Positions 1 to 64,000 are shown, counted from the first letter of the stretch. The stretch: DNA of 64,000 nt from an uncultured Candidatus Binatia bacterium (GCA_964291295.2 OZ219754.1:1440001-1504000); one strand, 5' to 3'. Notes: generated by a model not told the origin, from the sequence alone. Program-made: numbers and translations.

Positions 1-54
1 AACTCGCGGTACGAAGGCTGGATCATGGATCTCCTGCGTAACATGAAAGGGTGG

Positions 55-519
55 ATGATGGAACGCCGCCCCCGGCGCCGGGGCGCCGCCGCGCTGGCTT
101 GCGCGCTCCTGCTCGGGGCTCAGGCCGCCTGCCGCCACGCTCCGTCGGTGGTCTTCGAAGGTCCCGATGGAACCCGGGTCCGCTTCCGGGTGGAGGTGGC
201 CGACACCGCCGAGAAGCGGCGGTGGGGGTTGATGTACCGCCGCCACCTGGAGGCGGACCAAGGCATGCTGTTCGTGTTTCCGGAAGAGAAGGTCCAGTCG
301 TTCTGGATGAAGAACACACCCCTTTCCCTGGACATCATTTTCATGGACCGGAGCCGTCGGGTGGTGGGGATCGTCCGTGATACCGTGCCGTTCTCCACCC
401 GTTCCGTGGGCGTGGCGGCACCCAGCCGGTATGTGCTGGAGGTGCGCGCCGGTCTGGCGCGCCGTCATGGCATCGCGGTGGGCGCCGCCGCCCGCTTCCG
501 GCGCGTCAGATCTCCCTGA
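55..519 (+). CDS. DUF192 family protein, possibly a lipoprotein
   Basis: EVADT..R..GLMYR, GMLFVF, FWMKNTPLSLDIIF and YVLEV.AG motifs; hydrophobic N-terminus ending AQAAC. Start uncertain (ATGs at 25, 43, 55, 58). Confidence 0.85.
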   Translation: MMERRPRRRGAAALACALLLGAQAACRHAPSVVFEGPDGTRVRFRVEVADTAEKRRWGLMYRRHLEADQGMLFVFPEEKVQSFWMKNTPLSLDIIFMDRSRRVVGIVRDTVPFSTRSVGVAAPSRYVLEVRAGLARRHGIAVGAAARFRRVRSP

Positions 520-1582
520 AAAGGTAGGGCCGGATGGGTTGCAGCCGCTCCTCGTAGTCGTCCGGATTGAGCAGCCACAGGGTGGCGGCGATGCTGCTCA
601 GGAGCGAGTTGCCGTCCTGGGAGGTAAAGCACATGCCCACCACCTCGCGGTCTCCCCTCAGCGCCAGGCTCTGGTTGACGATGGCGGTGTGGTTCAGGAT
701 CCGTCCGAACAGCCCGTGGTCCCGGCCAAAGGAGAAGACCGAGGCCGACGACGGCTTGTCGGTGACGGCGACGCGGCCGTTCGATCGGATCCGCTGCATG
801 ATCTCGTCCATGGTGACGGCGCGCTTGAGGATCAGGTTGAAATGGATGGTGTGCATGTACTGGGTGTTGATCTTGAGCGCCGAGGAATAGATGTCGAGGT
901 CGAACCCCAGGGACTTGAACAGGTAGTAGGCATCCCGCCCTTGATGGGTGCCGAACCTTTCGTCGTCGTGGCGCCCCACCTCGGGAGCCGGAATGAAGTC
1001 GCCCTCCTGGCTGATGTCGTTGGCCCGCCGCATGCAGACGAACCGTCCGGCTTCCAGATTGTCTTCCTTCGCCGGCCCCAGAGCGAGGGTGTCGATGAGA
1101 ACCGCCAGATTGTGCGTGTTGCAGCTCACCACCTGGATGAAGCGGTCTTCTTCGCGGTCCAGGGCCGTGTCGTTGATGCCCCGGGCATACATCTTGCCGA
1201 ATCCGAACTCGCTGCCCTGGGCGATGAACCCCTTGTCTTTGCCGCCCGCGTAGTGCCGGTAGTGTTTCTCCTTGTTCTGGTTCCCCACCGGGGTACAGTC
1301 GATGACCACGGAACTGCGCTCAATGGCCGCTTCCGAATCGAAGGCCGGGTCCACTCCCAGCGCGGCGAATTCGTCCCAGCGATCCTTCTCGACGCTCAGC
1401 CGGGCACCCTTGCCCTGCAGCGCCTTGACCTTGGAACGGTCCGTCACCCTCGGGGTCTGCTTGTTGAATGTCACCTCATCGATGCCGAACGCTTCCCTGA
1501 AACTCGCCAGGATACCGATGAGCGGCTCGCCGATGGTACCTGTACCGACAACGTGAACGACCTTCTTTCCCATCGAGTTCAC
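506..1582 (-). CDS. Archaeal-type (type II) glyceraldehyde-3-phosphate dehydrogenase-like protein
   Basis: Rossmann VVGTGTIG, IDCTP, catalytic VVSCNTH, RRA.D, HQG.D and MH.IH motifs; GAGGA RBS before GTG 1582 (alternative ATG 1573). Confidence 0.65.
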   Translation of the reverse strand: MNSMGKKVVHVVGTGTIGEPLIGILASFREAFGIDEVTFNKQTPRVTDRSKVKALQGKGARLSVEKDRWDEFAALGVDPAFDSEAAIERSSVVIDCTPVGNQNKEKHYRHYAGGKDKGFIAQGSEFGFGKMYARGINDTALDREEDRFIQVVSCNTHNLAVLIDTLALGPAKEDNLEAGRFVCMRRANDISQEGDFIPAPEVGRHDDERFGTHQGRDAYYLFKSLGFDLDIYSSALKINTQYMHTIHFNLILKRAVTMDEIMQRIRSNGRVAVTDKPSSASVFSFGRDHGLFGRILNHTAIVNQSLALRGDREVVGMCFTSQDGNSLLSSIAATLWLLNPDDYEERLQPIRPYLFREI

Positions 1583-1749
1583 TCCTCAAGGCCGACGCGG
1601 CTCAAGGCTGGCCCCGGGCGCGCACCCCGTCCTTTCATGTTCCAATGGCTGCTGGTAGACTGCCGACAGGGACAGGGAGGGCCGGCGCCAGGCAACGACT
1701 TTCCCTGCAGAGCATACAGGCTGGGCCCGGGTAAGAAAAGGGGAGGGTT

Positions 1750-3237
1750 TTGGACAAAAGCCTCGAGAGTCGGCCCGCGTTCTCGCCGGCGGCGTTCTTC
1801 GACGAGCGGTTCGGCGTCACCGCGCGGGACCTGGATCGGATCCTGGGCCGCGCCATGGCCCGGCAGGCGGACTATGCGGACCTCTTTTTCGAGTATCGGA
1901 CCAACGACGAGGTCCGGCTCGAGGAGGGGCTGGTCAAGCATGCGTCGGTGTCCACCACCAACGGCGTCGGCGCCCGGGTTCTGGCCGAGGACAGGACCGG
2001 CTACGCGTACACGGACGACGTCACCATCAGGAACCTGGACTCGGCGGTGAGGACGGCGAATGTCATCGCCAACGACCGAGGCTCGGACCGGCCCGTGCAT
2101 GTTCCCGGTCCGACGGCCCCCGAGCATGATCTCTATCCGGTCCCACTCTCCTTTTCGGACGTTCCGCTGGAGCGCAAGATCGGCCTGTTGCAGGATCTGG
2201 ACCGGTTCGCCAGAAAGGCCGACCCCCGGGTGACGGGGGTCTTCGCCTCGATCCTGATGGAGAACAAGGTCGTCCTCGTCGCCTCTTCGCAGGGATGGGT
2301 TCTGGGAGACTTCCAGCCCCTGGTGCGCTGCAACATCCGTTGCGTGGTGGAGGCCGACGGCAAGCGGCAGGCCGGGTACTTCGGATGGGGCGGACGGATG
2401 ACGCTGGACGAGTGCGTGGATGCGGAGCGGTGCGAAGCCCATGCCCGGGAGGCGGTTCGCCAGGCGCTGGTGAACCTCGAGGCGGTGGCGGCTCCCGCCG
2501 GCCCCAGGGACGTGGTGCTCGGGCCGGGCTGGCCCGGCATCCTGCTCCACGAGGCCATCGGGCACGGTCTGGAGGCGGACTTCAACCGCCGCGGGACGTC
2601 GGCCTTCTCCGGCCGCATCGGCGAGCGCGTGGCCACCGAACTCTGCACGGTGGTGGACGACGGCACCCTCCCCGGGCGGCGCGGCTCGCTCAATGTGGAC
2701 GACGAGGGCACGCCGACCCGGCGCACGGTGTTGATCGAGAACGGCATCCTGCGAGGCTACATGCACGACCGGTTGAACGCCGCGCTCCTGGGCATGGATC
2801 TCACCGGCAACGGCCGGCGTGAAAGCTACGCCCACGTGCCCATGCCGCGCATGACCAACACTTTCATGCTGGCCGGCGAGGAGGACCCGCAGGATATCAT
2901 CCGCTCGGTGAAGGACGGCGTCTACGCGGTCTCCTTCGGCGGCGGACAGGTGGACATCACCAGCGGCAAGTTCGTCTTTTCCGCCAGCGAGGCGTACCGG
3001 ATCGAGGACGGCCGGGTCACCCATCCGGTGCGGGACGCCACCCTCATCGGCAACGGGCCGGACGTGCTCACGCGGGTGAGCCGGGTGGGCTCGGACCTCG
3101 CACTGGACCACGGCATCGGCATCTGCGGCAAGGATGGCCAGGGAGTGCCGGTGGGGGTCGGACTGCCGACGGTCCGCGTGGACCAGATCGTGGTGGGCGG
3201 CACCGCCGTGCGCGGTGCCGGCTCCTTCCAGGATTGA
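1750..3237 (+). CDS. tldD: TldD metalloprotease
   Basis: GWPGILLHEAIGHGLEADFNR, DDEGTP, PMPRMTNT, GGQVDITSGKF and CGKDGQGVPVGVG motifs. Confidence 0.93.
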   Translation: MDKSLESRPAFSPAAFFDERFGVTARDLDRILGRAMARQADYADLFFEYRTNDEVRLEEGLVKHASVSTTNGVGARVLAEDRTGYAYTDDVTIRNLDSAVRTANVIANDRGSDRPVHVPGPTAPEHDLYPVPLSFSDVPLERKIGLLQDLDRFARKADPRVTGVFASILMENKVVLVASSQGWVLGDFQPLVRCNIRCVVEADGKRQAGYFGWGGRMTLDECVDAERCEAHAREAVRQALVNLEAVAAPAGPRDVVLGPGWPGILLHEAIGHGLEADFNRRGTSAFSGRIGERVATELCTVVDDGTLPGRRGSLNVDDEGTPTRRTVLIENGILRGYMHDRLNAALLGMDLTGNGRRESYAHVPMPRMTNTFMLAGEEDPQDIIRSVKDGVYAVSFGGGQVDITSGKFVFSASEAYRIEDGRVTHPVRDATLIGNGPDVLTRVSRVGSDLALDHGIGICGKDGQGVPVGVGLPTVRVDQIVVGGTAVRGAGSFQD

Positions 3238-3243
3238 ACTTCG

Positions 3244-4599
3244 ATGGAGCGTTTGCCGATGGATCGGGAGCTTGCGGCGGGACTGCTGGACCGGGCCAAG
3301 GCCAAGGGCGCCTCGCAGGGCGACGTGACCGTGGTGGCGCACGAGGGGTTCCGGGTGGCCGTGCGGCTCGGGAAGGTGGAAACCGTGAGCCAGGCCCGCG
3401 CGACCCGGCTCGGGCTGCGGCTTTTCTTCGGCACGAGAGCTGCCGCCGTCTCCACCTCCGATCTGTCGCGCGCCTCGCTGGACCGACTGCTGGATGAGAC
3501 CTGCGCCATGGCCCGGGCCACGGCCGAGGACGAGTTCGGCGGCCTGCCGGAGCCCGGCGAACTGGCGACCCGGGTGCCGGACCTCGATTTGCTGGACGAG
3601 GGGGCGCGGGACATGCCGGTGGAGCAGGGCATCGACGCCGCCCGCGCGGCCGAGGAGTGCGCGATGCAGTCCGACCCGCGGATCACCAACTCCGAGGGCG
3701 CGGAGTTCGCCACCTCCTTCCACCGCGTGATCCACGCCAACTCGGCGGGCTTTGCCGGCGAGTTCGCCGCCTCGGCCTTCCATCTGTCCGTGACGCCGGT
3801 GGCCGTCTCCAATGGTTCCATGGAACGGGACTACTGGTTCTCGGCGGCGCGGCGGCTGGACGCCCTCGACGCCCCGGAGGCGGTGGGCCGCGAGGCGGGC
3901 CGTCGCGTGGTCCGCCGGCTGGGCGCCCGCAAGGTGCGGACCCGGGACGTGCCGGTGGTGTTCGACGCACCCGTTGCGGGTACCCTGGCGTGGCACGTGG
4001 GCCAGGCCGTGTCCGGCTACGCCCTTTATCAGCGCACGTCCTTCCTGTGCGACCGTCTCGGTCAGCGCGTGGCGTCCCCGCTGGTCCACATCGTGGATGA
4101 CGGCACCCTTCCCTCGGCGCTGGGGTCGCGGCCTTTCGACGGCGAGGGTGTTGCCGTCCGCCGCAAGGACGTGGTGGAGGCAGGCGTTCTGAGGAGCTGG
4201 CTGCTGGACGCCTACAGCGCGCGAAAACTTGGCGGCAGATCCACCGGCAACGCGGTCCGGGACGCGGGCCAGGCTTCCCGCGTTTCACCCATGAACCTTC
4301 ACCTCATCCCGGGTGCGCACAGCCCCGGTGACATCATCGGTTCGGTGGACGACGGCCTCTACGTCACCGAGTTGATGGGCATGGGCGTCAACCTCGTGAC
4401 CGGCGACTATTCCAAGGGCGCGGCCGGGATCTGGATCGAAAAGGGCGAACTGGCCTATCCCGTGGCCGAGTTGACCATCGCCGGCAATCTCGACGAGATG
4501 CTGAGCCAGATCGAGATGGTCGGCGACGACCTCCGCCCGCAAAGCCCCGTGGCCGCGCCCACCGTCAAGGTCGCGCGCATGACCGTGGCCGGCGCATAG
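3244..4599 (+). CDS. pmbA: PmbA/TldE partner subunit
   Basis: MERDYW, PFDGEG, GVNLVTGDYSKGA and ELTIAGN motifs; lacks HExxH; directly follows tldD. Confidence 0.9.
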   Translation: MERLPMDRELAAGLLDRAKAKGASQGDVTVVAHEGFRVAVRLGKVETVSQARATRLGLRLFFGTRAAAVSTSDLSRASLDRLLDETCAMARATAEDEFGGLPEPGELATRVPDLDLLDEGARDMPVEQGIDAARAAEECAMQSDPRITNSEGAEFATSFHRVIHANSAGFAGEFAASAFHLSVTPVAVSNGSMERDYWFSAARRLDALDAPEAVGREAGRRVVRRLGARKVRTRDVPVVFDAPVAGTLAWHVGQAVSGYALYQRTSFLCDRLGQRVASPLVHIVDDGTLPSALGSRPFDGEGVAVRRKDVVEAGVLRSWLLDAYSARKLGGRSTGNAVRDAGQASRVSPMNLHLIPGAHSPGDIIGSVDDGLYVTELMGMGVNLVTGDYSKGAAGIWIEKGELAYPVAELTIAGNLDEMLSQIEMVGDDLRPQSPVAAPTVKVARMTVAGA

Positions 4600-4608
4600 G
4601 CGCGGCCT

Positions 4609-4818
4609 TCACGCCAGCCGGTATCCCTTTGCCAGCACCACCCGCATCAGCGCGTCGACGCTGGTGACCGCGGGGTCGAACTCGATGACGGCGACACTCC
4701 GCGCCACCGAGAAGTCCAGTTCGAGGACGCCGGGAGCGCTCTCGAACGCTTCGGTCAGGTCCGGTATCGCCCTGTCCGTCAGCGCTTCGATGGAAAGAAT
4801 GGCGGTCTTGGCGATCAT
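4609..4818 (-). CDS. Heavy-metal-associated (HMA)-fold small protein lacking CxxC
   Basis: 69 aa with HMA pattern (..PGV....SV....A.IEFDP...SV..L...V...GY); no MxCxxC. Confidence 0.55.
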   Translation of the reverse strand: MIAKTAILSIEALTDRAIPDLTEAFESAPGVLELDFSVARSVAVIEFDPAVTSVDALMRVVLAKGYRLA

Positions 4819-4840
4819 GGTGGTGCGCCGGGTCGCGGCG

Positions 4841-5320
4841 TCAGGCCCGCGGGGTTGCTCCGCTCCGTCCCAACAGCCGCCGGATCTCGTCGCCGGCGCG
4901 CTTGATTTCGGCCGCCGGCACGAGCCTCTCGAAGGCGGGGAAAAGCTGGCGTTCCTCGCTCCGGATGTGCTGTTCCAGCAGGTCGCCGAAGTCGAACAGG
5001 AATTTCCGCCGCCCGCCGGGGTCGGCGGGCCGGGTCACCAGTTCGCGGAACCGCCGGTGCTCGCGCTCAAGCCGGGCCACCAGTTCCCGGCTTTCCTGGT
5101 GGATCTCCATCAGCGGGAACAGGATGGTCTCTTCGGCCTCGAAGTGGGCTGTCAGGTTCTCGTCGAAGAAGCGCGCCACTTCCGCGGCGCATGCTTCGGT
5201 GGATGCGGCGTCGCCGGGGCCGAGTTGCCCGAGGGCATGCTTGCGGCAGCGCAAGGCGAGTGCCAGCCCGTGGTGATGGTCGTGGGACAGGGGGATCAGG
5301 GCGGGGTGTCTTCTTGCCAT
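4841..5320 (-). CDS. Hemerythrin HHE cation-binding domain protein
   Basis: MARRHPALIPLSHDHHHGL, HFEAEE, EH and HIRSEE motifs; likely start is ATG 5320. Confidence 0.8.
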   Translation of the reverse strand: MARRHPALIPLSHDHHHGLALALRCRKHALGQLGPGDAASTEACAAEVARFFDENLTAHFEAEETILFPLMEIHQESRELVARLEREHRRFRELVTRPADPGGRRKFLFDFGDLLEQHIRSEERQLFPAFERLVPAAEIKRAGDEIRRLLGRSGATPRA

Positions 5321-5335
5321 GGGGATCTGAGCAAA

Positions 5336-5364
5336 TTGACGGTGCCGGGCCGATGGGCTAACCT
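5336..5364 (+). promoter_or_regulatory. sigma70-type promoter for the OsmC-like/thioredoxin operon
   Basis: TTGACG (5336-5341), 17 nt, TAACCT (5359-5364). Confidence 0.55.
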
Positions 5365-5424
5365 TCAGGCCGCAGGCATCCCGGGGGTTCGCATCCCGGA
5401 GGGTCATATCCTGGAGGATCCTAT

Positions 5425-5913
5425 ATGACAGACGACATGACGGTCAAACGCGAGATCGTGATGGAGGCCGATACCGAGACCCTGGAGCGGCAGCGGAAGC
5501 GCGGCGCGGCGCGCGGCTTCACGGTGTTGTGCGACGAGGGCACACGCATCGGCGGCGACGACACCGCGCCGCCGCCGCTGGCCTATTTCGCGCTTTCCCT
5601 GGGATTCTGACTGCTCACCCAGATTTCCCGGTACGGGGAAATGATGAAGGTGAAGATCGGCAAGGCCCGGGTCCATGTCACTGCGCGTTTCAGGAACGAA
5701 GGTTCGGTGTTGCGGGAGACCATCGACGCCCGGGGAGTCGGATTCGAGACGAAGCTGGACGTGGAGTCCGAAGCGCCGCCGGAGCGGGTCGCCGCGGTGA
5801 TCCGCAACTCGGAGAAGGGCTGCTACGTGATGCAGACCATCCTCAAGCCGACGCCGGTGGAAATGCGGGTGACGCTCAACGGAGCGGACTTCGACCCCGG
5901 CAGACCGTCGTAA
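5425..5913 (+). CDS. OsmC-like protein, probable selenoprotein (UGA 5608-5610 = Sec62), 162 aa
   Basis: ORFs 5425..5610 and 5641..5913 are in the same frame with no other stop. Readthrough gives [22 protein letters not shown], the position of the OsmC/Ohr N-terminal Cys; second Cys in SEKGCYV; GGAGG RBS. Confidence 0.8.
5623..5642 (+). promoter_or_regulatory. Putative bacterial SECIS hairpin
   Basis: ATTTCCC-GGTACG-GGGAAAT perfect 7-bp stem; the G-initial loop starts 19 nt after the UGA. Confidence 0.6.
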
Positions 5914-5917
5914 AACG

Positions 5918-6778
5918 ATGGGCGAAGCGACCGAAGCGCTGGTATTCGACGTCGACCAGTCCGAGTTCGAGGCGCGGGTGCTGGAGCGTTCCAGGGAAAC
6001 GCCGGTGGCGGTGGATTTCTGGGCGCCGTGGTGCGGCCCGTGCCGGGTTCTGGGGCCGGTGCTGGAACGGGTGGTGGAAGAGTACGAGGGCAAGGTGCTG
6101 CTGGCCAAGGTCAATGTCGACGAGAACCAGGAGCTGGCGGCCGGCTTCGGCATCCAGGGGATCCCGGCCGTCAAGGTTTTCAAGGACGGCGCCCTGGCCA
6201 CGGAGTTCACCGGCGCGCTGCCTGAGCCCGCGGTCCGGGAGGTGCTGGCCAAGGTCGTGCCGTCACGCGAGGATGAGCGGGTGGCCGAGGCGGACCAACT
6301 GTGGTCCGCGGGCGACACCGGCAAGGCATTGGAGATCTACGCGCAGGTCCTGGATGAGTCGCCGCGCCACGCGGGCGCGCTTCTGGGACTGGGGCGGGGG
6401 CTGCTGGACGCGGACATCGAGCGCGCCCTTGGCCTCCTGGAAAGAGTCCCTCCCGGCGGTCCCGAGCGCCACGAGGCCGACCGGTTGATGGCCCGCCAGA
6501 ACCTGAGCGCGGGAGACGGCGCGGACACGGAGTCGCTGCGGCGGCAGCTTGCCGAGGCCCCGGACCGCATCGACCTGCGTTTCCGGCTGGCTCGGGCGCT
6601 GGCCGCGGAAGAGCACTATGAGGCCGCCCTGGAAGAGTTCCTGGCGGTGTTGCAACAGGACCGTACCTTCGAGGACGACGGCGCCCGCAAGGCCATGGTG
6701 CAGATCTTCGAGGTGCTGGGGCGGAGCGAACTTGCCGACCGGTTTCGGTCCGAGATGGCCAAGGTGCTGTTCAACTGA
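5918..6778 (+). CDS. Thioredoxin-TPR chaperedoxin (CnoX/YbbN family) with intact WCGPC
   Basis: [10 protein letters not shown] thioredoxin domain plus TPR-like helical C-terminus ([13 protein letters not shown]...[10 protein letters not shown]). Confidence 0.88.
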
Positions 6779-6829
6779 CAAGCGCGCGGTTCAACGGACA
6801 ACCCCGTCCCGCCGGCTTCATCCCCGCGC

Positions 6830-7954
6830 TCATCCCCGCGCCTGTGCCCCGGCGGCTTCCTCCGACGCGCCGGTGCCCGCGGTGCTGTCCAGCCGTGCCC
6901 GCAGCCGCGGGTAGAACCGCAGCGGGTTCTCGAACAGGATCTTGTGCTTCAGTTCGTCGCTCATGTCGTCGCGACCGAGCAGGTGCGGGATGTCGCCGCT
7001 GAAATCCCGTTGGTCACGTTCGTGGGGATAGTCGGAGGCCCACAGGAGGGTATGCTCCGGCACCAGCCGGGCGGTTTCGGGCAGCAGGGTCTCCTCGACT
7101 TCGGCGGCGAAGTAGATGTTGCCTTCCCGGAAATAGGCGCTGGGCTTGCGCTTGCAGTTCGGCGAGTAGTGTCCCTTGCGTTCGTATTCCTCATCCAGGC
7201 GGTCCATCATGTAGGGAACCCAGCCCGCGCCGCATTCCAGCACCCCGAAGCGCAGCTTGGGGAACTGCTCGAAGACGCCTTCGCAGATCATCGCCACGAG
7301 CTGCCGGAACTGCGCGAAAGGGTGCTCCAGGGTGTGGGCCACCATGAAGTTCCGGGTGCCGTCGATGCCCAGGTCCGGAAAGCTCATGCCGCCGTGCGGG
7401 GACACCGGCACGTCCAGCCTTTGCGCCTCCTCCCACAGGGGGTGGAATTCGGGCCCGCTGAACAGCCGTCCTCCCGGCGTGGCGGAAGGCAGCACCGCCC
7501 CCACCATCCCCAGTTCCTCGACGCTGCGGCGAAGCTCCCGCACCGCTTCGCCGATGTCCTGGATGGGAAGCAGCGCCACGCCCACGAGGCGCGGACTCAC
7601 CCGCATGAAGCGGTCGTGCAGCCAGTCGTTGTAGGCCCGCGCCATGACGATGGCCCACTCATGGTCCCGGATGGCCGCGTGGGTCAAACCCTGGGTCGGG
7701 TACAGCACCGTCAGTTCGATGCCATTTCGATCGAGAAAATCGAGCCACTGCCGGGCGTTGGGTCCGGTGCCGGCGCCGACCCAGCCGCCGGGCCGTCTCA
7801 ACGACCGCAGGTAGCCGTCCATGGTGAGTCCCGGCCAGAAACCATAGGAACGGTGCCATTCCAGTTCCGCGTACGGCCCGCCGATGTAATCGCGAAGCTC
7901 CTCGTCGAGTTCCATGATGTGTCCGTCGGCGTCGATGATGCGTTGTGGCGACAT
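6830..7954 (-). CDS. Amidohydrolase family protein (ACMSD/LigI-like, Amidohydro_2)
   Basis: IIDADGH, ARAYNDW, H, LECGAGW and WASDYPH motifs. Confidence 0.85.
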   Translation of the reverse strand: MSPQRIIDADGHIMELDEELRDYIGGPYAELEWHRSYGFWPGLTMDGYLRSLRRPGGWVGAGTGPNARQWLDFLDRNGIELTVLYPTQGLTHAAIRDHEWAIVMARAYNDWLHDRFMRVSPRLVGVALLPIQDIGEAVRELRRSVEELGMVGAVLPSATPGGRLFSGPEFHPLWEEAQRLDVPVSPHGGMSFPDLGIDGTRNFMVAHTLEHPFAQFRQLVAMICEGVFEQFPKLRFGVLECGAGWVPYMMDRLDEEYERKGHYSPNCKRKPSAYFREGNIYFAAEVEETLLPETARLVPEHTLLWASDYPHERDQRDFSGDIPHLLGRDDMSDELKHKILFENPLRFYPRLRARLDSTAGTGASEEAAGAQARG

Positions 7955-8168
7955 GATTTCCTCTTCCTCTCGTCCGGGGGTGGATGTCTCTTGATGGCGT
8001 AGATACTAGCCTGGATGCCACGGCGCGGCAAGCGGGCGGCGGCCGCCCGTGGATCGTGGACTCGTTGTCTGGTACGCTGCGGTCACGGACGGAAGTCCGC
8101 GAGTTCGGAGAGTCCGCAAGTCCGGAGTCCGAACGTCCATCATGGCGTGTTCAAACCGGGAGGCAAGC

Positions 8169-9896
8169 ATGCGGCGGCGCGTGTTCATGGTGACGGCGGC
8201 GGTGACGGTGGCCTTGGCGGCGGCGTGGGCCGCCGCGGCGTTGGCGGGACGCGGCACCGACGGCGAACTCAGGATGATCTACTGGCAGGCGCCGTCGATC
8301 CTGAACCCGTTTCTTTCGGGGGGAACCAAGGACATCCATGCGGCGGCGTTGGTGATCGAGCCGCTGGCGCACTACGACGAGAACGGCAACATGATTCCGG
8401 CGCTGGCGGCGGAGATCCCCACGCTGGAGAACGGCGGCGTCGCGGCGGATCTCAAGTCCGTCACCTGGAAGCTGAGGAAGGGCGTGACGTGGTCCGACGG
8501 CACGCCCTTCACCGCGGCGGACGTGGTGTTCACGGCCGCCTACTGCATGCACCCCGACGGGGGCTGCAACGCGGCCAGCCGGTTTCAGGACGCGGCTTCC
8601 GTGGAGGCCGTGGACGCCCACACCGTACGGATCTCCTTCACCGTGCCCATGCCCTTTCCGTATGCGCCGTTCGTGGGTGCGGTCTCGCCGGTGATCCAGA
8701 AGAGGCAATTCGACGGCTGCGCCGGCGCCCGGGCGCCGGAATGCACCCGCGAGAACTTCGCTCCCATCGGCACCGGCCCTTTCAAGGTGAAGGAGTTCCG
8801 ACCCAACGACGTGGTCCGGTACGAGATCAACCACCGCTACCGCAATCCGGACCAGCCGGCGTTCTCGTCGGTATTTCTGAAAGGCGGCGGCGATGCGGTG
8901 TCGGCGGCCCGGGCCGTGCTCGGGACCGGCGAGTTCGACTATGGCTGGAACCTCCAGGTGGAGCCCGAGATCCTCGCCGCCATGGCGAAGGCGGGGAAGG
9001 GCAAGGTGGTGTCGGCCTTCGGCCCGCTGGTGGAGCGGCTGATCGTGCAGCTGACCAATCCCGACCCCGCTCTGGGTGGCCGGCGGTCAACCTGGCAGGG
9101 CGGCAGGAACCCGCATCCCTTCCTCTCGGATCCGGCGGTGCGGCGCGCGCTGTCCCTGGCCATCGACAGGGGGGTCCTGGTGGAGACCGGCTACGGCCCC
9201 GCCGGCCGCATCACCTGCAATGTCCTGCCGGCCCCGCCGGTCTACGCTTCCAGCGCCAACGACTGGTGCAAGACCCAGGACATCGCCGGCGCCAACAGGC
9301 TCCTGGATGAGGCCGGCTGGGTGCGCGGACCCGACGGTATCCGCACCAGGAAAGGCGTGCGTCTTTCGATCCTCTACCAGACCTCCACGAATTCGGTGCG
9401 TCAGGGCACCCAGGTGCTGATCAAGCAGATGTGGCGCCAGATCGGCGTCGAGACCGAGCTCAAGAACATCAGCGCGTCGGTGTTCTTCGGCGGCGATCAG
9501 GCGAGCCCGGACACCTATCAGAAGTTCTACGCGGACATTCAGATGTACGCCGCCAACTTCGACGGCACCGACCCCCAGACCTACATGCAGAACTGGACCT
9601 GCAAGGAGATCCCCGCTCCCGGCAACCAGTGGATCGGCCGCAACATTCCGCGTTACTGCAATCCGGAATACGAAGAGCTCTCGGCGCTGCTGGCCAAGAC
9701 CGCGGGCATTCGCAAGCGCGCGGCCATCGCCAGGCGCATGAACGACATGCTCATCGACTACGGCGCGTTGATTCCGCTGGTCCATCGCGGCGAGGTGGCC
9801 GCCCACGCGCTGTCCCTCGGGGGCGTTCGTCACAACGCTTGGGACGCGACCCTGTGGAACATCCGGGAGTGGCACCGCCTCAAGCAGCGCCGGTAG
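8169..9896 (+). CDS. Peptide/nickel ABC transporter substrate-binding protein (family 5)
   Basis: Signal peptide after GGAGG-ATG 8169; LRKGVTWSDGTPFTAADV, PIGTGPF and VRRALSLAIDR motifs. Confidence 0.9.
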   Translation: MRRRVFMVTAAVTVALAAAWAAAALAGRGTDGELRMIYWQAPSILNPFLSGGTKDIHAAALVIEPLAHYDENGNMIPALAAEIPTLENGGVAADLKSVTWKLRKGVTWSDGTPFTAADVVFTAAYCMHPDGGCNAASRFQDAASVEAVDAHTVRISFTVPMPFPYAPFVGAVSPVIQKRQFDGCAGARAPECTRENFAPIGTGPFKVKEFRPNDVVRYEINHRYRNPDQPAFSSVFLKGGGDAVSAARAVLGTGEFDYGWNLQVEPEILAAMAKAGKGKVVSAFGPLVERLIVQLTNPDPALGGRRSTWQGGRNPHPFLSDPAVRRALSLAIDRGVLVETGYGPAGRITCNVLPAPPVYASSANDWCKTQDIAGANRLLDEAGWVRGPDGIRTRKGVRLSILYQTSTNSVRQGTQVLIKQMWRQIGVETELKNISASVFFGGDQASPDTYQKFYADIQMYAANFDGTDPQTYMQNWTCKEIPAPGNQWIGRNIPRYCNPEYEELSALLAKTAGIRKRAAIARRMNDMLIDYGALIPLVHRGEVAAHALSLGGVRHNAWDATLWNIREWHRLKQRR

Positions 9897-9972
9897 TGCT
9901 TGGACCCGGGCCCGCGGCACCGCCCGGAGGTTTGCCGCGGGCCGCCGCCGCGCCCCATGTCAGTCGCGCTCC

Positions 9973-10986
9973 ATGTCAAGGTATGTGGCCAGACGCCTGC
10001 TCTTCGCGGTCCCCACGCTGCTGGTCCTCAGCCTGATCGTCTTTGCGCTGCTTGACCTGGCGCCCAACGACCCCACGGCGCAGCTCCCGCTGACCATCCC
10101 GCCGGAGACGCGGCAGGCCATCCGGGAGAGCCTGGGCCTGGGGCAGCCGTTCCACGTCCGCTATCTCAAGTGGCTCGACCAGTTCCTGGTCAATGAGCCG
10201 CTCAATCTGTGGGAGCGGCTGTGGGGCATCGAGATCGGCGACTCGGCGGACCGCCTGCGCGTGCGCTCCTGGTCCACCCGCGCGCCGGTGGTGGACCTGA
10301 TCGCGGAGCGGCTTCCGCAGACCCTCACCGTTGTCGGCATCTCCTACATCCTTGCGATTCTCATCGCCGTGCCGGTGGGTGTCTACTCCGCCTGCCGGCA
10401 GTATTCGTTCATCGATCAGGCGGGCACTTTCGTCACCATGGTGGGGTTCTCGGTGCCGACCTTCTTCACGGGTACGCTCCTCATCATGATCTTCAGCGTC
10501 GGCCTCGACTGGCTGCCGTCCATCTATGACACCACCCACCGGGTGACGGACTTGCCCAGCCTGCTGTTCCAGGTCCGGCAGATGATCATGCCGGTGATGG
10601 TGCTCGGGCTGTACAATGCGGCCCAGCTCAGCCGTTTCACCCGTTCCGCGGTGCTCGAGAATCTGAACCAGGACCATGTGCGCACCGCCCGCGCCAAGGG
10701 CCTGTCCGAGTTCAGGGTCATCGTGGTCCACGTGCTGCGCAACAGCCTGATTCCGGTGGTGACGGTGATCTCCCTGGGGCTGCCGGCGACCTTCGCGGGA
10801 GCCATCATCACCGAGCAGATATTCCGCATCAATGGTGTCGGCCACTTGCTCATCGGCGCCATCGAGAGCGGCGACATCCCCACCGTCCAGACCGTGACCT
10901 TCATCTTCGCGGTGCTGATCGTGTTGTTCAATCTCGCGGCGGACGTCCTCTACGGCGTGCTGGACCCGAGGATTCGCCATGACTGA
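9973..10986 (+). CDS. Peptide ABC transporter permease (OppB/DppB-like)
   Basis: RTARAKGL EAA loop, HVLRNSLIP, ITEQIF and C-terminal LDPRI. Confidence 0.9.
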   Translation: MSRYVARRLLFAVPTLLVLSLIVFALLDLAPNDPTAQLPLTIPPETRQAIRESLGLGQPFHVRYLKWLDQFLVNEPLNLWERLWGIEIGDSADRLRVRSWSTRAPVVDLIAERLPQTLTVVGISYILAILIAVPVGVYSACRQYSFIDQAGTFVTMVGFSVPTFFTGTLLIMIFSVGLDWLPSIYDTTHRVTDLPSLLFQVRQMIMPVMVLGLYNAAQLSRFTRSAVLENLNQDHVRTARAKGLSEFRVIVVHVLRNSLIPVVTVISLGLPATFAGAIITEQIFRINGVGHLLIGAIESGDIPTVQTVTFIFAVLIVLFNLAADVLYGVLDPRIRHD

Positions 10987-11893
10987 CGGCCTTGGCGGCC
11001 TCGACGCGAAGACGCTCACCGAACCGGCGCCCGGCGCGGGAGTCTGGCGCGAGTTCCGGCGCCACAAGGGAGCGGCGGCCGGCGCCGCGGTGTTGCTGCT
11101 GCTGGGTTTGATGGTGCTGTTCGGGCCGACCGTCCACCGGGTCGATCCACGGCACGTGGACTACCCGGTCCGGAACCGCGGCCCGTCGCTGGCGCACCCC
11201 ATGGGAACCGACAATCTGGGCCGCGACATGCTGGCGCGGGTGCTGGCCGGGGGGCGGGTCTCGCTGGCGGTGGGGGTTGCCGCCATGGTCCTGTCCATCA
11301 CCCTCGGGACCTTCGCCGGCGTCATGGCCGGATTCTTCCGGCGGTTGGACGGTCCGCTGATGCGGTTCACCGACATCTTTCTGGCGCTTCCGGTGCTGCC
11401 GCTGCTGCTGGTGGGCATCATGCTGTTCCGGGATCCGTTGCGCACCGCCCTGGGACCGGAGGCGGGCATCTTCATCCTGGTGGTGGCGGTCATCGGCATG
11501 ACCAACTGGATGCAGACGGCCCGGGTGGTTCGCGGGGAGGTTCTGGCGGTCAAGGAGCGGGAGTTCGTGCTTGCCGCCCGAAGCGCCGGCGCGGCCCCGC
11601 GCCGCATCATCCTGAGCCACGTACTGCCCAACGCCCTGAGTCCCGTGATCGTGGCCGCGACCCTGGGGGTCGCCAATGCCATCATTGTCGAAAGCTCGCT
11701 CAGCTTCCTCGGCCTGGGCTTTCCGTCCGATTTTCCCACTTGGGGCCGCCTGCTCCATGATGGTGTCCCGTTCCTTGAGATCGCTCCCGCGCGGGTGTTC
11801 TGGCCCGGCCTCGCCATCTCGCTCGCCGTCCTGAGCGTGAACTACATGGGGGACGGCCTGCGTGACGCTCTGGATCCGCGGGTGCGGCGATAG
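10979..11893 (+). CDS. Peptide ABC transporter permease (OppC/DppC-like)
   Basis: HPMGTDNLGRD, EFVLAARSAGA, ESSLSFLGLG and GDGLRDALDP motifs. Confidence 0.9.
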   Translation: MTDGLGGLDAKTLTEPAPGAGVWREFRRHKGAAAGAAVLLLLGLMVLFGPTVHRVDPRHVDYPVRNRGPSLAHPMGTDNLGRDMLARVLAGGRVSLAVGVAAMVLSITLGTFAGVMAGFFRRLDGPLMRFTDIFLALPVLPLLLVGIMLFRDPLRTALGPEAGIFILVVAVIGMTNWMQTARVVRGEVLAVKEREFVLAARSAGAAPRRIILSHVLPNALSPVIVAATLGVANAIIVESSLSFLGLGFPSDFPTWGRLLHDGVPFLEIAPARVFWPGLAISLAVLSVNYMGDGLRDALDPRVRR

Positions 11894-11928
11894 CCGGGTG
11901 CGCCGGCGCGACCGGCGCGGGCGGGAGA

Positions 11929-12570
11929 CTACCGCGGCACCGGCCGGCTCAGACAGCGAAGCCCGGTTTCGTCGTCCAGGGCATACCAGAACCGACCGCC
12001 GTTCAGGGCCAGGCATCCTGGCCTGAACGGGACGGGAATACGCTCCGCCACCCGCTCGCGCACCGGGTCGTAGCGGATAAACGCGAAGACCGCCTGGTGT
12101 TCATCGCTCCAGTCCCCGAGGGGTCCGGGGTCGCATTCGACACACCAGAGTTCGTCGTCGTGCGAAGTCGGGCTGAAGGTCTGGTGCTCCATGCGGATGG
12201 TCCACAGGGTTCGCCCGTTCTCCGGGTCCATGCAGAACAGCTTCCGGTTGCGCCGGTGGCTGAGCCACAGCCGGCCCTTGACCACCGTCGCGCCGGCGGC
12301 GGCACCGTCCGGGCAGTCGAAGCGGCGCATGACCCGTTTCCGTTCAGGCGACCAGAGGAGCAGCTGCTGTCCCAGCCGGCCACCGCCGGCGACCAGCCAC
12401 ACGCCGTCGCTCGACGGACAGGCGTACCGGACACCGGGAAGCGACAGGACCTGCTCGCAGGACTGGCGGACCGGGTCATGGACGATCACGATGGACGCAT
12501 CCGCGGACGCGAGCCACAGGCGGCCCCGGTGCCACTGCATGCCCGTGATGAGGACTGACCGGATGTCCAT
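11929..12570 (-). CDS. Hypothetical protein, probable beta-propeller repeat fold
   Basis: Only the C-terminal 213 aa (from MDIRSVLITG) of track ORF 11929..13587 look protein-like; repeated 'G.LW' blade-like motifs (GRLWLA, GVWLV, GRLWLS, ELWCV, GRFWY). Confidence 0.5.
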   Translation of the reverse strand: MDIRSVLITGMQWHRGRLWLASADASIVIVHDPVRQSCEQVLSLPGVRYACPSSDGVWLVAGGGRLGQQLLLWSPERKRVMRRFDCPDGAAAGATVVKGRLWLSHRRNRKLFCMDPENGRTLWTIRMEHQTFSPTSHDDELWCVECDPGPLGDWSDEHQAVFAFIRYDPVRERVAERIPVPFRPGCLALNGGRFWYALDDETGLRCLSRPVPR

Positions 12571-13046
12571 CCTTCGCCTTGTATCAGAAACAGGTGCGCG
12601 CGGTGCGGGTCTGCCTCGTCGTCCGGGTCGAAGGCCGATTGCGGCCCGCGGGGAGTCATCCGGGAGTGTGCGCCGCCGGAGGCCTCGGGAGGTGGCCGGC
12701 AGGGACACATCCGTCCGGATTCTCGTCCAGGATGCCGGAAATTCGCTGTCGTGTCCCATTGTCGAACAGAAACAGGGTCTCCATATCGGGCGCCCGCCGG
12801 CTCTTGACAGGGTGGGGCGCCTGTGGGCAAGACGGGGAGGGTTGCGCCGACTGCCGGAGTATTTCACGGCAACTCCCGTGTTGCCGGCCGTACATGTTGT
12901 TTCGGGTCGTACATCTGCTTGCACGGGCTGCCTCACTATGGTAAGGCTTGATCCGACATGGAGCCGGTGTACGTGCGCCGTACTTTCACATATTGCACAT
13001 ATCTGGACACGGAGCGTTCGCCGGGGTCCGTTTGCGGGATCAGGAA

Positions 13047-13116
13047 GGTTTGAGGCCGTCAGTTTCAAGCCGCTGGTTTGAGGCGGTCGGTTTGAGGCCG
13101 TCGGTTTCAGGCGGTC
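13047..13116. repeat. 5 x 14-nt degenerate tandem repeat (GGTTTGAGGCCGTC)
   Basis: Units at 13047, 13061, 13075, 13089 and 13103. Confidence 0.85.
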
Positions 13117-13183
13117 ATTGAAACGCTCAGTTGGCGACGGTTGTTCAGGGACGGTTGGTGGACGTTTTTGTGTTGCGTTACAT

Positions 13184-15770
13184 GAGACGGGATGTTCAAG
13201 AGCTTCGTCCCGAAGCTGTTTCTGAAGGCGAAAGGAGAGTTCGGACATGAGAAAGATGAGGATGTTGGTGCACAAGAATCTGGCGGCGGTCTGTTGCGCC
13301 ATCATGTTCGCCTTCGGGCTTGCGGCATGCAGTAGCAGCAGCAACAACAAGACGGTGGTGACCGAAGCCGAGAAAACCATAAATACGGCCCGTACGGGGG
13401 CCATGAGTGCGGCGACGGCGGCCAAGACGGCGTCGGACAACGCCAAGGAGGCGGTCGATGAGGCGGACGCGGCGGTCATGGCTGTTGCCCCCATTTTTAC
13501 GATGACGGGCGGCGATGACGGCACCGTGAATCTGGCCGGCCTGGTGAAGGAGGGCCGCGATGCGGCCGGCATGGCGGAGGAGTACAATCAAGAGACCAAG
13601 ATGGAGTCCGACAAGGCTGCGGCCGCGGAAACGGTGACGGCGGCAGCCGATGCCAGGGCGAAAGCGGAGTTGGCCCAGGAGAAAGCCGAAGCCCAGGCGC
13701 GGATAGCCGCTGAAAAGGCCAAGATGGCGACGGATGCCGCCGCGAAGGGAATCAAGGTCTCCGGCGATACGGACATGGCGAGGACGTACGGTTTCGGCGA
13801 CACTTCCATCACTCCCGCCGCCTTGCCCAAGAAAAATTCGGACACGAGTGTGGTCAACGGCAAGACGGTCACGAAGACGACGGGCCTCATAGGTACGGCC
13901 GACGGCCACGCCCCCATGGTGGATGTCGCCGCAGTCATGTACCTGGCCAAGAGCGGCAGTACTCCGGAGCGCAAGGCCAAGCCGGCGATCGAGAAACGGA
14001 CGTTTACGTTCGCCAAGGCATACGACTCGGCAGACGACGGAAGCCGCCTCTGGCTCGCCACCCAGTATGCCGCTGGCAGGGCCGTGCACACGTTCCGTGA
14101 CACCTCTGGCTCGCTCGATCTCGAAAAGACCGACGATGCGACATGGGGCGCTCACGATCATGACAGCGACTCCAGTACGGCGAAGCTGAAGGTGATGAAG
14201 GCGACCGGCATGTTCTACATGGCCTCCGGCTCGGGGGCTTTTGACCAGACGAACCCCTCGAGCGCCACGATCGAGGACGAAACGAAGGTGAACAAGGATA
14301 TCTTCTACTACCAACATCCCACCGAAGGGAAAAAGTGGTTGAGGCGGACCCAGTCCGTGACCCCCACAGGCGAAGCGACCACTCATACCTATATGAACGT
14401 GAGCGTCGTCGAGAATGTCATGGGCTTTCCGGTGGCGACCGACTACATACATGTCAACTACGGCATATGGATCGGCAATCTGAAGGCCGACGGTGACGAC
14501 AGCGACGCCGACCTTACCGAACTTGGCACGGGGTTTGCCTCTGCCAAGGCGGGCAAAGGCATGACCGGGGAGATGCCGGACTCCGGCACGGGCACCTACA
14601 AGGGCTCTTATCTCGTGTCCTATCGCAAGGCCCACGCGGATGGCAACGGCAGCCTCATGTCCAGTGCGAATCACTCGACAGTGACGGCGGACTTCGCGAA
14701 GGCGACCGTGATGGTCGATTTGCATTCCCTCGCCAAGCTTGAGGGCACAATCGCCGGGGACAGGTTCTCGGGAACCAAGGTCTCCAGCGTGACCGGTATG
14801 GTGGGCGAGACAGCGGTTCTGACGGCAAGTGCGGACGGCAGCGGTTACACGGGCAGTTTCAGCGGCGGTTTCTTCGGACCCCAGGCGGCGGAAGTCGGCG
14901 GCGTGTTCTCCTACACGTCGAAGGACAAGAAGAATGGCGAATTCCGTGGCTCCTTCGGCGGAGCCAAGTAGCAGGTCGTCGTCGGTTCACTGAGTGGGGC
15001 GCGCTGTCCATCTCCGGACCGGGCGCCTCGCATCGTGGCGGCTGACGGGCGGAAGCCACGCGGTTCCGGGCAATGATCGCCAAGGTTGTTTTCGCCGGGA
15101 CCGTTTGGGGACGTTCCACGAGACAGGATGTTCAAGGGCTTCGTCCCGAGGCTGTTTCTGAAGGCGAAAGGAGAGTTCGGACATGAGAAAGATGAGGATG
15201 TTGGTGCACAAGATGGTACACAAGAACTTGGCGGCGGTCTGTTGCGCCGTCATGCTCGCCTTCGGGCTTGCGGCATGCAGTAGCAGCAGCAACAAGACGG
15301 TGGTGACCGAAGCCGAGAAAACCATAAATACGGCCCGTACGGGGGCCATGAGTGCGGCGACGGCGGCCAAGACGGCGTCGGACAACGCCAAGGAGGCGGC
15401 CGATGAAGCGGACGCGGCGGTCATGGCTGTTACCCCCATTTTTACCATGACGGGCGGCGGTGACGATCCCGTGAATCTGGCCGGCTTGGCGAAGGAGGCC
15501 CGCGATGCGGCCACCAACGCGGAAAAGTACAATCAAGAGACCAAGACGGAGTCCGACAAGGCCGCGGCCGCGGAAACGGTGACGGCGGCAGCCGACGCCA
15601 GGGCGGCAGCGGAGTTGGCCCAGGAGAACGCCGAAGCCCAGGAGCGGATAGCCGCCGAAAAGGCCAAAATGGCGAAGGATACCGCCGCGATGGGAATCAA
15701 GGTCTCCGGCGATACGGATATGGCGAGGACGTACAGTTTCGGCGACACGTCCATCACCCCCGCCGCCTTG
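13184..15770. repeat. About 640-bp direct repeat (13184-13825 vs 15120-15770) covering leader, RBS, signal peptide and stalk of lipoproteins 1 and 2
   Basis: Both start GAGAC(G/A)GGATGTTCAAG.GCTTCGTCCCGA.GCTGTTTCTGAAGGCGAAAGGAGAGTTCGGACATGAGAAAG and stay highly similar to ...ITPAAL. Confidence 0.9.
13247..14971 (+). CDS. Surface lipoprotein 1 with TbpB-like C-terminal beta-barrel (putative Slam cargo)
   Basis: AAGGAG RBS; lipobox GLAA-C28; Ala-rich stalk; NYG.W, GTYKG, VTADF, GTI.GDRFSG, GGFFGPQAAEVGGVF and GSFGG motifs typical of transferrin-binding-protein-like barrels. Confidence 0.8.
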   Translation: MRKMRMLVHKNLAAVCCAIMFAFGLAACSSSSNNKTVVTEAEKTINTARTGAMSAATAAKTASDNAKEAVDEADAAVMAVAPIFTMTGGDDGTVNLAGLVKEGRDAAGMAEEYNQETKMESDKAAAAETVTAAADARAKAELAQEKAEAQARIAAEKAKMATDAAAKGIKVSGDTDMARTYGFGDTSITPAALPKKNSDTSVVNGKTVTKTTGLIGTADGHAPMVDVAAVMYLAKSGSTPERKAKPAIEKRTFTFAKAYDSADDGSRLWLATQYAAGRAVHTFRDTSGSLDLEKTDDATWGAHDHDSDSSTAKLKVMKATGMFYMASGSGAFDQTNPSSATIEDETKVNKDIFYYQHPTEGKKWLRRTQSVTPTGEATTHTYMNVSVVENVMGFPVATDYIHVNYGIWIGNLKADGDDSDADLTELGTGFASAKAGKGMTGEMPDSGTGTYKGSYLVSYRKAHADGNGSLMSSANHSTVTADFAKATVMVDLHSLAKLEGTIAGDRFSGTKVSSVTGMVGETAVLTASADGSGYTGSFSGGFFGPQAAEVGGVFSYTSKDKKNGEFRGSFGGAK

Positions 15771-16943
15771 ACCGGCAAGAAGGTGGAGACGAGGCTGGTC
15801 AACGGCAAGGAAGTCACGCTGTCGACGAATCTCATAGGCGATTTCAAGGTTTCCCTCAAGGAGGACGTTGCTGGAGTCGAGGGTACGGCTGCGTCAGGGG
15901 GTACCCCGGAGGTCAAGGCCAAGCCGATAATCGAAGCACGCGAGACCTTGGTCGGGAAGATATACGACTCGGCGGACGACAAGACCCGCCTCCTGCTCTT
16001 CACCCACTACACCGGCAGCAAGGTCGTAGGCGCGTACCGCACAGTCAACACCAAGACGGTCGAGGGCAAAGTGACCCCCAATGCGGAACACGGCGAGTAC
16101 GATCATGATAATGATGACGAAACGCCTAGCTTGAAGGTGATGAAGGCGGCCGGTGAGTTCTACCTGGTCACCGGCTCGGGGGCTTTGAGCGCGAGCAGTC
16201 ACACCGACAAGATCGAGAAGGCCACGAAGGCCACCCCGATCTACTACTACACCGAACCCGCCGAGGGATCGACGCCGAGCAAGAAGATCTGGATCGTGCG
16301 AAGCAAGACCAAAGACGAAGCCGGAACGATCACATACGAATACCAGGACGTGAGTGTCGTCGAGAACGTCAAGGGCTTTCCGGTGGCGACTCCCTATCAG
16401 CATCTCAATTACGGCATGTGGATTGGCAATCTGAAAGCCAATGGTGATGACAGCGATGCCGACCTTGCCGAACTCGGAACGGCGTTTGTCGTTGCCAAGG
16501 CGGGCGGCAAGGGTATGACCGGCGGTGACATGCCGGCCAGCGGCACGGCCACCTATGACGGCCATTACGTCGTGACATTTCGCGCCAAGAAAGCGACAGG
16601 CGACGGTCGCTTCCATTACAGGTCGGATCACTCGACATTGACAGCAAATTTCGCGAATGACACCGTCATGGTCGATCTGTACGGCCTCGCCACACTCGAG
16701 GGCACCATCAAGGGCGACTGGTTCTCGGGAACCAATGTTTCCGGGGTCGCTCCGCTGAGCGACAAGCCAGCCAATGATTTTCTTGAGGCGGACACGAGCG
16801 GTGCCAATTACACGGGCACGTTCAGCGGCGGCTTCTTCGGACCCAAGGCTGCGGAAGCCGGCGGCGTGTTCGACTACACGTCGGAGGGCAGGAAGAAGGG
16901 CGAATTCCGCGGAGCCTTCGGCGGAGTCAAGCAGGCGGAGTAG
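15183..16943 (+). CDS. Surface lipoprotein 2 (paralog), TbpB-like barrel
   Basis: Near-identical 5' third to copy 1; same barrel motifs (GGFFGPKAAEAGGVF...GAFGG). Confidence 0.8.
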   Translation: MRKMRMLVHKMVHKNLAAVCCAVMLAFGLAACSSSSNKTVVTEAEKTINTARTGAMSAATAAKTASDNAKEAADEADAAVMAVTPIFTMTGGGDDPVNLAGLAKEARDAATNAEKYNQETKTESDKAAAAETVTAAADARAAAELAQENAEAQERIAAEKAKMAKDTAAMGIKVSGDTDMARTYSFGDTSITPAALTGKKVETRLVNGKEVTLSTNLIGDFKVSLKEDVAGVEGTAASGGTPEVKAKPIIEARETLVGKIYDSADDKTRLLLFTHYTGSKVVGAYRTVNTKTVEGKVTPNAEHGEYDHDNDDETPSLKVMKAAGEFYLVTGSGALSASSHTDKIEKATKATPIYYYTEPAEGSTPSKKIWIVRSKTKDEAGTITYEYQDVSVVENVKGFPVATPYQHLNYGMWIGNLKANGDDSDADLAELGTAFVVAKAGGKGMTGGDMPASGTATYDGHYVVTFRAKKATGDGRFHYRSDHSTLTANFANDTVMVDLYGLATLEGTIKGDWFSGTNVSGVAPLSDKPANDFLEADTSGANYTGTFSGGFFGPKAAEAGGVFDYTSEGRKKGEFRGAFGGVKQAE

Positions 16944-17079
16944 TCGGAGTAGTAACAGATCGCCGTCATCGGCGGCGGTTCACGGAGCGAGGCGTCCGGC
17001 GGGACGAAGCCTAGACGCTTGCTGAATGCGTCCTGTGATGCTGCCGGAGGGAAGTTCCGCGCCAAGGAGTTCGAGAACG

Positions 17080-18894
17080 ATGAGGATATTGATGTACGGA
17101 ATGATGCACGGAATGATGCACGGGATGATGAACAGGAACTTGGCGGCGGTCTTCTGCGCGGTGGTGTTGGCCTTCGGGCTGGCGGCATGCGGCGGCAGCA
17201 GCAACAACAACCGGACCCCGGCGACGACCCCGGATCTGCCGCCGGCGGGGCCGACGGCAGTGGAGACGGCGATCAAGGAGGCCCGGACATCGGCGATGGC
17301 GGCGTCGGGCAAGGCCAAGACGGCGTCGGACAACGCGGGGACGTCGGCGGATGAGGCGGAAGCGGCGATCCTGGGTGTCGTGCCCGTTTTCACTCCCAAG
17401 GGGGAGATGACGGCGAAGAGCTACGCGGATGCGGCCCGGACGGCGGCGGACATGGCGAAGGCGGAGTACGACAAGGCCAAGATGGAGTCGGACAAGGCTG
17501 CGGCCACGAGCGACTTGAGTGTGGCGGCCGAGGCCGAAGTCGCAGCCGAGGCGGCGCAGGCGAAGGCGGAGGCTCAGGCGGCGATGGCCGCGGAAAAGGC
17601 GAAGATGGCGAAGGAGGCCGCGGCCAAGGAGGTTCGGCATGTCGAGGGGATGACCTACGGGTACGGCGACACGACCATCACGGCGGGTGCACCCTATGCC
17701 AAGCTCACGACCGGGGGCAAGACCATCGAGACCGGCAAGCGCGGCGGCATCAACGAGGCCTCACGGGATTTTCGAAAGGAACCGGTCCGATACGTGAAGG
17801 CAACCGAAAGCAAGCCGGAGGTGGTTTCCCGGACGGGAATCCATGCACGGACCATCCCGGTCGGTTCCTACAACGACTCGGAGAAGTCCCGTTTCTGGCT
17901 GGTCGAAAAGTATGTCACCAACACCAAGGGGGTGAAGGCCTACCGCAGGGCGAAGGACGCCAGCGATCAGCCCATCAACGTGACCGCCCCGATCACGGTC
18001 GAGAACCCGTTCGGTTCGGTCACGGTAGGGGAAAAGACCTACAAGGTCATGCGGGCGGAGGGGGAGTTCCATATTCTTGATACCCCGGAGTCGAAGAAAC
18101 TGGACAAGACGAATGCCTGGGACTGGATCAATGGGGGCACCAAGGACGCGAATGCGGGCGTGGGCGTCTACTACTACAACAACGGCAGCAAGGACATCTA
18201 TCTTCTGCGCACCGGAACGAGCGGGACCGACAACTTCACCTACCGGCAGATTTTCGTCTACGATGTGCCGGATTTCCCGGAGGCGAGGCCCTATGAGCAC
18301 ATGAACTACGGGATGTGGCACACGCAGAAGTCAGGCAGGACCAACCTTGGCATCTCATTCGTCACGGTGCTGCCCGATGGCGAGGGCATGACCCCGGCGG
18401 CCAACATGCCAGGCTTCGGCAGCGCCACCTACAGGGGTCATGCAGTCTGGCAACGCCGCGACCCGCACGCTCAAGGCGAAGGAGGTATCGGCGGTCATGA
18501 GGGGAACTCAACCACGACGGTGGATTTCGGGAAAAGCACCATCAAGACCAATATTTTTGACTGGCACTACACGTCGCAAGGCGGATCCAACGGGATTCTC
18601 GCCACATTCCACGGCACCATCGACGGGAACGGGTTCTCGGGCAGCAAAGTGACCAATGTCAACGCCGAAGGCGCCGGCTACGATACGCCGGGGTTTTTTG
18701 CTGGCTATCAGGCCCGCCATCGTACTGCATCGAAGCTGGCCACGAGCGTGGACGGCAGCCTGTAGTACGAGGTGAGGGAGTACCGCGGGAATTTCTTCGG
18801 GCCGGACGCCGAAGAGGTGGGCGGCGTGTTCGACATCACGTCCAAGGACAAGAAGAACGGCGAGTTGCGCGGCTCCTTCGGCGGCCGCAGGTAG
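17080..18894 (+). pseudogene. Surface lipoprotein 3 interrupted by in-frame TAG at 18763-18765
   Basis: AAGGAG RBS and lipobox GLAAC. After the TAG the same frame continues YEVREYRGNFFGPDAEEVGGVFDITSKDKKNGELRGSFGGRR* (18766-18894), homologous to the C-termini of copies 1 and 2. Confidence 0.75.
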
Positions 18895-18932
18895 TAAACA
18901 GGTCGCCGTCACCGGCGGTGGTTCACGGAGCG

Positions 18933-18973
18933 GGGCGCCCGATCCATCTCCGGATCGGGCGCCCTTTTCTTTT
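18933..18973 (+). terminator. Intrinsic terminator between lipoprotein 3 and the Slam-like gene
   Basis: Perfect 13-bp stem GGGCGCCCGATCC / GGATCGGGCGCCC, loop ATCTCC, followed by TTTTCTTTT. Confidence 0.8.
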
Positions 18974-18999
18974 CCAGACAGCTGCCAGGGAGGCTGTGG

Positions 19000-20325
19000 A
19001 TGCACGTTTACATGAGTCTGGTTGGCACAATACTGCTCGCGCTGGTTCTGGCGACCGCGCCCGCGGAGGGCCAGCAGCCGCCTCCGGAGCTGTCCGCCGA
19101 GGCGCTGATCGATGCCGCACGGGCGGCCTTGGCAAAGGGCGAGCCGGAAGACGCCGCGTTCCTGCTCGACGGTGTGAAACCGGGCGAGGGGAACCCCGAC
19201 GATCTCGATTTTCTGCGCGGCTCCATCGCGATGCAGCGCGGGGAGTGGCAGGAGGCGATCGCACGGTTCCGGGCGATGCTGGCGCGCAATCCCGATCTGC
19301 CCCGGGTGCGGCTTGACTTGGCGTTGGCCTATTTTCAGGCGGAGGATGACGGCAATGCGGCCTATCATTTCCGCCTGGCGCTGGGTGCGAAGGACCTGCC
19401 CGAGACGGTGCGCGCCTCGGCGCTCGCTTTCCTCGACCGCATCCGGCGGCGCAAGCGATGGTCGGTTACCGGCTCGGTGGCGGTTGTGCCCGACACCAAC
19501 ATCAACGCCAGGACCGATGCCCGGGAGATCCTCCTGTTCGGCAGCCAGCGGGCTACGCTATCGGATGATGCGCGCCGGACCAGCGGCGTCGGGGTGAATG
19601 TCAACATGTCGGGCGGTTACGAAGGGCGGGTTTCGCCCGACCTGCGGTTCCGGGTCGGCGGCGGGCTCCAGACGCGAACCTACCGGGAGAGTGATTTCAA
19701 CGAACAGATCGTCAACCTGTACGCCGGGCCGCGCTTCCTGTTCGACAAGTTCGACCTGCGTCCCGACGTGACCGCGCGGCAGCGCTGGCTCGGCGGCACC
19801 GCCTACAGCTTGGCGCTGGGTATCGGGCTTTCGGGCAATTGGCTTGTGGGGCAGACATGGCGGCTGGGCGCGTCGCTCAGTCGCGAGCGGATCGACTACG
19901 AGGAGGGCAATCTCGGCGAGGGCAACCTCGATTCCGTCGGGCTCAACCTCACCCATGCGCTGGACAAGGCGACGCTGTTGCGGGCCGACACCGCATGGAG
20001 CAGTGAGACGCTGGACCTGGACACCCATTCCTGGCGCGAGTTCCTCGTCGGATTGACGGTTTCGCGCGAGTTGCCCCTGGGCTTCGTGGCCAGCGGGGGG
20101 ACCACCTGGCGCTGGCGCCGATACGGCGCGGCTCATCTCTTGTACGGCCCGGAGGCGCGGCGGGAACGGACGCTTGCCCTGCGCAGCACGCTGTCCAACC
20201 GGAATGTCGAGATTTTCGGCTTCATGCCCGAAATCGCCCTGCGCCACGAGCGGCGGGACAGCAACGTCGCGTACTACGACTACACGCGCACGGTTGGCGA
20301 ACTCGGCATGGTCAGGACATTCTGA
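19000..20325 (+). CDS. Slam-like (DUF560, type XI secretion) outer-membrane translocon: N-terminal TPR plus beta-barrel
   Basis: Signal peptide; TPR (AIARFRAML..NP...RVRLDLALAYF...A.YHF); PDTNIN motif; amphipathic strands; RDSNVAYYDY.R and terminal Phe; adjacent to TbpB-like lipoproteins. Confidence 0.8.
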   Translation: MHVYMSLVGTILLALVLATAPAEGQQPPPELSAEALIDAARAALAKGEPEDAAFLLDGVKPGEGNPDDLDFLRGSIAMQRGEWQEAIARFRAMLARNPDLPRVRLDLALAYFQAEDDGNAAYHFRLALGAKDLPETVRASALAFLDRIRRRKRWSVTGSVAVVPDTNINARTDAREILLFGSQRATLSDDARRTSGVGVNVNMSGGYEGRVSPDLRFRVGGGLQTRTYRESDFNEQIVNLYAGPRFLFDKFDLRPDVTARQRWLGGTAYSLALGIGLSGNWLVGQTWRLGASLSRERIDYEEGNLGEGNLDSVGLNLTHALDKATLLRADTAWSSETLDLDTHSWREFLVGLTVSRELPLGFVASGGTTWRWRRYGAAHLLYGPEARRERTLALRSTLSNRNVEIFGFMPEIALRHERRDSNVAYYDYTRTVGELGMVRTF

Positions 20326-20589
20326 CGGTCAAGGCCCGTACCGGGACCGCCCGGGCCGTCGCTGGCGCCGGAAAAATCGCCTGACCCGCCACGGGCGCAG
20401 CCGATTCACGCGCGTGGCCGGTCAGGTGCCGGCGGGAGAGGAGACGGTGCTGACGCGGTAATCCGGAACGATGCCGCAACTCCGGGTGAATCCTGTGGAA
20501 GACCCGGGAGTTCAGCCAGGCGGAAACCGCGGCAGGCCCCAAGGCCGCCCGTGCCACACCCGAAAGGGCTGCGGACAGGGAGATGCGAC

Positions 20590-21309
20590 ATGTCCGACAA
20601 GGTTCTTCTCGACAAGGTGGGCGAGACCGCGAGGATCACGCTCAACCGCCCGGAGAAGGGGAATGCCGTCGACGCCGAGTTGATGGCCGGGCTGATGGAG
20701 AGCCTGGCCCGGGTTGCAGGCCACCCCACCCTCCGGGTGCTGGTTCTCGAGGGCAGGGGAGAGCACTTCTGTGCCGGGCGGGAGGCGGACGCGCCCAAGC
20801 CCGGGAACGCCTCGGAGTTTGCCGAGGCTCTGAGCCGCATCGTCCGGGCCAACCGGCTGTTGCAGTCATTCCCGGGGATCAGCCTGGCGGTGGTGCGGGG
20901 AAAGGCCTTCGGCTTCGGCTGCGGGCTGGCGGTGCAAAGCGATGTGACATTGGCTGCGGAGGATGCCCGGTTCGCGTTCCCGGAGATCAACGCCGGCTTT
21001 CCGCCCACCATCGTCATGTCCTATCTGAGCCGGTGGATTCACCGGAAGAAGGCGCTGGAGCTGGTCATGACCGGGGGCGAGATCAGTGCCGCGGAGGCCG
21101 AGCGGCAGGGTCTGGTCAATCGCGTGGTTCCGCCAGACCGGCTGGCGGATGAGGAAAAACGCTGGATGGAAATGCTGGCGGGCCGCGACCTCAAGGGACT
21201 TCAGGCGACCAAGGCGTTTTTCAGGGACACCGCCGAGTGGTCCACCGAAGCGGCGGCACAGTACGGGGTGACGCGGTTGGCCAACTTTTTCGCAAGCCGG
21301 GACGGCTAA
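20590..21309 (+). CDS. Enoyl-CoA hydratase/isomerase family protein
   Basis: ITLNRPEKGNA, FCAG, AFGFGCGLA, FPEI..G and EA...GLVN motifs. Confidence 0.88.
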   Translation: MSDKVLLDKVGETARITLNRPEKGNAVDAELMAGLMESLARVAGHPTLRVLVLEGRGEHFCAGREADAPKPGNASEFAEALSRIVRANRLLQSFPGISLAVVRGKAFGFGCGLAVQSDVTLAAEDARFAFPEINAGFPPTIVMSYLSRWIHRKKALELVMTGGEISAAEAERQGLVNRVVPPDRLADEEKRWMEMLAGRDLKGLQATKAFFRDTAEWSTEAAAQYGVTRLANFFASRDG

Positions 21310-21488
21310 CGCTTCAACCCGATCCTGTGACCGTAGCTGACCTCGCCCTTGTCTATCCTGAGAGAAAATCCGCAGTCAGGGTTGGTGCAGGCCCACGCCT
21401 TGTACATGACTGAAGCACCGTCCTGGCCGTAGTCCGACAGGGGTATCAACCTGCCATCGTCACATTTTTGACACGTTGGCAACTCCAT
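21306..21488 (-). CDS. Small zinc-ribbon protein (60 aa)
   Basis: GGAGG RBS; MELPTCQKC...WACTNPDCGF with two Cys pairs. Confidence 0.65.
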   Translation of the reverse strand: MELPTCQKCDDGRLIPLSDYGQDGASVMYKAWACTNPDCGFSLRIDKGEVSYGHRIGLKR

Positions 21489-21661
21489 CTCCGCTCCTCC
21501 TTTGCAGCGAGCACCGGCGGCCCTGGATGTGACGGACACCGTCTGTCATGGATACCGCCCCGGCCCGCCCGTTTTCCGCCGCGCCCCGGCAAGTTGACAG
21601 TTGCCCCGCACCTTATCGAAAATCCTGCGCGAAAGCAAACTGACCGGGGCGGCCGCCTGGT

Positions 21662-21691
21662 TTGACACCGCCGCCGCCCCGGAGATATGAT
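21662..21691 (+). promoter_or_regulatory. sigma70-type promoter of the kdsB-pyrG-kdsA operon
   Basis: TTGACA (21662-21667), 18 nt, TATGAT (21686-21691); a second TTGACA lies at 21594. Confidence 0.55.
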
Positions 21692-21840
21692 GAAACCAGA
21701 CCTCCGCACGGGCGGGCACGCGGGGTTCGCCTCGCCGCAGCCTCGCCGCATGTTGCCGCGACGCTGCCGCGACACATGCCATGCTCGTGAATGCCACGCT
21801 CGCAGCTTCCATGCCCACATCTGTCATGCCCGCGGCTTCC

Positions 21841-22588
21841 ATGTCCGTGGTCGCCATCATACCGGCGCGTTACGGGTCCACGCGGTTTCCCGGAAAACCG
21901 CTGGCCAGGATCGGTACGAAGCCCATGATTCAGCACGTCTACGAGAGCGCCGCCGCCGCCGACCTGGTGCACCGGACCGTGGTGGCCACGGACGATGCGC
22001 GGATCCGGGATGCGGTGCGGGCTTTCGGCGGGGAGGCGGTGATCACGTCGAAAGGTCACTTGAGCGGCACGGACCGGTTGGCCGAGGTCGCCGGCGGTCT
22101 GCAGGCCCAGTGGATCGTCAACGTGCAGGGAGACCTGCCGTTCATCCAGCCGGAGACCATCCGCAGGAGCGTCGAGTGCCTGGGGCGGGAGCCGGCGGCG
22201 CCCATGGCCACGGCGCGCACTGCCATCACGTCGGAACGGGAGTTCCTGGACCGCAACGTGGTCAAGGTGGTGACCGACCGGGAGGGGTTTGCCTGCTACT
22301 TCTCCCGCGCTCCCATCCCGTTTCACCGGAACCCGCCGGCGCCGCCCGCGCGGTGGGGCCATCGCCACCTGGGCATCTACGTGTACCGGCGGGATTTCCT
22401 GTTGCGCATCGCCGCCATGCCCGCGGTGGCGCTGGAGCTCGCCGAGGGGCTGGAGCAGCTGCGGGCGCTTCACTACGGTTTTCGTATCCGGGTCGCGGAC
22501 GTGGTGGAAACGGGTGTCGAGGTGGACACGCCGGAGGATCTGGGACGGGCGGAGGCGTACTGGAGCCGGCTCCACGCGGGGGAGAGCG

Positions 22589-22596
<8 letters not shown>
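21841..22596 (+). CDS. kdsB: 3-deoxy-manno-octulosonate cytidylyltransferase
   Basis: [31 protein letters not shown] and LEQLRAL motifs; start ambiguous because of an upstream ATG ladder. Confidence 0.93.
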
Positions 22597-24243
<1,647 letters not shown>

Positions 24244-24247
<4 letters not shown>

Positions 24248-25080
24248 CCGCCGCCGAGGTGCCTGTCGGCAACATCCGCCTCGGGGGCGGCCGGCCGCTG
24301 GTGCTGATCGCCGGTTCCTGCGTCATCGAGAGTCGGGACTCGGCGCTGCGGCACGCGGCCCGTCTGCGGGAGCTGACCGCGCGCCTGGGCATCCCCTTCG
24401 TCTACAAGTCGTCCTACGACAAGGCCAACCGCACGTCGCTGGAGTCGTTTCGCGGCCCGGGGCTCGACGAGGGGCTGCGTATCCTCGGCGACATCAAGCG
24501 GGAGCTTGACGTTCCGGTGCTCACCGACGTGCACGAGCCGGACCAGATCGGCCCGGCTTGCGAGGTCGTGGACGTGGTCCAGATCCCGGCGTTTCTCTGC
24601 CGGCAGACGGACTTCGTGACGGCGGTGGCCCGCGCCGCCAAGGTGGTGAACGTGAAGAAGGGCCAGTTCCTGGCGCCCTGGGACATCCGCAACGTGGCGG
24701 CCAAGGTGGTGGCGGCGGGAAACCACAACCTGCTGCTGACCGAGCGCGGGGTCTCCTTCGGCTACAACAACCTGGTGTCGGACATGCGCTCGCTGGTGAT
24801 CATGCGCGAGACCGGGTTCCCGGTGGTGTTCGACGCCACCCACAGCCTGCAGCTGCCGGGCGGCCTGGGATCGGCCTCCGGCGGCGACCGCCAGTTCATC
24901 GCGCCGCTGGCGCGGGCCGGGGCGGCGGTGGGCGTGGACGGCCTGTTCATGGAAGTTCACGAGGAGCCGGCCCGGGCCCTGAGCGACGGTCCCACTTCCT
25001 TCCCCCTGGAGGCGCTGGACGATCTGCTGAGGATGGTCAAGGACATCGATGACCGGGTCAAGGCGCACGGGTTCCGGTGA
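24244..25080 (+). CDS. kdsA: KDO-8-phosphate synthase
   Basis: [38 protein letters not shown] and DATHS motifs. Confidence 0.95.
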
Positions 25081-25081
25081 C

Positions 25082-26068
25082 ATGGGCGGCGGGATGAACG
25101 CGGTTCAAAGGGCTCGCGAGGTGCTGGACATCGAGATCGGCGGCATCGCCGCGGCCCGGGGCCGCGTCGGTGAAGCCTTTGTCCGCGCGGTGGGCGTCCT
25201 GCACGACTGTACCGGCAAGGTCATCGTGACCGGGGTGGGCAAGTCGGGCCTTGTCTGTCACAAGATCGCGGCCACCCTGGCCAGCACCGGGACACCGTCG
25301 TTCTTTCTCCACGCGGCGGAGGCGAGCCACGGCGACCTGGGCATGATCATGCGGGACGATGTGGTGCTGGCGGTCTCCAACAGCGGCGAGTCGGAGGAGA
25401 TCCTGAAGATGCTGCCGCTCATCAAGCGGTGGCGCCTCGAACTGATTGCCATGACAGGCAATGCGCGGTCGTCGCTGGGCCTTGCGGCCGACGTGGTCCT
25501 CGACGTCGGCGTGCCCGAGGAGGCCTGCCCACTGGGGCTGTCGCCCACCGCCAGCACCACGGCGGCCCTGGCCATGGGCGACGCCCTCGCGGTGGTGCTG
25601 CTGGAACGCCGGGGATTCAAGACCGAAGACTTCCTGCTCCGCCACCCCGGGGGCGCGCTCGGGCGCAAGCTGCTGCTCCGCACCGGAGATCTGATGCACG
25701 GCGGCGAGGAGATACCGTTGGTGTCCGAGGAGACGCCGCTCAAGGATATCCTGTTGGAGATCACATCGAAGCGGCTGGGCGTGACTGGTGTGGTCGGCGC
25801 CGAGTCGGCGCTGGTGGGCATCATTACCGACGGCGACCTGCGGCGCTGTCTCGCCCGGGTCGGGGCCGGGGCGGACATCCTGGAGCGCAGGGCCGCCGAT
25901 ATCATGACGCGCAACCCCAAGACCATCCGCGGCGACTCGCTGGCGGTGGAAGCCGCCGCGATGATGGAGAAGTTCTCGATCACGGCCCTCTTCATCAAGG
26001 CCGAGGACTCCGAGCGGCCGCGGGGGATCATCCACCTCCATGATCTGCTCAAGGCCGGCATCGTCTGA
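25082..26068 (+). CDS. kdsD: Arabinose-5-phosphate isomerase (KpsF/GutQ, SIS plus CBS)
   Basis: GVGKSG, EASHGDLG, EACPLGLSPTAST, HPGG.LG and HLHDLL motifs. Confidence 0.93.
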   Translation: MGGGMNAVQRAREVLDIEIGGIAAARGRVGEAFVRAVGVLHDCTGKVIVTGVGKSGLVCHKIAATLASTGTPSFFLHAAEASHGDLGMIMRDDVVLAVSNSGESEEILKMLPLIKRWRLELIAMTGNARSSLGLAADVVLDVGVPEEACPLGLSPTASTTAALAMGDALAVVLLERRGFKTEDFLLRHPGGALGRKLLLRTGDLMHGGEEIPLVSEETPLKDILLEITSKRLGVTGVVGAESALVGIITDGDLRRCLARVGAGADILERRAADIMTRNPKTIRGDSLAVEAAAMMEKFSITALFIKAEDSERPRGIIHLHDLLKAGIV

Positions 26069-26212
26069 ACGGTTGCGCCGAAAGCGCGGAGCGGGCCGGC
26101 GGGCCGGGCCCGTCGGACGCGGGCAGGAACGGCGGCTGGCGGCGCCGTCCTCGTGGCTGCAACTTTACACTCCATGGCGGAATTGGTATCTCGAAACAAG
26201 TGGCCCGTGCCC

Positions 26213-26797
26213 ATGCGGTCCAGACGGTTGCTGTTCCTGGTCGTGCTGGCCGCGGGTATGATTTTCGTTGCCGTCGAGGTCGCCCGGCACCTGCGGGAGC
26301 AGGCGACGCGGGCACCTTGGGGGCTGCTGGAATTCACTCCCGGGGTGCCCCTGCAGGTAAGGAACTTTCACCGGAGCATGATCGAGGACGGCCGGAAGGC
26401 ATGGGAGATCAAGGGAGCCGAGGCCACCTATTTCAAGGCCGAGGAGCGGGCCCGGGTCCGTCGCCCGCGGCTGGTCTTCCACCGGGACAATGGCGGGACA
26501 CTGGCGGCCCGGGGCCGGGAAGGGAACGTCTTTCTGCCGGGCGGGCGCCTGCAACGGGCGGTTCTCGACGGTGCGGTGGAGATCACCGGGCGGGAAGCGA
26601 GATTTCGGACCGACAGGCTCGTCTACGTCCGCACAGGCGACCGTATCGTCTGCCCCGGCAGGGTCTGGGCGGTGGTGGACGGCGTGGAGATCGAGGGCGA
26701 CCACATGACCTACGCGCTCGCGAAAGACATCCTCAAGCTTCGGGGCGCCGTGAAGACCACCTTCCGCGGCGGCCTGAAGGCGGCCACCGGCTTGTAG
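26213..26797 (+). CDS. lptC: LPS export protein LptC
   Basis: Single N-terminal TM helix plus beta-rich domain (WEIKG.EA); located between kdsD and lptA. Start uncertain. Confidence 0.7.
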   Translation: MRSRRLLFLVVLAAGMIFVAVEVARHLREQATRAPWGLLEFTPGVPLQVRNFHRSMIEDGRKAWEIKGAEATYFKAEERARVRRPRLVFHRDNGGTLAARGREGNVFLPGGRLQRAVLDGAVEITGREARFRTDRLVYVRTGDRIVCPGRVWAVVDGVEIEGDHMTYALAKDILKLRGAVKTTFRGGLKAATGL

Positions 26798-26849
26798 GAG
26801 CCGGGTCGAAGGCCGTATGTTCGGATCTCTCGGTGGCCGGGACGGCGCG

Positions 26850-27398
26850 ATGACCGGAAGGGACGGATGCCGTGTCGGCCTGCGCCGGTTGGGGTGCATC
26901 CTGGCGGTGGCCCTGCTCCTGTCGGCGCCCGTGACCCGGGCGGCGGGTGCCGATGGCCGCGGCCCGGAGCCGCCCGCCCGGGGCCTTTTCGCGGACAAGG
27001 ATACGCCCATCGAGATCACTGCGGATTCGATGGAACTCCAGCGCAAGACCGGCACCGTCACCTACAAGGGCAACGTGAGGGTGGTCCGCGACAATGTCCG
27101 CATCACCAGTCACGTGCTGTTCGCGCGCTATGACGCCAAGGATGGCGGATTGAAGAGCATCACCGCGGAGGGGGGGGTGCGGGTGCGCGACGGAGGCCGC
27201 GAGATGACCGGTGACAAGGCCGTTTTCGACGGCGAGGAAGAGACGGTCGTCGTGTCCGGCAACACCACCGTGCGCGAGGGCAACAACAGCGTCTCCGGCG
27301 ACCGCATCACCATCTACACGAAAGAGGACCGCATCCTGGTGGAGAACAGCGGCGGGCGCGTTCGGGCGGTGGTTTTCCCGGGGCAGTTGAATCGTTGA
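26850..27398 (+). CDS. lptA: LPS transport periplasmic protein LptA
   Basis: Signal peptide; PIEITADSM, Y.GNV, GDRITIY and RVRAV motifs (OstA-like). Confidence 0.85.
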   Translation: MTGRDGCRVGLRRLGCILAVALLLSAPVTRAAGADGRGPEPPARGLFADKDTPIEITADSMELQRKTGTVTYKGNVRVVRDNVRITSHVLFARYDAKDGGLKSITAEGGVRVRDGGREMTGDKAVFDGEEETVVVSGNTTVREGNNSVSGDRITIYTKEDRILVENSGGRVRAVVFPGQLNR

Positions 27399-27422
27399 GG
27401 CATGGTTCAGGGCGCTGGCGCG

Positions 27423-28145
27423 ATGAGCGTGCTCCGGGCGGACGGTATCGTGAAGTCGTACCGCGGCCGGCGGGTCGTGGACCGGGTTGCACTTGAGGTC
27501 GGAAGCGGCGAGGTGGTCGGGCTGCTGGGGCCCAACGGAGCGGGGAAGACGACCCTGTTCCATATCCTGATCGGCTTGGTGCGCGCCGACGAAGGGAAGG
27601 TCACCCTGGCCGGGATGGACCTTACGACCGCCCCCATCTACCGCCGGGCCCGGGCAGGCATCAGCTATCTGCCCCAGGAGTCGTCGGTTTTCCGGGGTCT
27701 GACGGTCAGGCGGAACCTGCTGGCCATCATCGAGACCCTGGGACTGGGCAGGGCCGAGGAAGAGGAGCGGAGCCGGCGGCTGCTGCGGATGTTCGGTCTG
27801 GAACACCTGGCGGACCAGAAGGCCTACACGCTCTCGGGCGGTGAAAGACGGCGGGTGGAGATCGCCCGGGCGCTGGTGCTCTCGCCCTTCTTCGTACTGC
27901 TGGACGAACCTTTCACGGGCGTCGATCCCATCGCGCTGGCGGACATCAAGGATGTGATACGGCGACTGACCCAGGCCGGCATCGGGGTGCTGATAACGGA
28001 TCACAACGTCCGGGAGACCCTGGAGATCTGCAGCCGCGCCTACATCCTGAGCGAGGGCGTGGTGCTGGCCGAGGGGACGCCGGCCGACATCGCCTCCAGT
28101 GACCGTGCCCGCCAGGTGTACCTGGGCGAGGGATTCAGCCTGTAG
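27423..28145 (+). CDS. lptB: LPS export ABC ATPase LptB
   Basis: GPNGAGKTT, YLPQE, LSGGERRR, LLDEPF, ITDHNV and VYLG motifs. Confidence 0.95.
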   Translation: MSVLRADGIVKSYRGRRVVDRVALEVGSGEVVGLLGPNGAGKTTLFHILIGLVRADEGKVTLAGMDLTTAPIYRRARAGISYLPQESSVFRGLTVRRNLLAIIETLGLGRAEEEERSRRLLRMFGLEHLADQKAYTLSGGERRRVEIARALVLSPFFVLLDEPFTGVDPIALADIKDVIRRLTQAGIGVLITDHNVRETLEICSRAYILSEGVVLAEGTPADIASSDRARQVYLGEGFSL

Positions 28146-28149
28146 TCCG

Positions 28150-29673
28150 ATGACACTCGATATCAAACTCGATATCAAGCTGGACCAGAAACTCGCGCCG
28201 CAACTGGTGATGACGCCCCAGTTGCAGCAGGCCATCCAGCTCCTTCAACTGTCCCATCTCGATCTGCAACAGCGTATCTCCCAGGAACTGCTGGAAAATC
28301 CGGCCCTTGAGGAGGTCCGGGACCAGGATTCCCCTGCGGAGAACGGATGCGAGCCCGATGCGGCCCGCGAGACGTTGATCACCGACCGGATCGCGGAATG
28401 GCAGGACTACCTGAACCATCACTCCAACTCGCGTCACGACATGAGGAGCGTCGACGTGGTGCGGGAGGAAGCCGACGTCCCCTCCCTGGAGAACACCGTG
28501 ACGCGTCCGGAGACGCTTCAGGAACATCTTTCGTGGCAGCTTCGCATGGCCGGACTGGACGAGGCCGATGAGCGCATCGCCATGTGCATCATCGGCAATC
28601 TGGACGAGCGGGGTTACCTGGAAGCGTCGGTGGAGGAGATCGGCGAGCTGGCCCGGGCCGCGCCCGAGGCGGTGGAGGCGGTGCTTGCGCGCGTCCAGTG
28701 TTTCGATCCGGTGGGGATCGCGGCCAGGGATCTGCGCGAGTGCCTGCGGGTGCAACTGCACAACGCCGGAATGGGAGACAGCGTGGCCGCGCGCGTGGTG
28801 GCGAAGCACCTGCGCCAGTTGGAGTACCGGCGCTACGATCGGATAGCGGCGAGTCTGAACGTCGGCCTCGATGAGGTGGTCCGGGCCGCCCGTCTCATTG
28901 CCTGCCTGGAGCCCAAGCCGGCCCGGGGCTTCGACCACGACGGGGTCCGCGCGATCATCCCCGACGTGGTGGTGCAGAAGGTCGCGGGAGAGTACGTCCT
29001 CTTCCTGAACGACGACGGCGTTCCGCCCCTGCGTGTCAGTCCGCTGGTGCGGCGGCTGGCCGGCCAACGGGGAGACGAGGAGCGCCGGGCCAGGGAATAT
29101 CTGGAGACCAGGGTTCGCGCCGCCACCTGGCTTATCAAGAGCATTCACTGGCGCCAGCAGACCCTGTATCGCGTCAGCGAGAGCATCTTCCGCTTCCAGC
29201 GGGAGTTCCTCGACCGCGGCATCGACGGTCTGAGACCGCTGGTGTTGCGCGAGGTGGCGGCGGAGCTGGGCATGCACCCGTCCACGGTCAGCCGCGCCAC
29301 CTCCAACAAGTACGCCCATACGCCGCAGGGCGTTTTCGAGTTGAAATTCTTCTTTCAAAGCGGCATCGTCCGAAACGACAGTTCCACCGTGGTATCCTCG
29401 GAGTCGGTGCGGAACACGATCCGGGACATGGTGGAGGCCGAGGATCCGGGAAAGCCCCTGAGCGACCAGGCGATCGCCGGCGGGTTGCAACGTCTCGGTT
29501 TCGATATCGCGCGCCGTACGGTTGCGAAGTACCGGGAGCAGCTCGGGATATTGCCGTCGGCGCGGCGGCGCAGACCGTGGGAAGGTCAGGGGGTTCGCAA
29601 GGGACGGGAAGATCGCGGGAGCGAGCCGACAAAGGGGGTAGAGGTTGCGAATCGCCGACGTTCTGGATCCTGA
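28150..29673 (+). CDS. rpoN: RNA polymerase sigma-54 factor
   Basis: MTPQLQQAIQLLQL, STVSRAT..KY and RpoN box ARRTVAKYRE. Confidence 0.95.
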   Translation: MTLDIKLDIKLDQKLAPQLVMTPQLQQAIQLLQLSHLDLQQRISQELLENPALEEVRDQDSPAENGCEPDAARETLITDRIAEWQDYLNHHSNSRHDMRSVDVVREEADVPSLENTVTRPETLQEHLSWQLRMAGLDEADERIAMCIIGNLDERGYLEASVEEIGELARAAPEAVEAVLARVQCFDPVGIAARDLRECLRVQLHNAGMGDSVAARVVAKHLRQLEYRRYDRIAASLNVGLDEVVRAARLIACLEPKPARGFDHDGVRAIIPDVVVQKVAGEYVLFLNDDGVPPLRVSPLVRRLAGQRGDEERRAREYLETRVRAATWLIKSIHWRQQTLYRVSESIFRFQREFLDRGIDGLRPLVLREVAAELGMHPSTVSRATSNKYAHTPQGVFELKFFFQSGIVRNDSSTVVSSESVRNTIRDMVEAEDPGKPLSDQAIAGGLQRLGFDIARRTVAKYREQLGILPSARRRRPWEGQGVRKGREDRGSEPTKGVEVANRRRSGS

Positions 29674-30106
29674 GGCCGTCATCCCGAGTCTGGAGGCGCG
29701 GGAGAAGTTTGCGGTGCTCGAAGAGATCGTGACGCGGGTGTCGAGTCACTGCGGATTCGCGGACTCCCGCCGCCTGCTGGAAGTGGTGCGTGCCCGGGAG
29801 CGCATATGCAGCACCGCCATCGGGGAGGGCGTGGCCATTCCCCACGGCAAGCTGCCCGGTCTGGAACGCGTGTTCGTCGCCTTCGCCCGCAGCCGCGAAG
29901 GGGTTGATTTCGACGCTCGGGACGGCGCGCCCACCCATCTCTTTTTCCTGCTGCTCGCACCCGAGGGCTCCACCTCCGAGCATCTGAGCGCCCTCGCCCG
30001 CGTGTCCCGGCTGGTCAAGGACGCATCGCTCAGGGAGCACCTGATGCGCGTCCAGACCCCCGAAGAGGTGGTGAGCCTCATCAAGGAGAAGGAAAGAGAC
30101 CTCTGA
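29645..30106 (+). CDS. ptsN: PTS IIA(Ntr)-like protein
   Basis: RE..STAIGEGVAIPH and H..ALA..SR motifs; TTG start overlapping the rpoN end. Confidence 0.85.
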   Translation: MRIADVLDPEAVIPSLEAREKFAVLEEIVTRVSSHCGFADSRRLLEVVRARERICSTAIGEGVAIPHGKLPGLERVFVAFARSREGVDFDARDGAPTHLFFLLLAPEGSTSEHLSALARVSRLVKDASLREHLMRVQTPEEVVSLIKEKERDL

Positions 30107-30138
30107 CACGGAGCCCGCGGCCGGTTGCCCGGCGGACA

Positions 30139-30199
30139 CGGAAGCGGGTCTTCCCGGAATGGGTCTCCTCGGACGAGATCCCCTCGGAATGGGTCCGAT
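30139..30199. repeat. Degenerate tandem repeat of about 15 nt (CGGAATGGGTC....) x4
   Basis: Units at 30139, 30155, 30170 and 30185, immediately before rapZ. Confidence 0.65.
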
Positions 30200-30207
30200 C
30201 GAAGCGC

Positions 30208-31074
30208 ATGGCCGGCCTGCTTGACATCGTCGTCATCACCGGCATGTCGGGTTCCGGAAAGAACGCGGCCATGCGCGCGCTCGAGGACAACCGCTTCTTC
30301 TGCATCGACAACCTGCCGGTGCTGTTGATCCCCCGGTTCATCGACCTGTGCCAGGGCTACCGCGAAGGGATTCGCCGGGTCGCTTTCGGCATCGACCTCC
30401 GCGGCGCTCCGTTCATCGAAGGCTGGAAGGAAGTGCTGGCGGAGACCCGCCGGGCCGGCCACCACGTGGAGGTGGTCTTTCTGGATGCCAGCGACAAATT
30501 GCTGCTGCGCCGGTTCAGCGAGACGCGCCGGCCGCATCCGCTCCAGGGCGGCGGGCCGGTCCAGGAGGGCATCGCCCGGGAGCGGTCGGCGCTTACGGGG
30601 ATGCGGGACTCCGCGGACCGGGTCATCGACACCACCGGCCTCAACGTCCACGATCTCAGGACGGTCATCGAGGACTCGTGCCTGCGGGCGCTGGGGAAGC
30701 GGCAGATGTCGATCTTTCTCATCTCCTTCGGGTACCGGTACGGGATTCCCGCCGAAGCCGATCTGGTCATGGACGTGCGGTTCCTTCCGAACCCGTTTTT
30801 TGTTAGTGGGTTGGAGGCCAAGAGCGGATTGGCTCCGGAAGTACGGGATTTCGTGCTCGGCCGCGCGGAGACGGGCGCGTTCGTGGAGCGCATGAACGCG
30901 CTGCTCGATTTCACGCTGCCCAACTACGAACGCGAAGGCAAGAGCAATCTGACCCTGGCTTTCGGCTGTACCGGCGGCAGGCACAGGTCGGTGGTGCTGG
31001 CCGCCGAGTTTGCGCGGCGGCTTGAGGGGACCCCGTGGCGCATTCGGTTGAAGCACCGGGATATTGACAGATGA
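30208..31074 (+). CDS. rapZ: RNase adapter RapZ (P-loop)
   Basis: GMSGSGK, DNLP, RRFSETRRPHP, DVRFLPNP and GCTGGRHRSV motifs. Confidence 0.93.
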   Translation: MAGLLDIVVITGMSGSGKNAAMRALEDNRFFCIDNLPVLLIPRFIDLCQGYREGIRRVAFGIDLRGAPFIEGWKEVLAETRRAGHHVEVVFLDASDKLLLRRFSETRRPHPLQGGGPVQEGIARERSALTGMRDSADRVIDTTGLNVHDLRTVIEDSCLRALGKRQMSIFLISFGYRYGIPAEADLVMDVRFLPNPFFVSGLEAKSGLAPEVRDFVLGRAETGAFVERMNALLDFTLPNYEREGKSNLTLAFGCTGGRHRSVVLAAEFARRLEGTPWRIRLKHRDIDR

Positions 31075-31077
31075 TCG

Positions 31078-31353
31078 ATGCACCGCGTCAGGAAGAAGCT
31101 TGAGATAAAGAACCGTCTCGGGATGCACGCCCGCGCCTCCGCGCTGCTGGTGCAGACCGTCAACCGGTTCTCCTCGGAGGTGAAGATCTCCAAGGATCAC
31201 AATGTGGTGAACGCGCGCAGCATCATGGGCGTGCTGACGCTGGGTGCGGCCAAGGGCAGCAAGATCCGCGTCGAGACCCGGGGGGAGGACGCCCGGGAAG
31301 CGATGTGCGCCATCGAGCAGCTCATCGAGGACAAGTTTCGCGAGAGCGATTAG
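31078..31353 (+). CDS. ptsH: HPr-family phosphocarrier
   Basis: GMHARA and NARSIMGV motifs. Confidence 0.88.
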
Positions 31354-31399
31354 GGGCGCGGCCGCCGCGTACCGGCGGAAGCTTCGGACAGGATCATTC

Positions 31400-32578
31400 A
31401 TGACCAACAAGGACTTTGTTTTCACTTCGGAATCGGTTTCCGAGGGGCATCCCGACAAGATGTGCGATCAGATCTCGGATGCGGTGCTGGACGCCCATCT
31501 GGCGCTGGATCCGGAAAGCCGGGTGGCGTGCGAGACGCTGGTCAAGAACGACCTGATCGTCATCGCCGGGGAGATCACCAGCAAGGGGAAGGTGGACTAC
31601 GAGAGCGTCGCACGCCGTGTGGCATTGGACATCGGCTATGATGATCCGGCCAAGGGTTTCGACGGCAACAAGTGCGAACTCCTGGTGAGGCTGGTGAACC
31701 AGTCCCCCAACATCTCCCAGGGGGTCACCGAGGGCCAGGGGCTGTTCAAGGAGCAGGGCGCCGGCGACCAGGGGATGATGTTCGGTTACGCCTGCGACGA
31801 GACCGAGGCGTTGATGCCGTTGCCGATCCAGCTCGCCCATGAACTGGTGAGCTATCTGGCCCGGCTCCGGAAGTCCGGCGAGGCGCCGTTTCTGCGCCCG
31901 GACTCCAAGTCGCAGGTGAGCGTCGCTTACCGGGACGGCAGGCCGCACCGCGTCACCAACGTGGTGGTGTCCACCCAGCACACGCCGGAGGTGCCCTACG
32001 ACAAGCTCCGGGAAACCATCATCGACAACGTCATCCGGGCGGTGGTGCCGGCCCGCTACCTCGACGGCGATACGGCATTCCTGGTCAATCCCACCGGCAG
32101 CTTCGAGATCGGCGGCCCCCAGGCGGACGCCGGTCTCACCGGGCGCAAGATCATCGTCGACACCTACGGCGGCATGGGCCGCCACGGCGGCGGCGCGTTT
32201 TCCGGCAAGGACCCCTCCAAGGTGGACCGCAGCGCCGCGTACGTGGCCCGCTACGTGGCCAAGAACATCGTGGCCGCGGGACTGGCGCGCCGCTGCGAGA
32301 TCCAGCTCGCCTACGTCATCGGCGTGGCGGAGCCGGTGTCCATCGCCGTCGACACCTTCGGCACCGGCGTGGTCCCGGACCCGGAGATCGTGAAGCTGGT
32401 GCGCGAGCACTTCGAGCTCACTCCCAAGGGAATCATCGACGCGCTCCAGCTGCGGGCGCCGATCTACCAGAAATCCGCCGCCTACGGCCACTTCGGCCGC
32501 AAACCGGAAAACGGCCTCTTCACCTGGGAGAAGACCGACCGGGCCGGGAAGCTGAGCGGCGCCGCCACCACGGGCTAG
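31400..32578 (+). CDS. metK: S-adenosylmethionine synthase
   Basis: [19 protein letters not shown] and [16 protein letters not shown] motifs. Confidence 0.97.
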
Positions 32579-32661
32579 TCCTCGACGCACGCCCCCAACC
32601 TGTTCGGCGGTGACGGCGGCGCTGCCCCGGTGCGGCGGCGCCGTCACGGACGGAGAAGAAC

Positions 32662-33930
32662 ATGGCGAAACCGAAGTTCGACATCGCGGATCCCGGACTG
32701 GCCGCGGAAGGCTGGAAGCGGGTGCTTTGGGCCGATCAGGAGATGCCGGTCCTGCGCAGCGTGCGTGCCCGTTTCGAGAAGGAAAAGCCGTTCAAGGGCC
32801 TGCGGTTCTCCGCCTGCCTGCACGTGACCGCGGAGACCGCCAACCTCGCGCGCACCCTCAAGGCCGGCGGCGCCAGCGTGGTGCTGTGCGCATCCAATCC
32901 ACTGTCGACGCAGGACGATGTGGCGGCGGCGCTGGTGAAGAAGGAGCGGCTGGCGGTGTTCGCGGTGCGCGGCGAGGACCACGAGAGCTACTACAGCCAC
33001 CTGAGGGCGGCGCTGGACCACCGCCCGGTGATCACGATGGACGACGGCGCCGACCTCGTTTCCATGCTGCATCAGGAGTACGCCCACCTGGCGGGCGGCA
33101 TGATGGCGTCCATGGAGGAGACCACCACCGGAGTCATCCGGCTCCGCGCCCTGGCTGCGGACAAGGCCCTCAGGATCCCCGTCATCGCGGTCAACGACGC
33201 CGCCACCAAGCACCTGTTCGACAACCGCTACGGCACCGGCCAGTCCACCATCGACGGCATCATCCGGGCAACGGACGTGCTGCTGGCGGGCAAGCGGGTG
33301 GTGGTGGCGGGCTACGGCTGGTGCGGCCGGGGCGTGGCCGCACGCGCCCGCGGCATGGGTGCCAAGGTGGTGGTCACCGAGGTGGATCCGGTGCGCGCCC
33401 TCGAAGCCTCCATGGACGGCTTCGAGGTCATGCCGATGAAGGATGCCGCCAGGGTCGGCGACCTCTTCATCACCCTCACCGGCGACATGCACGTGATCGG
33501 CAGGGAGCACCTCAAGGTCATGAAGGATGGCGCCATCATCTGCAACTCCGGCCACTTCGACATCGAGATCGACATCAAGGCCCTCACCGCCATGGCCGCC
33601 GGGTGCGAGAAGAACGTGCGCAACCACGTGGACTGCTACACCCTGCCCGACGGCAGGCGCCTCTTCCTTGTCGGCGAAGGCCGTCTCGTGAACCTCGCCG
33701 CCGCCGAAGGCCATCCCGCCTCTGTCATGGACATGAGCTTCGCCACCCAGGCGCTGGCCTCGGAATGGGCCGTCCAGCAGCGCGGCAAGCTCTCGCCCCA
33801 GGTCTACGAAGTCCCCCAGTCCCTGGAGGAATGGGTCGCCCGCATCAAGCTGGCCGCCATGGGCATCCGGATGGACAAGCTCACCCGGGAGCAGAAGCGT
33901 TATCTGTCTTCGTGGGAGATGGGGACCTGA
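32662..33930 (+). CDS. ahcY: Adenosylhomocysteinase
   Basis: [35 protein letters not shown] and GHP..VMDMSF motifs. Confidence 0.96.
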
Positions 33931-34019
33931 GGCGCACGGGCCGCGCGCCCATGACCCGGCGCGGGCGCGCAGGCACGCCCGTGCCTGCCCCGCCCCTGCC
34001 CGCCGGCGCACGGGGGCGT

Positions 34020-35177
34020 TCACACGAGCCGGGCGAAGAGTTCGTTGGCCAGCAGCAGACCCCGCGGCGCGAAACGCAGGCGGCGGTGCTCCCCGATCAA
34101 CAGCCCCTCCGACAGCCAGTCGGCGATGTCGGGAAAAGCCTCCTCGGGTCTTGTTCCGAAACGCCGTCCGAACGCCGGCAGCGAGACCCCGCCGATCATT
34201 CGCAACCCCGTGAACAGACATTCCGCCATGGCCTGCCGCCGCTCCGGGCGTTCCTGGTCGGTCACCGCGTGGCCGTCCTCGCCGGCACGGCGCATGTACG
34301 CCGCCGGCGTGCGCTCGTTCCACCAGCGTCGCCCCAGGGGATCGTCCGGCCTGCGGTGATGGCTGTGGGCGCCGGCGCCGATGCCGAGGTAGTCGCCGCC
34401 CTCCCAGTAGTTGATATTGTGGCGTGACTCCCGGCCGGGGCGGGCGTAGTTGGAGATCTCGTAACGCTCCAGGCCGGCGTCCGCCAAGTGGTGCTGGATG
34501 CGGTCGGCCATCTCGATCTCCACCTCCTCGTCCAGGGGTTCCAGCAGGCCCTGGCGGTAGCGGGCGTGGAAGGGGGTGCCTTCCTCGATGGTCAGGTTGT
34601 AGGCGGACAGGTGCGGCGGTTCGTGGGCGAGCGCCTGCGAGAGGTCCCGGCCTGCGCCGTCCACGGTCTGTCCCGGAATCCCGTGGATCAGGTCGAGGCT
34701 GAAGTTGTCAAAGCCCGCGGCCCGGACGCTTCGCAGGGCCGCGCGGGTCTCGTCCGGGCCGTGTGTCCGGCCCAGGAATCGGAGCAGCCCGGCGTCGAAG
34801 CTCTGCGCACCGATGCTGATGCGGTTCACCCCACAGGCGCGGTAGTCGTGGAAGCGGCCGGCGTCCACCACGCCGGGGTTTGCCTCCAGCGTGATCTCCG
34901 CCGGTTCGTCGAAACCGAAGAGCCGGGCGGCCTCGTCGAGCAGCGCGCCGATGCCGGTTCCGTGGAAGGTGGAGGGGGTGCCGCCGCCGAAGAAGACGGT
35001 CTTGACGGTGCGGTTCGCCCAGGCTTCGGACCCGGCGTAGTGACGCAGTTCACGCCGCAGGGCCTGCGTGTAGGCCTGCTCGGGTATGCGCGCGGCCACG
35101 TGCGAGTTGAAGTCGCAGTAGGGGCACTTGCTGGCGCACCAGGGAATGTGAACGTAGAGTGAAAAGGAGTCCGGCAT
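34020..35177 (-). CDS. hemW: Radical SAM heme chaperone HemW
   Basis: YVHIPWCASKCPYCDFNS, FFGGGTPS, YEISNY and HNINYW motifs. Confidence 0.9.
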   Translation of the reverse strand: MPDSFSLYVHIPWCASKCPYCDFNSHVAARIPEQAYTQALRRELRHYAGSEAWANRTVKTVFFGGGTPSTFHGTGIGALLDEAARLFGFDEPAEITLEANPGVVDAGRFHDYRACGVNRISIGAQSFDAGLLRFLGRTHGPDETRAALRSVRAAGFDNFSLDLIHGIPGQTVDGAGRDLSQALAHEPPHLSAYNLTIEEGTPFHARYRQGLLEPLDEEVEIEMADRIQHHLADAGLERYEISNYARPGRESRHNINYWEGGDYLGIGAGAHSHHRRPDDPLGRRWWNERTPAAYMRRAGEDGHAVTDQERPERRQAMAECLFTGLRMIGGVSLPAFGRRFGTRPEEAFPDIADWLSEGLLIGEHRRLRFAPRGLLLANELFARLV

Positions 35178-35223
35178 GCGGTGCTCCGCCATGCGGCGGC
35201 GGGGCCGCCTCATGGCCCGGGGG

Positions 35224-36282
35224 TCACGGCTTGATGTCCTGCAGGAACCAGTCGCTCGCCACCTCCCTGCCCAGCCCCATCTTCCCGGCCGCCCGGAGGA
35301 TGCAGTGGCCCATGGCGGCGAACTGCACCCCGGTGCCGATGTTGTTGAGGAAGAAGGTGGTCTGGTGGGCGCCGGTGCGGCCGGGAGCGCGGCCGGACAG
35401 GAAGTCCGAGATCTCCGGATAGACGGTCCAGTCCCGGGGCTTCTCCCGGCGGACGCCCGGCAACGAGTCCGTGCCCGGCGGCAGGTGATGCCGTATGCCG
35501 CCCATCCGCGTATGAATGCCGGTGATGTCCGCCCTGGCGAATACGCTGTCGTCGAGTTCGAATTCGCGGATGGCGTTGTAGTGCACGCCGGGTTCCAGCA
35601 GGTCGCCCGACATGATGGGGGTCGAGGTGCTCGTGGCGGTGCAGACGATGTCGCATCCCGCCACCGCTGCCGCCACGCTGCCGGTAGGCTCCACCACGAT
35701 GCCGCCGGCCCCGTCCATCTCCCGGGCGAACGATTCCCGGTGTTCGGGCCGGGGGCTGTAGACCTTGACGGTCCTGATGGGCAGCACGTGGGTCAGCAGG
35801 CGGAAGTGGGCGCGCGCCTGGCCGCCGGTGCCGATGAGCCCCAGGGTGCCGGCTTCCGGCCGGCAGAGCGCCCTGGCCCCCAGGGCGCTGGTGATGGCCA
35901 CCCGGGTCTGCTGGATGACGCCGTCCGGCATGATCCCCAGGAGTTCACCGGTCTCCAGGCTGAACAACTGGACCAGGCCCAGAAACAGCCCGTTCCCGGC
36001 CAGCGGAAGCTTCTCCATCCGGACCGCGCCGTCATGGGTCTCTTCCCGGACCACGTCCGAGGTGATCCGCAGGGCCAGCGTGCCGAAGCGCTCCACCGCC
36101 CCCTCCACGGACTTGAAGCTGTAGGAGGCGTCGGCCATGGAGTGGTGCGTGTAGACGTGGCTGGTGGGGCGGTGCACCGAACGGCCCTCGGGAAGGTCCC
36201 GGTAGGCCGTCGCCAAGGCCTCCAGACATTCGTCGAGGTCGATGGCTGCCCGCACGTCGTCGTTGTCGAGGATTCGTGTCAT
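35224..36282 (-). CDS. Ornithine cyclodeaminase/mu-crystallin family protein
   Basis: RVA.TSA, LIGTGGQA, DIVCTAT and G.QFAA motifs. Confidence 0.82.
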   Translation of the reverse strand: MTRILDNDDVRAAIDLDECLEALATAYRDLPEGRSVHRPTSHVYTHHSMADASYSFKSVEGAVERFGTLALRITSDVVREETHDGAVRMEKLPLAGNGLFLGLVQLFSLETGELLGIMPDGVIQQTRVAITSALGARALCRPEAGTLGLIGTGGQARAHFRLLTHVLPIRTVKVYSPRPEHRESFAREMDGAGGIVVEPTGSVAAAVAGCDIVCTATSTSTPIMSGDLLEPGVHYNAIREFELDDSVFARADITGIHTRMGGIRHHLPPGTDSLPGVRREKPRDWTVYPEISDFLSGRAPGRTGAHQTTFFLNNIGTGVQFAAMGHCILRAAGKMGLGREVASDWFLQDIKP

Positions 36283-36602
36283 GGGGGTCCCTTCCGCGGG
36301 TTGGTGTCATGCGCCGCCGCGGTCCCGGGGCCGTTCCGGATGCCTCGGGCGGCTTCGCCGCGCGGCGACCCGGTGAACGGTCCCGCGGCCGGGAGGTCGA
36401 GAGCAACGACGCGAGAGCAACCACGGGAACCGCAGCGGGCGCAACGCCGGGGACATCCGGACGACGGTCGTCTCCATGGAAATTGCGCAAGACGGAGGGC
36501 TGTGGTTATCTTGTTGCAGGGCCGCGGCCAAGGCTCACACAGTGTAGGGCCATTGTCCTGTCCGGTCAATCGCGCGCCGGTGCGCGGGCGTGTCGCCGGC
36601 CC

Positions 36603-36781
36603 GACAGGATACGGACAGGATACGAGTTGCAATACGAGTTGCAGACGGAAAGTCACGCACGGAAGTTGCGGACAGAGGTTGCGGACCGAAAGCTTGCGGA
36701 CGGCATTTGCGGGCAGGATGCGCGTCCGACCGGCGGCCGAGGCAACGTCCGGTTTCGCCTTGCCCGGTTTCGCCTTGCCCG
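36603..36781. repeat. Nested cluster of short tandem duplications (11, 12, about 13 and 15 nt units)
   Basis: GACAGGATACG x2, ATACGAGTTGCA x2, (G/C)TTGCGGAC x3-4 and CCGGTTTCGCCTTGC x2. Confidence 0.75.
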
Positions 36782-36799
36782 TCTTCTCGGAGGTTCCCC

Positions 36800-37660
36800 A
36801 TGCTGACCAACAAGGTAAGCGAGATCATGACGACCGCGGTCATCACCGCCGAGCCGTCGAGCACCATCCGGGATGTGACCCGACTGATGGTGGAGCGCCG
36901 GGTGGGCCGGGTGGTGATCACGGAGAACGCCGCTCCGGCCGGTATCTTCACGGAGACGGATCTCCTGAGACGGGTCATGAACCGCACTCTGGATGTGCAC
37001 AGGACGCCGGTACGCCGGGTCATGACCACGCCGGTCCAGGGGGTTCCCGAGGGGACCTCCATCGTCGAGGTGCTGGGGCGGATGTACAAGGGGCGCTACC
37101 GGCACTTGCTGGTCTACGGCCGCGACCGGCGCATGGCCGGTCTGGTGTCCATGCGCCGGATACTCAATCTGGTGGTGGAGCTGGGCGCGAACCTGCGCGA
37201 TTCCCGGACGGTGGGGGAGGTGGTTGCCAGCACGGTGACCGTGGTCGATGCCGCCACTCCGGTCACCGAGGTCATCGACCGGATGGTGCGGAAGCAGACG
37301 GGCTGCGTGATGGTTTCCGTCGACGGCCGGCCCGGCGGCATCTTTACCGAGCGGGACGTGCTGACGCGCATCGCCCTGGAAGACCGGGACATGGGTCAGG
37401 TTCCGGTGTCCCGGGTCATGACCCCCGATCCGCTGGTCGCCAGCGGCTCGACGCCGGTCCAGGAAGTGCTGGCGACCATGCGCGAGAACGGTTTTCGTCA
37501 CATGCCCGTGGCCGGCGGCGGGCACGAGCTGGCGGGCATCGTTTCGGTGGGCGACGTGCTCCAGTATGCCAAGGCGCTGGACATCGACGACGTGGTGCGC
37601 AAGGCGTGGAAGGAGATCGAGGAGTTCTGGGAGTCGGAGGAGAACTACACGCCGGGGTAG
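36800..37660 (+). CDS. CBS domain protein (two CBS pairs)
   Basis: Internal duplication GIFTETDLL / GIFTERDVL, VMT.. and RH(L/M); GGAGG RBS. Confidence 0.88.
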   Translation: MLTNKVSEIMTTAVITAEPSSTIRDVTRLMVERRVGRVVITENAAPAGIFTETDLLRRVMNRTLDVHRTPVRRVMTTPVQGVPEGTSIVEVLGRMYKGRYRHLLVYGRDRRMAGLVSMRRILNLVVELGANLRDSRTVGEVVASTVTVVDAATPVTEVIDRMVRKQTGCVMVSVDGRPGGIFTERDVLTRIALEDRDMGQVPVSRVMTPDPLVASGSTPVQEVLATMRENGFRHMPVAGGGHELAGIVSVGDVLQYAKALDIDDVVRKAWKEIEEFWESEENYTPG

Positions 37661-37706
37661 ACCGGGTCGGAACCTGCGGGTTTCGCGGTGACGGGCGGTC
37701 AATTGC

Positions 37707-37735
37707 TTGTTCCGGTTACGTTCTGTTGTTACAAT
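37707..37735 (+). promoter_or_regulatory. sigma70-type promoter of the oxidoreductase operon
   Basis: TTGTTC, 17 nt, TACAAT, with an extended -10 TG. Confidence 0.5.
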
Positions 37736-37776
37736 GCCCGGCTATCCAATTTCGCCCCGCAACAATGGAGAACGAC

Positions 37777-39627
37777 ATGCCCGTTGTCAACGATCTCAGC
37801 ATTTGCGTCGCCACTGCCAACGGTTCGGGAAGCGCATCGTCCAACAACATCCTGTTCAAGTCCATCTTCAAGATGGGCATTCCCTGTTCCTCCAAGAACA
37901 TGTTTCCGTCCAACATCCAGGGACTGCCGACCTGGTACCAGATTCGGGCCAACGCTGACGGCTATCTCGGACGGAAGGACGTCATCGACGTCATGGTGAT
38001 GTTCAACGACGACACCGCGGACAAGGACATCCACCGGGTGCGGGATGGCGGGTTGATCCTTTACGACGACACCCGGCCGTTGCCGGACCATCTGAAGCGC
38101 GGCGGGGTCCGGTATCTCGGCGTGCCGGCCAACGGGCTGGTCCAGAAACACGTCGAAGCCGGTCCGCTGCGCGCCAAGCAGCGCAACATGCTGTACGTGG
38201 GCGCCCTGGCCTGTCTCTTCGGCATCGACATGGAGACGATTCGCGAGGTATTGAGCGACACCTTCGGCAACAAGCCCGCGGTCATCGAGTCCAACCTGCT
38301 CTGCATCGAGCTCGGCTACAACCACATGCGCGACAACAATCTGAGCCAGTCCATCGCCATGCTGGAGAAGATCCCGGGCGGAAATGACGGAAAGATCGTC
38401 ACCGAAGGCAACACCGCCTGCGCGCTCGGCGCGATATACGGCGGCGTCACGTTCTGCGCCTGGTATCCCATCACCCCGTCCAGTTCCCTGGCCGAGGCCC
38501 TGGAGCGGTACCTGCCGCGGTTGCGCCGGGACAAGGACGGCAAGCACACGTACGCCGTGATCCAGGCCGAGGACGAGGTCGCGGCCACCAGCATGGTGGC
38601 CGGGGCCGGCTGGACGGGCGCCCGGGCCATGACCTCCACCTCGGGGCCGGGACTCTCCCTGATGAACGAGACCCTCGGTCTCCAGTACTTCGCGGAGATA
38701 CCGGGCGTGTACTTCATCATCCAGCGCGGCGGGCCGTCCACCGGGCTGCCGACCCGCACGCAGCAGGCCGATATCCAGCTCATGCACGTGGCCTCCCACG
38801 GCGACACCCGGCACATCATTCTCATCCCCCACGACATGAAGTCCTGCTTCGACCTGAGCCGCAAGAGCTTCGACCTTGCCGACCGGTTCCAGACCCCCGT
38901 GTTCGTCATGATGGACCTCGACCTCGGCATGAACCTCTGGGGCTCGGATCCGCTGGAACTGGTACGGGAGCCGTTCGACCGGGGCAAGGTTCTCAGCGCC
39001 GCGGACCTGGACCGGCAGGGAAGTTTCGCGCGCTACCGGGACGTGGACGGCGACGGCGTGCCCCAGAGAACCCTGCCCGGCACCGAGCATCCGCTGGCGG
39101 CGTACTTCGCCCGCGGTTCGGGTCACGACGACCAGGCGCGCTACTCCGAGGACGAGCAGGACTACAAGGAGACCCTGGACCGGTTGCGGCGCAAGCACCA
39201 GACGGCCCGCGCCTGGGTCCCCGCGCCGTGGATCGAGGCCCGGCCCGACGTGAGTACCGGCGTGATCTGCTTCGGCTCCAGCTACGAGGCCGTGCGGGAG
39301 GCCCGGGACCGCCTCCGGGCACGGGGCACGGAAACGAATCACCTGCTCCTGAGAGCGTTGCCCCTGACCGATGATGTGGGAGGGTTCCTGGCCTCCCACG
39401 AAGTGGTCTATCTCATGGAGCAGAACCGCGACGGGCAGATGGCGGCGATCTTCAAGGACGAATATCCCGAGTTCGCCACCCGGATCGTGAGCATACTCGT
39501 CTACGACGGACTCCCCGCCACCGCCGGCGAGATCGTGCGGCAGGTCGAGACGCATCGCGAGGCGACCACCAACGGAATCGAAACGAAAGTGGACGAATCA
39601 TGGCAAAAGCAAATCGCGTCGGTCTGA
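37777..39627 (+). CDS. korA: 2-oxoacid:ferredoxin oxidoreductase alpha subunit (gamma-alpha fusion)
   Basis: NGSGS, WYPITPSS, QAEDE, TSTSGPG, QRGGPSTGLPT and EQN..GQ motifs; substrate not determinable. Confidence 0.88.
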   Translation: MPVVNDLSICVATANGSGSASSNNILFKSIFKMGIPCSSKNMFPSNIQGLPTWYQIRANADGYLGRKDVIDVMVMFNDDTADKDIHRVRDGGLILYDDTRPLPDHLKRGGVRYLGVPANGLVQKHVEAGPLRAKQRNMLYVGALACLFGIDMETIREVLSDTFGNKPAVIESNLLCIELGYNHMRDNNLSQSIAMLEKIPGGNDGKIVTEGNTACALGAIYGGVTFCAWYPITPSSSLAEALERYLPRLRRDKDGKHTYAVIQAEDEVAATSMVAGAGWTGARAMTSTSGPGLSLMNETLGLQYFAEIPGVYFIIQRGGPSTGLPTRTQQADIQLMHVASHGDTRHIILIPHDMKSCFDLSRKSFDLADRFQTPVFVMMDLDLGMNLWGSDPLELVREPFDRGKVLSAADLDRQGSFARYRDVDGDGVPQRTLPGTEHPLAAYFARGSGHDDQARYSEDEQDYKETLDRLRRKHQTARAWVPAPWIEARPDVSTGVICFGSSYEAVREARDRLRARGTETNHLLLRALPLTDDVGGFLASHEVVYLMEQNRDGQMAAIFKDEYPEFATRIVSILVYDGLPATAGEIVRQVETHREATTNGIETKVDESWQKQIASV

Positions 39628-40622
39628 CCGAAAGGGACTACAAGGGAGCGGAGTCGACCATGTGCCGCGGCTGCGGCCATGACGCCATCTCGGCGTCCAT
39701 CATGCGCGCCTTCTTCGCCAGCAGCGTGGACCCGCGCAAGGTCATCAAGCTGAGCGGCATCGGCTGCTCCTCCAAGACGCCCAACTACTTCATGAACCAG
39801 GCCTTCGGCATCAACGCCGTGCACGGCCGGATGGCGTCGGTGGCCACCGGCGCCAATGTCGGCAACCACGGCATGATTCCGCTGGGAATCTCCGGGGACG
39901 GCGACACCTCGGCCATCGGCCTCGGCAACTTCTGCCACATGATGCGGCGCAATGTGAACATCACCTACGTCATCGAGAACAACGGCGTGTACGGGCTGAC
40001 CAAGGGGCAGTTCTCCGCCACCGCGGACGAGGGCACGGTGATGAAGGGCGGAAAGATCAACGACATGCCGGCCATCGACCTGTGCGAACTGGCCATCACC
40101 TTGGGCGCCACCTACGTCGCCCGGAGCTTTTCCGGCGACCGGAAGCAGCTCGCGCCGCTGATCCAGGGCGCGGTGGCCCACAAGGGGAGCGCCATCCTGG
40201 ACGTGCTCAGCCCCTGCGTCACCTTCAACGACCATTCCGGCTCCACCAAGAGCCTCAAGTACATCCGCGAGCACCTGGACCCGCTCCACGACATCGATTT
40301 CATTCCGCCCTACGAGAACATCGAGGTGGACTACGACGAGGGGACCGATCAGGAAGTGACCCTGCACGATGGTTCGCGGATCACGCTCCACAAGCTCGGC
40401 CACAACTACGACCCCACCAACCGGATGCAGGCGGTGACCGCGCTCCATGCGGCGGTGGCCGAGCACAAGTTTCTGACCGGCCTCGTCTACCTCGACGAGG
40501 AACGGGCGGAGTTCATCGAGGACCTCAATCTTTGCGACACGCCGCTGGCCTTCCTGGACCAGGAAGCGGTGCAGCCGTCCCCCGAAACGTTGGACGCCAT
40601 CAACGCCGAGCTCATGAAATAG
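39600..40622 (+). CDS. korB: 2-oxoacid:ferredoxin oxidoreductase beta subunit
   Basis: CRGCGH, SGIGCSS, HGR, TPP motif GDGD...NNGVYGLTKGQ and SPCVTFN. Confidence 0.88.
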   Translation: MAKANRVGLTERDYKGAESTMCRGCGHDAISASIMRAFFASSVDPRKVIKLSGIGCSSKTPNYFMNQAFGINAVHGRMASVATGANVGNHGMIPLGISGDGDTSAIGLGNFCHMMRRNVNITYVIENNGVYGLTKGQFSATADEGTVMKGGKINDMPAIDLCELAITLGATYVARSFSGDRKQLAPLIQGAVAHKGSAILDVLSPCVTFNDHSGSTKSLKYIREHLDPLHDIDFIPPYENIEVDYDEGTDQEVTLHDGSRITLHKLGHNYDPTNRMQAVTALHAAVAEHKFLTGLVYLDEERAEFIEDLNLCDTPLAFLDQEAVQPSPETLDAINAELMK

Positions 40623-40642
40623 CCCGTCCGCGGCGCGACGAC

Positions 40643-41353
40643 ATGAGCACACCCCGTGAAGTCCTGATCCTCCACACCTCCGACCTGCATCTGGGCGAGG
40701 ACGGCGTTCCGGGCGGCGACGCGTCCGGCAACGTGCCGGTCCTCCAGCAGGTTCTTTCCACGGCCCGCACCGAGCAGGCCGACCTGGTCATCCTGGCCGG
40801 GGACACCTTCGACCACAACCGCCAGGGCGCCGGGCTCCTCAAGGACGTCTCGGAAGTCATGACGGACGCCGGTCTTCCCATCGTCATCCTGCCCGGCAAC
40901 CACGATCCGCTGACGCCGGACTCGGTCTACCGCAGGGCCGAATTCGCCAGCGCCGGCAACGTGCGGGTGCTGGGCCTCACCGCGGAACGGGGCGACTTTC
41001 CCGAACTCGACCTGGAGATCTGGGGCCGGCCCCATGTGGACTATCTGGACATGAAGCCGCTCCCCGAGCCTCCGGAACGGCGCACCCGCTGGCAGTTGGC
41101 CGTGGCCCACGGCCACTACGTCGAGGCCGCGCCCGGCTCGGCCGTGCTGCTGGGGTCGTGGCTGATCCGCCAGGAGAACCTCACCCGCAGCGGCGCCGAC
41201 TACGTGGCCCTGGGCCACTGGAACCGGGCCGTGCGGGTGGGCGATCCACGGATACCCGCCTACTACTCCGGCTCGCCGAGCTACGCCGGCACCGTCAACG
41301 CCATCCGGCTGCAGGGGGACGGCCGCGTGGTGGTGACGCAGATCCCGGTGTGA
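40643..41353 (+). CDS. Calcineurin-like metallophosphoesterase (SbcD/Mre11-like core)
   Basis: HTSDLH, AGD.FD, PGNHD, AHG, YVALGHW and YSGSP motifs. Confidence 0.82.
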   Translation: MSTPREVLILHTSDLHLGEDGVPGGDASGNVPVLQQVLSTARTEQADLVILAGDTFDHNRQGAGLLKDVSEVMTDAGLPIVILPGNHDPLTPDSVYRRAEFASAGNVRVLGLTAERGDFPELDLEIWGRPHVDYLDMKPLPEPPERRTRWQLAVAHGHYVEAAPGSAVLLGSWLIRQENLTRSGADYVALGHWNRAVRVGDPRIPAYYSGSPSYAGTVNAIRLQGDGRVVVTQIPV

Positions 41354-41466
41354 CCGGAACCGCGCCGGTTGGCCGTCGTTTCGCTCCGAAGCGTGCCGCC
41401 GCACCCGTCATTCCGGACCGGTCCGGGTAGGGGGTGACGGCTGCGCGGCGGATCGGCCGCGGTGTT

Positions 41467-42462
41467 TCAGTGATGGTGCGGGCGCTTGCGCTGGAGCCCG
41501 CCGTGACCCATGCGCAGGATCTCCTCGCGCGTCACCCGGGTTCCGGACAGGAGCTTGGGCAGCATGAAGTCGAAGGCGGTGACCGGGTCGTGGAGGACGC
41601 ATCCGGACAGGCCCAGGACCGGTATGTCTCCCAGGTAGCTCATCAGGAACATCGAGCCGGGCAGCACCGGGAAGCCGTGCGAGACGACATGGGCGCCGCT
41701 GCGGCGGATGCCTTCGGGGGTGAGGTCGTCCGGGTCCACGGACATGCCGCCGCTTACCAGGATGATCTCCGCGCCCCGGGCCGCGAAGTCCTTGATGTGG
41801 CCGGCGATGACGTCGGGGTCGTCGGGGGCCAGGGTGGCCGGCTCCAGGGTCGAGCCCATGGCCTCCACCTTCCTGCGCACCGCGGGCTCGAAGCCGTCCT
41901 TGATCCGGCCGGTGAACACCTCGCTGCCGGTCACCAGCAAAAAGACCTTGCGCGCGGGCACGGCGGCCACCGAGACGATGGATCCGCTCCGGCACAGGGC
42001 TTCCGCCCGCCCCACCCGCGCTTCCTCCACCACCACCGGGATGGTGCGGGTGCCACCCACCACCGTACCTTCCCGGACAAACTCTCCGGAGGGAAGCGTG
42101 GCGAGGATCAGGTCTCCCAGTTCGTTGAAGCGGAACAGCCGCTCCTCGTCCACCTCCAGCACGCCGTCCCGCTCCGCCACCAGGTTGACCCGGCCCTCGC
42201 TCGGATCGGTGAGCGTCAGCCCGGTGCCCGCGGCCGCCCGGGCCAGCCGCCTGGCGGCATCCTCCTCGTGCAGTTCGTCCGCCGCCAGCTCCATGATGTA
42301 GATGTGGGCCTTGCCCACGTCCAGCAGCCGGGGCACGTCCTCCTCGGCGATACGATGGCCGCGCCTGAACCGGGGCCCCTTGTGGCCGCCGGGAATGATC
42401 TCGGTGATGTCGTGAGCCAGCCGCAAACCCACCGCCTCTTCAACCGGAATGACCTTGAGCAT
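41467..42462 (-). CDS. Molybdopterin-binding domain protein (MoeA-like)
   Basis: AVG..LAHDITEI, LHEEDAA, TGSEV, SGGMSVDPDD.TP and PVLPGSM motifs. Confidence 0.8.
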   Translation of the reverse strand: MLKVIPVEEAVGLRLAHDITEIIPGGHKGPRFRRGHRIAEEDVPRLLDVGKAHIYIMELAADELHEEDAARRLARAAAGTGLTLTDPSEGRVNLVAERDGVLEVDEERLFRFNELGDLILATLPSGEFVREGTVVGGTRTIPVVVEEARVGRAEALCRSGSIVSVAAVPARKVFLLVTGSEVFTGRIKDGFEPAVRRKVEAMGSTLEPATLAPDDPDVIAGHIKDFAARGAEIILVSGGMSVDPDDLTPEGIRRSGAHVVSHGFPVLPGSMFLMSYLGDIPVLGLSGCVLHDPVTAFDFMLPKLLSGTRVTREEILRMGHGGLQRKRPHHH

Positions 42463-42482
42463 CCGTCGTCTCTCCCGGGAAT

Positions 42483-43568
42483 CTAGTCCCGTATGTTCTG
42501 GGTGAACCACTCCCTGGGGATCTCCCGGCCCATACCGAGCTCCCGCGCCTTCCGCACCACATACCCGGCCACGGAGGCGAACTGGAGTCCCTGGGTGCCG
42601 TCGTTCAGGAACAGGGTCACGTCCGAATCCTTGCGCCGACCCTGGGCCGCACCGTCCATCAGATCCGTCAGCAGGGGGTGCCGCCCGGCGAAGAGGTCGA
42701 CGCCGGGATTGACCACGCGCGCGGTCTCCTCGTCGGTGCCGGCGACATAGGAAGCGTATCCGGCGATGCGCCGCATGCCCTGGTCCAGGGTGCCGATGGT
42801 ACCGCGCCCGAGCTTCACGATGACGTCGCAGCGGTGGAGGATGCCGGGTTCCCATTCGTTGCCGCGGACGCAGGTGACGAAGGCGCCGTCCTCCACCCAG
42901 CCGGAGTCTTCCACCACCACCCGGACCGAGTCGGTACAGGTGGCCACCATGTCCGAGCCCCGTACCACCTCTTCCACGCCTTCATGCGCCGTCACCGGGA
43001 CGCCGAGCCGCGCGCTCATCCGGCGCGCGTAGGCCTCGCGGTTGGCCGGGGTGGGACTGTAGACCTTGACTTCCCGGAGCCTGCGGACCTCGGCGAAGGC
43101 CCGCAGGTAGGTTTCGGCCATGCCGCCGGAGCCGAGCATGCCCACCACCGAGGCCGCCTCCCGGGCCAGGTACCGGGCCGCCAGTCCGGCGCAGGCGCCC
43201 ACTCGCATGTGCTGGATGACGCCGTCGTTGATGATGGCCAGCGGCTCGGCGTTCCGCGCCGAGAACACCAGCACCAGCCCGCAGTAGGTGCCGGGCTCCA
43301 TGCAGTATTTCTCCACCGTGCGGCCTTCCGGCCATTCGAGCATGTCGGACTTCATGCGAATGGCGAACACGCCGAAGGAGCGGGAGGCGCCCTCCATGGT
43401 CCCCCACCGGTACATGCGCCCGGGGTCGTCCTGGGGCACGTAGAGGTCGATGCGCGGCCGGTACACCGCACGTTCCGCCAGCAGGTCGTGGTAGCCCGTC
43501 TCCAGGGCGTCGATGCACCCCTTCATGTCGAGGATTTCCGCTACGGTTTCATTGTTGATGAGCAGCAT
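42483..43568 (-). CDS. Ornithine cyclodeaminase/mu-crystallin family protein (second paralog)
   Basis: HMRVGA, LGSGGMA, DMVATCT and QGLQFA motifs. Confidence 0.82.
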   Translation of the reverse strand: MLLINNETVAEILDMKGCIDALETGYHDLLAERAVYRPRIDLYVPQDDPGRMYRWGTMEGASRSFGVFAIRMKSDMLEWPEGRTVEKYCMEPGTYCGLVLVFSARNAEPLAIINDGVIQHMRVGACAGLAARYLAREAASVVGMLGSGGMAETYLRAFAEVRRLREVKVYSPTPANREAYARRMSARLGVPVTAHEGVEEVVRGSDMVATCTDSVRVVVEDSGWVEDGAFVTCVRGNEWEPGILHRCDVIVKLGRGTIGTLDQGMRRIAGYASYVAGTDEETARVVNPGVDLFAGRHPLLTDLMDGAAQGRRKDSDVTLFLNDGTQGLQFASVAGYVVRKARELGMGREIPREWFTQNIRD

Positions 43569-43709
43569 GGGATCGTCCAGGTGAGGGGCCGCGAAGGGTT
43601 GAAGCGCAACAGGGTCGAATCGTGACGGACTGAATCGTGACGGGTCAAACCTTGAATGGGTGAACCGTTGGTGCGGGAGGTGGGCGCGTGGCAGGTCGGC
43701 GACGGTGCG

Positions 43710-44729
43710 TCATCCCCCCAGTGTGATCATCTCGATCTTGTGGTGCCGTTGCGGGTCGTAGCCGCCGGGCGATCGGATGGCGTTCAGCCGCTCGGCCGAG
43801 AACCGGTCGGTGCGGCCGCTCCAGATGTCCTCCATCCACCGGCGGATCTCGTCGTCGCCGGCGCCGCTCCGCAGCCGCGCCTTGAGGTCGTGGCCGGTGC
43901 GGGAAAAGAGGCAGGTGACCAGCCGTCCGTCGGCGGTCAGGCGGCCCCGGCTGCAAGTGTCGCAGAACGGTTCGGTCACGGACGCCACGATGCCCACCGT
44001 CCCCTTGCCGTCGCGGAATGCGTAGTCCACGGCCGGGGCGTTGCCGCCGTCCCTGCCCACCGGTTCCAGCGTGAAGCGCGCCTGGAGCCGCTCCAGGATG
44101 TCCTTCTTCGTCACCGTCCGTTCCAGGCGCCAGGCGTTGGCCGTTCCCACGTCCATGTACTCGATGAAGCGGATCACGAAACCGTGTTGGCGTCCAAAGG
44201 CCGCGAGGTCGAGGATGTCGTCCTCGTTGACGCCGCGTTCGATGACCGCATTGATCTTGATCGGCTTCAGGCCGGCGTCCCGGGCTGCGAAGAGTCCCTT
44301 CAGGACGCCGCCCAGGTCGCCGCGTCCGGTCACGCGCCTGAAGCGCTCCGGGTCGAGGCTGTCGATGCTCACGTTGATTCGCTTGAGGCCGGCGTCCCGC
44401 AAGGCCCGGGCCATGCCGCTCAGCCGCGAGCCGTTGGTGGTGAGCGCGATGTCCTCGATGCCGTGGATGCGGGCGAGTTGGCGCACCAAGTCCGGGAGGT
44501 CGCGCCGCAGCAACGGCTCACCCCCGGTCAAGCGGATCTTCCGCACGCCCAGGGGCACCGCCAGCCGCACCACCCGGCAGATCTCCTCGTAGGTCAGGAT
44601 CTCCTTCTTGTCGATCCAGTCGTAGTGGTCGAAGGGCATGCAGTAGGCGCAGCGGAAGTTGCACCGGTCCGTCACGGAGATTCGCAGATCCTGCAGGGGG
44701 CGCTGTAATCGGTCGGTCCACACGACCAA
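43710..44729 (-). CDS. moaA: GTP 3',8-cyclase MoaA
   Basis: LRISVTDRCNFRCAYC, TGGEPL, FIEYM, FCDTC.R.R...CL and C-terminal GG. Confidence 0.94.
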   Translation of the reverse strand: MVVWTDRLQRPLQDLRISVTDRCNFRCAYCMPFDHYDWIDKKEILTYEEICRVVRLAVPLGVRKIRLTGGEPLLRRDLPDLVRQLARIHGIEDIALTTNGSRLSGMARALRDAGLKRINVSIDSLDPERFRRVTGRGDLGGVLKGLFAARDAGLKPIKINAVIERGVNEDDILDLAAFGRQHGFVIRFIEYMDVGTANAWRLERTVTKKDILERLQARFTLEPVGRDGGNAPAVDYAFRDGKGTVGIVASVTEPFCDTCSRGRLTADGRLVTCLFSRTGHDLKARLRSGAGDDEIRRWMEDIWSGRTDRFSAERLNAIRSPGGYDPQRHHKIEMITLGG

Positions 44730-44778
44730 ACAATATGGAACCCGCCGGCAACCAAGTCAAGGAGCGGGGAACGGCAGC

Positions 44779-44807
44779 TTGACGGATGGCGTTCCAGGCG
44801 GAATAAT
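44779..44807 (+). promoter_or_regulatory. sigma70-type promoter upstream of the repeat and isochorismatase gene
   Basis: TTGACG, 17 nt, AATAAT. Confidence 0.5.
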
Positions 44808-44841
44808 CGCCGGAATACTACACACGACCGGGGAGGCGGCG

Positions 44842-44967
44842 CCGCGAAAAGTGGTGCCGCGACCGCGAAAAGTGGTGCCGCGAAAAGTGGTGCCGCGACA
44901 AGTGGTGCCGCGACAAGTGGTGCCGCGAAAAGTCGTGCCGAGAAAAGTCGTGCCGCGACACGTTGTC
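44842..44967. repeat. 8 x 15-nt tandem repeat CCGCGA(A/C)AAGT(G/C)GTG plus one 6-nt partial unit
   Basis: Units at 44842, 44863, 44878, 44893, 44908, 44923, 44938 and 44953; partial CCGCGA at 44857. Confidence 0.93.
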
Positions 44968-45003
44968 CCGCCTCCCCGGCGCATTTCCCGGAGGGAACCG
45001 CCT

Positions 45004-45723
45004 ATGGCCCATTCATGGGACGATATTCTGACCGACCGCGACAAGGAAGTGTTCGCGCTGTCCGGCTACGGCGCCAGGGCCGGATTCGGCCAGCGGCCCG
45101 CGGTGCTGGTCATCGATGTCAATTACAACTTCGTCGGCGACCGCCGGGAGCCGATCCTGGAATCGGTCAAGCGCTTTCGCAACAGTTGCGGCGAGGAGGG
45201 GTGGGTCGGCGTGGACCACATCGCCAGGCTGCTGGAAGACGCCAGAAAGAAGCACCTGCCGATCTTTTTCACCACCGGCCACGGCGAGGAGGAATCCGTC
45301 GCCTTCGGCCGCTGGCATGGCAAGAATTCCCGCGGCGGCGAGGATTTCGACGAGCTGGCGAAGAAGGGCAACGAGATCGTCGCCGAGATCGCTCCCCGCA
45401 AGGGCGAGGTGGTGGTGCGCAAGCAGAAGCCCAGCGCCTTCTTCGGGACCCCGCTCATGAGTATGCTGAACGAGGTGCACGCCGATACCGTGCTGGTGAC
45501 CGGCACCACCACCAGCGGTTGCGTCCGGGCTTCGGTCATCGACGCGTTCTCGTACAACTACACCGTTGCGGTGGTCGAGGAGTGCACTTTCGACCGGGGC
45601 CAGTCGTCCCACAAGATCAACCTCTTCGACATGAACATGAAGTACGCCGACGTGGTGTCGCTGGACGAAACCCTGGACTATATCCGGAGCCTGCCCGACA
45701 ACCTCTACGCTCCGGCGCTGTAG
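45004..45723 (+). CDS. Isochorismatase-family cysteine hydrolase
   Basis: D-K-C triad (VID, KQKPSAFFGT, TTSGCVRAS); GGAGG RBS. Confidence 0.87.
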   Translation: MAHSWDDILTDRDKEVFALSGYGARAGFGQRPAVLVIDVNYNFVGDRREPILESVKRFRNSCGEEGWVGVDHIARLLEDARKKHLPIFFTTGHGEEESVAFGRWHGKNSRGGEDFDELAKKGNEIVAEIAPRKGEVVVRKQKPSAFFGTPLMSMLNEVHADTVLVTGTTTSGCVRASVIDAFSYNYTVAVVEECTFDRGQSSHKINLFDMNMKYADVVSLDETLDYIRSLPDNLYAPAL

Positions 45724-45775
45724 CGTCGGGTTCCGACCCGCCCGGCCCCGGCGCGGCCGGAAGCGGGTGCGGCTC

Positions 45776-46693
45776 ATGGACGAATTCTCACGGCGAATCC
45801 GCGGTTTCGGAGACTACCTGCGGGATCAGGCGCGGTTCTCTCCCAATTCGGTCAAGGGCTACCTGACGGATGTGGAAGGCTTCCGCCGGTATCTGGAAGA
45901 CAACGGATTCGACCTGGATGCCCCCGGGAACCGGGCGTTCCAGTCGGTGGACACGCCCTGGATCCGGGGCTACCTGAAGACCCTGCACCAGACCTGCAAG
46001 AAGAGCAGCATCGGCCGGAAGCTCGCGGCCCTGAAGGGGTTTTTTCGCTATCTGCTGCGCGAAGGGGTGGTCGTCCGGGATCCGTTGGCCGGTTTCTCGA
46101 CCCCCCGGCAGGAGGTCCCGCTGGTGACCTTCCTTTCCGTCGACGAGGCGTTCCGGGTGCTGGGCTGCCTGCCGGAAGAAGGGATCTTCCCGGCCCGGGA
46201 CCGTGCGGTGATGGAGGTGCTCTATTCGTCCGGGGTTCGGGTCAGCGAGCTGGTGGGCGTGGACTGGCGCGACGTGGACTTCTCGCTGGGGGTGCTCAAG
46301 GTCTTCGGCAAGGGGTCCAGGGAGCGCATCGTCCCGGTGGGGGAGGTGGCGCTGGCGGCGCTGCGGGACTGGGCCGTGCACCAGCGCGGCCATTGGGGGC
46401 GCGAGGCCCGGGGCGCGGAGCCCGTCTTCCTGAACCGTTTCGGCGCCCGCATCACCACCCGGAGCGTGGCCCGGATCGTGGAGAAGTACCTGCGCCTCGC
46501 CGGCATCCCGGTGCGCATGGGCCCCCACGGCCTGCGCCACACGTTCGCCACCCATCTGCTGAACGCCGGCGCGGACCTGCGCTCGATCCAGGAACTTCTG
46601 GGCCATGTCAGCCTGTCCACCACCCAGCGCTACACCCACGTCAATCTCGACCAGCTGACCGCCGTCTACGACCGCGCCCATCCCAGGGCCTGA
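45776..46693 (+). CDS. xerC: Tyrosine recombinase XerC
   Basis: RD.A..E.LYSSG.RVSEL, GKG..ER.VP, HGLRHTFATH and LGH..LSTTQRY motifs; upstream of hslVU. Confidence 0.88.
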   Translation: MDEFSRRIRGFGDYLRDQARFSPNSVKGYLTDVEGFRRYLEDNGFDLDAPGNRAFQSVDTPWIRGYLKTLHQTCKKSSIGRKLAALKGFFRYLLREGVVVRDPLAGFSTPRQEVPLVTFLSVDEAFRVLGCLPEEGIFPARDRAVMEVLYSSGVRVSELVGVDWRDVDFSLGVLKVFGKGSRERIVPVGEVALAALRDWAVHQRGHWGREARGAEPVFLNRFGARITTRSVARIVEKYLRLAGIPVRMGPHGLRHTFATHLLNAGADLRSIQELLGHVSLSTTQRYTHVNLDQLTAVYDRAHPRA

Positions 46694-46753
46694 AGCGGCC
46701 GCCGGGAGCGCGGGGGCCTGCCAAGTCCCCGGTTTCATGTTAGAGTCTCAAGG

Positions 46754-47284
46754 ATGTTTCACGGCACCACCATCCTTGCGGTGCGGCACGGGGGCCGGAT
46801 CGTGGTGGCGGGCGACGGCCAGGTAAGCCTCGGCGACACGGCGCTGAAGCACACCGCCCGCAAGGTCCGCAAGCTCTATGGCGACCGCGTGATCGCGGGG
46901 TTCGCCGGCGCCACCGCGGACGCGTTCACGCTGTTCGAGAAATTCGAGAACAAGCTTGAGCAGCACGGCGGCGTGTTCCGGCGCGCCGCCGTGGAGTTGG
47001 CCAAGGAATGGCGCACCGACCGGGTGCTCCGGCGGCTGGAGGCCTTGATGATCGTGGCCGATGTCGAGGATTCCCTGGTGGTGTCGGGCAATGGCGACGT
47101 GGTGGAGCCCGACGACGGCGTGATCGCCATCGGCTCCGGCGGGAACTATGCGCTTGCGGCCGCGCGCGCTTTGGTTCATCATAGCCCGCTTGATGCCCGC
47201 GCCATCGCCGAGGAGGCCATGAGGGTGGCCGCGGCGATCTGCGTCTATACGAACGACCATCTGACCATCGAGGAGTTGCCCTGA
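46754..47284 (+). CDS. hslV: ATP-dependent protease peptidase subunit
   Basis: [19 protein letters not shown] and IGSGG motifs. Confidence 0.95.
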
Positions 47285-47350
47285 TTCCGGCCCGGCCTGG
47301 ACCTTTGCGGCCCGGCGTGCGCGGGACACGGATTTCTCAAGACCGATCCC

Positions 47351-48742
47351 ATGAAGGATGAAAGCCGACAGACCAGCGTCCAGGTGTTGAACGGACCGTC
47401 GTTGACGCCGGTCATGACGCCGCGCGAGATCGTTTCGGAGCTGGACCGCTACATCGTGGGTCAGCGCGACGCCAAGCGGGCGGTGGCCGTGGCCGTGCGC
47501 AACCGGTGGCGGCGCCAGCTGGTGCCCGAGGATCTGCGGGACGAGATCGCCCCGAAGAACATCATCATGATCGGCCCCACCGGTGTGGGAAAGACCGAGA
47601 TCTCCCGGCGGCTGGCCAGGCTGGCGCAGGCGCCGTTCATCAAGGTGGAGGCCTCGAAGTTCACCGAGGTGGGGTACGTCGGCAGGGACGTGGAGTCCAT
47701 CATCCGGGATCTCATGGATCTGGCCGTCAAGATGGTCCGGGAGGAGGAACAGGAAAAGGTCCAGGTCAAGGCGAGGGATCTGGCGGAAGAACGGGTCCTG
47801 GATCTGCTGTTGCCGGAACCGGCGGCCCCGGAAAACGGCGACGGCGAGGTGGAGCGGCCGTCGCCCGCCACCCGGGAAAAGCTCCGGACGATGCTTCGGG
47901 CGGGGAAGCTCGACCAACGCGACGTCGATGTCGAGTTGACCCAGAGCATGACGCCGACCATCGAGGTGCTCACCCCGCAGGGGATGGAGGAGATGGAGTC
48001 GAACCTCAAGGAGATGTTCTCCCATCTGCTTCCCCGCCAGTCCAGGAGAAAGACGGTGAAGATTCCCGAGGCCATGAAGCTGCTCGCCCAGGAGGAAGCG
48101 GCCCGGCTCGTGGACATGGACCGGGTGGTGGGCGAGGCCACGAGACGGGTGGAACAGTCCGGGATCGTTTTCATCGACGAGATCGACAAGATCGCCGGGC
48201 GGGAATCCGTCCACGGGCCCGACGTGTCCCGGGAAGGGGTCCAGCGGGATCTGCTGCCCCTTGTGGAAGGCTCGACGGTGAGTTCGAAGTACGGGCTGGT
48301 GCGAACCGATCACATTCTCTTCATCGCCTCCGGCGCCTTTCACAACTCCAGGCCGTCGGACCTGATCCCGGAGTTCCAGGGCCGTTTCCCCATTCGTGTC
48401 GAGTTGAGTTCGCTGGACAAGAACGACTTCGTGCGCATCCTCACCGAGCCCCGGAACGCGCTGATACGCCAGTACGTGGCGTTGCTGGAGACCGAGAAGA
48501 TCCGCCTGCGGTTCCAGCAGGACGCCATCGAGGAGGTGGCGCGCATCAGCGCCGAGGCCAACGAGAAGATGGAGAACATCGGCGCCCGCCGGCTCCACAC
48601 GATCCTCGAGAAGCTCCTGGACGAGGTCTCCTTCACCGCCCCGGAGTTGTCCGGCCGGGAGGTCCGTATCGACGCGGCGTACGTCAACGAACGTCTGGAC
48701 GCCATCCTGAAGGACCAGGACCTGTCCCGGTACATTCTATAG
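47351..48742 (+). CDS. hslU: ATP-dependent protease ATPase subunit
   Basis: [24 protein letters not shown] and NIGARRL motifs; alternative start 47414. Confidence 0.96.
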
Positions 48743-48766
48743 CACCCCGCCCCGGAGCAGCCTGAA

Positions 48767-49660
48767 GTGGATGATTTCATAGGCAAGGCGGAAGTCCTGC
48801 TGGAAGCGCTGCCGTTCATCAAGCGCTTTTTCGGCAAGACGTTCGTGGTGAAGTACGGCGGCGCGGCCATGGTGGACGCGCAGCTCAAGCAGAGCTTCGC
48901 CCAGGACATCGTGCTGCTCAAGTACGTGGGCATCAATGTGGTGGTGGTCCACGGCGGCGGCCCCCAGATCAACCAGACCCTGGGCAGGATGGGCATCGAG
49001 AGCCGCTATGTGCGGGGCATGCGGGTCACCGACTCGGAGACCCTCGACATCATCGAGATGGTGCTGGTGGGCAAGGTCAACAAGGAGATCGTCGCCCTCA
49101 TCAACCAGCACGGCGGCGCCGCGGTGGGCCTCAGCGGCAAGGACGGCGAGCTTGTCCTGGCGCGCAAGATGAACGTGACGGTGCCGGGCGACGGCGAGAG
49201 CACCGAGATCATCGACATCGGCATGGTGGGGGAGGTGGTCCGGGTCGACCCCACGGTGATCCGCTCCCTGGACGGCAACCGGTTCATCCCGGTCATCGCG
49301 CCGGTGGGCGTGGGCGAGACGGGCGAGACCTACAACATCAACGCCGATCTGGTGGCGGGACGGGTGGCCGCCGCCCTGGGTGCGGAAAAGCTCATCCTGC
49401 TCACCGACGTGGAAGGGGTGCGGGACCGGGACGGCGGGCTGATCCGCACCCTCACCGTCTCCGAGGCGGCGGCGCTCATCAACGGAGACGTGGTCTCTTC
49501 CGGCATGATCCCCAAGGTCGAGTGCTGTGTGGAGGCCCTGAACGACGGCGTGGTCAAGACCCACATCCTCGACGGCCGGGACCGGCACGCCGTGCTGCTG
49601 GAGATCTTCACCAACCAGGGCGTCGGCACCGAAGTGATACGGGATCCGCAGGGCGGCTGA
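48767..49660 (+). CDS. argB: Acetylglutamate kinase
   Basis: [18 protein letters not shown] and GMIPK motifs. Confidence 0.95.
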
Positions 49661-49663
49661 GCC

Positions 49664-50860
49664 ATGTCGAACCTTGAGGTACGGGAACGGACCGACGCAA
49701 GCGTGATGCACACCTACGCGCGCTTCCCCATCGCGCTGGTGAGGGGGGAAGGGGCGCGGGTGTGGGACGCCGACGGCAAGGAGTATCTGGACTTCGCGGC
49801 CGGCATCGCCGTCAACAGTCTCGGGCACTGCCACCCGGCGGTGGCCAAGGCCGTGTCGGAGCAGGTGCGGACCCTGATCCACGTCTCGAACCTGTACCAC
49901 ATCGAGCCTCAGGCCCGACTGGCAAAGGCGCTCTGCGACCATTCCTTCGCCGACCGGGTGTTCTTCTGCAACAGCGGCGCCGAGGCCAACGAGGCGGCCA
50001 TCAAGCTGGCCCGGCGCCACGGCGCCGAACAGGCCGGCGGGAGAAGCGAGATCCTCACCGCCCTCAACTCCTTTCACGGGCGTACCCTGGCCACCCTGAC
50101 GGCCACCGGCCAGGAGAAGATCCGGCTCGGCTACGATCCGCTGCCGGCGGGTTTCCGCCACGTCCCGTTCAACGACCTCGACGCGGCGGAGGCGGCGGTG
50201 GACGAGCGCACCGCGGCCATCCTGGTGGAGCCCATCCAGGGCGAGGGCGGCGTGGTGGTGCCGGACGTCTCCTATATCCGGGGGCTGCGGCAGCTCTGCG
50301 ACGACAAGGGCGTGCTGCTGATGTTCGACGAGGTCCAGGTGGGCATGGGCCGCACCGGCCGGCTCTTCGGCTACCAGCACTTCGGCGTCGAGCCCGACGT
50401 CATGACCTTGGCCAAGGCCCTGGGCGGCGGCCTGCCCCTGGGCGCCATGCTGGCGCGCGAAGCCGTGGCCGGGAGCTTTCCGCCGGGGTCCCACGCCTCC
50501 ACCTTCGGCGGCAACCCGGTGGTGTGCCGCGCCGGGCTGGCGGTGATGGACACCCTCCTGGAACAGGGGCTGGCGGCGCACGGCGAGGCGGTGGGCGGCC
50601 TGTTGCGGCAGGGGCTGGAGGCGCTGGCGCAACGCTTCGGCTTCATCCGCGAAGTGCGCGGCAAGGGGCTCCTGCTGGGCGTGGAGCTGGACCGCGAGTG
50701 CGCGCCGGTGGTGCGGGAGTGCATGGAGGAGGGCCTGCTGGTGGTGCCGGCAGGTCCCCGCGTGCTGCGCATGGCACCGCCGCTGATCATCGAGGCGGAG
50801 GACGTGGAAGAGGCGCTGTCCGTCCTCGAGCGGGTTCTGGAAAGGGTGTCGGAGCCATGA
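49664..50860 (+). CDS. argD: Acetylornithine aminotransferase
   Basis: NSGAEANE, FHGRT, EPIQGEGG, DEVQ and AKALGGG motifs. Confidence 0.92.
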   Translation: MSNLEVRERTDASVMHTYARFPIALVRGEGARVWDADGKEYLDFAAGIAVNSLGHCHPAVAKAVSEQVRTLIHVSNLYHIEPQARLAKALCDHSFADRVFFCNSGAEANEAAIKLARRHGAEQAGGRSEILTALNSFHGRTLATLTATGQEKIRLGYDPLPAGFRHVPFNDLDAAEAAVDERTAAILVEPIQGEGGVVVPDVSYIRGLRQLCDDKGVLLMFDEVQVGMGRTGRLFGYQHFGVEPDVMTLAKALGGGLPLGAMLAREAVAGSFPPGSHASTFGGNPVVCRAGLAVMDTLLEQGLAAHGEAVGGLLRQGLEALAQRFGFIREVRGKGLLLGVELDRECAPVVRECMEEGLLVVPAGPRVLRMAPPLIIEAEDVEEALSVLERVLERVSEP

Positions 50861-51833
50861 AGACGCGGGCGGTACGGACGTTGCGGGATCTTGCCCGGGC
50901 GGACCTGGACGAAGTCCTCGCGCTGGCCGCAGCCCTCAAGCGGGAACGCCGGGCGGGGTGCCTGCGGCCGTTGCTGGCCGGAAGGAAGCTCGCACTGCTG
51001 TTCCAGAAGCCCAGCCTGAGGACCCGGGCCACCTTCGACATCGGCATGACGGAACTGGGGGGTTCCACGCTGTTCCTGGGACCCGACGAGGTGCAACTGG
51101 GCCAACGCGAGACGCCGGCCGACTGCGTCCGGGTGTTGAGCCGGCTGGTGGACATCATCGCGGTGCGGACCTTCGCCCAGGAGGTGGTGACGGAGATGGC
51201 GCGCCACGCTTCGGTGCCGGTCATCAACGCGCTGTCCGACCGCTATCATCCCTGCCAGGTGCTGGCGGACCTGCTCACCCTGCGGGAGTGCCGGGGGCGG
51301 ATCGAAGGGCTCAGGGTGGCGTTCGTGGGGGACGGCAACAACGTGGCGCATTCCTGGCTGCTGGCCGCGGAAAAGCTGCCGTTCCGGTTCACCCTGGCCT
51401 GTCCCGAGGGTTTCGGACCCGACGGCGCGGTCTTCGACGCGGCGGTGGCCGCGGGCGCGGACGCGGCCGTCACCCATGAACCGGCCGAGGCCGTGAAGGA
51501 CGCCGACGCCATCTATACCGACGTGTGGGCGAGCATGGGCCGGGAGGCCGAGGCCGGCGACCGGCGGCGGGCCTTCGCCGCCTTTCAGGTCAACGCCGCG
51601 CTGGTGGCCCGGGCGAAGCGGGATGTGGCGGTGATGCACTGCCTGCCGGCCCACCGGGGCCAGGAGATCACCGGCGAGGTCATCGAAGGCCGCCACTCGG
51701 TGGTGTTCGAGCAGGCCGAGAACCGCCTCCACGTCCAGAAGGCGCTGATGGTGTGGTGCCTCGGCGGGGAAGCCCGGATGGCCGGGCAGGTCCGACAGTC
51801 CACGCAGCATCAGCGGAGCGAACGGAGAGGTCC

Positions 51834-51837
<4 letters not shown>
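50857..51837 (+). CDS. argF: Ornithine carbamoyltransferase
   Basis: PSLRT, HPCQ, WASMG, HCLP and AENR motifs. Confidence 0.93.
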
Positions 51838-53033
<1,196 letters not shown>

Positions 53034-53038
53034 CCGGC

Positions 53039-54412
53039 ATGGCGAAGAAGAAACAGCTCTGGGGAGGCCGGTTCGCCGGCTCCACCGCGGATTCGGTGGT
53101 GGCCTTCACCGCCTCCGTGGACGTGGACCGGCGTCTTTACCGCCACGATATCGCCGGCAGCGTCGCCCATGCCCGCATGCTCGGCCGGCAGGGCATCATC
53201 CCCGCGGCCGACGCCCGCAGGATCGTCTCCGGCCTGCGGGCGGTCCGGAAGGAGATCGAGAGCGGCGCCTTCCCCTTCAGCCTTGCCGACGAAGATATCC
53301 ACATGAACATCGAGCGCCGGCTCACCGAGATGATCGGCAGCGTCGGGGAGAAGCTGCACACCGCCCGGAGCCGCAACGACCAGGTGAGCCTGGACATGCG
53401 GCTCTACCTCCGGGAGGCCCTGGACGGCATCCTGGGAGATCTGGAGGCGTTGCAGCAGGCGCTGGCGGCCGCGGCCCGGAGGAACGAGGATGTGCTGATG
53501 CCCGGCTACACCCACCTCCAGCGGGCCCAGCCCGTGCTCCTGGCCCACCACCTGCTGGCCTATGTGGAGATGTTCGAGCGGGACCGGAGCCGCTACCACC
53601 ATTGCCGGGCGGAGACCGACGTCATGCCCTTGGGCTCCGGTGCGCTGGCGGGCACGAGTTTTCCCATCGACCGCGCCTACGTCGCCCGGCTACTGGGCTT
53701 TGCGCGGCTTTCGCCGAACAGCATCGACGCCGTCGGCGACCGGGATTTCGTGCTCGAGTTCCTGTCGGCGTCCGCCATCCTGTTCGTGCATCTCAGCCGC
53801 ATGGCGGACGAGTGGATACTCTGGTCGAGCGAGGAGTTCGGCTTCATCGAACTGCCCGACGCCTACTGCACGGGCAGCTCCATGATGCCGCAGAAGAAGA
53901 ACCCCGACGTGGCCGAACTGATCCGCGGCAAGACCGGGCGGGTGTACGGCCACCTCCACGCGCTGCTGACCATCATGAAGGGGCTGCCGCTGGCCTACAA
54001 CCGCGACCTCCAGGAGGACAAGGAGCCGCTGTTCGACACCGTGGACACGGTGTCGGCGTGCCTGCGCATGGCCCGGGAGCTGGTGAACGGGCTGAAGGTC
54101 CGGGCCGACCGGATGCTGGCGGCGGCGGAGGACGGCTTCATGAACGCCACCGACCTGGCGGACTACGTCGTCGGCCGGGGTTTCAGCTTCCGCGCCGCAC
54201 ACGACGCCGTGGGCCGGGCGGTGCGCCGCTGCATCGACACGGGGTGCCGGCTGCAGGACCTCTCCCTGGAGGAGCTCCGGGAGTACTTTCCGGACATCGG
54301 ACCGGACGTCTACAAGGTTCTGAAGGTCCGCGCGGTGGTGGCGCGGCGGCGCGCACCGGGCGGCACCGCGCCCGTCAATGTGCGCCGGCGGCTGAAGCGG
54401 CTGGGGGTCTGA
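53039..54412 (+). CDS. argH: Argininosuccinate lyase
   Basis: LWGGRF, HTARSRNDQ and GSSMMPQKKNPD motifs. Confidence 0.96.
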   Translation: MAKKKQLWGGRFAGSTADSVVAFTASVDVDRRLYRHDIAGSVAHARMLGRQGIIPAADARRIVSGLRAVRKEIESGAFPFSLADEDIHMNIERRLTEMIGSVGEKLHTARSRNDQVSLDMRLYLREALDGILGDLEALQQALAAAARRNEDVLMPGYTHLQRAQPVLLAHHLLAYVEMFERDRSRYHHCRAETDVMPLGSGALAGTSFPIDRAYVARLLGFARLSPNSIDAVGDRDFVLEFLSASAILFVHLSRMADEWILWSSEEFGFIELPDAYCTGSSMMPQKKNPDVAELIRGKTGRVYGHLHALLTIMKGLPLAYNRDLQEDKEPLFDTVDTVSACLRMARELVNGLKVRADRMLAAAEDGFMNATDLADYVVGRGFSFRAAHDAVGRAVRRCIDTGCRLQDLSLEELREYFPDIGPDVYKVLKVRAVVARRRAPGGTAPVNVRRRLKRLGV

Positions 54413-54414
54413 GG

Positions 54415-54867
54415 ATGATGGCGCGGCATGCCTGGGTCGCGGGCCTGCTGGTGCTGCCGGCGGTGCTGTCCGCCGGCTGCGGCAAGAGAGGCGCGCCGCG
54501 GGTTCCGGAGTGGACGGTGCCCGCCGCCATCACCGACCTCAGGGCCCGGGTCGAGAACCACGGCATCGTCCTCGGGTGGTCGCGCCCGAGGGTGGCGCTC
54601 GATGGCCGGAGGCTCACCGACCTGGCGGCGTTCGTGGTGCTGCGCAAGAGCACGCGCGCGGATTGCCCGCAATGCCGCGCCACGTATCGCCAGCGGGCGG
54701 TGGTGCGGGTGGAGGAGCCGGGCTGGTTCTTCAGGCAAGTGGAATACGGCTATACGGACCGGGATCTCCGTGCCGGCACGGTCTACCGGTACCGGGTCCG
54801 GGCCCGTCTGTCGGACGGCTCCGCCGGCGGGCCGTCGAACGATGTGCGTGTGGCATGGCAACCGTGA
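54415..54867 (+). CDS. Lipoprotein with CGKRG.P N-terminal motif, FN3-like body and CxxC
   Basis: Lipobox LSAG-C; I.L.W, Y.D..L..G..Y.Y.V and G.PSN FN3-like pattern; CPQC. Confidence 0.65.
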   Translation: MMARHAWVAGLLVLPAVLSAGCGKRGAPRVPEWTVPAAITDLRARVENHGIVLGWSRPRVALDGRRLTDLAAFVVLRKSTRADCPQCRATYRQRAVVRVEEPGWFFRQVEYGYTDRDLRAGTVYRYRVRARLSDGSAGGPSNDVRVAWQP

Positions 54868-56120
54868 AGGATCATTTCACGTACAGGAACGATGCGATGT
54901 ACTGCGACGACGTGTCCGTCCGGGCCATCGTCGAGGCGGTGGGGACGCCGGTGTACATCTACAGCCTTGCCCGGTTGCGTGAGGCCTTCCGTTCCTTTGA
55001 CCGGGCCTTTGCCGCCCACCGCCATCTGGTCTGCTTCTCGGTCAAGGCCAACTCCAACCTCGCGGTGCTGCGGGCCTTCGTGAACGAGGGGTCGGGGTTC
55101 GACATCGTTTCCGGCGGCGAACTTTTCCGGGTGCTCAAGGCCGGCGCCGACCCGCGCCGGGTGGTGTTCTCGGGCGTGGGCAAGACCCGGGACGAGATGG
55201 CGTATGCGCTGCGCTCCGGCATTCTGATGTTCAACGTCGAATCGGAACCGGAGATGGAGGCGCTGAACGAAGTGGCCGGGAGTCTGGGCGTGGTGGCGCC
55301 GGTGAGCTTCCGCATCAATCCCGACGTGGACCCGCAGACCCATCCGTATATCTCCACCGGAATGAAGAAGAGCAAGTTCGGCATCGCCATCGACCCCGCG
55401 GCCCGGGCCTACCGCCGGGCCATCGCCCTGCCCCACCTGGAAGTCGTGGGGGTGGACTGCCACATCGGTTCCCAGCTCACCTCCACGGCTCCCTTCGCGG
55501 ACGCCGCCGAGCGCGTGCGGGCCTTTGTCGCATCGTTGCAGCGGGAAGGGGCCGATATCCGCTACGTGGACCTGGGCGGCGGCCTGGGCATCCGCTACCG
55601 CGACGAGGAACCGCCGGACCCGGGGGACTACGCCCGGGCGCTGGTGAAGGGGGTCCACGGCCTGGACGTGACCCTGGTGCTGGAGCCGGGCCGGTCCATG
55701 GTGGGCGACGCCGGTATCCTGGCCACCCGGGTGCTCTATCTCAAGCGTACCGAGGCCAGGAACTTCGTGGTGGTGGACGGCGCCATGAACGATCTCATCC
55801 GCCCCTCCCTGTACGGGGCGTTCCAGGGGTTGCGCCCGGTGGAGCGGCGCGACTCCGAACTCATGACCGCCGACGTGGTGGGCCCCATCTGCGAGAGCGG
55901 CGACTTTTTTGCCCGGGACCGCCCGGTCCGGACGCCGGTGCCGGGGGACCTCATGGCCGTCATGAGCGCCGGCGCCTATGGCTTCACCATGGCGTCCAAC
56001 TACAACACCCGGCCCAGGGCGGCGGAGGTGCTGGTGGACGGCGGGGAGTTTGCGGTGGTGCGGGAAAGGGAGACCCTGGAAGGGTTGGTGGCGGGCGAGA
56101 CGATACCCGCGATGCTGTAG
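54855..56120 (+). CDS. lysA: Diaminopimelate decarboxylase
   Basis: VKAN, HIGSQ, GGG.G, EPGR, GPICESGD and GAYG..M.SNYN motifs; start 54855 or GTG 54864. Confidence 0.95.
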   Translation: MATVKDHFTYRNDAMYCDDVSVRAIVEAVGTPVYIYSLARLREAFRSFDRAFAAHRHLVCFSVKANSNLAVLRAFVNEGSGFDIVSGGELFRVLKAGADPRRVVFSGVGKTRDEMAYALRSGILMFNVESEPEMEALNEVAGSLGVVAPVSFRINPDVDPQTHPYISTGMKKSKFGIAIDPAARAYRRAIALPHLEVVGVDCHIGSQLTSTAPFADAAERVRAFVASLQREGADIRYVDLGGGLGIRYRDEEPPDPGDYARALVKGVHGLDVTLVLEPGRSMVGDAGILATRVLYLKRTEARNFVVVDGAMNDLIRPSLYGAFQGLRPVERRDSELMTADVVGPICESGDFFARDRPVRTPVPGDLMAVMSAGAYGFTMASNYNTRPRAAEVLVDGGEFAVVRERETLEGLVAGETIPAML

Positions 56121-56182
56121 GGGCCATGCGGCCGGACCCGCGCTCCCGGATCGTACTGCAGCGCGCGGCCGCGGAGGAGCCC

Positions 56183-57004
56183 ATGACCGAGATCACGTTT
56201 ACCAAGATGCATGGCTGCGGCAACGACTTCGTGGTGCTGGACTGCATGGAGGGGGCGCCGGCGGCTCTGGCCGACATTGCCAGGAACCTGTGCCACCGCC
56301 GCTTCGGCGTGGGCGCGGACCAGTTGCTCACCGTCCGGCCGTCGGATTCGGCGGACTTCAGGATGGAGATCTACAACGCCGACGGCGGCGAGGTGGAGAT
56401 GTGCGGCAACGGTATTCGTTGCTTTGCCAGGTATGTCCACGAACATGGTTTGACCCGGAAGCGGGAGATCGAGGTGGAGACGCTCGCCGGCGTCATCCGG
56501 CCTCGGCTCAGGGGTGACCGGGTGGAGGTGGACATGGGCCGGCCCGTGCTCGACGGGCGGGCCATCCCGGTGGCCGCCGGCGGGCGCATCCTCGACCATC
56601 CGCTGGCCGTCGACGGCGTCGAATACACCGTGACCTGCGTTTCGATGGGGAACCCCCATTGCGTCCTCTATGTGGACGACGTGGACGCGCTGGACCTGCC
56701 CCGCTTGGGACCCCGCTTCGAACACCACGGCTTCTTCCCCCATCGGGTCAACACGGAGTTCGTCCAGGTGCTGGGGCGCGGCGAGGTGCGCATGCGCGTG
56801 TGGGAGCGCGGTGCCGGCGAGACCTGGGCGTGCGGCACCGGCGCCAGTGCGGTGGGCGTTGCCGGCGTCTTGACCGGCAGAACCGGCAGGAAGATCACGG
56901 TACATCTGATGGGCGGCGACCTGGAGATACGCTGGGCCGACGACGACCGTGTCCACATGACCGGTCCGGCCCGGGAAGTGTTCCAGGGCCGTATCCGCCT
57001 GTGA
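56183..57004 (+). CDS. dapF: Diaminopimelate epimerase
   Basis: KMHG.GNDF, MCGNG, SMGNPH and ERGAGET.ACGTG motifs. Confidence 0.95.
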   Translation: MTEITFTKMHGCGNDFVVLDCMEGAPAALADIARNLCHRRFGVGADQLLTVRPSDSADFRMEIYNADGGEVEMCGNGIRCFARYVHEHGLTRKREIEVETLAGVIRPRLRGDRVEVDMGRPVLDGRAIPVAAGGRILDHPLAVDGVEYTVTCVSMGNPHCVLYVDDVDALDLPRLGPRFEHHGFFPHRVNTEFVQVLGRGEVRMRVWERGAGETWACGTGASAVGVAGVLTGRTGRKITVHLMGGDLEIRWADDDRVHMTGPAREVFQGRIRL

Positions 57005-57192
57005 CTCGCGCCGGGGCGGATGGGGGAGGGCGGCCCGCGCCGCCGCCCCGCTTTCGCATCGGGCCGGGCCGTTGCGGTCGGGCCGGTGCACGTGGCGGCC
57101 GGTCCCTTGCACCTTGTTCACATGGGTACGGCGGCGGTGCGCCGGCGCCGGCCGGCGCACGTCCTGAATGACGCCGTCATGGGAGTGACGCC

Positions 57193-58077
57193 ATGTTCAC
57201 CGGATCGATGACAGCCATGGTGACGCCGTTCAGGGACGGCGCTGTGGACTACGCCGCTCTCGAGGCGCTGGTGGAGTTCCAGATCGGGCAGGGCACCCAC
57301 GCCCTGGTGCCGTGCGGCTCCACCGGAGAGTCGGCCACCCTGGACCACGCCGAGCACCACGCCGTCATCAAGACGGTGGTCCGGGCGGCAGGGCGGCGGG
57401 TTCCGGTCATTGCCGGCACCGGCTCCAACTCCACCCGCGAGGCCATGGATCTCACCCGGGCGGCGGAGGAGTCGGGCGCGGACGGTGCGCTGTTGATCTC
57501 GCCCTACTACAACAAGCCCACCCAGGAAGGCGTCTACCGCCATTACCGGGCGGTGGCCGAGCACGTGGGCATCCCGCTCATCGTCTACAACATACCCGGC
57601 CGCACGGCTTCGAAGATCGAGCCCGAGACCCTCGCGCGGCTGGCGGCCATCGACAACGTGGCCGGGGTCAAGGAAGCCACGGGTTCGGTGGACCAGGCCA
57701 TCGACGTCCTGCGCCTGTGCGGCGACTCGCTGGCCGTCTACTCCGGCGAGGACTCGCTGGTGTATTCGCTCATGGCCCTGGGCGGCAAGGGTGTCATCAC
57801 CACCACCGGCAATGTCGCACCCCGGGCCATGGCCGACCTCGCGGAGGCCTGCATGCGGGAGGACTGGGCCGCCGGCCGCCGGATCCAGTTCGAGTTGATG
57901 CCGCTGATCCGTTGTCTTTTCAGCGAAACCAATCCCATTCCCGTCAAGACCGCCCTGTCCCTCATGGGCCGATGCGGCGCCGAGCTCCGGTTGCCGCTGA
58001 CCCCCATGGACGAGTCGAACCTGGAGCGGCTGAAGCGTGCCCTGGCCGACCGCGGGTTGACCGGGCGTCCTTCGTGA
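57193..58077 (+). CDS. dapA: 4-hydroxy-tetrahydrodipicolinate synthase
   Basis: GSTGE, PYYNKP, YNIPGRT, VKEA and NPIPVK motifs. Confidence 0.94.
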   Translation: MFTGSMTAMVTPFRDGAVDYAALEALVEFQIGQGTHALVPCGSTGESATLDHAEHHAVIKTVVRAAGRRVPVIAGTGSNSTREAMDLTRAAEESGADGALLISPYYNKPTQEGVYRHYRAVAEHVGIPLIVYNIPGRTASKIEPETLARLAAIDNVAGVKEATGSVDQAIDVLRLCGDSLAVYSGEDSLVYSLMALGGKGVITTTGNVAPRAMADLAEACMREDWAAGRRIQFELMPLIRCLFSETNPIPVKTALSLMGRCGAELRLPLTPMDESNLERLKRALADRGLTGRPS

Positions 58078-58122
58078 CCGCGGGCGGGCCGGCGCATCTC
58101 CATGCGGGCAGGGACACGGAAC

Positions 58123-58956
58123 ATGAGCACGCTGGGTCTGATCGTCTGCGGGCCGGGGGGAAGGATGGGCGGGGCGCTGGTGCGCCTGATCCGGGACACC
58201 CCGGGCGTCACCCTCGCCGGGGCCTGCGACCGGCCCGGCAGCCCGCGGCTGGGACGGGACGCCGGCGAGGTGGCCGGGGCCGGCCATCTGGGGGTCGAAA
58301 TCGTCGATCGTATCGAGCCGCTTGTCGAGCCAGGCATCGAGCCACCGGCGGAGGAAAGGCGCGTCATCGTCGATCTGACGACGCCCGAGGCTTCCGTTGC
58401 CCACATGAAGGCCGCGGCCGGCACCGCCACCCCCATCGTCATCGGCACCACGGGGTTCAACGCGAGACAACTCCGGCAGATCCGTACCCTGGCGGCCCGG
58501 ACGCCGGCCGTTCTCGCTCCCAACATGAGCCTTGGAGTGAACCTGCTGCTGGAGCTGGTGGGGAGGGTGGCGCGCAGCCTCGGCGACGCCTACGACGTGG
58601 AGGTGGTGGAGGCGCACCACCGGTTCAAGAAGGACGCCCCCAGCGGCACCGCGCTGGCGCTGGCCCGGGCCGCCGGCGATGCTCTGGGGCGCAGGCTGGA
58701 ACGGGTGGGCGTGGAGGGCCGCCGCGGCGCCGGCGCGCGCAAGACAACCGACATCGGCCTGCTCTCGGTCCGGGCCGGAGACATCGCGGGCGAGCACACC
58801 GTGCTGTTCGGCGGCATCGGCGAACGGCTGGAGCTGATCCACCGGGCCCACGGCCGCGGCGCCTTCGGCCGCGGCGCGATCCGGGCGGCGCAGTGGGTGG
58901 CGGAGCGGGAGAACGGCCTTTACGGCATGCGCGAGGTGCTGGGGCTGGCCGTGTAG
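58123..58956 (+). CDS. dapB: 4-hydroxy-tetrahydrodipicolinate reductase
   Basis: G..GRMG, IGTTG, APNMSLG and EAHH..KKDAPSGTA motifs. Confidence 0.94.
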   Translation: MSTLGLIVCGPGGRMGGALVRLIRDTPGVTLAGACDRPGSPRLGRDAGEVAGAGHLGVEIVDRIEPLVEPGIEPPAEERRVIVDLTTPEASVAHMKAAAGTATPIVIGTTGFNARQLRQIRTLAARTPAVLAPNMSLGVNLLLELVGRVARSLGDAYDVEVVEAHHRFKKDAPSGTALALARAAGDALGRRLERVGVEGRRGAGARKTTDIGLLSVRAGDIAGEHTVLFGGIGERLELIHRAHGRGAFGRGAIRAAQWVAERENGLYGMREVLGLAV

Positions 58957-59054
58957 GGTTCCGGAACAGCTGAAAAATTCGTGCTCCCGGGCGGTTTTCA
59001 GGCGGTCAGGTTGACATCCGGAATCGCTTGTATTAATCACGGTTTCTATTCTCT

Positions 59055-59405
59055 GTGGCGTCAGATCCTCCCATATCGGACCCTGAGTCTGCGGAAGCGG
59101 AAGTCGAACGGCTGGCCGAGCGTATCGGCCGGTTGATTCGTTCCGTCGAGTCGGAAAAACGGGAAGACCTCAAGGAACTGGCCTTCTCCCTGGTCCGTGA
59201 AGAGTTGATCCGAGGGGATGAGCCACAACCGCCCGCGGGCGGGTCGGCGCCGGCGCCGTTGAATCCGTTGGGCGCGGGCGTGCTTTTTGTCGCCTTGGGG
59301 GCGGGCCTTTCCTTCGTGTTCGGGCCTGTCGGTCTGGCGTTGATGGCCGGTGGCCTCTTCTTCATCGTGTGGGGGGCTATCCTGAGTTGGACAAGAAAAA
59401 AGTAG
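59055..59405 (+). CDS. Hypothetical membrane protein (two C-terminal TM helices)
   Basis: Charged helical N-half and hydrophobic C-half; ends 7 nt before the Rieske gene. Confidence 0.55.
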   Translation: MASDPPISDPESAEAEVERLAERIGRLIRSVESEKREDLKELAFSLVREELIRGDEPQPPAGGSAPAPLNPLGAGVLFVALGAGLSFVFGPVGLALMAGGLFFIVWGAILSWTRKK

Positions 59406-59412
59406 AGGCGCG

Positions 59413-59937
59413 ATGGCAACGAACGGGAAACGAGAGATAAAGAGAGGCATCTGGAGCCGCCGGGATTTCTTCGGCCGGCTCGGCTGGACCGGCTTCGGCG
59501 TGTTCTCGCTGGTCTCCCTCTTCGCCTTCATGCGCTCCGCGTTTCCGCGGGTGCTCTTCAAGCCGCCTTCGACCTTCAAGGCGGGCTTTCCCTCCGACTA
59601 CACCGTCGGCGAGGTGAGCGAGAAGTTCAAGAAGGACTATCGCGTGTGGATCGTGCGCGAAGAGGCGGGATTCTACGCGGTCTTCGCCAAGTGCACGCAT
59701 CTCGGCTGCACGCCGCGCTGGCTGGCGGCCGAGAGCAAGTTCAAGTGCCCCTGTCACGGCAGCGGCTTCTTCAAGTCGGGACTGAACTTCGAGGGGCCGG
59801 CCCCGCGGCCGCTGGACCGGTTCGAGATCGCCCTAGCGGAGGATGGGCAGCTCATCGTGGACAAGTCCAGGGAGTTCCGCATGGGGCCCAGCGGCGAGCC
59901 GGACGAGCAACATCCCGAAAGCATCCTCAAGGTTTGA
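59413..59937 (+). CDS. Rieske iron-sulfur subunit of a Rieske/cytochrome b complex
   Basis: Tat-like SRRDFF plus TM; CTHLGC and CPCHGS boxes; GPAPRPL. Confidence 0.93.
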   Translation: MATNGKREIKRGIWSRRDFFGRLGWTGFGVFSLVSLFAFMRSAFPRVLFKPPSTFKAGFPSDYTVGEVSEKFKKDYRVWIVREEAGFYAVFAKCTHLGCTPRWLAAESKFKCPCHGSGFFKSGLNFEGPAPRPLDRFEIALAEDGQLIVDKSREFRMGPSGEPDEQHPESILKV

Positions 59938-59944
59938 GACGGAC

Positions 59945-60715
59945 ATGATCAACTTCGAACAGATCAAGAAGGACGTCGTCGAGAGCCATATCTGGAAGTC
60001 GATCTTCCGGCACGGCTACGAGGACACGCCGCGCAACCGCGTGCTCATGGTGACGGGCAACGTGTGGATGCACCTGCATCCCGCCAAGGTCCGCAAGCAT
60101 GCCGTGCGCATGCGCTTCACCTGGTGCATGGGGGGCCTCACCTTCCTCATGTTTCTCCTGACGGTGGTGACCGGCATCTATCTCATGTTCTACTACCGGC
60201 CGGTGCCGCAATACGCCTACGCGGACATGAAGTATCTGGAGTTCGACATGCCCTTCGGGATGTTGATGCGCAACATGCACCGGTGGGCGGCCCACGCCAT
60301 GGTGATCTTCGTGTGGCTGCACATGTTCCGGGTCTTTCTCACCGGCTCCTACAAGCCGCCGCGGGAGTTCAACTGGATCGTCGGCGTGCTGCTGCTGGTG
60401 CTGACCCTGCTGTTGAGCTTCACCGGCTACCTGCTGCCCTGGGACCAGCTGGCCATCTGGGCGGTGACGGTGGGCTCCAACATGGCGCGCGCCACGCCGC
60501 TGCTGGGGCATGAAGGACCCTTCGCCGAGTTTGTCGGCGCCAATCCGGTGTACGATGCGCGGGCGTTCCTGTTCGGCGGCGGCGAGATCGGTCCCCACAC
60601 CCTGCTGCGGTTCTACATACTCCACTGCATCTTCATTCCGCTGGTGGCCAGCCTGCTCATGGCGGTGCACTTCTGGCGCATCCGCAGGGACGGTTTTTCC
60701 GGTCCCCCACTGTAG
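59945..60715 (+). CDS. Cytochrome b, N-terminal (b6-like, split) subunit
   Basis: WCMGG, MHRWAAH, WLHMFR, FTGYLLPWDQ, RFYILH and VHFW motifs. Confidence 0.92.
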   Translation: MINFEQIKKDVVESHIWKSIFRHGYEDTPRNRVLMVTGNVWMHLHPAKVRKHAVRMRFTWCMGGLTFLMFLLTVVTGIYLMFYYRPVPQYAYADMKYLEFDMPFGMLMRNMHRWAAHAMVIFVWLHMFRVFLTGSYKPPREFNWIVGVLLLVLTLLLSFTGYLLPWDQLAIWAVTVGSNMARATPLLGHEGPFAEFVGANPVYDARAFLFGGGEIGPHTLLRFYILHCIFIPLVASLLMAVHFWRIRRDGFSGPPL

Positions 60716-60766
60716 TTTCCGGTTCGACCACGCGGATTCATCGTCTCAGGGAAAGGTAGCCACCGT

Positions 60767-61537
60767 ATGGCTGAGGCCGAGGAAAGAAGCCGGGCGATCG
60801 TCGTCGACGACAAGATCCATACCTGGCCGCATCTCGTTCGCGGCGAGTTTCTGGTCACGATCTTCGTGATGGTGGCCATGGGGCTGTGGTCGCTGCTGGT
60901 GGACGCGCCGCTGGAAGAGCCCGCCAATCCGGCCCGCACTCCCAACCCGTCCAAGGCGCCGTGGTATTTCCTCGGCCTGCAGGAGATGCTGGTGTACTTC
61001 GACCCTTGGTACGCCGGGGTGGTGCTGCCGACGTTCATCATCATCGGGCTGATGGTGATCCCCTTCATCGACATCAACACCAAGGGCAACGGCTACTACA
61101 CCTTCAAGGACCGCAAGTGGGAGATCCTGACCTTCTTCATCGGGTTCCACATCCTCTGGGTGGTCACCATCATCATCGGGACGTTTTTCCGCGGCCCCGG
61201 ATGGAACCTGTTCTGGCCGTGGCAGAGGTGGGACCCCCACAAGGTGGTGGCGTTGACCAACGTGGACCTGCCCTACCTCGTGGGGCTGCGGGACTACTGG
61301 GCCCAGGCCGGCTTCGGGCTGTTCCTGGTGCTGCTCTACTACGTGGTTTCGGTGTGGCTGTTCTACAAGTGGATCATCTGGATCAAGGGCAGGGAGTTCA
61401 TGGTCCGGTGGGGTGCCGTCCGGTTCGCGATCACCTCCTTTCTCTTCGTGACCATGATGGGGCTGCCGGTGAAGATGTTTCTGCGGCTGGTGTTCAACAT
61501 CAAGTACATCATGGTCACGCCCTGGCTCAACATCTGA
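60767..61537 (+). CDS. Cytochrome b C-terminal (subunit IV-like) protein
   Basis: PANP..TPNPSKAPWYF (PEWY-equivalent) and several TM helices. Confidence 0.85.
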   Translation: MAEAEERSRAIVVDDKIHTWPHLVRGEFLVTIFVMVAMGLWSLLVDAPLEEPANPARTPNPSKAPWYFLGLQEMLVYFDPWYAGVVLPTFIIIGLMVIPFIDINTKGNGYYTFKDRKWEILTFFIGFHILWVVTIIIGTFFRGPGWNLFWPWQRWDPHKVVALTNVDLPYLVGLRDYWAQAGFGLFLVLLYYVVSVWLFYKWIIWIKGREFMVRWGAVRFAITSFLFVTMMGLPVKMFLRLVFNIKYIMVTPWLNI

Positions 61538-61542
61538 ACCGT

Positions 61543-61580
61543 TGATTCAGAATCGCTGATTCAGATTCACTGATTCAATA
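61543..61580. repeat. About 2.7 x 14-nt tandem repeat (TGATTCAGA.TC.C)
   Basis: Units at 61543, 61557 and 61571. Confidence 0.7.
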
Positions 61581-61584
61581 TCCG

Positions 61585-61752
61585 ATGTTCTATGTAGCAA
61601 AGCTGCTCCAGGCCCTGGGTATCGCCGACGTGGGTTACGCGGTGTTCGTGGGCATCTTTCAGGGCATCGCCATGGCCGAGGAGATCATCCTGACGCTCAT
61701 CGGCGTGGCGGTGTTCTCGCTCGGGCGTCTGCTGGAGAGCAAGGCGGCCTGA
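61585..61752 (+). CDS. Small two-TM membrane protein (55 aa), not in the ORF track
   Basis: MFYVAKLLQALGIADVGYAVFVGIFQGIAMAEEIILTLIGVAVFSLGRLLESKAA*; GC-rich third positions; lies inside the respiratory operon. Confidence 0.65.
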   Translation: MFYVAKLLQALGIADVGYAVFVGIFQGIAMAEEIILTLIGVAVFSLGRLLESKAA

Positions 61753-61796
61753 CACCCGGTCGAGACAGATTCTCTGCGCGCTGTAAGGGAGAATGA

Positions 61797-64000
61797 ATGG
61801 CGGTTCGCGGCGTAGATCCCAACGAAGAGAAGAAGTCCTACGGGGCAGTCTTTTTCGTAGGCTCCATTCTTCTGGTGGTGGTGGCCCTGTGGGCGGTGTT
61901 CGACGACAACATCACCCGGCGGGTGTGGAAGATCCATCAGACCGAGTTCATCCGCACGGATTACGAACGCGCCGCCGCGGCATTGGCCAGGGAGCAGGAG
62001 CGACTGAACGCGGACCCCAAGTACCAGGAACTGGTGAAGAGGCGCGACGCCGAGTTGCGGAGCCTCGACAGCGGCGAGAAGGGTGAGCGGCTGGCGGAGA
62101 TGAAGGAGCTTCAGCAGCAGGTGGAGGTCGAATACTTCGACGCCGATCAGGAGGTCAAGTTCGTCAAGAGCCAGCAGGAGGAGGCGTGGTACGAGTTCGA
62201 CCACGCCGTCCAGCAGGGCCGGGACGCGGGTCCGTACCGGAAGCACATCACGGAGTTGGAAGAAATCCAGCACTCGCTGGAGCCCGCGCTGGCGGCGGCC
62301 CGCAGGAAGCGCGCGGATGTCAAGGCGGAGATCAGGGAAGTCGGCAGCGCCCTGAAGGCCATCGAGGAACAGCTTTACGGGATGGAGGGCGAGATACGGA
62401 AGGCGCGGCGCCAGATGGACAACGCCACGGTCACCGTCGGCCCGGAGGGTTTCCCGCAGTTTACCCTCTACAAGGTTCCCAAGATCGAGCAGGTGGTGCT
62501 CAAGGATTTCGACCGCAACAATTTCGACCAGCAGGTGGACAGGGTGGACCGTTGCCAGAGTTGCCACATCGCCATCAACCGCGCCGGATTCGATGACCTG
62601 CCGCATCCCCTGAAGACGCACCCCCGGCGCAGGGTCTTCCTGGGCGACGCGGCGCATCCGCCCCGCATCTACGGCTGCACCGCCTGCCATGAAGGACAGG
62701 GGGAGGCTGTCAACAGCCTGGCCCAGGCCCACGGCAATGTGAAGTTCTGGGAACATCCGCTGCTTGAGGGCAACGACGTGCAGGCCAACTGCATTACCTG
62801 TCATCTGAACGTCCAGGGTCTGGAGGGCGCCGAGGTGGTGGCGCACGGGCAACGGATCTTCGAACAGGTGGGCTGCACCGGTTGTCATCTGGTGGAGGGC
62901 TACGACGACATTCCCAAGGTCGGCCCCAGCCTCAGAAAGGTCCGCGCCAAGGTGGATCCCGCCTGGATGGTCCAGTGGATCCAGGATCCGCGCGCATTTC
63001 GGCCGCACACCCGCATGCCGCACTTCTACTTCAATGAGGAGGAGGCGGTGGCCGCGGCCTCCTATCTGTGGGCTGCGTCGAAGCAGGAAGCCGATGCCTG
63101 GCTCCAGCAGTCGCCCATGCCGGAAGGGTACCGGCCGGGCGACGCGGCCATGGTCGAGAAGGGCAGGGAGCTGGCCCGCGCGGTGGGTTGCCTGGGATGC
63201 CACGGACTGGCCGAAGGCGAGTTCACCACGCGCATCGCGGGCAAGGACCTGGTGCCGAACCTGAAGGACATCGCCGCCAAGGCGAACCCGCGCTGGACCT
63301 ACCACTGGCTGCGGAATCCCAAGGGCTACAACCCGGACACCCGGATGCCGAGCCTGCGGCTGTCGGACGACGAGGCGCTGGCGCTGACCACCTACCTGAT
63401 GACGCTGGGCTCCAGGCCCGAGCCGGACGCCGGGATGGTGGCCCGCCTTGAGCAGCCCGACAACATCGCCAGGGGCGAGAGGCTGGTGCGAAAGTACGGA
63501 TGCGCCGGCTGTCACGACATCCCGGGGATGGAAAAGGAGTCCCGCATCGGCGTCGAACTCACGACGTTCGGCTCCAAGCCGCTGGAGGAGCTGTTCTTCG
63601 GCAACGATACGACCATCAAGCACACCTGGAAGGATTGGACCTTCAACAAGATCCGCAATCCGCGGGTGTATGCCACGGAGCGGGTGGAGCAGTTGATGCC
63701 CCACTTCGATCTGCCCGATGAAGACATCAAGGCCCTGCGGGTGCTGCTGCATGGTTTCGTGGAGCGGAAGGTGCCCGAGGCATTCAAGGCGGATCACTCC
63801 GAGCGGGCGCGGCATATCCTGGCGGGGCGCCGGCAGATCCAGGAGTACAATTGCGTGGGCTGCCACGTCATCAACGGCGAGGGCGGATACGTTGCAAAGT
63901 ACTACGAGGAGAACCCGACCCTTGCCCCGCCGATGCTCAACGGGCAGGGCGAGAAGGTTCAGGCCAACTGGCTGTTCGGCTTCCTGCAGAACCCGGAAAC
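61797..64000 (+). CDS. Membrane-anchored multiheme cytochrome c (at least 7 CxxCH), truncated by the window end
   Basis: Open frame from ATG 61797 (GGGAG RBS) to the end. N-terminal TM and coiled coil; CxxCH at 62553, 62676, 62790, 62874, 63189, 63501 and 63852; repeated W...P.......MP motifs. Confidence 0.9.
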   Translation, partial: MAVRGVDPNEEKKSYGAVFFVGSILLVVVALWAVFDDNITRRVWKIHQTEFIRTDYERAAAALAREQERLNADPKYQELVKRRDAELRSLDSGEKGERLAEMKELQQQVEVEYFDADQEVKFVKSQQEEAWYEFDHAVQQGRDAGPYRKHITELEEIQHSLEPALAAARRKRADVKAEIREVGSALKAIEEQLYGMEGEIRKARRQMDNATVTVGPEGFPQFTLYKVPKIEQVVLKDFDRNNFDQQVDRVDRCQSCHIAINRAGFDDLPHPLKTHPRRRVFLGDAAHPPRIYGCTACHEGQGEAVNSLAQAHGNVKFWEHPLLEGNDVQANCITCHLNVQGLEGAEVVAHGQRIFEQVGCTGCHLVEGYDDIPKVGPSLRKVRAKVDPAWMVQWIQDPRAFRPHTRMPHFYFNEEEAVAAASYLWAASKQEADAWLQQSPMPEGYRPGDAAMVEKGRELARAVGCLGCHGLAEGEFTTRIAGKDLVPNLKDIAAKANPRWTYHWLRNPKGYNPDTRMPSLRLSDDEALALTTYLMTLGSRPEPDAGMVARLEQPDNIARGERLVRKYGCAGCHDIPGMEKESRIGVELTTFGSKPLEELFFGNDTTIKHTWKDWTFNKIRNPRVYATERVEQLMPHFDLPDEDIKALRVLLHGFVERKVPEAFKADHSERARHILAGRRQIQEYNCVGCHVINGEGGYVAKYYEENPTLAPPMLNGQGEKVQANWLFGFLQNPE

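Follow-up and report, generated by a model that had tools for sequence, protein, structure and literature searches.

A Slam-type locus with tandem TbpB-barrel lipoproteins in an uncultured Candidatus Binatia bacterium

Main

To our knowledge, work on Slam (type 11 secretion, T11SS) systems has centred almost wholly on animal pathogens and Xenorhabdus. A Slam-like locus in an uncultured Candidatus Binatia bacterium raises the question of what such a system would display, and for what use. The window analysed here is a 64,000-nucleotide (nt) stretch of that genome, in which a preliminary description had placed three paralogous TbpB-barrel lipoprotein genes followed by a gene for a TPR plus β-barrel outer-membrane protein, and had read them as a Slam/type XI locus. 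Four co-oriented open reading frames lie where that description put them (Table 1; the third runs from 17026 to 18765, 579 aa), and family matches, predicted folds and the cargo-then-Slam gene order of other genomes bear out the identification.

Table 1 Features of the locus, numbered from the first base of the window
Feature	Position	Strand	Details
14-nt tandem repeat (GGTTTCAGGCCGTC, 5 copies)	13047..13116	+	Tandem Repeats Finder, 75% matches, score 77; 130–200 nt upstream of cargo 1
5′ leader upstream of cargo 1	13140..13246	+	alignment of 300 nt upstream of 16 paralogues
Cargo 1, 574-aa lipoprotein	13247..14971	+	PF01298 E 2.2e-14, 54.5 bits; AF2 pLDDT 77
Cargo 2, 586-aa paralogue	15183..16943	+	PF01298 E 1.3e-13, 52.0 bits
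Cargo 3, subfamily B paralogue	17080..18894	+	604 codons from MRILMYG start; in-frame TAG 18763–18765
12-nt in-frame tandem repeat, 3.4 copies	17090..17130	+	encodes MMHG repeats in the signal-peptide n-region of cargo 3
Intrinsic-terminator-like hairpin	18932..18965	+	14 pairs, 11 G–C, then TTTCTTTTCC; between cargo 3 and Slam
Slam/T11SS outer-membrane protein, 441 aa	19000..20325	+	signal peptide; TPR helices ~33–151; barrel 154–440

The coordinate at which the preliminary description began the locus is the first base of the 14-nt repeat upstream of cargo 1, and tandem repeats are also found upstream of a related cargo gene elsewhere (locus L018). The leader of cargo 1 carries a short hairpin (CCGCTTCTGAAGGCGG-like) beside the Shine–Dalgarno region and is common to most cargo paralogues of the genome; it shows no conservation at the related loci of other genomes. 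As a strong terminator-like hairpin lies between cargo 3 and the Slam gene, co-transcription of the two is not assured.

A predicted export channel

The last product of the locus matches SlipAM (PF04575, formerly DUF560) at E 2.1e-25 over profile positions 1–278 of 288 (90.3 bits, cut-off 22), and TPR_Slam (PF24575) at E 7.3e-10 (39.7 bits, cut-off 35.2), as well as generic TPR families. Moreover, AF2 predicts a barrel of 14 long strands after the TPR helices (pLDDT 84.3, pTM 0.77), and the Foldseek neighbours of this model are TPR-plus-barrel exporters (BcsC and PelB) and 14-strand barrels (FadL and OmpG). Neither the PDB sequence search nor the listed Foldseek matches contained a Slam entry. 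By family membership and modelled fold, the product belongs to a known class of outer-membrane export channel (Slam, type 11 secretion), and translocation of the cargo is predicted. The genome holds no other intact Slam of this type, six further copies having decayed; a second, unrelated Slam type (884769–885857 in the genome) is 34% identical to the Slam of the window.

Cargo lipoproteins with a three-helix domain

Cargo 1 consists of a signal peptide with a lipobox ending at Cys28 (13247–13330), a Ser/Asn linker, a helical region (residues 40–166; 13364–13744), a β handle (167–427) and a barrel of the 8-strand type (428–574; 14528–14968). Cargo 2 is 66% identical to cargo 1 and 40–43% identical to the other paralogues of the genome. 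As described earlier, all three open frames contain a lipobox and a Ser/Asn linker: GLAAC, judged by pattern, followed by SSSSNNK, SSSSNK or GGSSNNN. The C-terminal TbpB_B_D family (PF01298) is matched by all three above its cut-off of 26 bits, with 36.1 bits in cargo 3. By contrast, the NCBIfam equivalog slam_lipo (NF041636, 154 model positions, a small cargo) gave only 46.0 and 42.8 bits for cargo 1 and cargo 2 against a cut-off of 80, and did not match cargo 3; the cargo proteins are therefore not members of that equivalog, which counts somewhat against our overall reading.

The preliminary description had proposed an Ala/Lys/Glu helical stalk of about 130 residues. Its length and composition are as described (127–131 residues, 50–56% Ala, Lys and Glu), whereas the AF2 model of cargo 1 contains three helices (40–78, 96–126 and 130–166; 31–39 residues each) in place of one. 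The fold matches of this model are three-helix bundles, and the region is most likely a compact three-helix bundle. Within Trypanosoma brucei, the metacyclic ISP (5vtl) and the factor H receptor (6xz6) align to residues 30–166 at Z 16.2 and 13.2, in a range that helical bundles commonly approach by chance arrangement (about Z 13). Like the modelled cargo, these are lipid-anchored surface proteins bearing an elongated bundle of three helices; the likeness is read as one of fold only, and the organisms and anchors are unrelated.

The predicted C-terminal fold matches the 8-strand barrels of NHBA and fHbp (Z 13–14, rmsd 2.1–2.5 Å), in agreement with the barrel proposed earlier. Structural searches (Foldseek, VIA) returned TbpB, LbpB, HpuA, fHbp, NHBA, hemophilin and HphA at Z 13–15.6 and rmsd 3.2–3.6 Å over about 200 residues, and a PDB sequence profile search found LbpB and TbpB (7e-17 to 1e-5). 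For the handle plus barrel, the TbpB C-lobe (Z 15.6), hemophilin (7re4; 15.5) and HphA (8gm3; 15.4) score alike. TbpB proper, which is bilobed and works with a TbpA-type TonB-dependent receptor, was rejected as an identity for the cargo: AF2 shows one lobe, and the single genome-wide PF00593 match (3,120,351) lies far from every paralogue. We likewise rejected a soluble hemophore of the hemophilin or HphA type, because a lipobox is present and no receptor gene is nearby, although the fold is common to both (Z about 15).

An interrupted third gene

The frame of cargo 3 spans 622 codons with one TAG. Where five of five compared paralogues read CTG TAC, cargo 3 reads CTG TAG TAC, so the in-frame stop arises from a 3-bp insertion relative to them. 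The 42 codons that follow in the same frame (18766–18891) encode the end of the barrel; PF01298 (E 1e-8) is covered from profile position 1 to 102 of 126 before the stop and over all 126 on read-through. The barrel motif quoted earlier (NFFGPDAEEVGGVF...GSFGG) is present in frame, but in this gene it falls beyond the TAG. The leader of cargo 3 also carries a 45-nt deletion. Cargo 3 is probably a pseudogene or the source of a truncated product. Its MMHG-coding repeat differs in copy number between paralogues.

An expanded paralogue family

The system had been called expanded, an understatement: the genome contains 17 near-full-length cargo paralogues in four subfamilies, together with fragments and pseudogene copies. 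Fifteen have open frames of about 574–614 codons with lipobox and barrel end intact, the GLAAC lipobox occurs in 16 of the 17, and the signal peptide frame is missing from the paralogue at 2270409. Skp and LolA are also encoded. The lack of an adjacent TonB-dependent receptor, noted earlier for the locus, extends across the genome and speaks against classical iron piracy, as the one PF00593 match is about 320 kb from the nearest paralogue (about 2,797,000).

Whether the family is diversifying, as had been claimed, receives moderate support from region-averaged dN/dS in 13 paralogue pairs, which is 0.18–0.77 in the helices as against 0.13–1.4 in the handle and 0.6–1.4 in the barrel, the last exceeding 1 in 3 of the 13. 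Synonymous divergence varies by region as well: between cargo 1 and cargo 2, dS stands at 0.49 for the handle and 0.45 for the barrel but at 0.105 for the helices, and in a tandem array of subfamily C it is 0.023 in the helices as against 0.07–0.20 in the barrel.

Relatives and horizontal transfer

The cargo family is present in three of 28 genomes of the genus (G000, G008 and G012), and Slams at least 60% identical to that of the window are confined to the same three and G010, where the gene is broken. Beyond the genome, the cargo family has 257 representatives (50%-identity clusters) at E ≤ 1e-30, with multi-copy sets of 9 matches in one genome (G041) and 16 in another (G045); longer relatives contain repeated helical units. 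In 8 of 18 contig loci and in one same-genus locus, a Slam of the same type (53–69% identical) is immediately preceded by a cargo gene; the Slam adjacency by which Slam-dependent lipoproteins are recognized is seen in the window and in these nine related loci of other genomes.

In the translocon tree, the Slam of the window falls in a clade (SH-aLRT 98) in which the named rows are all Slams from Pseudomonadota metagenome-assembled genomes (MAGs), except for the G008/G012 pair. It groups with alpha- and gammaproteobacterial MAG Slams and not with the same-genus copies, which indicates that this Slam was acquired by horizontal transfer. In an AU test, a same-genus clade is rejected (p 6e-9 with four rows, 8e-6 with three), the group having been chosen after the tree had been viewed.

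Proposed mechanism and alternatives

The domain families, predicted folds, copy numbers, gene lesions, gene order elsewhere and tree are best explained, with a probability that we put at roughly 0.85, by a Slam surface-display locus for lipoproteins that most likely bind an external ligand, one Slam probably serving them in trans, after horizontal gain, duplication and decay. On the Neisseria/Moraxella model, Sec would export the cargo lipoproteins, lipidation would occur at Cys28, and Lol would take them through the periplasm, where Skp would act as holdase. The Slam barrel would recognize the C-terminal barrel end of the cargo and thread it through the outer membrane, after which the cargo would stay lipid-anchored on the cell surface; for the three lipoproteins of the window, display by the adjacent Slam is the most likely fate. 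Each would present, on a flexible Ser/Asn(/Pro) linker and a helical pedestal of about 55–60 Å, a single hemophilin/TbpB-like handle-plus-barrel lobe. The variable loops of this lobe most likely contact an external ligand, whether a macromolecule or the surface of a host or neighbouring organism; host or surface binding had also been suggested earlier, and hand-over of a siderophore-type nutrient to a TonB-dependent receptor is less likely. The Slam of the window would probably serve all of the approximately 15 intact paralogues in trans, against which the second Slam type could serve some of them instead. The cargo–Slam module would have been gained horizontally and multiplied by segmental duplication, and redundant Slam copies and one cargo copy (gene 3) would then have decayed. 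Ratios of dN/dS near 1, with several broken copies, could equally reflect relaxed constraint in a decaying family.

Nutrient capture, in which hemophore- or TbpB-like paralogues would bind haem, metals or some other nutrient on the cell surface and pass it to an uptake system, is an unlikely purpose for the family. The lobe does align to hemophilin and HphA as well as to the TbpB C-lobe, and most characterized Slam cargoes act in metal or haem uptake, according to PMC8406197 and PMC12282271. The copies, however, are lipidated and not soluble, to judge by the lipobox, 17 diverging copies exceed the need of a single nutrient, and the only candidate receptor is remote.

A repertoire for antigenic or phase variation, with a conserved anchor and stalk, swappable heads and broken copies as donors, would alter the cell surface and so help the cell to escape predators, phages or the phagocytes of a host. 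The mosaic synonymous divergence, lower in the helices than in the handle and barrel, the barrel ratios above 1, the common leader, the upstream tandem repeats at two loci, the fragments and pseudogenes, and the recurrent multi-copy sets would all suit such a repertoire. We nevertheless regard it as doubtful, as searches for a switching mechanism (an invertase, a frame-shifting repeat in a coding region or a single expression site) found none, the repeats within coding sequence keep frame at 12 nt, and the Logan contigs listed no indel here. Its fullest form, a horizontally exchanged, variable coat in many copies on bacteria of marine animal hosts, with a conserved lipid anchor and three-helix-bundle pedestal, fast-diverging and recombining heads, one hub Slam and broken-copy donors, is speculative and rather improbable; if true, it would parallel in bacteria the coats of three-helix-bundle surface receptors of trypanosomes, and would serve host recognition or evasion of phagocytosis or phage.

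A horizontally gained cassette that spread by duplication and now erodes with little present function would fit the loss of six of seven window-type Slam copies, the stop and leader deletion of cargo 3, the paralogue without a signal peptide frame and the handle and barrel ratios of 0.6–1.4 in many pairs, but it is very unlikely in view of the 15 intact frames, the low helical ratios in all 13 pairs, the one intact Slam and the size of the family outside the genome.

Relation to known systems

The surface-display reading makes this a system of a known kind, with a sizeable cargo family that Pfam covers in the barrel only. Like Slam1–TbpB and Slam2–HpuA of Neisseria and Moraxella (Hooda 2017, PMC5449769; Huynh 2022, PMC9090332), it combines a TPR domain with a DUF560/SlipAM barrel. 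Also common to these systems are a cargo gene directly upstream, a lipoprotein with a β handle and a C-terminal TbpB_B_D 8-strand barrel, and a Slam able to serve several cargoes. Slam1 is described as a translocon helped by Skp, with a C-terminal specificity motif proposed in the legend to a model figure (PMC9090332). The present cargo differs in being single-lobed, like HpuA, with an added three-helix N-terminal domain, and in resembling TbpB and LbpB in sequence only in the barrel. Here, moreover, no TonB-dependent receptor partner is nearby, 17 paralogues face one intact Slam, and the closest relatives found are from environmental or symbiont MAGs.

The hemophores hemophilin and HphA (7re4, 8gm3 and 6om5) give the best lobe matches (Z 14.7–15.5 over about 200 residues); they are soluble haem binders that act together with a TonB-dependent receptor, whereas the present cargo is lipidated, bears a helical domain and has no receptor gene nearby. 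Similar in general layout, and likened in that respect only, is the Pls-like cargo of the TepS secretor in Haemophilus parahaemolyticus (Grossman 2025, PMC12282271), with an alpha-helical region, a β 'pedestal' and a C-terminal barrel; Pls has an EEARKA-type repeat helix, whereas the helices here are non-repetitive. For this architecture, a lipoprotein with a large alpha-helical region, the same study reports experiments in which display occurred only with the T11SS partner present.

The cargo family stands out for its 9–17 copies in several genomes, its apparent movement between distant bacteria and its lack of a TonB-dependent receptor partner, and its members are candidates with which to explore the uses of type 11 secretion beyond iron piracy. 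Fifteen intact cargoes and a single intact cognate translocon in one genome are convenient for testing Slam specificity. If the names of the relatives can be relied on, the family may be relevant to the way in which sponge symbionts present themselves to their host.

Base composition

A visible excess of codons ending in A or T had been reported for the locus. This excess is weak: the fraction of G+C at third codon positions (GC3) is 0.78–0.84 in the cargo genes, 0.84 in Slam and 0.83–0.905 in the flanking genes, and the cargo and Slam values lie within the genome's spread (0.831, sd 0.059, from a crude set of 1436 ORFs). The lower overall G+C of the locus lies mainly in first codon positions (0.55–0.56 versus 0.62–0.73).

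A Slam translocon and its probable stalked cargo

The last of four co-oriented open reading frames (ORFs) in the locus encodes a protein that matched the Pfam SlipAM/DUF560 family (PF04575; 90.3 bits, E = 2.1e-25, profile positions 1-278 of 288) and the Slam-specific TPR family PF24575 (39.7 bits; cut-off 35.2). An alignment of 38 homologues gave it an AlphaFold2 model (mean pLDDT 84.3, pTM 0.77) that predicts helices for residues 33-151 and then 14 long strands within residues 154-440. Neither a PDB sequence search nor the listed Foldseek matches contained a Slam entry; among the latter, the nearest folds were the TPR-plus-barrel exporters BcsC and PelB and the 14-strand barrels FadL and OmpG. 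In all three upstream lipoprotein ORFs (cargo 1, cargo 2 and cargo 3), the TbpB_B_D family (PF01298) was matched C-terminally. With DUF560, TPR and TbpB_B_D matches all above cut-off and 14 long strands in the predicted model, the claim of a Slam translocon in the preliminary description is supported.

Each cargo N-terminus has a basic n-region and then a hydrophobic stretch that leads to GLAAC; next comes SSSSNNK, SSSSNK or GGSSNNN. An AF2 model of cargo 1 (12 aligned family members; pLDDT 77.3) predicts three helices (residues 40-78, 96-126 and 130-166), then a middle part rich in beta structure (about 167-427) and, at the C-terminus, a barrel (428-573). Where a helical stalk of about 130 residues had been proposed, the model thus gives three helices, and the 'stalk', in which Ala, Lys and Glu make up 50-56% of the helical stretch, is best read as a predicted three-helix pedestal about 55-60 Å long. 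Residues 76-574 align structurally with the TbpB C-lobe, hemophilin, HphA, HpuA and fHbp (Z 13-15.6, rmsd 3.2-4.6 Å, about 170-209 aligned residues; the Foldseek list is concordant), and because the loop that joins helix 1 to helix 2 lies within this range, it seems, on the model, to add strands to the handle. The barrel by itself superposes on the C-barrels of NHBA and fHbp with an rmsd of 2.1-2.5 Å, and look-alikes in the ESM Atlas were TbpB_B_D clusters only, with scores below 0.9. Residues 30-166 also align with Trypanosoma brucei surface proteins that are elongated three-helix bundles (5vtl, Z 16.2; 6xz6, Z 13.2), a resemblance of fold only, because helical bundles often reach such scores.

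Features of the locus and its copies in the window's own genome (G000); coordinates are those of the window unless marked G000 or G000:C1 (genome coordinates)
Feature	Coordinates	Description	Basis
14-nt tandem repeat, GGTTTCAGGCCGTC	13047-13116	5 copies, 130-200 nt upstream of cargo 1	
Cargo 1 ORF	13247-14971	co-oriented with Slam	ORF call
Cargo 2 ORF	15183-16943	co-oriented with Slam	ORF call
Cargo 3 ORF, up to its TAG	17026-18765	co-oriented with Slam	ORF call
Slam ORF	19000-20325	441 aa; co-oriented with the three cargo ORFs, last of four	ORF call
Subfamily A	window only	cargo 1 and cargo 2; 66% mutual identity, 40-45% to the rest	
Subfamily B		cargo 3 and four others	
Subfamily C	G000 1549460-1555119 (array)	four copies, three in the tandem array	
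Subfamily D	G000 1549460-1555119 (array)	six copies, one at the end of the array	
Decayed window-type Slam	G000:C1 1433979-1435063		
Decayed window-type Slam	G000:C1 164302-164856		
Decayed window-type Slam	G000:C1 1842004-1842607		
Decayed window-type Slam	G000:C1 1849997-1850689		
Decayed window-type Slam	G000:C1 2161782-2162557		
Decayed window-type Slam	G000:C1 2555366-2556240		
Second Slam type	G000 884769-885857	34% identical to the window Slam	

Many cargo paralogues and one intact window-type Slam

G000 (3.70 Mb, 3 contigs) contains 21 TbpB_B_D and 3 SlipAM matches. A full-length cargo-family profile recovered 17 near-full-length loci, plus fragments, which form four subfamilies (A-D). 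A lipobox is present in 16 of the 17, including the internally stopped cargo 3, and the signal-peptide frame is lost in the paralogue at 2270409. Window 17074-20109, which runs from cargo 3 to about Slam codon 370, is repeated at 1432031-1435060 with 95% nucleotide identity, and portions of it recur at five further sites. Lying beside a cargo paralogue or cargo fragment in every case, six copies of the window-type Slam are decayed (frameshifted, deleted or truncated; 69-94% amino-acid identity in pieces), and the window's is the only intact one. Three of the six have identical frameshift points and all end on the right at about Slam codon 370, which indicates that they were copied after the damage.

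Homologues of Skp and LolA are present in G000, and the one match to a TonB-dependent receptor, at 3,120,351, is distant from every paralogue. A 1.2-kb repeat lies upstream of subfamily B copies at G000:C1 1430837-1432025 and 2552273-2553464 (99% identical), and 82-85% identical copies flank the module at 2160871-2165560 on both sides; 17 consecutive G stand in front of one copy. Inspection by eye found no convincing transposase ORF in the repeat beside the subfamily B copies.

Divergence among the paralogues was summarized as region-averaged Nei-Gojobori dN/dS over 13 pairs. The ratio was below 1 in all 13 for the helices (0.18-0.77), above 1 in one for the handle (0.13-1.38) and above 1 in three for the barrel (0.60-1.41). 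Synonymous divergence is mosaic: the pair of cargo 1 and cargo 2 has a dS of 0.105 for the helices, as against 0.49 for the handle and 0.45 for the barrel, a pattern that would fit a mosaic origin as well as gene conversion of the 5′ portion.

Cargo 3 is interrupted by an in-frame stop

The cargo 3 frame is halted by a TAG at 18763-18765, and the conserved end of the barrel is encoded in the 42 codons that follow in the same frame. At this point cargo 3 has CTG TAG TAC, as against CTG TAC in each of the five paralogues compared with it; the stop therefore stems from an insertion of 3 bp. The TAG bin is covered by short Logan contigs with no indel listed, which supports the stop weakly, as these contigs cannot exclude variants and come from two runs of one study, possibly the assembly's own source. 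According to the published model (PMC9090332, model figure legend), a Slam specificity motif lies at the C-terminal end of the cargo; a cargo 3 product ending at the TAG would be without it.

The 5′ end of cargo 3 is also altered. Its leader lacks 45 nt found in the closest paralogues, and their first ATG is ACG in cargo 3, with AGGAG and a later ATG retained. The n-region of its signal peptide contains MMHG units encoded by a 12-nt in-frame repeat (window 17090-17130). This repeat belongs to the signal-peptide region of subfamily B and varies in copy number. Near-identical paralogues carry either two or three units; the repeat therefore changes length within G000, and it supplies several in-frame ATGs.

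Upstream and intergenic elements

A related cargo gene from a different genome (L018) has at least eight repeats of a 13-nt unit, TCTTCACGGGGCC, directly upstream of its start; this array and the 14-nt repeats upstream of cargo 1 may act in regulation or as promoter repeats prone to slippage. A 5′ leader of about 110 nt (window 13140-13246 at cargo 1), which includes a short hairpin adjoining the Shine-Dalgarno sequence, is conserved in most G000 paralogues and is kept by subfamily A despite its roughly 42% protein identity to the others. The leader was absent upstream of cargo relatives in other genomes, and a cross-lineage RNA element was ruled out because it is common to G000 copies alone. 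We read its conservation as probable shared regulation or within-genome homogenisation, and not as a wider RNA motif. Cargo 3 and Slam are separated by a terminator-like hairpin. An Rfam scan of window 12400-20700 found no known RNA family, its sole match being a sub-threshold one to ctRNA_p42d on this hairpin (26.8 bits against 50). A sigma-70 promoter scan gave one match, within the Slam start, that was no better than in shuffled sequence. A look-up of RNA runs for this stretch listed none.

Distribution and horizontal transfer

A word-indexed search of 5.8 billion proteins with cargo 1 found 12 proteins, eight of them from G000. Profile searching of 1.84 billion cluster representatives yielded 1712 at E <= 1e-3, of which 257 pass E <= 1e-30; among them are forms of up to 991 aa with a lipobox and long repetitive Ala-rich helical regions. 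With one genome taken per species, 18 loci encode cargo relatives; they come from Nitratireductor sp. XY-223 and from MAGs whose titles name Candidatus Poriferihabitaceae, Gammaproteobacteria, Alphaproteobacteria or Hoeflea. At 8/18 the cargo is immediately followed by a Slam that shares 53-69% identity with the window's, and the same arrangement holds in the same-genus genome G012. Five of these genomes contain 9, 1, 2, 6 and 16 cargo-family matches at E <= 1e-30, and the one with nine has one Slam.

Among the 28 genomes of the genus, the full-length cargo family occurs only in G000 (17), G008 (2) and G012 (1), and Slams at least 60% identical occur only in these three, plus a broken copy in G010; those of the other members are of the second type (27-37% identical). 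A maximum-likelihood tree of 28 Slam sequences split the two types with a support of 100. The window Slam belongs to a clade with SH-aLRT 98, in which every named row is a Pseudomonadota MAG sequence except the G008/G012 pair. AU tests rejected a same-genus clade (p = 6e-9 and 8e-6), with the group named after the tree was seen and G010 on a long branch. From the tree placement and these rejections, we conclude that the cargo-Slam module has moved horizontally. In a sample of 301 genomes from the phylum of G000, 40 had a SlipAM match, most of them weak.

GC3 is 0.80, 0.78 and 0.84 in the cargo genes and 0.84 in Slam, compared with 0.83-0.905 in six neighbouring genes and 0.831 +/- 0.059 genome-wide (a crude set of 1436 ORFs). 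The reported preference for A/T-ending codons is only weakly borne out: GC3 stays within the genome spread, and the drop in total G+C arises at first codon positions, reflecting amino-acid composition. Foreign origin as deduced from codon usage was ruled out, as GC3 is within one standard deviation of the genome mean.

Relation to known type 11 systems

The locus belongs to the already known type 11 (Slam) kind. Slam homologues have been reported from all Proteobacteria clades, delta included (PMC5449769), and T11SS throughout Proteobacteria (PMC8406197). In passages of Grossman et al. 2025, about ten cargo architectures all combine an effector at the N-terminus with a beta pedestal and a barrel at the C-terminus, some N-termini being alpha-helical, and a Pls-like helical lipoprotein reached the surface of E. 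coli cells only in the presence of its T11SS partner (PMC12282271). Our locus agrees with that scheme; the present cargo family is absent from the descriptions in those passages. A literature search pairing surface lipoprotein assembly modulator with sponge returned no paper.

To this kind the locus adds that family, an extreme ratio of cargo to translocon in which the duplicated parts have decayed reciprocally, Slam cargo without a receptor partner, and evidence of transfer between distant lineages. The overall observation in the preliminary description is real, with corrections on the stop in the third gene, the helices and the codon bias, and its interpretation as Slam-dependent surface display is supported. 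The preferred reading is that the proteins are displayed to bind a macromolecule of a host or of the environment; nutrient capture by the paralogues and a role as a variable coat are its rivals. The cargo family may be partly in decay.

At the end of the window (59843-64000), G+C dips to 0.59-0.64. The dip coincides with ORFs 59843-60715 and 60767-61537, which encode very hydrophobic, membrane-type proteins that by eye resemble cytochrome b-type subunits. Several CxxCH motifs in the ORF from 61797 onwards suggest a multihaem cytochrome c, and the whole region looks like ordinary respiratory machinery.
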